The position numbers and the translations under genes are program-made. A stretch of 24,000 nucleotides of DNA from positions 16,937 through 40,936 of the forward strand of contig JANXDW010000015.1 in assembly GCA_025058515.1 (NCBI GenBank), read 5' to 3'. Of the stretch, positions 1 to 24,000 are shown in pieces. Each line of letters opens with the position of its first letter. Position 1 is the first letter of the stretch. Below the pieces are notes generated by a model. The model was not told the DNA's origin. It saw only the letters and a program-made list of their open reading frames with translations, and ran no database searches. The stretch is from Aigarchaeota archaeon. Its GTDB lineage: Archaea; Thermoproteota; Nitrososphaeria_A; Caldarchaeales; Wolframiiraptoraceae.

Positions 1-1
1 C

Positions 2-1375
2 TACAAACCAGATTCTGGTGAGATATACATAGAGGGGAGGCGTGTAGAGATAAGATCTCCTAAAGAAGCAATAAAACTAGGTATAGGTATGGTTCATCAA
101 AACTTCAAACTCATTCCTCAACATACTGTACTTGAGAATGTAATTCTTGGGTTAAAAGATGTGGGATTCATAATAGATAGTAAGAAGATTGGAGAAGAGA
201 TAAAGAAGTTAGCAGAACAATATAATTGGAAGATAGATCCTCACGTATTTGTCTGGCAGCTCTCAGCTGGAGAGAAGCAGCAGGTTGAGTTGTTAAAGAT
301 TCTATATAGAAAGGCCAAGATACTGATCTTAGATGAACCTACATCTGTTCTAACTCCTCAAGAATGCAAGTATCTATTTTATGCTCTAAGAATGATGGTG
401 AAGGAAGGTAGAGGAGTCATCTTTATTACACATAAGTTAGATGAAGCTCTAGCTATCAGCGATCGAGTAACTGTAATGAGAAGGGGGAAGGTCGTAGCGA
501 CAAAGAATACTTGGGAGACGGATATTAAAGAGCTTGCGAGCTTCATGATCGGTAGACCAGTACTCTTCAATATTGAAAAGAATAAAACATATTCAGATGA
601 AGAATTAGTTATAGTGAGAAACTTGAAAGTTTTCAACGACGCTGGTGTACTCTCATTGAAGAACGTAAACTTAACGATAAGGAAGAATGAGATCTTCGGT
701 ATAATCGGTGTAACTGGGAATGGGCAGCAAGAATTAGCAGAAGTCTTAGCTGGTTTAAGGAGACCAGTAGATGGAGAGATAATAATTGATGGTATAAAGA
801 TTGTTGATCCAAATCCTCAGAAGATGATAGAACTCGGTGTAGCATATATCCCTCCAGAACCTATGAAGTACGGGGTAGCTCCAAACCTCTCCGTAATAGA
901 CAACCTATTTCTAAAAGCTTATAGGTATAGACCATACTCAAAGAAGATATTCATAGATATAAAGAAGATGGAGAAGAAAGCTGAAGAAATTGTAGAAAAG
1001 TTTAACATAGTTTGTCCAAGTCCTTCTATCAAAGTTAGGTCACTATCTGGTGGAAATATACAGAGGTTAATCCTCGCTAGAGAACTCTCAGAATTGATCG
1101 GAGGAGTAAGGTCGAAGCTTATTATTGCAACTTATCCAACTAAAGGTTTAGATATAGCTGCTGCAGAATTCTTAAACAAGAGCTTAATAGAGTATAGTAA
1201 GCTAGGTACAAGTATACTCTATATCACAGAAGATATAGAAGAAGCAATGATGGTTTGCGATAGAATTGGAGTTATTCATGATGGAAAGATCGTTGGAACA
1301 TTTAAGCCAGGTGAAGTAAGTGTAGAAAAGATAGGTTTGATGATGGCTGGAGCAGATGCTTCAATCTCATCTTAG
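2..1375 (+). CDS. ABC transporter ATP-binding protein, tandem-ATPase type (BMP/CUT2 sugar-nucleoside uptake family); 5' end cut by window edge
   Basis: Frame 2 is open from the window edge (YKPDSGEIYIEGRRVEIRSPKEAIKLGIGMVHQNF...), so the ATG at 89 is internal. Domain 1 has Q-loop HQ, signature LSAGEKQQ, Walker B ILILDEP and H-loop ITHK. Domain 2 has P-loop variant GVTGNGQQEL and signature LSGGNIQR. Two cognate permease genes follow. Confidence 0.9.
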   Translation, partial: YKPDSGEIYIEGRRVEIRSPKEAIKLGIGMVHQNFKLIPQHTVLENVILGLKDVGFIIDSKKIGEEIKKLAEQYNWKIDPHVFVWQLSAGEKQQVELLKILYRKAKILILDEPTSVLTPQECKYLFYALRMMVKEGRGVIFITHKLDEALAISDRVTVMRRGKVVATKNTWETDIKELASFMIGRPVLFNIEKNKTYSDEELVIVRNLKVFNDAGVLSLKNVNLTIRKNEIFGIIGVTGNGQQELAEVLAGLRRPVDGEIIIDGIKIVDPNPQKMIELGVAYIPPEPMKYGVAPNLSVIDNLFLKAYRYRPYSKKIFIDIKKMEKKAEEIVEKFNIVCPSPSIKVRSLSGGNIQRLILARELSELIGGVRSKLIIATYPTKGLDIAAAEFLNKSLIEYSKLGTSILYITEDIEEAMMVCDRIGVIHDGKIVGTFKPGEVSVEKIGLMMAGADASISS

Positions 1376-2496
1376 TGGTGGTGAAGTTGATTAAATATCG
1401 CTTGAGACCAAATGTAGTAGTCAAGATAGAGAGAAGACTCCATTATCCTCGTAAACTATCAGTCTTATCAACGATATTAAGCATCTTGATAGCTTTCGGA
1501 GTAGCTGGAGCTGCACTTACTATACTAGGTGCAGATGCATTAATAGCTTATAGCCAGATAATCGCAGTCTTCATTACACCTTCACTACTGATCGAGACTA
1601 TCAAGTACGCTATCCCAATAGGATTTGCAGCATTAGGCTTAAACATAGCCTTCAGAATGAATTTCTGGAATATCGGGGCAGAAGGCCAGATATATCTAGG
1701 AATGTTTGCATCTACAGGCATAGTTCTACTCCATGTATACTATGGAATGTTCCCAGAGTACTTTGTACTCCCAATGATGATCGTAACATCGTTTATAGCT
1801 GGAGGTGCATGGTGTGCCCTCCCTTCTTTTCTTAAAGCAAAGATGAAGGTAAATGAGATACTTACAACATTGATGATGAACTATATAGCTATATACTTTG
1901 TAGATTACTTAATATATGGACCGTGGAGAGATCCAAAAGGGTTTGGATTTCCCTTATCAATACCTTTCCCAGAATATGCTAAACTAACCTTAATCTTTGG
2001 CGAATCCACCTACCTAGGGTCGATCCTCTTCATAGCTATGGCAACACTAGTCTACTGTATCTTAAAGTATACTAAACTTGGGTTTGAGTTAAAGATTGTT
2101 GGAGAAAGCCTAGATACAGCAAGATATGCAGGAACCAACTTAACTAAAGTTATTACTCTTGGAGGTTTCCTATCTGGAGGTTTCGCAGGATTAGGTGGAT
2201 TAACGATAGTGAGCGGTATTATCGGGAGACTTAGACCTAGAGCATCGGCTGGGTATGGCTACACAGCGATAATAGTAACTCTTCTATCAACGCTCAATCC
2301 ATGGTTAATAATACCTACGAGCATCTTCTTCGGAGGATTATTTGTAGCTGGGAACACACTTCAAGTAACATTAAACATACCTGGAGCTACCATAGAGATG
2401 TTACAAGCATTAATATTCTTATTCATATTATTTGGAGAATTGTTCAAGCGTTATAAGATAACTATACTCACGGGAGGTGGTAAACCTGAGCCTTGA
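1375..2496 (+). CDS. ABC transporter permease (BPD_transp_2 / YufP-like, BMP-family importer)
   Basis: 373 aa polytopic membrane protein with the FWNIGAEGQ motif typical of this permease family. The GTG start shares 1 nt with the upstream TAG stop, which suggests translational coupling. Confidence 0.85.
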   Translation: MVVKLIKYRLRPNVVVKIERRLHYPRKLSVLSTILSILIAFGVAGAALTILGADALIAYSQIIAVFITPSLLIETIKYAIPIGFAALGLNIAFRMNFWNIGAEGQIYLGMFASTGIVLLHVYYGMFPEYFVLPMMIVTSFIAGGAWCALPSFLKAKMKVNEILTTLMMNYIAIYFVDYLIYGPWRDPKGFGFPLSIPFPEYAKLTLIFGESTYLGSILFIAMATLVYCILKYTKLGFELKIVGESLDTARYAGTNLTKVITLGGFLSGGFAGLGGLTIVSGIIGRLRPRASAGYGYTAIIVTLLSTLNPWLIIPTSIFFGGLFVAGNTLQVTLNIPGATIEMLQALIFLFILFGELFKRYKITILTGGGKPEP

Positions 2497-3469
2497 ATGG
2501 TTTGAACAAGTATTTCAGCTAACTGTCCAGATGGGTACAATATACCTTATAGCATCTCTTGGAGAAGTCTATGCGGAACGTTCAGGGGTCTTAAATTTAG
2601 GGTTAGAAGGAATGATGATCATGGGTGCAGCAATCTCCTTCATATTCACCATAGCTTACGGTCATCTTGTAGCTATACTCATGGCCGCTCTGATTGGAGT
2701 ATTGATGAGCCTTATTCTCGCAGTCATGGCTATACATCTAAGGTTAAATCAAGTAATAGTAGGTTTGGCTTTAACATTACTTGGACTAGGTTTAAGCGGT
2801 CTCATAACATTTCCAGATATAAGAAGAAGGATACTATCATCTTTAAACCCATCTTTACCTGAGAGTATGTTGATGATACAACAAGCTGAGAAGCTTCCGG
2901 AGATCCCTATACCATTACTCTCTCAAATACCTTTAATTGGAAAAACATTCTTTACACATAATATACTCGTCTATACCTCACTTATACTTGCAATAATTAT
3001 GTGGTTTATACTCTTCAAGACTAGGTATGGACTCATTATTAGATCTGTTGGAGAAAACCCTTCTATGGCTGATTCTCTTGGTGTAAACGTTTTCCTAGTA
3101 AGATATGTAACAGTAGTGATAAGTGGATTGTTTGCAAGTCTTGCTGGAGCTTACTTCTTTATAGGTTTCCACCCATTCTGGAGAGAAGGAGTTACCGCTG
3201 GAAGAGGATTCATATCACTTGCACTCGTTATACTAGCTACATGGAATCCACTAAGAGCTATACTAGGAGCATACCTCTTCGGAGGAGTCGAGACCTTCCA
3301 GTATAGACTTCAACTATTCGGTCTAGGCGCTCAATCTCCTTACTTTTTAGCTATGCTCCCATACATTATAACAATAATAACATTAATCTTGATCTCTATC
3401 GAGAGTATTAGGAAGAGGATAGGAGTACCTGCTTCATTGGGAACACCCTACTCTAGAGAAGAAGCTTAG
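2477..3469 (+). CDS. ABC transporter permease (YufQ-like, second permease of BMP-family importer)
   Basis: 330 aa polytopic membrane protein with AERSGVLNLGLEGMM, the family motif. GTG start embedded in GGGAGGTG; 20-nt overlap with the previous permease gene. Confidence 0.85.
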   Translation: MVNLSLEWFEQVFQLTVQMGTIYLIASLGEVYAERSGVLNLGLEGMMIMGAAISFIFTIAYGHLVAILMAALIGVLMSLILAVMAIHLRLNQVIVGLALTLLGLGLSGLITFPDIRRRILSSLNPSLPESMLMIQQAEKLPEIPIPLLSQIPLIGKTFFTHNILVYTSLILAIIMWFILFKTRYGLIIRSVGENPSMADSLGVNVFLVRYVTVVISGLFASLAGAYFFIGFHPFWREGVTAGRGFISLALVILATWNPLRAILGAYLFGGVETFQYRLQLFGLGAQSPYFLAMLPYIITIITLILISIESIRKRIGVPASLGTPYSREEA

Positions 3470-3618
3470 TAGAGACCGCCATCAAGTAGATTAATTGAGA
3501 GAAGTTCACTTTATCAGATGGTTAGAGATTTACATCTAGAGGTATATTCATTAAACCAGTCGCAAATAATCTAGCTTTAAGAATCGTCAAAGACGCTTCC
3601 AGCAACTCGATGGGTATT

Positions 3619-3891
3619 TTATTCTTTCTTTTCTTCTTTTAATTCTTTCTCAAGTTCTTTCTCAATCTCTTCGATCGGCTTTGGTGGAGGAGTTGTTGCC
3701 AACGTATATCCTATCCATGCGAGTACAGCAAGCACGCCTGTTACCGCTATAAATGCTGTAACCTTCAACACTATCATCCCCCAATCTGTGAAGAATAGTA
3801 GCCAATTATAGATTATTATCCCTATGATAGATCCTATTAAGATCAATAAACCAATTAACATATCTCTATTCAATTTCTGATTCCACTCCAA
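3619..3891 (-). CDS. small hypothetical membrane protein (2 predicted TM helices, Pro-rich hinge, Glu/Lys-rich C-terminal tail)
   Basis: 90 aa ORF. It has two hydrophobic stretches (LIGLLILIGSIIGIIIYNWLLFF; VTAFIAVTGVLAVLAWIGY), then TTPPPKP and EEIEKELEKELKEEKKE. A TATAAAT-like box on the minus strand (about 3917-3925) lies about 30 nt upstream of the ATG. No family recognised. Confidence 0.5.
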   Translation of the reverse strand: MEWNQKLNRDMLIGLLILIGSIIGIIIYNWLLFFTDWGMIVLKVTAFIAVTGVLAVLAWIGYTLATTPPPKPIEEIEKELEKELKEEKKE

Positions 3892-3957
3892 TATTAGAAT
3901 CCATCATAGGGTTACATTTATACGTTTCCCATTTCATATCACAAAACAATATCAAGG

Positions 3958-4025
3958 AAATCCATCCCACTTTTGATTTCTCATACACTATTTAAATAAA
4001 CCCATCCACTTTTGATTTCTCATAC
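3958..4025. repeat. two-copy tandem direct repeat, about 28-29 nt unit, 40-nt period, in a divergent intergenic region
   Basis: Copy 1 is AAATCCATCCCACTTTTGATTTCTCATAC (3958-3986). Copy 2 is AAACCCATCCACTTTTGATTTCTCATAC (3998-4025). The 20-nt core CCACTTTTGATTTCTCATAC is identical at 3967-3986 and 4006-4025. Confidence 0.9.
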
Positions 4026-4202
4026 TAATTTTCCCCTATAAGGCTTAACCCTGCATAATCAATTCTTTCATAGCTACATAATTTCTCAATATAATTTAAC
4101 CTCGTATATGATAATACATTGGTTCTTTGACCTTCTCTAGATGGAGAGTGAAATGTCAGAAAAATACTTGTGAACTCAATATTTAGAGTTTATATCTTTG
4201 TG

Positions 4203-5516
4203 ATGCAGTTTAAAAGTCTAGAGAAATTGGATAGATTATATGTTAATCCTTCAGTTATGTGTGGTCGAATAAGAGCTCCACCTAGTAAGAGCTATACTCA
4301 TAGAGCTTATGCCTTATCTCTACTCGTAGATGGAAGAAGTATTATAGAGAGTCCACTTAAGTCGGGGGATACTCAAGCAACTTTAAGAGCATGTAAACAG
4401 TTTGGAGCCATGGTCTTTGAAGAAAATGAGTCCACCACCATCATTGGCAGTAGATTAAATTTACCTGAAGATGTAGTAGATGCAGAAAACTCTGGAACCA
4501 CTCTCAGAATTTTTACAGCTATATCTACTCTCGCTCCACCAGGATACGTAGTATTAACAGGTGATGAAAGCTTAAGGAGAAGACCTATGCAGCCACTTCT
4601 CGATGCTCTTAAACATCTAGGAGTAGAATGTTGGTCAACTAGAGGGAACGGATGTGCGCCAATTATAGTTAAATCAGGAGGTCTCAAAGGTGGAGAAACG
4701 ATCATCAGGGGAGATATATCTTCTCAGTTTATCTCAGCATTATTGATAGCTTCTACAAAAGCTAAAGAAGAAACAAGAATAAAGATTGAAAGCGATATAG
4801 TTTCAAAGAAGTATATTGATGCAACTATAGAAGTTTTAAAAAGATATGGATATACTGTTAGGAGAGATGAATACCAACTATTTATAGTAGAGCCTAACCA
4901 ATCTGGACGCTCAACACATTTCAAGATACCTGGAGATTTTAGCTCTGCCTCTTTTATTCTTGCTGGAGCATACTTAACAAATGGAAAGGTTGAGGTAGAG
5001 AATCTTAGCCTAGAGCTTCCACAAGCAGACTCAGCAATAATCGATATTCTTAAAGATTTTGATAATAAAGTCTACATCAATAGTTCTAAGATAGTTGTTG
5101 AAAGCTCTGGGATAAGTTCAGGTGATAGAGAATACGATCTTAAAGATTCTCCAGACCTTGTCCCAGTAGTTGCGGTAATGGCCTCCAAGTCTATTGGAGA
5201 AACGATTATTAAAGGTGTTAAACATGCAAGATTTAAAGAGAGTGATAGAATTACGTCAACTGCGATAGAATTGAGGAAGCTAGGTGTAGACGTAGAAGTA
5301 TATGAAGATGGTATGAAGATACGTGGTAAAGAAGAGATCGAGGGAGGAGTAGAATTGGATCCACATAATGATCATCGATTATCTATGGCCTTCTCGATAC
5401 TAGCAGCATCTACAAAAAGAGGATGTATAATCAGTGGATTAAGGTGGGCTGAGATCTCTTACCCAAACTTCTTAGAAGACTTAAAGAGATTAAACATCTC
5501 ATTTAGAGAAGTTTAA
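4203..5516 (+). CDS. aroA: 3-phosphoshikimate 1-carboxyvinyltransferase (EPSP synthase)
   Basis: Contains GRIRAPPSKSYTHRA (the G-x-APxSKS motif), ENSGTTLR, RRRPM and DHRLSMAF. The ORF opens at GTG 4170, but ATG 4203 (MQFKSLEK...) gives a family-typical N-terminal length. The start is uncertain between 4170 and 4203. Confidence 0.92.
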   Translation: MQFKSLEKLDRLYVNPSVMCGRIRAPPSKSYTHRAYALSLLVDGRSIIESPLKSGDTQATLRACKQFGAMVFEENESTTIIGSRLNLPEDVVDAENSGTTLRIFTAISTLAPPGYVVLTGDESLRRRPMQPLLDALKHLGVECWSTRGNGCAPIIVKSGGLKGGETIIRGDISSQFISALLIASTKAKEETRIKIESDIVSKKYIDATIEVLKRYGYTVRRDEYQLFIVEPNQSGRSTHFKIPGDFSSASFILAGAYLTNGKVEVENLSLELPQADSAIIDILKDFDNKVYINSSKIVVESSGISSGDREYDLKDSPDLVPVVAVMASKSIGETIIKGVKHARFKESDRITSTAIELRKLGVDVEVYEDGMKIRGKEEIEGGVELDPHNDHRLSMAFSILAASTKRGCIISGLRWAEISYPNFLEDLKRLNISFREV

Positions 5517-5690
5517 AAACTAAGATATTATCGATAGAGTTTAGATGTATCCATCTTAACGTAGAAAGTCGTGATAGCATTTAACCAGTAGATTTAGAAT
5601 AGAACTGGTCAATATTTGGTTAGAAGAATTCAAAAGCATTATAACTAGAAATCTTGATAAATTTGGAAAATATGTTATTAAAGGGTAGGT

Positions 5691-6791
5691 GTGACTGGAA
5701 ACATTTTTGGTAAGAGATTTGTAGTAGTAAGCTTTGGTGAAAGCCATGGTAGATGTATTGGTGCAGTAGTAGATGGATGTCCAGCTGGACTAGAACTCTC
5801 AGAAATAGATATTCAAAGAGAGCTGGATTTAAGGAAGCCTGGAATCTCAGAAGTCTCTACAAAGAGAGTAGAAGAAGATAGAGTAGAGATCTTATCAGGG
5901 GTCTTCAATGGATTTACTACAGGTGCACCGATATGCATGATCGTCTGGAATCGAGATATAGAGAGTAGAGATTATGAAGCATTAAGATATAGACCTAGAC
6001 CAAGTCATGCAGATTATTTTGCATACGTAAAGTATGGAGGATTCAATGATTATAGAGGTGGAGGAAGATTCTCTGGCAGAATAACAGTAAGCTTCGTTAT
6101 GGCGGGAGCAGTAGCCAAGAAGCTTTTAAAGAAGTTGCTTGGCATAGAGATTCTAGCCTACTCATTAGAGATAGGTGGAGAGAGAGCGGAGAACTTCACA
6201 CTTGAAGATGTTAAGAATATAAGGTATGAGAATGATGTAAGAGCACCGACCCATGAATCTGCTAAGAGAATGAAAGAGAAAATTTTAGAGGTTATGTCTA
6301 AAGGAGACAGTGTAGGTGGGATAATTGAATGTATCGCAATAGGATTACCTATAGGGTTGGGTGAACCGGTATTCGATGCTCTTGACTCTGATCTAGCAAA
6401 AGCACTTCTCTCTATACCAGGAGTTAAAGGTGTAGAATTTGGAGCAGGCTTTAAAGCATCTAAGATGCTCGGCTCTCAACATAATGATCCCATGACGATC
6501 CATGATAGAGAGATAGTTATCCAGAAGAATAATGCTGGAGGAGTTGTTGGAGGACTCTCAACTGGAGCACCATTAATCTTTAGAGTTGTAGTTAAACCTC
6601 CATCATCTATAGCCATAAAGCAGAAGACAGTAGATATCATAGAAAAAAGAGAGGTAGAGATCATTGTAACGGGTAGACACGATCCATGTATCGTTCCAAG
6701 AGCAGTACCAGTAGTTGAATCTATAACAGCTATAGTATTAGCTGACCATGCTATAAGAGGAGGGTTTATTCCCACAGTCATAAAAGATTGA
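5691..6791 (+). CDS. aroC: chorismate synthase
   Basis: N-terminal FGKRFVVVSFGESHG, plus RPSHADY and GRHDPCIVPRA, all hallmark chorismate synthase motifs. GTG start preceded by the SD-like AGGGTAGGTG. Confidence 0.93.
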   Translation: MTGNIFGKRFVVVSFGESHGRCIGAVVDGCPAGLELSEIDIQRELDLRKPGISEVSTKRVEEDRVEILSGVFNGFTTGAPICMIVWNRDIESRDYEALRYRPRPSHADYFAYVKYGGFNDYRGGGRFSGRITVSFVMAGAVAKKLLKKLLGIEILAYSLEIGGERAENFTLEDVKNIRYENDVRAPTHESAKRMKEKILEVMSKGDSVGGIIECIAIGLPIGLGEPVFDALDSDLAKALLSIPGVKGVEFGAGFKASKMLGSQHNDPMTIHDREIVIQKNNAGGVVGGLSTGAPLIFRVVVKPPSSIAIKQKTVDIIEKREVEIIVTGRHDPCIVPRAVPVVESITAIVLADHAIRGGFIPTVIKD

Positions 6792-6803
6792 TCTCGAAGA
6801 TAG

Positions 6804-7454
6804 TTGGTGAAGTCTGTGGTATGGGTTTCAGTAGGAGTAGATTTAGCAGGATCACAGAAGAGAAGAACTGGATTGTGTAGGATGTCCATGAACCTCTACT
6901 CTGAAACATGTGTAAAGAAAAGTGATGAAGATATTTTGAGCTTTATCTTATCATCAGACCCAGAGATCGTAGCTGTAGATGCACCTCTCAGTATGCCTAA
7001 AGATAGAGAGTATTTTCGGATCTGTGATAAAAAACTATTAGAGATGGGCATACGCATAATTCCACCAAGATTTAAAAGTATGAAGATGCTTACTGAGAGA
7101 GCGATAATCTTGAAGAAGAAACTTGAAGAACATGGATTCGAGGTGATTGAAGTTTATCCAAGTGCTGCTCAAGATATCTTGAAGATACCGAGGAGGAGTG
7201 AAGGGATAGATTCTTTAAGAGAAGGTTTGATGAAGATAGGTGTTAAAGGATTTAGATCAGATGAATGTATCCACGAACTCGATGCGGTTACATGTGCTTT
7301 GACAGGTATAGCTTATCTAAGAAATTGTTATATTGCAGTTGGAGATCCTTCTGAATGCATAGTTATCCTACCCACGTATGATATAATTGAAAAATCAAGA
7401 GTTGGAATACACTCACCTAACCATCAAATCTCGAGAAAAGAGAAAAATGATTAG
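6804..7454 (+). CDS. DUF429-family protein (COG2410-like predicted RNase H-fold nuclease)
   Basis: VGVDLAGSQKRRTGL near the N-terminus, VAVDAPLSMP, IEVYPSAA and HELDAVTCAL match my recollection of the DUF429 pattern (GIDLAGS..R.TG / IDAPL / EvyP / hE.DA). It starts 12 nt after the aroC stop. The start could be GTG 6804 or GTG 6813. Confidence 0.6.
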   Translation: MVKSVVWVSVGVDLAGSQKRRTGLCRMSMNLYSETCVKKSDEDILSFILSSDPEIVAVDAPLSMPKDREYFRICDKKLLEMGIRIIPPRFKSMKMLTERAIILKKKLEEHGFEVIEVYPSAAQDILKIPRRSEGIDSLREGLMKIGVKGFRSDECIHELDAVTCALTGIAYLRNCYIAVGDPSECIVILPTYDIIEKSRVGIHSPNHQISRKEKND

Positions 7455-7531
7455 TTAAACTTAGCTATTGGATCGCTATCTCTCTAAAGATATGTATGTA
7501 TAAATTTTCTAAATTTACCTTGGAGTTAGAA

Positions 7532-7864
7532 TTAACTCTTTTTATCTTTTTTAACTTCATTTGAGATCCATTCGAGATACCTACTGTATCCAGAGATGAT
7601 CGGTAAAGCTATAATCTCAGGTACTTCATAACTATGTACTTCCTTAATCGTATTCTCTATATCAGCATATTTACTGGACTCCGTCTTTATCAAGCAGATC
7701 CATTCCCGAGCTTCCTCCATTTGATCTTTCCACCAATACATAGATTTAATAGGACCTATAATCTGTACACAAGCTGCCAACCTATCTCTAAGAAGTCTTT
7801 TAGCAATCTCTTCTGCTTTAGCTTCAGAATCAATCGTTGTTAAAACTTGAATATACTTGCTCAT
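7532..7864 (-). CDS. cutA: divalent-cation tolerance protein CutA
   Basis: 110 aa with RLAACVQIIGPIKSMYWWKDQ...LIKT...HSYEVPEIIALPI...YLEWI, the canonical CutA1 pattern. Confidence 0.88.
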   Translation of the reverse strand: MSKYIQVLTTIDSEAKAEEIAKRLLRDRLAACVQIIGPIKSMYWWKDQMEEAREWICLIKTESSKYADIENTIKEVHSYEVPEIIALPIISGYSRYLEWISNEVKKDKKS

Positions 7865-8020
7865 ACATGTAGGTTATAATTAAAGCATCATAATAATATT
7901 ATCATCATCTCTATGAATCAAAATATTTCTAATGCAAAAATTTATACCGTAAAAAGATTTTTTAAAGTGACTAGTAGGTATATGTTGGTTAATCTTTTCT
8001 AAAATAAGGTTAAATATTGG

Positions 8021-9133
8021 ATGGATCATCCATCCATCATGAAAAAATATCTACAACTAGCTCTTTTAGTAGTCTTAGTAGTTAGCATCGGGCTAAATCT
8101 CTATCTAGCTACATCTTTGGGAAACGTTAAGACCGAAACCCAATATGTTACGTCTCAGACAACGGTAACAGTTACCACTGAGATCACTTACACCAAGACA
8201 ACTAATGTTAGAGAAACCGTTTATCCATTGAGAATAATAGATTTTATGAATAGAGAAGTTATCATAACTGATAAACCTAGAAGGATAATCTCATGTGCTC
8301 CTAGTAATACTGAGATCTTAGGAAGTTTAGGATTAATAAGCTACATCGTAGGTGTAGACGAGTTCAGCGATTATCCTCTTGAGGTAAAGAAACTTAGAGA
8401 TGAGGGTTCTATAGTAAATATCGGTGGTGTAGTCACTCTTAATGTAGAGAAGATCGTAGAACTTAAGCCTGATATCGTATTCATTAGCGCAAACCTCCAG
8501 GGAAAACTAGTACCCATCTTAGAAGAGAAAGGATTAACTGTAGTAGCTCTAGAAGCTAATAATATTCTCGATGTTTATAGAGGGATTATACTCATTGGAA
8601 AGATTATGAATATTGAAGAAGAGGCATTAAAAGTTGTAAACAATATTAGAGATAAGATAGACTCCATTCAGTTAAAGCTTGCGAATGTTCAATCTAAGAA
8701 GAGCATCATCGGTGTTATATGGCTTGAACCCATATGGGCTAGTGGAAGCAATACCTTCCTCAACGATATCATTAGTTTAGCAGGTGGATACAACTCTCTA
8801 ATAGATTCTAATGGATGGATTATGTCCAGCCCTGAGACTATTGTAGTTAGAAATCCTGAAGTAATCCTCGTTACAGCTATGTCTATTGGGTTAAAGCCTG
8901 ATGAAGTATTGGAAAAGATCAAGAATATCCAAGGAATGAGCTCTGTAGATGCAGTAAAAAATGATAACATCTACTTATTATATGGACAGGCTGAGAACAT
9001 ATTTCTTAGACCTGGACCGAGAATAGGAGAAGCAGTAGAATTATTAGCTAAGATACTTTACCCAGAGGTATTCAAGGTGAAGATTCCAAATGTTATTGGA
9101 GATGATTATAGAGAATACTTATCAGTAGGTTAA
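8021..9133 (+). CDS. ABC transporter substrate-binding protein, Peripla_BP_2 type (iron-chelate/cobalamin, BtuF/FhuD-like), membrane-anchored
   Basis: N-terminal TM anchor (LQLALLVVLVVSIGLNLYL), then a Thr/Val-rich linker (TQYVTSQTTVTVTTEITYTKTT). The body shows RIISCAPSNTEIL, VGVDEFSDYP and LKPDIVF, typical of the family. The start may instead be ATG 8039. A FecCD permease follows. Confidence 0.8.
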   Translation: MDHPSIMKKYLQLALLVVLVVSIGLNLYLATSLGNVKTETQYVTSQTTVTVTTEITYTKTTNVRETVYPLRIIDFMNREVIITDKPRRIISCAPSNTEILGSLGLISYIVGVDEFSDYPLEVKKLRDEGSIVNIGGVVTLNVEKIVELKPDIVFISANLQGKLVPILEEKGLTVVALEANNILDVYRGIILIGKIMNIEEEALKVVNNIRDKIDSIQLKLANVQSKKSIIGVIWLEPIWASGSNTFLNDIISLAGGYNSLIDSNGWIMSSPETIVVRNPEVILVTAMSIGLKPDEVLEKIKNIQGMSSVDAVKNDNIYLLYGQAENIFLRPGPRIGEAVELLAKILYPEVFKVKIPNVIGDDYREYLSVG

Positions 9134-9159
9134 AGTAAATGTGAGCTGAGTGTTCTATA

Positions 9160-10182
9160 ATGAATGATAACTTTTCAATCATATCATTAAAGAAGAAGAA
9201 GCTGATCCTAGTACTGATCTCTGGAATATCTTTAACCATATTTTTCAGTTTAACCTCATTATTTATTGGTGCAGTAAAATTAGATTTAATCAACTTATTA
9301 TTCGGTAAGAGTGATGTAAAAAATCTTGAACTAGTAATGAATGTGAGAGCTCCTAGAATCGTCACTGCAATAATAGTTGGTGCTTCTCTCTCAGTAGCTG
9401 GAGCAGTGATGCAGAATATTTTTAGAAATCCTTTAGTAGACCCCTACATCACAGGTGTTGCTTCTGGAGCTGCATTCACTACTTCTCTCTCAGTACTTCT
9501 CGGAATAACCTTCTTATCCCCTGCATCACTATATGCTCTACCAGTAATGGCTTTTATAGGTGCTATCATTGCTTTAATCTTAACTCTCTTCTTTGCACGG
9601 TTGGCGGGCGGTACATATCTCAGTCTCCTTCTCTCAGGGATTGCGATCAGCTTTCTCTTCTCATCTGCTACAACTATAGTCGTCACTACATCTGCTGGAA
9701 AGACTTACGGAATTATCTTCTGGCTCTTTGGAAGTCTTATTACATCTTCATGGAAGTTTATCTATATTATGGCTCCTATCTCTATAGTCGTTCTATGCTA
9801 TATATTGTTTAATGCTAGAAGAATGAATGTTTTGATGTTGGGGGATGATGAAGCCCGTCAACTAGGTGTAAACGTATCTTCTCTTAGACGGAATTTTGTA
9901 ATATCATTATCTCTCCTTACTTCTATTAGTGTAGCATTTAATGGTATTATTGGCTTCATTGGATTGATCGCACCACATATCTCACGACTACTAGTAGGAG
10001 AAGATCATAGAATATTACTACCTTCAACTATCTTTACAGGAGGGATAATACTTATCTTAGCAGATCTAGCTGCTAGGACTTTCATAGCACCTGCAGAACT
10101 ACCGATAGGAGCTCTAACATCATCGATCGGTGCACCATTCTTTCTATTCCTCTTAATAAAGATGCATAGAAGACATAGATAA
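9160..10182 (+). CDS. FecCD-family ABC permease (iron-chelate/cobalamin, BtuC-like)
   Basis: 340 aa polytopic protein. APRIVTAIIVGASLSVAGAVMQNIFRNPLVDPYITGVASGAA and PIGALTSSIGAPFFLFLL are FecCD signature regions. Confidence 0.88.
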   Translation: MNDNFSIISLKKKKLILVLISGISLTIFFSLTSLFIGAVKLDLINLLFGKSDVKNLELVMNVRAPRIVTAIIVGASLSVAGAVMQNIFRNPLVDPYITGVASGAAFTTSLSVLLGITFLSPASLYALPVMAFIGAIIALILTLFFARLAGGTYLSLLLSGIAISFLFSSATTIVVTTSAGKTYGIIFWLFGSLITSSWKFIYIMAPISIVVLCYILFNARRMNVLMLGDDEARQLGVNVSSLRRNFVISLSLLTSISVAFNGIIGFIGLIAPHISRLLVGEDHRILLPSTIFTGGIILILADLAARTFIAPAELPIGALTSSIGAPFFLFLLIKMHRRHR

Positions 10183-10289
10183 GATAATAGAGGGTTCTAT
10201 GCTCTATATAATGATTCAATATAGTTATTATACTATTCTAGCTTGGGAAGAGGTTTTTAAATTAGGTGATGTATTTGAGATAGAGGAAT

Positions 10290-11597
10290 ATGAGTCGATA
10301 CATGTCCTCAACACCAGGTTCTCGTGAACTATTCAAGAGGGCTAAGAGATCTATCCCAGGTGGTGTAACATACTCGATTAGATACTTCGAGCCTTATCCA
10401 CTCTACGTCTCTAAAGCACGTGGACAGAAGATATGGGATGTAGATGGAAATGAGTATACAGATTACTGGATGGGTCATGGAGCGAAGATAATGGGTCACT
10501 GCTATCCACCTGTAATAGAGGTCGCTCGGAAATACTTGGAACTAGGAGTACACGTAGGTCTTCCCCATGAATTAGAGATTAGACTAGCTGAACAGATTTG
10601 TAGGATGGTTCCAAGTGTAGAGATGGTTAGATTCACCAATAGTGGTACTGAAGCGAATATGTATGTAGTTAGACTCGCAAGAGGATATACTAAGAGAAAG
10701 GAGATAGTAAAGTTTGAAGGGTGCTGGCATGGAGGATACGATGCTCTACATATCGCTGTTAAACCACCTTATGAAAGACTAAACTTAGGAGTAACAGAAG
10801 AAGCAGTAAAAGATACTGTAATCTTACCCTATAATGATTTAGAAATAGTAGATAGAGAGATTAGGAAGAGGAGAGTAGCAGCAGTCTTCGTTGAACCAGT
10901 TGCAGGTGCTGGAGGCATGATCCCAGCAACTCCTGAATTTCTAAAAACTCTCAGAGAAGCATGTGATGATACAGGAGCACTACTTGTATTCGATGAGGTT
11001 ATAACAGGTTTCAGGTTATCGCCTGGAGGTGCACAGCAGATCTATGGAGTTCGCCCAGACATAACTGTATTCGGTAAGATAGTTGGGGGTGGAGAGTTTG
11101 CTGTAGGAGCATTCGGTGGAAAAGCTGAGGTCATGAGCTTACTCGACCAAGATAAGTATCCGAGCCCTCATGATAGAGTTTTTCAAGGTGGGACATTCTC
11201 AGCAAACATATTGACGATGGCTGCTGGATATACTCTCTTATCAGAACTAGAGAAGAGACCTGAAGTTTATGTTCATATAAATACGTTGGGTGAGCGGCTG
11301 AGAAGAGAGGTTAGTGAATTGTTCGAGAAGCATAGAGTAACTGGATATATGACTGGCATAGGCTCTCTAGTTGGAATCCACTTTACACCAATATTTCCAA
11401 AAGACATCAAGACAGCTCAATTGATGAAGAATGAAGAGATGCATAGAAGATACTTTAGACATCTATTAGAAAATAGGATAATAGCGTTGACACAAGAATC
11501 ACAACATTTCTTCATCTCGAATTCTCACACAGTAGAAGATCTTGAAAATCTAATTAATGTAACAGAAGAATTCATAAAGATTGAAAAGCATAGATGA
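10290..11597 (+). CDS. glutamate-1-semialdehyde 2,1-aminomutase family protein (HemL-like, class III PLP aminotransferase), diverged
   Basis: Collinear with HemL over its full length: SIPGGV..., NSGTEAN, FEGCWHG, VEPVAG, FDEVITGFRL and the PLP-lysine context FGKIVGGG. The canonical GGVNSPVRAF and AGTLSGNP regions read GGVTYSIRYF and GGTFSANI, so true HemL activity is not assured. Confidence 0.7.
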   Translation: MSRYMSSTPGSRELFKRAKRSIPGGVTYSIRYFEPYPLYVSKARGQKIWDVDGNEYTDYWMGHGAKIMGHCYPPVIEVARKYLELGVHVGLPHELEIRLAEQICRMVPSVEMVRFTNSGTEANMYVVRLARGYTKRKEIVKFEGCWHGGYDALHIAVKPPYERLNLGVTEEAVKDTVILPYNDLEIVDREIRKRRVAAVFVEPVAGAGGMIPATPEFLKTLREACDDTGALLVFDEVITGFRLSPGGAQQIYGVRPDITVFGKIVGGGEFAVGAFGGKAEVMSLLDQDKYPSPHDRVFQGGTFSANILTMAAGYTLLSELEKRPEVYVHINTLGERLRREVSELFEKHRVTGYMTGIGSLVGIHFTPIFPKDIKTAQLMKNEEMHRRYFRHLLENRIIALTQESQHFFISNSHTVEDLENLINVTEEFIKIEKHR

Positions 11598-11719
11598 GAA
11601 GATCCACGATGGCATAAGTAACCTCTAGAGATAAATAGATCAGCTCTGATCATTTAGCATACCCTTCTGATGAGCTATCGAAAACATGATAAAGGCTATA
11701 ATTATAAAACTGGAGAAGG

Positions 11720-11727
11720 TTTTTAAG
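11720..11727 (+). promoter_or_regulatory. candidate TATA box for tRNA-Phe
   Basis: TTTTTAAG lies 24-31 nt upstream of the tRNA 5' end (11751), the expected archaeal TATA position. Confidence 0.4.
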
Positions 11728-11750
11728 AAACTCTACAAAAGAATAGAATA

Positions 11751-11858
11751 GCCCCGGTAGCTCAGCCCGGGAGAGCGCCCGGCTGAAGACTGCTTAAATT
11801 AAGGTGCGGGATCATCGTAGAAACCGGGTTGTCGCAGGTTCAAATCCTGCCCGGGGCA
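11751..11858 (+). tRNA. tRNA-Phe (GAA) with a 34-nt intron at the canonical 37/38 position
   Basis: Hand-folded cloverleaf. Acceptor GCCCCGG/CCGGGGC with discriminator A; D arm GCTC-AGCCCGGGA-GAGC. Anticodon stem CCCGG (11778-11782) pairs with CCGGG (11824-11828); loop is CTGAAG|A with anticodon GAA at 11785-11787. T arm GCAGG-TTCAAAT-CCTGC. Intron is about 11789-11822 and the mature length is 74 nt. No encoded CCA. Confidence 0.9.
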
Positions 11859-12042
11859 CATCTTACATGTATAAATAATAAAGTTTAATCAAAATAATCA
11901 ATATGAAATAGTTAAGCCATCCAATTATTCAATGAGTGTTTACTAAAAATTCAAAGAGAAAAAACATTTTGATGTATGAATGTCTATCTTTTCTCATTAA
12001 GAGCATTTTATCAACTTACTTCATGTGTAATCTTATCGTTTA

Positions 12043-13257
12043 TTATCTTTTAGTTATCGGGTATAGAGATTCACGATATATCATTGAAATTACATCTTCA
12101 TCTACTGCTACTGGTGTTGCTTCTAATCCAGATCTTAATCCAGGTGTTTCTCTAAATAATCTTAATAGTTCAGGTATATCATTTTCTGTAAAACCATAGT
12201 CAGAAAGCTTCTTTCTCAATCCTATATTGAACATCCATTCTTCAACTTTTACCGCTAGTTCATATGCTTCTCCTGGATTGGCCTTTAGATTAGGAGCTAT
12301 TGGCTCGTAAAGCTCAGTTAAGATTTCTGGTACAGCTGGATAGATCAACTTCAATATAGATGGTAGTAGTATTCCGAGCCCTACTCCGTGAGGAACTTCT
12401 GGATTAAATCCACTCAATGGATGCTCCATACTATGGGTGAGATGAGTCCCAACATGGTCTATTGCTATCCCAGATAACATAGAAGCGTAGAGAAGATAGT
12501 ATCTAGCTAGTAGATTTTCAGGCTCTATTAAAGCGATTGGAAGATATTTGAAGACTAAGTGTGCTGCTTCTCTAGATAGATGTATCGAGAATGGTGTATT
12601 AGTAGTCTTTGTAGCTGCTTCTGTAGCATGGTTTAAACTATCAATAGCAGTTGCGATAGTCTGCCATTTATCAAGCTTAACCAATAATTGTGGGTCATCT
12701 ATGGAATACTGTGGATAAGTTAAAGACATACCTATCTTGTACTTCTTCTCAGGAATAGTCTCTACACCATATCTATTGATCTCTGTTCCCGTTCCATGAG
12801 TAAGATTTATCGCTATAACTGGAAGAGAGTTGCCTGGTTGTTCTCTCTTCATAAATAGTTCTCTAGCATTTCCATCAACTGCTAAGAGACAACCTACAGC
12901 TTTTGCTGTATCTATAGGGCTTCCACCACCTATACCTATTATTGCTTTAACATTGAACTCTCGACCTATATTTACAGCTTCATCAACCATGTCGACAGTT
13001 GGATTTGATAAAACCCTATCATAGATTTGATAATCAAAACCATGTTCTTCAAGAGAATTCTTAACGTAATCCCAAGCCCCTGAGATTTTATAGGAAGACC
13101 TACCAGTAATCAATAAAACTCTATCTATATCTTTGTTCTTAAGTTCACTGAATATGTTTGAGATATATCTTATACCTCCTACTCCGAAGAAGAGTTTTGT
13201 ACCACCATAGGTTATGGTGAAAACACGATTAATGTTGAGCTTACTTTTCCAACTCAT
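12043..13257 (-). CDS. iron-containing (group III) alcohol dehydrogenase family protein
   Basis: 404 aa with GIGGGSPIDTAKA, NLTHGTGTE, and metal-binding His regions THLTHSMEHPLSG and PHGVGLGILLP. Confidence 0.85.
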   Translation of the reverse strand: MSWKSKLNINRVFTITYGGTKLFFGVGGIRYISNIFSELKNKDIDRVLLITGRSSYKISGAWDYVKNSLEEHGFDYQIYDRVLSNPTVDMVDEAVNIGREFNVKAIIGIGGGSPIDTAKAVGCLLAVDGNARELFMKREQPGNSLPVIAINLTHGTGTEINRYGVETIPEKKYKIGMSLTYPQYSIDDPQLLVKLDKWQTIATAIDSLNHATEAATKTTNTPFSIHLSREAAHLVFKYLPIALIEPENLLARYYLLYASMLSGIAIDHVGTHLTHSMEHPLSGFNPEVPHGVGLGILLPSILKLIYPAVPEILTELYEPIAPNLKANPGEAYELAVKVEEWMFNIGLRKKLSDYGFTENDIPELLRLFRETPGLRSGLEATPVAVDEDVISMIYRESLYPITKR

Positions 13258-13345
13258 GCCTATATCAAGAGAGATACTGATATTTAAGAAATATCATGTC
13301 TATCTTTTCATTGAGTTATTATACAATCTCTTCTTTTCGATAAGA

Positions 13346-14827
13346 CTATCTTAAGTTTATGTTTACTTCTTCTCCTTCTCTCAAGATTTCAACCTTTATG
13401 CCTCCTTCTTTCTCTAGAAGCTTTTTGAATTCTCTCGGATTCTCAGTGTGTATTGGGATTACAGTTTTTGGTTTTATCTGTTTAATAATCTCGATCAAGT
13501 CTTCTCTATTAGCATGTCCAGAAGCATGTATCCATCTTCTATCTAATCTCAACAATCTGATCCAATTCTCTACTTTCTCCCACTCTATCTCTTGTTCTTC
13601 ATCATGCGGTTCACTAGTCGATTCGATAATTAGAGACCCTGGAATAGGATTCAGCTCGACTAATTCAGAGATATACTGGAGACCGCTAAATATGAATAAG
13701 TATTCTTCTTGATTTTTACTGATCTCTTCAGCTTTGATAAGAATATCTCTACTTTCTAAATTTTCGTAAAGTTCTTTTAACCATCCTCTATAATATCTCG
13801 ATCCTAAAAAGTATCCATCATGAATTATTGATCTCTTCTCAAAATATACTCTTACATCTTCTAATCTAGGGAGGTTAACTCTGCTCTCAACATCTTTTAA
13901 TGTTTTAATTAGGTGGAAGAGTCTAGGTGATAGAACTGGGACTCTATTACATTCTCTCGCCGCGTCTATCATTGTTTTAAGCCTATCTATATCGAGAGAA
14001 GAGATTACTACTGATATGAGTTTTCCTTTCTTCTTCAAAGATTCTGAGATCGTTTCATTCTTTACCTCTTCCTCAGACTTTATTGTTGAATCCTGTATCC
14101 TCGTACCCTCTATAAGTAAATAGTCTACATTTTCAACCTTCTCAATGAATAATCTCGTATATCTGCTTACAGTTCCATGTAACCTGATGTCACTGGTATA
14201 TGCTATAGATGTTTTATCTACCTCTATATAGAGCCCGAATGTTGCAGGTACAGAATGGTCTATAGGCATAGGTGTAACATCCACTGGAATATCTTTGATC
14301 TTCTTATACTCTTCAAAGATTATAATTGGTCGCTCAACTTCTTCTAGACTCTCCCCAGCTTCTCCTATCTTCTTCAATTCTTCATATCTTCTATCTTTAT
14401 AGATGAAGACTTCTCTATCTATCCCTGTTCTCCCAGATGTTTCGATAGAATGTTCTATCAATGCTTTCATGCTTCTACTTGTAGCTATACTAATCTCTGG
14501 TTTCAAGAAAACTACTGAACCATAGTGATCTAGATGCCCATGAGAGATTATACATCCATCAACATTGATCTCTCTAGAACTTTTTAGAAGCTCTTCATAT
14601 CCAGCGATGTCTTTTCTATAAATCCCACGTATTTCTGGAAGTATACCTATTAGGAGATAATTTCTTAAGATTCTATTGATTCTCTCAAGACCATGACCTA
14701 CATCGTACTCTCTCTTCTTCTTTAGGTTCAATCCGAAATCGATGAATATTGAACCATCTCTTCCAGAGATTAATATCTTGTTGCCCCCGACCTCTTCAAC
14801 TCCACCAAGTAAGCATATAGTAGCCAA
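13346..14827 (-). CDS. rnj: ribonuclease J-like beta-CASP metallo-beta-lactamase RNase (archaeal RNase J)
   Basis: N-terminal ICLLGGVEEVGGNKILI, MBL motif HGHLDHYG, and C-terminal IHASGHANREDLIEIIKQIKPKTVIPIHTE (the RNase J-type H-x-SGHA...P-x-HGE-like motif). There are no KH domains, so it is not aCPSF1. The only available start is TTG at 14827. Confidence 0.75.
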   Translation of the reverse strand: MATICLLGGVEEVGGNKILISGRDGSIFIDFGLNLKKKREYDVGHGLERINRILRNYLLIGILPEIRGIYRKDIAGYEELLKSSREINVDGCIISHGHLDHYGSVVFLKPEISIATSRSMKALIEHSIETSGRTGIDREVFIYKDRRYEELKKIGEAGESLEEVERPIIIFEEYKKIKDIPVDVTPMPIDHSVPATFGLYIEVDKTSIAYTSDIRLHGTVSRYTRLFIEKVENVDYLLIEGTRIQDSTIKSEEEVKNETISESLKKKGKLISVVISSLDIDRLKTMIDAARECNRVPVLSPRLFHLIKTLKDVESRVNLPRLEDVRVYFEKRSIIHDGYFLGSRYYRGWLKELYENLESRDILIKAEEISKNQEEYLFIFSGLQYISELVELNPIPGSLIIESTSEPHDEEQEIEWEKVENWIRLLRLDRRWIHASGHANREDLIEIIKQIKPKTVIPIHTENPREFKKLLEKEGGIKVEILREGEEVNINLR

Positions 14828-14947
14828 ATCTATAAAGAGAGTTCTTCACTAGGTATTTAAGCCTATTAAGGTCTCCCCTTCACTAAAAACCTGTGTCTCC
14901 ATAATATATAGTCTTTAGAGATATATGTTGCCACCTATATTTTAGAT

Positions 14948-16132
14948 GTGGATACGATGGTCTCTATGTTACCTACTGTTAAAGAGTATATGAGGGAAGA
15001 GGTGTATTTTATTGATGGTGAGGATACTCTTAGTAAAGCAGTTGGGATATTTCGAGAGAAAGGTCTACCGATCATAGTCGTCTTAGCTAATTCTAAAAAC
15101 TATTTAGGAATAATAACAGATAGGATAATTTTAAGGTCTACTCTAAACCTTGACGTTATCAAGGCGAAGAACGTTGCATTGAAGATTCCATTATTGAATA
15201 TCGATGATACAGTTGCTAAAGCTGCACGCTTAATGCTTGAGAATACTGTTAAGGGGCTACCCGTATCATCAGAAAATAAGAAGATTATTGGAATTATTAC
15301 TGTAGATGATATTGGTAGAGCAGCTGGTGAGAGACTTTACGCTAAAATGAAGGTAAAAGAAGTTATGACAAGGGATCCTATTACTATAACAGTAGACTCT
15401 ACGATAGGTAAAGCACTAGTCTTGATGAGAGATAATGGTATATCTAGACTTCCAGTAGTTAGAGGCAATAAACTTGTAGGATTGGTTACGATAAGAGATA
15501 TTATAGATAAAGTACTCATGCTTAAGAGTAGAGCTACAAGAGGTGAAGTATCTGGAGAGAAGATTAGAAGCCTAGGATATAAGGTCTCCAATATAATGAC
15601 TAAACATGTTGTTCAATCTTCTCCAGAAGAAGACTTAACTAAGGCTATAAAAAAGATGATAGACCATGATGTCTCATGCTTAGTGATCACTCACTCTAAT
15701 AGAGTAGAAGGGATCTTGACTTGGACTGATATACTAGAGATCGTAGCTTCTTTAGAAGAAAAAGAGAAACCGCCAATAAATATTCAAGTAAGTTATAAGG
15801 TTAAAGATGCATCCCCATCTGAGAAATCTGAGATCATTAAAGTTGCTGAGAGATATATCTCAAAACTAAGTGATGCATTAGGTAATGGGAATCTTCTACT
15901 CCACTTTAAGGAACATAAAGAGAAGCATGGAGAAGAACATCTAATACATTGTAGAGCAAGATTGAGAACAGATAAAGTAGACCTTGTAGGCGTTGGTGAA
16001 GCATGGACTTTAAGTCAAGCAGCTAGAGTAGCTCTAGATAAGATTGAGAGACAGCTACTTACGATAAAAGAATTAGCTGGGAGATACCCGTATACTGAAG
16101 AAGTATTTCGTAGTATTGTTGGAGAACTTTAA
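14948..16132 (+). CDS. four-CBS-domain protein with C-terminal HPF/RaiA (ribosome hibernation factor, S30AE)-like domain
   Basis: Four CBS repeats, each ending in a G(I/L)(I/V)T..D(I)-type motif: LGIITDRIIL, IGIITVDDIG, VGLVTIRDII, EGILTWTDIL. C-terminal aa about 277-375 (nt 15776-16072) read INIQVS...SEKSEIIKVAERYISKLSDAL...LLLHFKEHK...HLIHCRARLRTDKVDLVGVGEA..LSQAARVALDKIERQLLTIKE. That fits the beta-alpha-beta-beta-beta-alpha HPF pattern and its ..AID.L.DKLERQL.K.K ending. The start could be GTG 14948, ATG 14957 or ATG 14966. Confidence 0.6.
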   Translation: MDTMVSMLPTVKEYMREEVYFIDGEDTLSKAVGIFREKGLPIIVVLANSKNYLGIITDRIILRSTLNLDVIKAKNVALKIPLLNIDDTVAKAARLMLENTVKGLPVSSENKKIIGIITVDDIGRAAGERLYAKMKVKEVMTRDPITITVDSTIGKALVLMRDNGISRLPVVRGNKLVGLVTIRDIIDKVLMLKSRATRGEVSGEKIRSLGYKVSNIMTKHVVQSSPEEDLTKAIKKMIDHDVSCLVITHSNRVEGILTWTDILEIVASLEEKEKPPINIQVSYKVKDASPSEKSEIIKVAERYISKLSDALGNGNLLLHFKEHKEKHGEEHLIHCRARLRTDKVDLVGVGEAWTLSQAARVALDKIERQLLTIKELAGRYPYTEEVFRSIVGEL

Positions 16133-16710
16133 AAATTTGGCTCAGCTAAAGCTCTATACAAATTCTTATATGAAGATATAAGCTTCCAGAAGCTGGTGCG
16201 CATCCTAGAGCTAGAATAGATTAAGATTGAGAGTAAGGAGATTATTGAAAATACGTGAACTGAGAATGTTGCGAGTTCATAGTTCATCAAGTAGACCAGT
16301 GGTCCTATATAGTACTCCATCAATATAGGCCATAGTATAGGGTTGTAGGAATGATGTAAGAAATCTATAGATATGTGAGTTAATGCCCCAATACTTGAGA
16401 TCAACCAAATCCTTAACCAGCTTCCACTTACATAATCATTAATCTCAAGAACCTTCTTTAGATATTTAGATCTATAGATGATCATCCCCGTTAAGATGGC
16501 TGCAAATCCATCTACTGTTAATGCTCCAATAATTGAGTGAGCAATACCTCTCGGTATCTCGAAGCCAGCTAAATTCATTAAAGGTATCTCGAGGTCGGGG
16601 ATCATAGCTCCAGTAATCAAGAAGATTCTATCTTTTCTAAGAATCCTTAAGAATGGCCATATGAAAACAATGTGAAGCGGTGTAACAGGCATACATTGAT
16701 TGGTAAGCAT
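16129..16710 (-). CDS. DUF457/YdjM-like membrane-bound metal-dependent hydrolase
   Basis: 193 aa polytopic protein with TPLH near the N-terminus, GAMIPDLE, GIAHSIIGAL and THISIDFLHH, as I recall for DUF457. A TTTAAAT box at about 16716-16724 suggests the real start is ATG 16692 (MPVTPLH...) on a leaderless mRNA. Confidence 0.6.
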   Translation of the reverse strand: MLTNQCMPVTPLHIVFIWPFLRILRKDRIFLITGAMIPDLEIPLMNLAGFEIPRGIAHSIIGALTVDGFAAILTGMIIYRSKYLKKVLEINDYVSGSWLRIWLISSIGALTHISIDFLHHSYNPILWPILMEYYIGPLVYLMNYELATFSVHVFSIISLLSILIYSSSRMRTSFWKLISSYKNLYRALAEPNF

Positions 16711-16856
16711 TCAGATTTAAATTTACCTTGAAATACGATTTCTAAAAAATTGTATCAAATCGATGGATGATTAAATGTCTTAACAGATTAGACCTGTAAA
16801 TTATAGCGATGTATTCGATGATGTTTAGAATAGTGTAATTCTGTTAGCTTTAATAT

Positions 16857-18299
16857 CTATATGTCGAAGTAGAGGTAGAATTCGTATGGATGAGGTTTAG
16901 AGTTTACTTCTATGAAATGTGACATCTCTATCTCTATTATCGTATCAATAAGTTCATCGGACATAACAGGTTTTAGGAACTCTCTATCAGATTTTAAAGA
17001 TTCTACTGCATCTTTCAAACTTCCTGGGAGTTCTCTTACTCCCAGCTCCCTTCTCTTCTCAGAGGTTAGTTTATAGATGTCTTCATCTACTGGATCTCCC
17101 GGCTCTATCTTATTCTTGATACCATCTAGACCTGCTGCGAGTATTGATGCAAAGCATAGATATGGATTAGCAGATGAATCAGGTGTTCTAAACTCTATCC
17201 TCTTCATACTTGAATTATTTCCTCCTCTAAAGTATGCTGGAACTCTAACATTTGCAGACCTATTTGACTTGCTCCAAGCTATGAAGACTGGGGCTTCGTA
17301 GCCTGGGGTCAGCCTCCTATACGAGTTCGTAGTAGGTGCAACAATAGCAGATAGAGCTCTACTGTGTTCAAGTAGTCCACCGATAAAGTATCTTGCAAGT
17401 TGGCTTAGTTCAGCATAATCGTCATCTGGATCATAGAAGAGGTTTAACCCATCTTTCCATATGCTTACGTGGACATGCATCCCTGAGCCATTATCTCCAT
17501 ATAAAGGTTTGGGCATAAAAGTAGCTATTAAACCCATCCGCCATGCAACATTCTTAACAACATACTTGTATGTCTGAACATTATCAGCCATCTTCACTAA
17601 ATTATCGTATTTTAAATCAATCTCACATTGACCTGCTGTAGCAACTTCATGATGATGTGCATCAACCTCTATCCTAAAGTATTCTGTAAGAATTCTACAT
17701 ACTTCACTCCGATACTCCATTAACGTATCCTGAGGGGGGACGGGGAAATATCCCTCCTTAAGTCTTATCGGGTAACCTTTACCAATACTACTCGAGCTCC
17801 ATGGAGCTTCTCTAGACTCAATATAGTAACTCATTCCTCTACCTGTCGTTGAGATATCCCAGAAGACTTTATCGAAGATGAAGAACTCGACTTCCGGACC
17901 CCAGTAAGATGCATCGAAACCAGATTCTACTAAATATTCTTCAGCTCTCTGTGCAACGTATCTTGGATCTTTACTAGATCTACCTCCACCATAACCTTTA
18001 TACACATCGCAGATCATTCTCGCAGTCCTGCCACCCTCTATACTCCATGGGAGTAATGCAAGAGTTGTGATATCCGGTTTCAATACCATGTCGGAATCGT
18101 ATATCTCTGCGAAACCCTTGATAGAAGAACCATCAAGTTTAGGTACTCCTTCAGTGAATATTTTATCATCTAAGTAGCTACCTGTAACGGTTACGTGATG
18201 AAGTCTACCAACAATATCTGTAAAATGGAGATCAATAAACTTTACGTTATTCAGTTTAACATATTCTTTGAAGTCCATGGTAGAAGTCTCCGCCTTCAT
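16857..18299 (-). CDS. glnA: glutamine synthetase, type I
   Basis: 480 aa with FIDLHFTDIVGRLHHVTV (beta-grasp N-domain), GSGMHVHVSIW, NSYRRL and RIEFRTPDSSANPYL, the canonical GSI motifs. Confidence 0.93.
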   Translation of the reverse strand: MKAETSTMDFKEYVKLNNVKFIDLHFTDIVGRLHHVTVTGSYLDDKIFTEGVPKLDGSSIKGFAEIYDSDMVLKPDITTLALLPWSIEGGRTARMICDVYKGYGGGRSSKDPRYVAQRAEEYLVESGFDASYWGPEVEFFIFDKVFWDISTTGRGMSYYIESREAPWSSSSIGKGYPIRLKEGYFPVPPQDTLMEYRSEVCRILTEYFRIEVDAHHHEVATAGQCEIDLKYDNLVKMADNVQTYKYVVKNVAWRMGLIATFMPKPLYGDNGSGMHVHVSIWKDGLNLFYDPDDDYAELSQLARYFIGGLLEHSRALSAIVAPTTNSYRRLTPGYEAPVFIAWSKSNRSANVRVPAYFRGGNNSSMKRIEFRTPDSSANPYLCFASILAAGLDGIKNKIEPGDPVDEDIYKLTSEKRRELGVRELPGSLKDAVESLKSDREFLKPVMSDELIDTIIEIEMSHFIEVNSKPHPYEFYLYFDI

Positions 18300-18325
18300 T
18301 CTTGATGGTTTATGAACAAACGTCG

Positions 18326-18352
18326 TATATAACTCTTGTTTTTCTAGAAAAA
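18326..18352 (-). promoter_or_regulatory. candidate glnA promoter: TATA box plus adjacent perfect 14-bp palindrome
   Basis: On the minus strand, TTATATA (plus coordinates 18326-18332) is centred about 30 nt upstream of the glnA ATG at 18299, which implies a leaderless or very short leader. Six nt upstream of it (after CAAGAG), covering the BRE position, is the perfect palindrome TTTTTCTAGAAAAA (18339-18352). Confidence 0.45.
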
Positions 18353-18607
18353 TGAACAGAAATATATGTATAACTTTGCATATTCAATTCTCATTATTCG
18401 TTATAAACTAGACAAATTTTAACTAATAAAGTTTTTCATTCATTAAATTAATAAACCATCAAAGACCTTTGCTACTTTCACTAAAGAGGTTTATCAAAAA
18501 AACTCATCGTTAGAAAAATAAATGATCATTATGGAGTTGACCTTCTTGATTATACTAAACTATTTATATCGCTTTAAGAATAGTAGTAGCGAACTAAGTT
18601 TAACCTT

Positions 18608-18771
18608 GGGGGCGTGGCCCAGGCTGGTGTAACCTAGTTGTCTCCTAGGGTTTACATCAGGGGGATCAATCCACCCATAGGGCTGACGGTCTACGGCGCC
18701 GGGCTCCAGATCTATCACTACTGGTTAGAGTAGTCACCCGGAGATCCCCGGTTCAAATCCGGGCGCCCCCA
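18608..18771 (+). tRNA. tRNA-Trp (CCA) with at least two introns (D-arm intron plus canonical 37/38 intron)
   Basis: Acceptor GGGGGCG/CGCCCCC with discriminator A; D arm begins GCCC-AGGCTGGT (18617-18628). Anticodon stem CCGGG (18699-18703) pairs with CCCGG (18737-18741); loop CTCCAG|A with anticodon CCA at 18706-18708. T arm CCCGG-TTCAAAT-CCGGG. A 26-nt intron lies at about 18710-18735 and contains the hairpin ACTACT-GGTTAG-AGTAGT. A further 50-64 nt insertion lies between D loop and D-stem 3' strand. The candidate TATA CTTTAAGAA (18572-18580) is about 30 nt upstream. Confidence 0.85.
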
Positions 18772-18780
18772 AACTACATA

Positions 18781-18799
18781 ATTTTTTCATCTAAAAAAT
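18781..18799. terminator. candidate bidirectional oligo-T terminator between convergent tRNA-Trp and GT2 gene
   Basis: ATTTTTT-CATCT-AAAAAAT is an inverted repeat that puts a T6-7 run on both strands. It lies 10 nt after the tRNA 3' end and about 127 nt after the GT2 stop. Confidence 0.45.
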
Positions 18800-18925
18800 A
18801 AGAGAGTATTATTTTTCATGAAGCCTCTTCCTTCAGTTCAAGTCTATTAAAGGTTCAGCCTTTCTATATACCACCTCTCTTTAGTAATCATCTGTTTTAA
18901 GATTGTTATCGATAAGTTACTGTTC

Positions 18926-20281
18926 TCAACTTGTTTTCTCTATAACTGTCCACCTAACACCCTTCCCCACATGTTTAGTCTTCTCCCAGAAAACATCTTT
19001 GAAGATCTGTTGATAGAATGCTCTTATCGCTGCTAAAGGCATCATGAAGTTCATGTAGAAGATCATATGAGGTAAATATTTGATTAAGGTTTTAGCTGTA
19101 CCCATCCCTTCAAGTACTGCTCCCTCTATCCACGTATAGTAATAGATTACGTTGAAGGCTAATGGTAGTATAGCCCACCATGGAAATACATTCTCCATAA
19201 GATTGAGCGGGATTACCTTGAAGTATTCTAAGACCCAGTATATTGTTAGAGAGTATGCTAACCAATTGAGTAAGACCATGATAGGTGCAATAAGCATGGA
19301 GATAATAGATAAAGCATTTATCAAGCTTAACCTCTTTATAACAGTCGGCTTGATAAGAACTCTAAAATATTTCTCTAAACTCTGAATCCATCCTCTAAAC
19401 CATCTAGTCCTCTGTTTCAACCAAGCTTTGAATGTTACCGGTGCTTCTTCCCAATGTCTAGCATCTAAGACCACCACCTTCCTACCAGAAAGATAAAATC
19501 TAACAGTTATCTCAGCATCTTCAGCTAAGTTTAATGGATCCCATCTACCAACTTCACTGATCGCATCTTTTCTTATGTAATTTCCTGTTCCACCTAAAGG
19601 TGTGAAGAAGCCTAGTTTAGACCTACCGTTAAGCATAACCCTAAACCATCCTGCATACTCCATAGAGAATATTCTTGTTATCCAGCTGTCTGATTCATTG
19701 CTTATCCTAAGGATAGCTTGAACGGAGTCAAGGTTATAGTTCTCAAATGCTGATGCGACTTTGATAAAAGTATCTACATCTGGAATATCTTCTACATCAA
19801 CTATTCCTATTATCTCACCTTTACAGAGTGTAAGTGAATCGTTTAAAGCGCTCGGCTTGGTAGGAAAATATTCTCTTCTAATAAGTGGAACCACTCTTCC
19901 AGGATAAACTTGAGAATACCAAGTCGATATCCTCTCACCTACAGGGTCTTCAGTTACAACTATGAGCTCTTTACGGTCTAGAGGATATTCAACATTATTT
20001 AAGCAAACTTCAATCGTTCTCTGTAGTATCGGTTCATCTCTTGCTGGAATTATAAGAGAGATCTTTGGATAAGTTCTCAGCTTAGTTTCAGGGTTGAATG
20101 GTTTCTTTAATCCAATTATCAGTATAACTAGATGATATATCCCCCAGAGAATGTATATTATAGTTAAACTATACGCTGTGAATATTAGCACTGGCTTAGG
20201 ATAGAGTATTAGTAGTAGGATGACCAGTGAGATGACTGTAAAGAATATTACTTGTTTAAATCTCACCAAGAATTCTCGCAC
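18926..20281 (-). CDS. membrane-embedded family-2 glycosyltransferase of the processive synthase type (cellulose synthase/PgaC/NodC-like)
   Basis: 451 aa. Two N-terminal TM helices, then a GT-A core with IIPARDEP, the DxD-like IVDVEDIPD and the catalytic-base context LAEDAE. The Q-x-x-R-W motif is QRTRW (nt 19400-19414, checked codon by codon). Several C-terminal TM helices follow. GTG start at 20281; alternatives are TTG 20269 and GTG 20266. All of these overlap the upstream gene. Confidence 0.8.
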   Translation of the reverse strand: MREFLVRFKQVIFFTVISLVILLLILYPKPVLIFTAYSLTIIYILWGIYHLVILIIGLKKPFNPETKLRTYPKISLIIPARDEPILQRTIEVCLNNVEYPLDRKELIVVTEDPVGERISTWYSQVYPGRVVPLIRREYFPTKPSALNDSLTLCKGEIIGIVDVEDIPDVDTFIKVASAFENYNLDSVQAILRISNESDSWITRIFSMEYAGWFRVMLNGRSKLGFFTPLGGTGNYIRKDAISEVGRWDPLNLAEDAEITVRFYLSGRKVVVLDARHWEEAPVTFKAWLKQRTRWFRGWIQSLEKYFRVLIKPTVIKRLSLINALSIISMLIAPIMVLLNWLAYSLTIYWVLEYFKVIPLNLMENVFPWWAILPLAFNVIYYYTWIEGAVLEGMGTAKTLIKYLPHMIFYMNFMMPLAAIRAFYQQIFKDVFWEKTKHVGKGVRWTVIEKTS

Positions 20282-21227
20282 CGACTATCTTTATAACCTC
20301 ATCTACTACTTTATCTATAGAATTAGATAGATTTTCAACTTTAATTATTTTTACCTTCTCAGGGTTAAATATACTTTCTAACTCTGGTCTAAAGCTTGAT
20401 GGTAATATTATTATCATTACTGAATTAGGGATGTCTACTGCTTCTATACTCATCAAGAGAGGATATCTCTCATCAATAAATTCTTCTGGAGCTATCTCGA
20501 TTATCAATGATGGATCTCCTTTAACGTATACAGGTATAGTATAAGCTACTCCACTCACTCCCTTGAGACTAGCAAATTTTACAACGTCTAACCCAAGTTT
20601 TTCAAGTTCATAAGCGAGAATCTCTACTTGCTCAAATACTTGAGAAAGGCTTTTTGATTTCTCTGACAATCGATATACTGAGCATCTTCTAACTTCTAAT
20701 TGCTGGACTCTATTCTTATGGTTCTTCTCACATTCCACTTCTACTAAAGGAACTTGGAAAACTGTTCTACAATCTCTACATATAAATCCGAATCCAGGTC
20801 TACCGTAGTCTATACCTACTCTCTTCATAACTTTACCACATTTTGGACAATGGTAAACACCTTCACTACTAAGTCTAAATTCTTCTACGCTATCTGTATA
20901 TCCACAGTCATAGTGAATTAAGAGATCCTTCTTTTCAATATTTCGTGAATTACATTCTGGACAAACTAAGAAGATGTGAAGACAAGTGTCTCCACATATT
21001 GGACAAGAGGGAAATGAAACCTCGCCAACGATCTCGATCAAACCTCTATCATAATATATTTTGAGCTTATCTTCTGGAACATCAACTCCGAAGACATCAT
21101 AGACTATCCCTACATCTTGCCTAATTCTAGGTTTAAACTCTACATGCTCATTTCTACGTAAAGCATGATAGACTGATGATAGAAAGTGTGTATCAATTGA
21201 TCTTAATCTCTTAGATTGCTCAGCCAA
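20256..21227 (-). CDS. cytoplasmic double zinc-ribbon protein (4x CxxC; TackOD1-like), function unknown
   Basis: 323 aa with no TM segments. The Cys cluster at aa about 74-153 (nt about 20769-21008) reads CPIC-x10-CPEC-x14-HYDCG-x20-CPKC-x19-CRDC. That gives two C4 ribbons, and the spacing matches my memory of the TackOD1 domain. The N-terminal 70 aa could be a winged helix (..KIYYDRGLIEIVGEV). The C-terminal about 130 aa is an alpha/beta region (GVSGVAYTIPVYV..LIIEI). TTG is the only possible start, because an in-frame stop lies 9 nt upstream. Confidence 0.55.
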   Translation of the reverse strand: MAEQSKRLRSIDTHFLSSVYHALRRNEHVEFKPRIRQDVGIVYDVFGVDVPEDKLKIYYDRGLIEIVGEVSFPSCPICGDTCLHIFLVCPECNSRNIEKKDLLIHYDCGYTDSVEEFRLSSEGVYHCPKCGKVMKRVGIDYGRPGFGFICRDCRTVFQVPLVEVECEKNHKNRVQQLEVRRCSVYRLSEKSKSLSQVFEQVEILAYELEKLGLDVVKFASLKGVSGVAYTIPVYVKGDPSLIIEIAPEEFIDERYPLLMSIEAVDIPNSVMIIILPSSFRPELESIFNPEKVKIIKVENLSNSIDKVVDEVIKIVGARILGEI

Positions 21228-21263
21228 TTGATCTCTTCACTGTAATGTGATAGTTTCAAGGAG

Positions 21264-21272
21264 TATATATAT
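21264..21272 (-). promoter_or_regulatory. candidate TATA box for the zinc-ribbon/GT2 operon
   Basis: TATATATAT is centred about 41 nt upstream of the TTG start at 21227. It is the only strong TATA-like element close to the start. Confidence 0.35.
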
Positions 21273-21738
21273 CAAGCGGTTGTACCGTTTAAAGTATAAG
21301 AATGCTGCTGGGATTTGAAGTAGTATAGATTGATTATACTAATAATTGCCCTGTAGGTACTAGTAAGGTCGGCGGATTCATAAAGTTCGAAAACTAATTA
21401 TCCTCATATATAAGATGGTCTCAGTTTCAAATACTCAAAGTAGAACAATAATAAGGATTCTTTTAAGAAAAACCCGAATTTACATAAGTTCTTAAAGATA
21501 AGAAGATTCTTAATAATCTTAAGGCTAGTCAAGAGGTATATATTAAGTAGAGATAAATTAACCCGATTTACTTATTATAAATTATAAATCTAAAAATACT
21601 GGGAACCGAAAATTAAGCGATGAGATTATCTAAGCTCTATCAAGTACCCTCTCACTCTCGGTATTATCGTTTAGAGGTGTCCGCTACTATAGTTTTCAGA
21701 AAGGTTTAGATACGATAAAATTACGATGGATTGGATTT

Positions 21739-22134
21739 TCAGATTATAGTTTCTATTCTCTCAAAGATATCTCTTACAGATAGTATCCCCACTATGTTGT
21801 TGTTATTATCTACGACTGGTAGATGTCTGATTTTATGCGTAATCATAATATTCCTCGCTTCATTCACACTTTTATCTTCCGTTATCCTGATGGGATTTAC
21901 TCTCATGTATTCTTTAACAGGTTTAAGAGGATCAACTCCATCTTTAAATAATTTTAAAAAATCTCTCTCAGTTATTATCCCTAAACATTTTCTAGATTCA
22001 TCAACTACTACAGCACTCCCGACGTTTCTCTCCATCATCATCTCTGCTACTTCTTTTAAAGACGAGTTAGGAGAAACTAACAAGATGTTCTTACTCATTA
22101 TGTCCGATACCTTTACAGATGTTAATCCTCCCAT
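21739..22134 (-). CDS. CBS-pair (Bateman domain) protein
   Basis: 131 aa with two CBS repeats: VSDIMSKNILLVSPNSSLKEVAEMMMERNVGSAVVVDESRKCLGIITERDFLK and VKEYMRVNPIRITEDKSVNEARNIMITHKIRHLPVVDNNNNIVGILSVRDIFE. The overlapping plus-strand ORF 21731..22180 is low-complexity antisense. Confidence 0.85.
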   Translation of the reverse strand: MGGLTSVKVSDIMSKNILLVSPNSSLKEVAEMMMERNVGSAVVVDESRKCLGIITERDFLKLFKDGVDPLKPVKEYMRVNPIRITEDKSVNEARNIMITHKIRHLPVVDNNNNIVGILSVRDIFERIETII

Positions 22135-22255
22135 TTTACACTATCTCCTTCTAGCATCATGTATTTTAAGATATATGTAATAAACAGTTTCTAGTTTTTC
22201 AAGTTAGATTATTATGAGAATACTTATATCTTTAAGAAAAGTTTAAGACTTTAGT

Positions 22256-23266
22256 ATGACCGATTCATCTTTACAAGATGTATATGATATTACTATTATC
22301 GGTGCTGGACCTACTGGACTATATGCTGCTTTCTATGCTTCAGGGATGAGGGGGATGAAGACCAAGATCATAGAAGCTCTTGATAAAGTAGGTGGACAGC
22401 TAACAATATTATATCCTGATAAGTATATCTATGATGTAGCTGGTTTTCCAAAAATCCTTGCAAAAGACTTAGTTAGACAGTTAGAGTATCAAGCTCTCTC
22501 ACACAATCCAACGGTCGTTTTGGGAGAGTATGTTAAAGAGATAGAATTCTTAAAAGATAAGATTATCATGTTGAAGACAGATAAGAATGTACATTATACG
22601 AAGACCGCATTGATCTGTACAGGTCGAGGAGCATTGAAACCTAGGAAGCTCAATAATCCATCTGTAGAAAGATTTGAGGGTAGAGGTGTGTACTATCAAG
22701 TTACGGATAAGTGGCAGTTCCGAGATAAGCAGGTCATGATAGTCGGGGGAGGAGACTCAGCTGTAGATTGGGCTCTAGAGTTAAAAGATATAGCAAGTCA
22801 AGTTATTCTCGTTCACAGAAGAGAAGGTTTTAGAGCTCATGAAAGAAGTGTTGCAGAATTATTCAACTCACCTATAAAGGTCATGATCCCCTATGAAGTA
22901 AAAGAAGCATATGGCTCGGATAAACTCGAATCGGTAAAGATTTTTAATAATAAGACTGGAGAAGAAGAATTATTTAAGATAGACTCATTGATTCTACAGC
23001 TCGGCTATGAAGTTGATTCTTCGATATTTAGGAGATGGGGTTTAGAAATGATTGATAATTTTATAAAAGTGAATGGGAGGATGGAGACCAATCTTCCAGG
23101 AGTTTATGCTGCAGGCGATATTGCCTACCCCATAGACTCTGTCAAGCTGAATCTTATAGTTGTAGGATTCGCTCAAGCTGCAATAGCTGTTAACATGGCG
23201 AAGAACTATATAGACCCAAGCTCCAGCATCTTCCCAGGACATAGTTCAGAGAAGAGAGTAATATAG
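22256..23266 (+). CDS. ferredoxin-NADP(+) reductase, thioredoxin-reductase-like type (YumC family)
   Basis: Near-collinear with the Bacillus YumC pattern as I recall it: YDITIIGAGPTGLYAAFY, GGQLTILYPDKYIYDVAGFPKI, GGGDSAVDWAL, HRREGFRAHE and AAGDIA. It lacks the CxxC redox motif of true TrxB. Confidence 0.8.
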   Translation: MTDSSLQDVYDITIIGAGPTGLYAAFYASGMRGMKTKIIEALDKVGGQLTILYPDKYIYDVAGFPKILAKDLVRQLEYQALSHNPTVVLGEYVKEIEFLKDKIIMLKTDKNVHYTKTALICTGRGALKPRKLNNPSVERFEGRGVYYQVTDKWQFRDKQVMIVGGGDSAVDWALELKDIASQVILVHRREGFRAHERSVAELFNSPIKVMIPYEVKEAYGSDKLESVKIFNNKTGEEELFKIDSLILQLGYEVDSSIFRRWGLEMIDNFIKVNGRMETNLPGVYAAGDIAYPIDSVKLNLIVVGFAQAAIAVNMAKNYIDPSSSIFPGHSSEKRVI

Positions 23267-23389
23267 CTGACTCTGAGATTTCAAGATTTACATAGTTGAG
23301 ATATCTCTTCAGATCAACATAGCATTAAGATAGAGATAGAATAGATATATTTTATTACTTATCTAGTTATCGTATTGGACGTGGGATAA

Positions 23390-24000
23390 GTGAGTAGTCT
23401 AGAAGGCTATCGTGGAGAGATTAGAGAGTTACTGGAATTAGCTGGTGTTGACATCGGCGATGAGATAGAATTGATAGTAAATGGAGAGAGGTATCGCGGT
23501 ATACTGATCAGTAGATACGAGTTAGCAGAACCTGGATATATTGTGATAAAGCTATCTAATGGATATAATATTGGAATTAGAGTTAAAGGTAGAGTAGAGG
23601 TCAAGAAGCTTTCAGGAGTTGGTAAGCCCATCTTCAAACCTCCGGCTAGACCTAGACATATCACAGGTCTTCCAAAAGTAGTAGTAATAGGTACAGGTGG
23701 AACTATAGCTAGTAGGATAGATTATAGAACAGGTGGCGTGAGACCAGTCTTAACTGCAGATGATCTTCTATCAATTATACCAGAGCTTTCAACTATAGCA
23801 GACCTAGATGCAACTATACTTTTCTCAGTATTTAGCGAGGACATGACACCTACTGATTGGTCTTCTATCGCTATCAAAGTAGATGAATATATCAAGAAGG
23901 GGGTTGAGGGGGTTGTAATAGCTCATGGAACAGATACTATGGGTTATTCTGCAGCTGCATTAAGCTTCGCTCTCCAGAAACCACCTATACCACTAGTCTT
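23390..24000 (+). CDS. gatD: Glu-tRNA(Gln) amidotransferase subunit D (GatD), N-terminal part; continues past window end
   Basis: GTG at 23390 directly follows an in-frame TAA, and the frame stays open to the window end. Translation gives VSSLEGYRGEIRELLELAGVDIGDEIELIVNGERYRGILI...IKLSNGYNIGI, the GatD N-domain. It continues VVVIGTGGTIASRIDYRTGGV and IAHGTDTM, the asparaginase-type motifs. This ORF is absent from the supplied track because it has no stop in the window. Confidence 0.88.
   Translation, partial: MSSLEGYRGEIRELLELAGVDIGDEIELIVNGERYRGILISRYELAEPGYIVIKLSNGYNIGIRVKGRVEVKKLSGVGKPIFKPPARPRHITGLPKVVVIGTGGTIASRIDYRTGGVRPVLTADDLLSIIPELSTIADLDATILFSVFSEDMTPTDWSSIAIKVDEYIKKGVEGVVIAHGTDTMGYSAAALSFALQKPPIPLV

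Follow-up and report, generated by a model that had tools for sequence, protein, structure and literature searches.

The locus considered here raises the question of whether a single archaeal gene encodes four adenylate-sensing CBS domains joined to a ribosome-hibernation domain of the HPF/RaiA type, and, if so, whether its product is orthologous to the archaeal hibernation factors solved on the ribosome. It lies in a window of 24,000 nucleotides, the whole stretch of DNA that was analysed, to which all positions refer. The ORF list shows a single intact reading frame at positions 14948–16132 on the forward strand, 394 aa when counted from GTG 14948. The first-pass annotation of this frame proposed such a fusion and an energy-charge-gated function, mentioned with reservation recent cryo-EM reports of archaeal hibernation factors that contain CBS domains, and left the orthology to them undecided.

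The frame is uninterrupted from 14948 to 16132, as had been noted, but the gene probably begins 9 nt inside it. ATG 14957 is preferred because the database gene call for this exact sequence, P0001 (391 aa), and the proteins of the closest orthologues all begin at this methionine. The gene is thus likely to be 14957..16132 (+), 391 aa plus stop, and GTG 14948 was rejected as the start codon in view of the orthologue protein alignment. It should be noted that the start was placed by protein alignment; in the MAFFT DNA alignment, the ends of which were unequally trimmed, the ATG was moved by 9 nt. Residues are numbered below on the 391-aa protein, which is basic (computed pI 9.2), unless the 394-aa ORF numbering is stated. 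An antisense ORF at 15337–15591 (−) and homologous shadow ORFs at other loci were rejected as by-products of the conserved coding frame.

Comparison of the product with all PDB sequences by phmmer gave a collinear match to chain 9sr9_H, the 392-aa HibA of Pyrococcus abyssi (E = 2.9e-56, 194 bits), with 373 residues aligned between positions 11–383 of the query (394-aa ORF numbering) and 6–381 of the chain; the same match was obtained in seven sister entries of 9SR9. A full-length match of this strength to a HibA of known structure excludes chance resemblance, and it supports the orthology that had been left undecided. Another homologue with a solved structure is 9l96_a (406 aa; E = 6e-32). CBS-only proteins reached at most 73 bits against 194 for HibA, with the Sri chains at 70 bits or less.

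HibA (PAB0961/Q9UYR4 in P. abyssi, PDB 9SR9–9SRF; F0LKU5 in T. barophilus) was described by Madru et al. (Nat Commun 2026, PMC13324472), who saw it on 70S ribosomes from stressed P. abyssi. Its C-terminal HPF/RaiA-like domain (residues 270–392) occupies the 30S mRNA/tRNA channel, and its four-CBS module (1–269) takes three positions on the 50S subunit (PMC13324472). The recombinant protein blocks in vitro translation, for which the C-terminal domain is required, and without hibA, T. barophilus has a stationary-phase 70S pool that is about 60% smaller and a regrowth lag that is twice as long (PMC13324472). The haloarchaeal protein AHA (Haloferax volcanii HVO_2384/D4GWN2) was described independently by Souza et al. 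(bioRxiv 2026, PMC12934967); like the query, it combines a CBS tetrad with an HPF domain, and it represents the HibA family under another name. The earlier mention of such factors in cryo-EM work is therefore correct. The family is widespread: HibA is present in 47% of archaeal genomes, in a survey that includes Caldarchaeales and among them the genus JGI-0000106-J15 (PMC13324472), and AHA homologues were counted in 2,723 species of 17 phyla (PMC12934967).

The query and P. abyssi HibA are about 35% identical and come from distant groups, Caldarchaeales (GTDB Thermoproteota) and Thermococcales, respectively. Nevertheless, they are nearly equal in length (391 and 392 aa) and share the division into a CBS module of about residues 1–269 and an HPF/RaiA-like domain of about 270–392, the length of the CBS3 'PTC loop', and the nucleotide motifs of CBS3 and CBS4.

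In total, 185 homologues were found at E ≤ 1e-10; the best 120 of these 185 are mostly about 380–400 aa long, with a few partial or longer calls (268 to 528 aa). Among the matches listed are Thermococcus and haloarchaeal proteins, as well as some that carry the JGI name 'CBS domain-containing protein/ribosome-associated translation inhibitor RaiA'. With the haloarchaeal homologues, about 95% of the query can be aligned, at 32–34% identity; unlike the query, these AHA members show acidic adaptation, a length of about 380 aa, and a shorter linker where the HPF domain begins. The nearest relatives are the proteins of Ca. Geocrenenecus genomes (76%, 73%, 72%, and 62% identity); identity falls to about 50% for Ca. 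Wolframiiraptor and Benthortus and to 43–47% for other Caldarchaeales. Overall, we are confident that the gene product is a HibA/AHA-family ribosome hibernation factor of a Caldarchaeales archaeon close to Ca. Geocrenenecus.

The N-terminal part of the protein bears out the two Bateman modules, or four CBS repeats, that had been read from the sequence: PF00571 matches four CBS stretches (E = 1e-48 for the whole protein), and the AlphaFold2 model of the whole protein (60 homologues as input, pLDDT 84) contains four beta-alpha-beta-beta-alpha units in this module. The boundaries of the repeats, all on the forward strand, were drawn from the Pfam matches, the AF2 secondary structure, and a census of the ribose-binding motif. 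CBS1 spans 14975..15136 (aa 7–60), and its ribose site is considered degenerate because position 7 of the Ghh[T]xx motif is not Asp. CBS2 spans 15158..15337 (aa 68–127) and closes the first Bateman module; its ribose-motif position is variable in the census of 60 homologues.

In the second pair, the ribose motifs are conserved. CBS3 (15347..15517, aa 131–187) carries the ribose-binding motif G-h-h-T-x-x-D as G175/T178/D181, with the glycine and the aspartate present in 60/60 homologues and the threonine in 57/60 (Ser in the other three). CBS4 (15581..15748, aa 209–264) has the same motif as G252/T255/D258, the first and last residues again in 60/60 homologues and T255 in 56/60, with Ser in the remaining four. 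This pattern of conservation appears to agree with the nucleotide site or sites published for the interface of CBS3 and CBS4.

In Foldseek, the top structural match of the CBS module in the full-length model was SriA on the M. acetivorans ribosome (E = 2.7e-22), followed by MJ1225, SSO3205, SriD, Dri, and AMPK-gamma, the last with E around 1e-17. The published view is that the CBS module of HibA and AHA is derived from a SriA-like (CM-5) ancestor (PMC13324472, PMC12934967), and the rank of SriA as best match to the predicted model agrees with this ancestry. AMPK gamma resembles the query in its four-CBS disc with adenylate sites (identity about 16%); unlike HibA-type factors, it is a kinase regulatory subunit and no ribosome binder.

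Between CBS3 and CBS4 lies an extended CBS3 loop (15518..15580, +; aa 188–208, ..LKSRATRGEVSGEKIRSLGYK), the counterpart of the HibA 'PTC loop' and of AHA 'loop 3'. It aligns without gaps and at equal length with the Thermococcales HibA orthologues, and the query keeps the RAT.GE..GEK core of the family consensus PRxRATxGExxGEKxRxLS. Loop 190–207 of P. abyssi HibA enters the peptidyl-transferase centre in one position of the CBS module (PMC13324472), and loop 3 of AHA CBS3 sits in the PTC (PMC12934967). In our AF2 model, the loop has low pLDDT and is the least confident part, as would be expected if it becomes ordered only on the ribosome.

For the C-terminal part, the picture is more complex. 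PF02482 (Ribosomal_S30AE, the HPF/RaiA family) matches residues 300–375 (394-aa ORF numbering) with E = 0.0029; the score of 18.7 bits falls short of the 23.7-bit gathering threshold, and the isolated domain scores 19.3 bits against the same profile. The alignment places 76 residues over 68 profile positions, suggesting extra residues, and two archaeal-specific insertions have been reported in the HPF domain of HibA (PMC13324472). Among the C-terminal domains of 27 family members, 10 match PF02482 at E ≤ 0.01 (best E = 1.2e-5), and a profile built from these 27 domains finds HibA 9sr9_H with E = 1.1e-37 and E. coli HPF with E = 0.3 only. With PF02482 below threshold and E. coli HPF at E = 0.3, HPF homology argued from sequence alone is unconvincing, and structure prediction with Foldseek was used for this reason.

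The C-terminal domain was modelled apart because the full-length Foldseek search, dominated by the CBS module, gave only CBS-tetrad proteins. The separate AF2 model of residues 269–391 (pLDDT 86.9, pTM 0.77) served as the query against the PDB; the Foldseek structure set ends on 2026-04-08, before the HibA entries. This search had been set beforehand as the check by which the claim of an HPF/RaiA-like fold could be refuted, and ranks 1–30 were all HPF/RaiA/YfiA/pY/RafH/MPY hibernation factors of bacterial or plastid origin. Among them are chloroplast PSRP1/HPF (6eri_BV, E = 5.6e-6), V. cholerae HPF (4hei, target-normalised TM 0.80, rmsd 2.2 Å), the HPFs of M. smegmatis, Listeria, and A. baumannii, E. 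coli HPF (6h4n_x), YfiA (4v8i), and T. thermophilus protein Y. Double-stranded RNA-binding domains (dsRBDs) and PelC appear further down the list with poor TM, 0.45 or less for the dsRBDs.

[quoted passage not shown] Its presence had been claimed for nt 15776–16072, so the region stands with its extent slightly enlarged at both ends. The AF2 secondary structure comprises a strand (275–281), a helix (287–308), strands 311–324, 327–338, and 342–349, and a helix (352–376); the terminal helix quoted earlier, AARVALDKIERQLLTIKE, is this last helix of the HPF fold. It is followed by a C-terminal tail (16085..16129, +) with a short extra helix (aa 380–390) in a low-confidence part of the model, its location being taken from PMC13324472.

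Thus, the likeness to HPF is weak by sequence and, as judged from the predicted structure, unambiguous by fold. The domain is, on the model, a structural and remote HPF homologue and not a Pfam-defined member of PF02482, and its assignment rests on the predicted structure together with the homology to HibA. With end-to-end homology to HibA (E = 2.9e-56) and hibernation factors in all of the top 30 places for the C-terminal domain, the proposed fusion of four CBS domains to an HPF/RaiA hibernation domain is upheld.

The same data bear on a different reading, in which the protein would be a CBS-tetrad regulator acting mainly off the ribosome, either as an HhpR-like (CM-3) transcription regulator or as a nucleotide-dependent partner of replication or recombination proteins. 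Thermococcales HibA (PAB0961/TK1186) has indeed been pulled down with replication and recombination proteins (PMC13324472), and the query gives partial NCBIfam CBS matches to HhpR and other regulators, but all of these are far below the cut-offs and involve the CBS repeats only. Together with the bit score of full-length HibA, 194 against no more than 73 for any CBS-only protein, and with the conserved PTC-type loop, this makes a regulator working away from the ribosome highly improbable. The same reading would make the C-terminal domain a generic alpha/beta module that binds RNA or protein. A few dsRBD structures low in the Foldseek list could be cited for it, but with their TM of 0.45 or less and hibernation factors filling the top 30, we give it hardly any credence.

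We therefore return to the hibernation factor and to its place among known systems. Bacterial and plastid HPF/RaiA (YfiA, pY)/PSRP1 proteins share the fold and topology of the query C-terminal domain (target-normalised TM 0.7–0.8, rmsd 2.2–3.5 Å) at an identity of 11–22%, and by homology with HibA and AHA, this domain would occupy the same 30S site as bacterial HPF/RaiA. Bacterial HPF/RaiA proteins, unlike the query, have no CBS tetrad and do not extend to the large subunit; the long forms of bacterial HPF use a different C-terminal domain to dimerise ribosomes.

Within the HPF fold, the beta2-beta3 hairpin of the query has the His/Lys-rich sequence LHFKEHKEKHGE.HLIHCR, which is common to other members of the family from the class Nitrososphaeria and from haloarchaea, whereas Thermococcales have IRRF.EKFRGVHLYQAR instead.

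Dri, SriA–D, and ARC-A/P all block the tRNA and mRNA sites. These proteins, from Pyrobaculum calidifontis (Dri, PDB 9E7F/9E6Q) and from Methanosarcina and Methanolobus (SriA–D/ARC-A/P), are CBS-tetrad hibernation factors like the query but are devoid of an HPF domain; on the small subunit, Dri relies on a second CBS tetrad, and the Sri/ARC proteins act as separate polypeptides, whereas in the query a single CBS tetrad is followed by the HPF-fold domain. With an HPF-fold domain and one CBS tetrad, the query falls outside the CBS-only Dri/Sri/ARC group. The N-terminal domain of Dri also binds the 50S subunit in a different orientation, turned by about 180 degrees when compared with AHA (PMC12934967).

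By analogy with HibA and AHA, the following mode of action can be proposed. The HPF domain would fill the decoding/mRNA channel of the 30S subunit, while the N-terminal four-CBS disc would dock on the large subunit with the long CBS3 loop reaching the peptidyl-transferase centre, so that disc and loop would take up the tRNA/PTC space of the 50S subunit. Since one polypeptide would bridge the subunits, with its HPF domain on the 30S and its CBS disc on the large subunit, the covalent link between the two parts would make the protein a two-handed steric blocker. Such a bridge would keep out mRNA and tRNAs, hold the idle 70S ribosome together, and shield its rRNA, and the idle 70S would escape degradation and be available when growth starts again. 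Adenine nucleotides would bind at the junction of CBS3 and CBS4, with AMP preferred in HibA. For the Caldarchaeales protein itself, we infer ribosome binding, translation inhibition, 70S protection, and AMP binding from its homologues only.

Of the energy-charge-gated ribosome silencing factor that the first-pass annotation suggested, the silencing factor is supported by the homology to HibA, and the gating goes beyond the evidence. In its full form, gating would be a nucleotide switch in which AMP/ATP sensing by the CBS tetrad sets the occupancy of the ribosome, the factor being bound at low energy charge and released by ATP.

Several observations speak for a switch of this kind: the CBS3/CBS4 ribose motifs are conserved family-wide (Gly and Asp in 60/60), HibA prefers AMP (Kd 12 µM) to ADP (65 µM) and ATP (113 µM) (PMC13324472), AHA on the ribosome has two AMP molecules bound where CBS3 and CBS4 meet (PMC12934967), and in the related, HPF-less ARC system ATP is reported as the trigger of release. 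However, 5 mM AMP or ATP left the conformational classes of the reconstituted HibA:70S complex largely unchanged, with no clear effect on binding, and the authors of that work suggest regulation through a sequestering partner instead (PMC13324472). Energy-charge gating is plausible by analogy, but as an account of how occupancy is set, we regard the nucleotide switch as rather unlikely.

The surroundings of the gene were compared with those of its relatives. Upstream and divergent from hibA lies a gene for an RNase J-family beta-CASP ribonuclease (13346–14827, −); downstream and convergent with it lies a DUF4184/YdjM membrane-protein gene (16129–16710, −), the stop codons of the two overlapping, and glnA is found further downstream. 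hibA itself is monocistronic. The order Fe-ADH, beta-CASP RNase, hibA, DUF4184, glnA is kept in Geocrenenecus-clade loci only (beta-CASP, DUF4184, and glnA in 5/5; Fe-ADH in the 4/4 that extend far enough) and is absent at the loci of Wolframiiraptor, Benthortus, and other Caldarchaeales. Among the compared loci, we found no neighbour family common to several genera and no conserved translation-related neighbour beyond the genus. An operon or functional link was rejected on this basis, the neighbourhood being conserved within the genus only.

Upstream of the gene, a putative archaeal TATA-box-like element, TTTAGAGATATAT (14914..14926, +), is located 30 nt before ATG 14957. It is conserved as TTTA[AG][AG]GATATAT when the intergenic region is aligned with those of five Geocrenenecus-clade loci, and the spacing suggests a very short leader. 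A scan for promoters and terminators of the bacterial type gave counts at or below the shuffled expectation, the scan being a bacterial model inapplicable to an archaeon.

HibA seldom co-occurs with Dri or with stand-alone CBS-module factors (PMC13324472). Dri is the factor described from GTDB Thermoproteota, to which the present lineage belongs, and HibA is reported to exclude CBS-only factors. HibA may therefore act here alongside other factors or be adenylate-gated, and its divergent pairing with the beta-CASP gene in Geocrenenecus might mean that ribosome storage and RNA decay are regulated together; we offer this as speculation with little chance of being correct.

In summary, the gene encodes a typical HibA/AHA orthologue, and its architecture, ribosome-bound structures, phenotype, and archaeal distribution were already known from publications of 2025–2026. 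The gain is one of annotation: this gene and, among the matches listed, its relatives are publicly labelled 'CBS domain-containing protein' and can be renamed as HibA-family hibernation factors. With this protein, the HibA family gains a member from a thermophilic, uncultured Caldarchaeales archaeon known from metagenomes. The protein also touches on possible gating of hibernation by adenylate binding to the CBS module, a matter that concerns the whole family and is better addressed in tractable model organisms.

The gene hibA (positions 14957–16132, plus strand), which encodes the HibA/AHA-family archaeal ribosome hibernation factor, is preceded by a TATA-like element, TTTA[AG][AG]GATATAT (positions 14914–14926, plus strand), conserved in the alignment with the homologous loci of the Geocrenenecus clade. 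In the window and in loci L001–L003 and L016 of that clade, the alignment places this element 30–33 nt 5' of the hibA start; the same stretch is more diverged in L004 than in these four loci. A spacer of 129 nt separates hibA from a divergently transcribed gene for a 493-aa RNase J-family beta-CASP/RMMBL metallo-beta-lactamase ribonuclease (positions 13346–14827, minus strand). The pair formed by the ribonuclease gene and hibA is kept in all five Geocrenenecus-clade loci and is absent from the other Caldarchaeales loci compared.

On the downstream side, hibA is convergent with a gene for a DUF4184/YdjM-like membrane protein, and their stop codons (positions 16130–16132 and 16129–16131, respectively) overlap within positions 16129–16132. 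Our scan found no terminator-like hairpin between the two genes.

Besides P. abyssi HibA, a sequence search of the PDB identified a second full-length homologue of the hibA protein with a solved structure, 9l96_a (406 aa, E = 6e-32), with a haloarchaeal-like C-terminal domain. This protein has four entries (9l96, 9l98, 9l9c, and 9l9v) under the label "CBS domain-containing protein"; a literature search found no paper citing the 9l96 structures.

The window also encodes a stand-alone CBS protein of 131 aa (positions 21739–22134, minus strand; PF00571, E = 4e-34). It consists of one CBS pair rather than a tetrad, and we therefore rejected it as a candidate for the Sri/CM type. The overlapping ORF at positions 21731–22180 (plus strand) matched no protein family and is probably not a real gene.

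Elsewhere, the shikimate-pathway genes for EPSP synthase and chorismate synthase (positions 4170–6791) are bordered by ABC transporters of the branched-chain amino-acid and FecCD/periplasmic-binding-protein types (positions 89–3469 and 8021–10182), all on the plus strand; a CutA1 gene lies at positions 7532–7864 (minus strand). Rfam RF00005 detects an intron-containing tRNA of 108 nt, against 71 model positions, at positions 11751–11858 (plus strand, 56.4 bits); ARAGORN missed it and called no other tRNA anywhere in the window. Because its anticodon loop reads CT-GAA-GA, it is probably tRNA-Phe(GAA), with the intron just 3' of the anticodon. Finally, on the minus strand, the end of a gene for a TackOD1 ("Thaumarchaeal output domain 1") protein (positions 20256–21227) shares 26 nt with the beginning of a gene for a family-2 glycosyltransferase (positions 18926–20281), which suggests that the two form a co-transcribed pair.

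Follow-up and report, generated by a model that had tools for sequence, protein, structure and literature searches.

Several control modules of bacterial polysaccharide synthases are known, among them the PilZ domain of BcsA, BcsE with its REC*-GGDEF*-GIL architecture, PelD with its degenerate GGDEF domain and the PgaC-PgaD pair; BcsE and PelD exemplify post-translational regulators of exopolysaccharide (EPS) synthesis that use degenerate GGDEF and REC modules. In plants, the processive glycosyltransferase (GT2) CesA carries an N-terminal RING-type zinc finger with multiple CxxC motifs that is thought to mediate oligomerisation. To our knowledge, the control of exopolysaccharide and biofilm formation in archaea is poorly understood, and archaea do not possess the PilZ/c-di-GMP logic of bacteria. 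The archaeal domain TackOD1 is known from the REC-TackOD1 response regulators of Thaumarchaeota (arCOG06883), where it is defined by eleven conserved cysteines in five CxxC motifs and one HxxC motif; its published genomic context is type IV pilus loci, its function was termed 'obscure', and a REC-wHTH-TackOD1 architecture is listed as well (Galperin et al. 2018, PMC5847659). The same work describes MTH_548 of Methanobacteriaceae, in which a REC domain is fused to a BcsA-like GT2 (PF13641) (PMC5847659). Nothing in the literature that we searched links TackOD1 or arCOG06883 to glycosyltransferases.

We analysed a window, i.e. the whole stretch of 24,000 nucleotides of DNA from a hot-spring member of the Aigarchaeota, in which a gene for a TackOD1 protein, referred to as the partner in the following, directly precedes the gene of a membrane GT2. 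The features of this locus are as follows.

21263..21275, minus strand: TATA-like candidate element TTGATATATATAC, read from the sequence; it precedes the partner start codon by about 42 nt
20256..21227, minus strand: partner gene, an ORF of 323 aa with a TTG start that agrees with 323-aa relatives; TackOD1 family
21042..21227, minus strand: partner N-terminal region, aa 1-62; in the AF2 model a helix (2-24), three short strands and a helix (52-60)
20667..21041, minus strand: TackOD1 zinc-ribbon core, aa 63-187, delimited by Pfam match, invariant ligands and AF2 model
20259..20666, minus strand: C-terminal alpha/beta domain, aa 188-323, of probable Mrr_cat-like PD-(D/E)xK fold, apparently non-catalytic
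20256..20282, minus strand: gene junction with an SD-like GGTG (20282-20279), the GT2 start TTG (20269-20267) and the partner stop TAA (20258-20256)
18926..20269, minus strand: GT2 synthase gene, 447 aa from TTG 20269, the start being inferred from relatives

The longest ORF of the GT2 (18926..20281, minus strand, 451 aa) begins at GTG 20281, and besides this codon only TTG 20269 and GTG 20266 are available as starts, each of which overlaps the partner gene. As the junction alignment shows an ATG in relatives at the position equivalent to TTG 20269, and as a conserved GGTG, of which 'GTG 20281' is a part, lies 9 nt upstream of this TTG, TTG 20269 appears to be the best-supported start, leading to an overlap of 14 nt and a product of 447 aa. 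Both the GGTG and the start position are kept in the relatives' loci L004-L014. The initial annotation had described two overlapping minus-strand genes; both ORFs are found where it placed them, while the overlap most likely amounts to 14 nt and not to 26. An overlapping GT2 start is available in 33 of the 35 testable genome loci, and a gap of 6 nt separates the genes in the other two. A sigma-70 promoter and terminator scan was uninformative here, as its model is unsuited to archaeal promoters. The pair is flanked in the window by housekeeping genes and does not lie in an island, and GC content is uniform.

The partner is 100% identical to a hypothetical protein of an 'Aigarchaeota archaeon' and has about 90 orthologues of 300-360 aa. 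The initial guess that it contains TackOD1 was borne out by Pfam, whose TackOD1 family (PF18551) matches aa 55-187 over profile positions 56-188 of 188 with 95.1 bits against a gathering cutoff of 32 (E = 5.2e-27). All of the four CxxC pairs and the HYDCG motif noticed at the outset are present (CxxC at 75, 89, 127 and 150, HYDC at 105), and C166-x3-H170 comes in addition, standing in the place of the fifth CxxC of the published pattern; TackOD1 paralogues retain CxxC at this site. Twelve ligands (C75, C78, C89, C92, H105, C108, C127, C130, C150, C153, C166 and H170) are invariant in an alignment of 30 homologues, a number that would suffice for three zinc sites, and the same alignment reveals an invariant loop GIDYGxPG at aa 138-145. 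In the AF2 model of the partner, which reaches a pTM of only 0.63, the pLDDT of the zinc core lies mostly at 81-94 and dips to 71 at aa 131-140, covering the start of this loop.

Scanned alone against Pfam, aa 1-62 gave no match, and the first 55 positions of the PF18551 profile, which are wHTH-like, are unmatched in the partner. A winged helix, considered possible for the N-terminus in the initial annotation, had to be given up, as neither the whole protein nor aa 1-74 matched any HTH family and the model shows a helix, three strands and a helix rather than a tri-helical bundle. Pfam detected no Response_reg receiver in the window partner; REC is present in its relatives P0211, P0213 and P0311 and in the L097 protein. 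Matches to PilZ, PgaD, BcsB or GIL/BcsE were absent from Pfam and NCBIfam at E <= 1, and these folds do not occur among the best 50 Foldseek PDB matches. A match of the zinc-ribbon protein to a well-characterised unrelated family, which had been named beforehand as speaking against a joint function of the two genes, was found in neither database. Weak matches of the TackOD1 profile to RING fingers (E = 0.03) are not evidence of homology. The partner family is mildly acidic, with a median net charge of -3 for the protein and -4.5 for the C-terminal domain.

The alpha/beta C-terminal domain that had been proposed is real and probably has a restriction-endonuclease (Mrr_cat-like) fold. Its modelled topology fits an alpha-beta-beta-beta-alpha-beta core, and Foldseek returned Bax1, AF1548, NucS, R2 RLE, Can2 and Hjc, these matches being weak (best E = 4e-4, low TM-scores). 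In the paralogues P0232, P0249 and P0311 the equivalent domain exceeds the cutoff of Pfam Mrr_cat (PF04471) with 22.7, 23.0 and 47.4 bits against 21; the window domain scanned alone gave no Pfam match, Mrr_cat included. Pro233 of the window partner occupies the position of the beta2 Asp of the paralogues, a site that varies between D, S, T, N and P across the family, and no (D/E)xK motif is conserved in the family alignments. According to the model, the domain is apparently an Mrr_cat-like fold that has lost its catalytic Asp. D265 and N288 are invariant, and P289 is kept in at least 90% of the sequences.

For the GT2, sequence and predicted structure agree with the processive-synthase signature of the initial annotation, comprising two N-terminal TM helices (2-26 and 28-57), a GT-A core, the motifs DVED (162-165), AEDAE (253-257) and QRTRW (290-294) and a C-terminal helix bundle with helices between 284 and 427 (AF2, pLDDT 91.2, pTM 0.89). 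The predicted topology of 2 + 3-4 TM helices with interface helices resembles HAS and PgaC, and each of 35 orthologues has D162, E164, D165, E254, D255, Q290, R291, R293 and W294. A C-terminal tail of the GT2, FWEKTxHxGxGVRW, is conserved as well. Pfam assigns PF13641 and PF13632. Foldseek ranks BcsA and hyaluronan synthases highest (E = 1e-16 to 1e-14), with TM-scores of about 0.6 over about 420-445 columns at 13-17% identity, so that, with QRTRW present, the enzyme is not of the Dpm1/AglJ type that the initial annotation had raised as a counter-case. In NCBIfam, the closest similarities are without exception to EPS synthases (PgaC/IcaA, EpsU, XrtP-associated, NodC and CelA), although the scores stay well below the curated equivalog cutoffs for the PNAG synthase PgaC/IcaA (TIGR03937, 67.9 against 422.3 bits), NodC (TIGR04242, 29.8 against 550) and CelA/BcsA (TIGR03030, 28.5 against 699.1). 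Sequence and model point to a membrane-embedded synthase of the BcsA/HAS/PgaC type, whose product would be a polymer.

The arrangement of the two genes is strictly conserved. In all 35 Nitrososphaerota species genomes that could be tested, which span Caldarchaeales, Nitrosocaldus, Nitrososphaera, Nitrosopumilales and Nitrosomirales, a TackOD1 gene lies immediately upstream of the QxxRW GT2 gene, co-oriented and usually overlapping; this is the synteny that the initial annotation had proposed to look for. GT2 orthologues picked regardless of the partner likewise have an overlapping PF18551 gene upstream. The genes flanking the pair differ between the lineages, and further neighbours are lineage-restricted only (Cu-ATPase in 11, DUF998 in 8 and NAD-epimerase in 7 of 39 loci).

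The TackOD1 family comprises about 2,000 clusters at 50% identity, and a degenerate DNA-pattern scan that excluded the orthologues of the window yielded at least 120 further loci, which represent a convenience sample. Among the matches listed, a separate clade of TackOD1 proteins of 450-540 aa from other archaea and from bacteria, including Methanofastidiosum and Segatella copri, has a GT2 gene directly downstream in 64 of 69 testable metagenome loci and in 21 of 25 clusters at 40% identity, with gaps of -50 to +93 nt; elsewhere in the approximately 1 Mb of these loci only 8 GT2 matches were found. The Methanofastidiosum pair has the accessions HOI77128.1 and HOI77129.1, and syntenic pairs number roughly 100 in all. 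The synteny extends beyond the clade of the window partner, and the control module that the initial annotation had imagined as archaeal holds up as a conserved pairing but is not restricted to archaea. The long-form proteins listed carry REC or a GGDEF domain without the GG(D/E)EF motif (0 of 69 with the motif). Of their 64 GT2-linked loci among the matches listed, 50 contain HlyD-type genes and 16 contain genes for a UDP-sugar dehydrogenase. Furthermore, one REC-TackOD1 gene abuts an operon of a chitin-synthase-like GT2 and a polysaccharide deacetylase, and in one protein TackOD1 is fused with a UDP-glucose/GDP-mannose dehydrogenase. The GT2 of the Segatella copri module belongs to a cluster of 6,819 member sequences. 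A large sister clade of about 336 aa from Bathyarchaeota and others is mostly unlinked to GT2 genes (2 of 26 adjacent and 4 of 26 nearby among the matches listed). We also considered a single, anciently co-evolving GT2 clade and found no support for it: TackOD1-adjacent GT2s score against the orthologue profile like E. coli PgaC, which reaches only 53.7 bits, and resemble one another no more than they resemble this enzyme, so there is no sign of one co-evolving pair.

As dozens of lineages among archaea and bacteria show this pairing, it points to an undescribed partner of exopolysaccharide synthesis, probably a control subunit. We propose, at roughly even odds (about 0.5), that both genes work together as a unit that makes a synthase-dependent extracellular glycan, with the TackOD1 partner acting on the synthase protein itself. 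The GT2 would polymerise sugar from a nucleotide-sugar donor at the cytoplasmic face and thread the growing chain through its own transmembrane channel. The soluble, zinc-binding partner would be translated from the same transcript by start-stop overlap, and both proteins would therefore be made roughly in step. As an activating, gating or assembly subunit, the partner may contact the synthase through its TackOD1 zinc-ribbon core as the synthase-facing adaptor, and the domain attached to this core, i.e. the degenerate Mrr_cat-like fold here and a REC receiver or degenerate GGDEF in other lineages, may supply input or drive oligomerisation. More tentatively, with somewhat less than even confidence, TackOD1 in general could be a widespread, hitherto overlooked synthase-binding adaptor domain that docks on PgaC/BcsA-like GT2s of Archaea and Bacteria and couples interchangeable inputs to them. 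These would be the REC receiver, the degenerate GGDEF, perhaps as a sensor of c-di-GMP, and the Mrr-type nuclease fold in its inactive form.

Action on the protein level is favoured over DNA binding by the lack of a detectable wHTH in sequence and model of the window subfamily, and the mildly acidic character of the partner is weak evidence in the same direction. By analogy, it is also favoured by the degenerate GGDEF and REC modules of related partners, which are typical of post-translational EPS regulators. The initial annotation had stated that no equivalent control module is established for archaea; a predicted precedent does exist in the REC-GT2 fusions of Methanobacteriaceae such as MTH_548, which favour our proposal by analogy and make protein-level control of archaeal synthases plausible (PMC5847659). 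Several observations count against a synthase partner. No natural TackOD1-GT2 fusion was found among about 130 GT2 orthologues or the TackOD1 matches listed, the co-evolutionary signal mentioned above is missing, the partner model has a modest pTM and its nuclease-fold matches are weak.

A live rival view is that the partner is a dedicated DNA-binding transcription factor that autoregulates the two-gene operon, its adjacency reflecting no more than the common habit of encoding regulators beside the genes they control; regulators co-transcribed with their targets likewise yield conserved synteny. We regard this as less likely, even though the TackOD1 profile opens with a wHTH-like segment that is matched by P0213, P0232, P0272 and the long-form clade (from profile positions 8-14 onward), Galperin et al. 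list the REC-wHTH-TackOD1 architecture, and JGI names some members 'Zn-ribbon and HTH transcriptional regulator'. Nucleic-acid binding is moreover typical of zinc ribbons and of PD-(D/E)xK folds such as Mrr_cat, and the sister clade mostly not beside a GT2 would suit a general regulator family. Against these points stand the window subfamily with neither wHTH match nor three-helix bundle and with an acidic partner (weak evidence), the strict head-to-tail overlapping order that is kept in more than 50 distinct lineages from both domains of life, and the fusions to a degenerate GGDEF or a sugar-nucleotide dehydrogenase, which are atypical for a DNA-binding factor.

A different doubt concerns the product. 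QxxRW-type motifs are also found in non-polymerising GT2/GT21 enzymes, and the synthase could instead transfer a single sugar or a short chain to a membrane lipid, e.g. glycosylated archaeal tetraether lipids, or to a carrier, with the partner as specificity or acceptor-delivery factor. A weak Glyco_transf_21 match (E = 0.006), the archaeal mannosyltransferase PcManGT as best PDB sequence match with a good structural match (TMt 0.71), and a neighbourhood in the window devoid of EPS genes, whether for export, deacetylation or other steps, would fit this idea. We nevertheless hold it to be rather improbable, given that BcsA and hyaluronan synthases lead the structural matches over about 420-445 columns, that EPS synthases alone head the NCBIfam similarities, that the TM topology resembles that of HAS and PgaC, and that related modules hold genes characteristic of secreted polymers (HlyD, deacetylase, UDP-sugar dehydrogenase). 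Very hard to reconcile with the locus is a last reading, in which the partner would be a working nuclease of the Mrr type, or belong to a defence system or a mobile element, and its GT2 neighbour would be meaningless. The C-terminal domain does resemble restriction-type nucleases in structure, and the paralogues match Mrr_cat, yet nuclease activity is rejected for want of the catalytic residues, Mrr_cat does not match the window domain scanned alone, the flanks and GC content are not those of an island, and 64 of 69 listed loci against 8 stray GT2 matches per approximately 1 Mb lie far above chance.

If TackOD1 is indeed a synthase adaptor, archaea would have their first post-translational EPS control module, and gut Bacteroidota an additional one. 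The strictly conserved genomic neighbour gives this domain of unknown function its first testable role, and a dedicated partner of a BcsA/PgaC-like synthase in Nitrososphaerota, ammonia oxidisers included, offers a concrete entry to archaeal biofilm control. As the sister module of Segatella copri comes with HlyD and UDP-sugar dehydrogenase genes, it points to an undescribed synthase-dependent polysaccharide system in this abundant and cultivable human gut bacterium, which would be a tractable host.

Compared with known systems, the window partner shares with the REC-TackOD1 regulators the PF18551 family and a Cys-rich multi-zinc-ribbon core with HxxC, a stand-alone form of which is also present in TACK archaea; it differs by the lack of REC, by the 55 unmatched N-terminal profile positions, by C-x3-H in place of the last CxxC and by its strictly conserved GT2 neighbour, which is not mentioned in the TackOD1 papers searched. 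The GT2 has the GT-A core with D, DxD, ED and QxxRW and the TM bundle of BcsA (4P00, 4HG6) and of the Chlorella virus and Xenopus hyaluronan synthases (7SP6, 8SMM), but lacks PilZ and is distant from them in sequence. A multi-CxxC zinc domain is likewise associated with a processive GT2 in plant CesA, where it is fused to the synthase and of a different fold class, and homology with TackOD1 is not implied. MTH_548 also ties an archaeal BcsA-like GT2 (PF13641) to a signalling domain and is likewise known from sequence alone; in this protein the signalling domain is part of the synthase chain, and TackOD1 is absent. With Alg8-Alg44 and BgsA-BgsB (GT2 plus HlyD/MFP-like protein), the bacterial and archaeal sister modules have in common the combination of GT2, HlyD-family and regulatory protein, whereas the window pair has no HlyD gene and a separate TackOD1 protein as putative regulator in place of the PilZ-MFP fusion of Alg44. 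The partner has no sequence or fold similarity to PilZ, PgaD, GIL or BcsB and no nucleotide-second-messenger domain, its gene comes first, and its interaction with the synthase is a proposed one. Common to it and the c-di-GMP control modules is that a QxxRW GT2 is encoded together with a dedicated partner that lies in the cytoplasm or faces it; like PgaD, the partner shares an operon with its synthase and is encoded directly beside it, and partners in the sister TackOD1 modules have a REC domain or a degenerate GGDEF, as do BcsE and PelD.

The partner and synthase ORFs, which the initial annotation had proposed as two overlapping minus-strand genes, were both found as described and are given here together with the C-terminal domain of the partner.

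20256..21227, minus strand: partner gene, ORF with TTG start encoding the 323-aa TackOD1-family zinc-ribbon protein
18926..20281, minus strand: GT2 (synthase) gene, given as the longest ORF (451 aa)
Partner aa 188-323: C-terminal domain of alpha-beta-beta-beta-alpha-beta-beta-alpha topology

The window belongs to a Caldarchaeales ('Aigarchaeota') genome, as database comparison shows by a 100 % match between the partner and a hypothetical protein from an Aigarchaeota MAG; at species level, Candidatus Geocrenenecus and Wolframiiraptor are closest. The GT2 frame offers only three possible starts (GTG 20281, TTG 20269 and GTG 20266), all of them within the partner gene, so the overlap itself stands, though it is probably smaller than 26 nt. 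When the junction is aligned with relatives, their ATG falls exactly on window TTG 20269, and a conserved GGTG, of which 'GTG 20281' is a part, lies 9 nt before it. The GT2 thus likely starts at TTG 20269, giving a 447-aa product and an overlap of 14 nt. The pair is flanked by stretches of 626 nt (18300-18925) and 511 nt (21228-21738), neither of which holds an ORF of at least 60 aa or an Rfam match. An operon promoter would sit in 21228-21738, where a TATA-like TTGATATATATAC is seen at 21275-21263. The genes around the pair in the window have housekeeping roles unrelated to it (glutamine synthetase, CBS-domain proteins, thioredoxin-reductase-like). A 108-nt tRNA found by Rfam at 11751-11858 on the plus strand (56.4 bits), absent from the ARAGORN output, is probably an intron-containing archaeal tRNA.

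Scanning one genome per GTDB species yielded 37 loci with partner relatives of 26–73 % identity, spanning Caldarchaeales, Nitrosocaldus, Nitrososphaera, Nitrosopumilales and Nitrosomirales. Two of these stop at a contig edge; in all 35 loci reaching past the partner gene, a GT2 orthologue of 50–80 % identity follows directly downstream on the same strand, with an overlapping start available in 33 and a 6-nt gap in the other two. In the reciprocal direction, GT2 orthologues picked independently of the partner are likewise preceded by a PF18551 gene that overlaps them; among the matches listed the GT2 orthologues are all from Nitrososphaerota, measure 327–513 aa and without exception lack a TackOD1 domain. 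The flanking genes vary between Nitrososphaerota lineages, and recurring neighbours are lineage-restricted only. Those found near the pair in some lineages are a copper-type P-type ATPase (11/39 loci), DUF998 (8/39) and an NAD-dependent sugar epimerase (7/39), which may reflect a local gene order passed on by descent or a weak functional connection.

The suspected TackOD1 domain of the partner is matched by Pfam PF18551 at aa 55-187 with 95 bits. Twelve metal ligands (C75, C78, C89, C92, H105, C108, C127, C130, C150, C153, C166 and H170), enough by sequence for three putative zinc sites, are invariant in 30 partner homologues, as is a GIDYGxPG loop. TackOD1 was published with five CxxC and one HxxC, whereas in the partner the final CxxC is replaced by C-x3-H. 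A winged helix, considered possible for the N-terminus, found no support, as profile positions 1–55, which are wHTH-like and matched by other members, are unmatched in the partner, and its AF2 model (pLDDT 83.8, pTM 0.63) has instead one long helix followed by three short strands and a further helix. The anticipated alpha/beta C-terminal domain was confirmed and appears PD-(D/E)xK-like: Foldseek returned weak but consistent nuclease likeness (Bax1, AF1548, NucS, R2 endonuclease, Can2/Card1, Hjc), and in aligned paralogues the corresponding domain scores above the Pfam Mrr_cat cutoff, so that an Mrr_cat-like fold is assigned to the window protein indirectly. Since Pro233 occupies the position of the beta2 catalytic Asp in the window subfamily, whose alignment holds no conserved (D/E)xK, nuclease activity is unlikely. 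Beyond TackOD1, the partner matched no solved structure or curated family.

The downstream protein is assigned to PF13641, PF13632 and PF00535. Its NCBIfam similarities are exopolysaccharide synthases throughout (PgaC/IcaA, EpsU, XrtP-associated, NodC, CelA), every score lying far under the curated cutoffs. The motifs read from the sequence are all present (DVED 162-165, AEDAE 253-257, QRTRW 290-294), and D162, E164, D165, E254, D255, Q290, R291, R293 and W294 are invariant across 35 orthologues. A confident AlphaFold model from the 35-orthologue alignment (pLDDT 91.2, pTM 0.89) reproduces the expected layout of two N-terminal transmembrane helices, GT-A core and C-terminal helix bundle. In the PDB it most closely resembles BcsA, the cellulose synthase of bacteria, and hyaluronan synthases of viral and vertebrate origin (E = 1e-16 to 1e-14, TM-score ~0.6, 420–445 columns). 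Motifs, model and these matches place the GT2 among the membrane-embedded QxxRW-type synthases, outside every named equivalog, as a new subfamily within this familiar enzyme class. Its extreme C-terminal tail (aa 428-451, FWEKTxHxGxGVRW), nearly invariant yet disordered in the model, is a candidate docking site; E. coli PgaC and some further GT2s linked to TackOD1 likewise terminate in a basic R-x-R-W tail.

Among 1.84 billion cluster representatives, a profile search picked out 1,979 proteins of TackOD1 type (E <= 1e-3); the window's orthologous group accounts for only ~27 of them. A degenerate DNA pattern encoding CP[KR]C..L...GVDY, which excludes the window orthologues (GIDY), was used to scan metagenomes, and ORFs were called mechanically in the fetched loci. 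In this pattern-selected sample of at least 120 loci, 119 of the 120 matches listed encode a TackOD1 protein. Among the matches listed, 69 loci with long forms (450–540 aa) were testable, and in 64 of these a GT2 follows directly downstream at a gap of −50 to +93 nt (31/35 clusters at 50 % identity, 21/25 at 40 %), with only 8 GT2 matches elsewhere in ~1 Mb of these loci. The pairing thus occurs far above chance, in many independent lineages and in both domains of life. Long forms carry TackOD1 followed by GGDEF, or an N-terminal REC, and the GG(D/E)EF signature appears in 0/69 listed. A HlyD-family gene accompanies 50 of the 64 listed long-form GT2 loci and a UDP-sugar dehydrogenase 16, a gene set typical of synthase-dependent exopolysaccharide systems. 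Among the sources that carry a name are Segatella copri, with a GT2 cluster of 6,819 members, and Methanofastidiosum, in which the two genes are annotated as 'response regulator' and glycosyltransferase. Several loci share a four-gene module of HlyD-like protein, 536–539-aa TackOD1 protein, GT2 of the S. copri-named cluster and UDP-sugar dehydrogenase; in one (L054), a hydrophobic TM-like C-terminal tail replaces the GGDEF-like domain. In two further loci (L046 2177-6873, L047 906-5602) a 318-aa REC-TackOD1 response-regulator gene is arranged tail-to-tail with an operon encoding a 607-aa chitin-synthase-like GT2, scoring 126 bits against the window GT2 profile (metagenome-scan maximum among the matches listed, 117.8), and a 641-aa polysaccharide deacetylase. 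One 743-aa library protein (P0272) fuses a UDP-glucose/GDP-mannose dehydrogenase N-terminal half to TackOD1 and a C-terminal domain. Short forms (~336 aa, wH-TackOD1-Mrr_cat), an abundant clade with Bathyarchaeota among its sources, are mostly unlinked, with GT2 adjacent in 2/26 and nearby in 4/26 of the matches listed.

We propose that partner and synthase would be co-translated and cooperate in glycan synthesis, the partner acting on the synthase protein itself. The invariant TackOD1 core may then be the common synthase-facing element, and input or oligomerisation would fall to the domain attached to it, which varies between a dead Mrr_cat fold, a REC and a degenerate GGDEF. Regulators that act on EPS synthesis post-translationally, BcsE and PelD among them, use degenerate GGDEF and REC modules, which favours such a protein-level role, as do the loss of the wHTH in the window subfamily and, weakly, the acidic character of the partner. 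It is further favoured by Methanobacteriaceae, where REC is fused directly to a BcsA-like GT2 (PMC5847659).

Against it, the GT2 orthologues listed include no natural TackOD1-GT2 fusion, a large sister clade is mostly without GT2 linkage, and TackOD1-adjacent GT2s are no nearer one another than E. coli PgaC (53.7 bits vs median 65.7). The wider family moreover carries HTH-like and nucleic-acid-type modules, as would suit a dedicated transcription factor; for the window protein, with its wHTH lost, we regard that role as clearly less likely, though still in contention. The archaeal mannosyltransferase PcManGT also matches the GT2 model in the PDB, but next to the BcsA and hyaluronan-synthase matches a non-polymerising transferase with the partner as specificity factor appears more doubtful still. 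Very little is left for all remaining explanations together, and we give the partner as synthase subunit or regulator a probability of about 0.5.

The sole paper describing TackOD1 calls its function obscure and reports type IV pilus loci as its context; the literature searched holds no link of TackOD1 or arCOG06883 to glycosyltransferases. The nearest functional analogues are PilZ and BcsE with BcsA, PgaD with PgaC, Alg44 with Alg8, PelD, and the archaeal REC-GT2 fusions. The partner is homologous to none of these, and what would be new here is the undescribed partner in a synthase-dependent glycan system, a protein whose domain family already bears a name.
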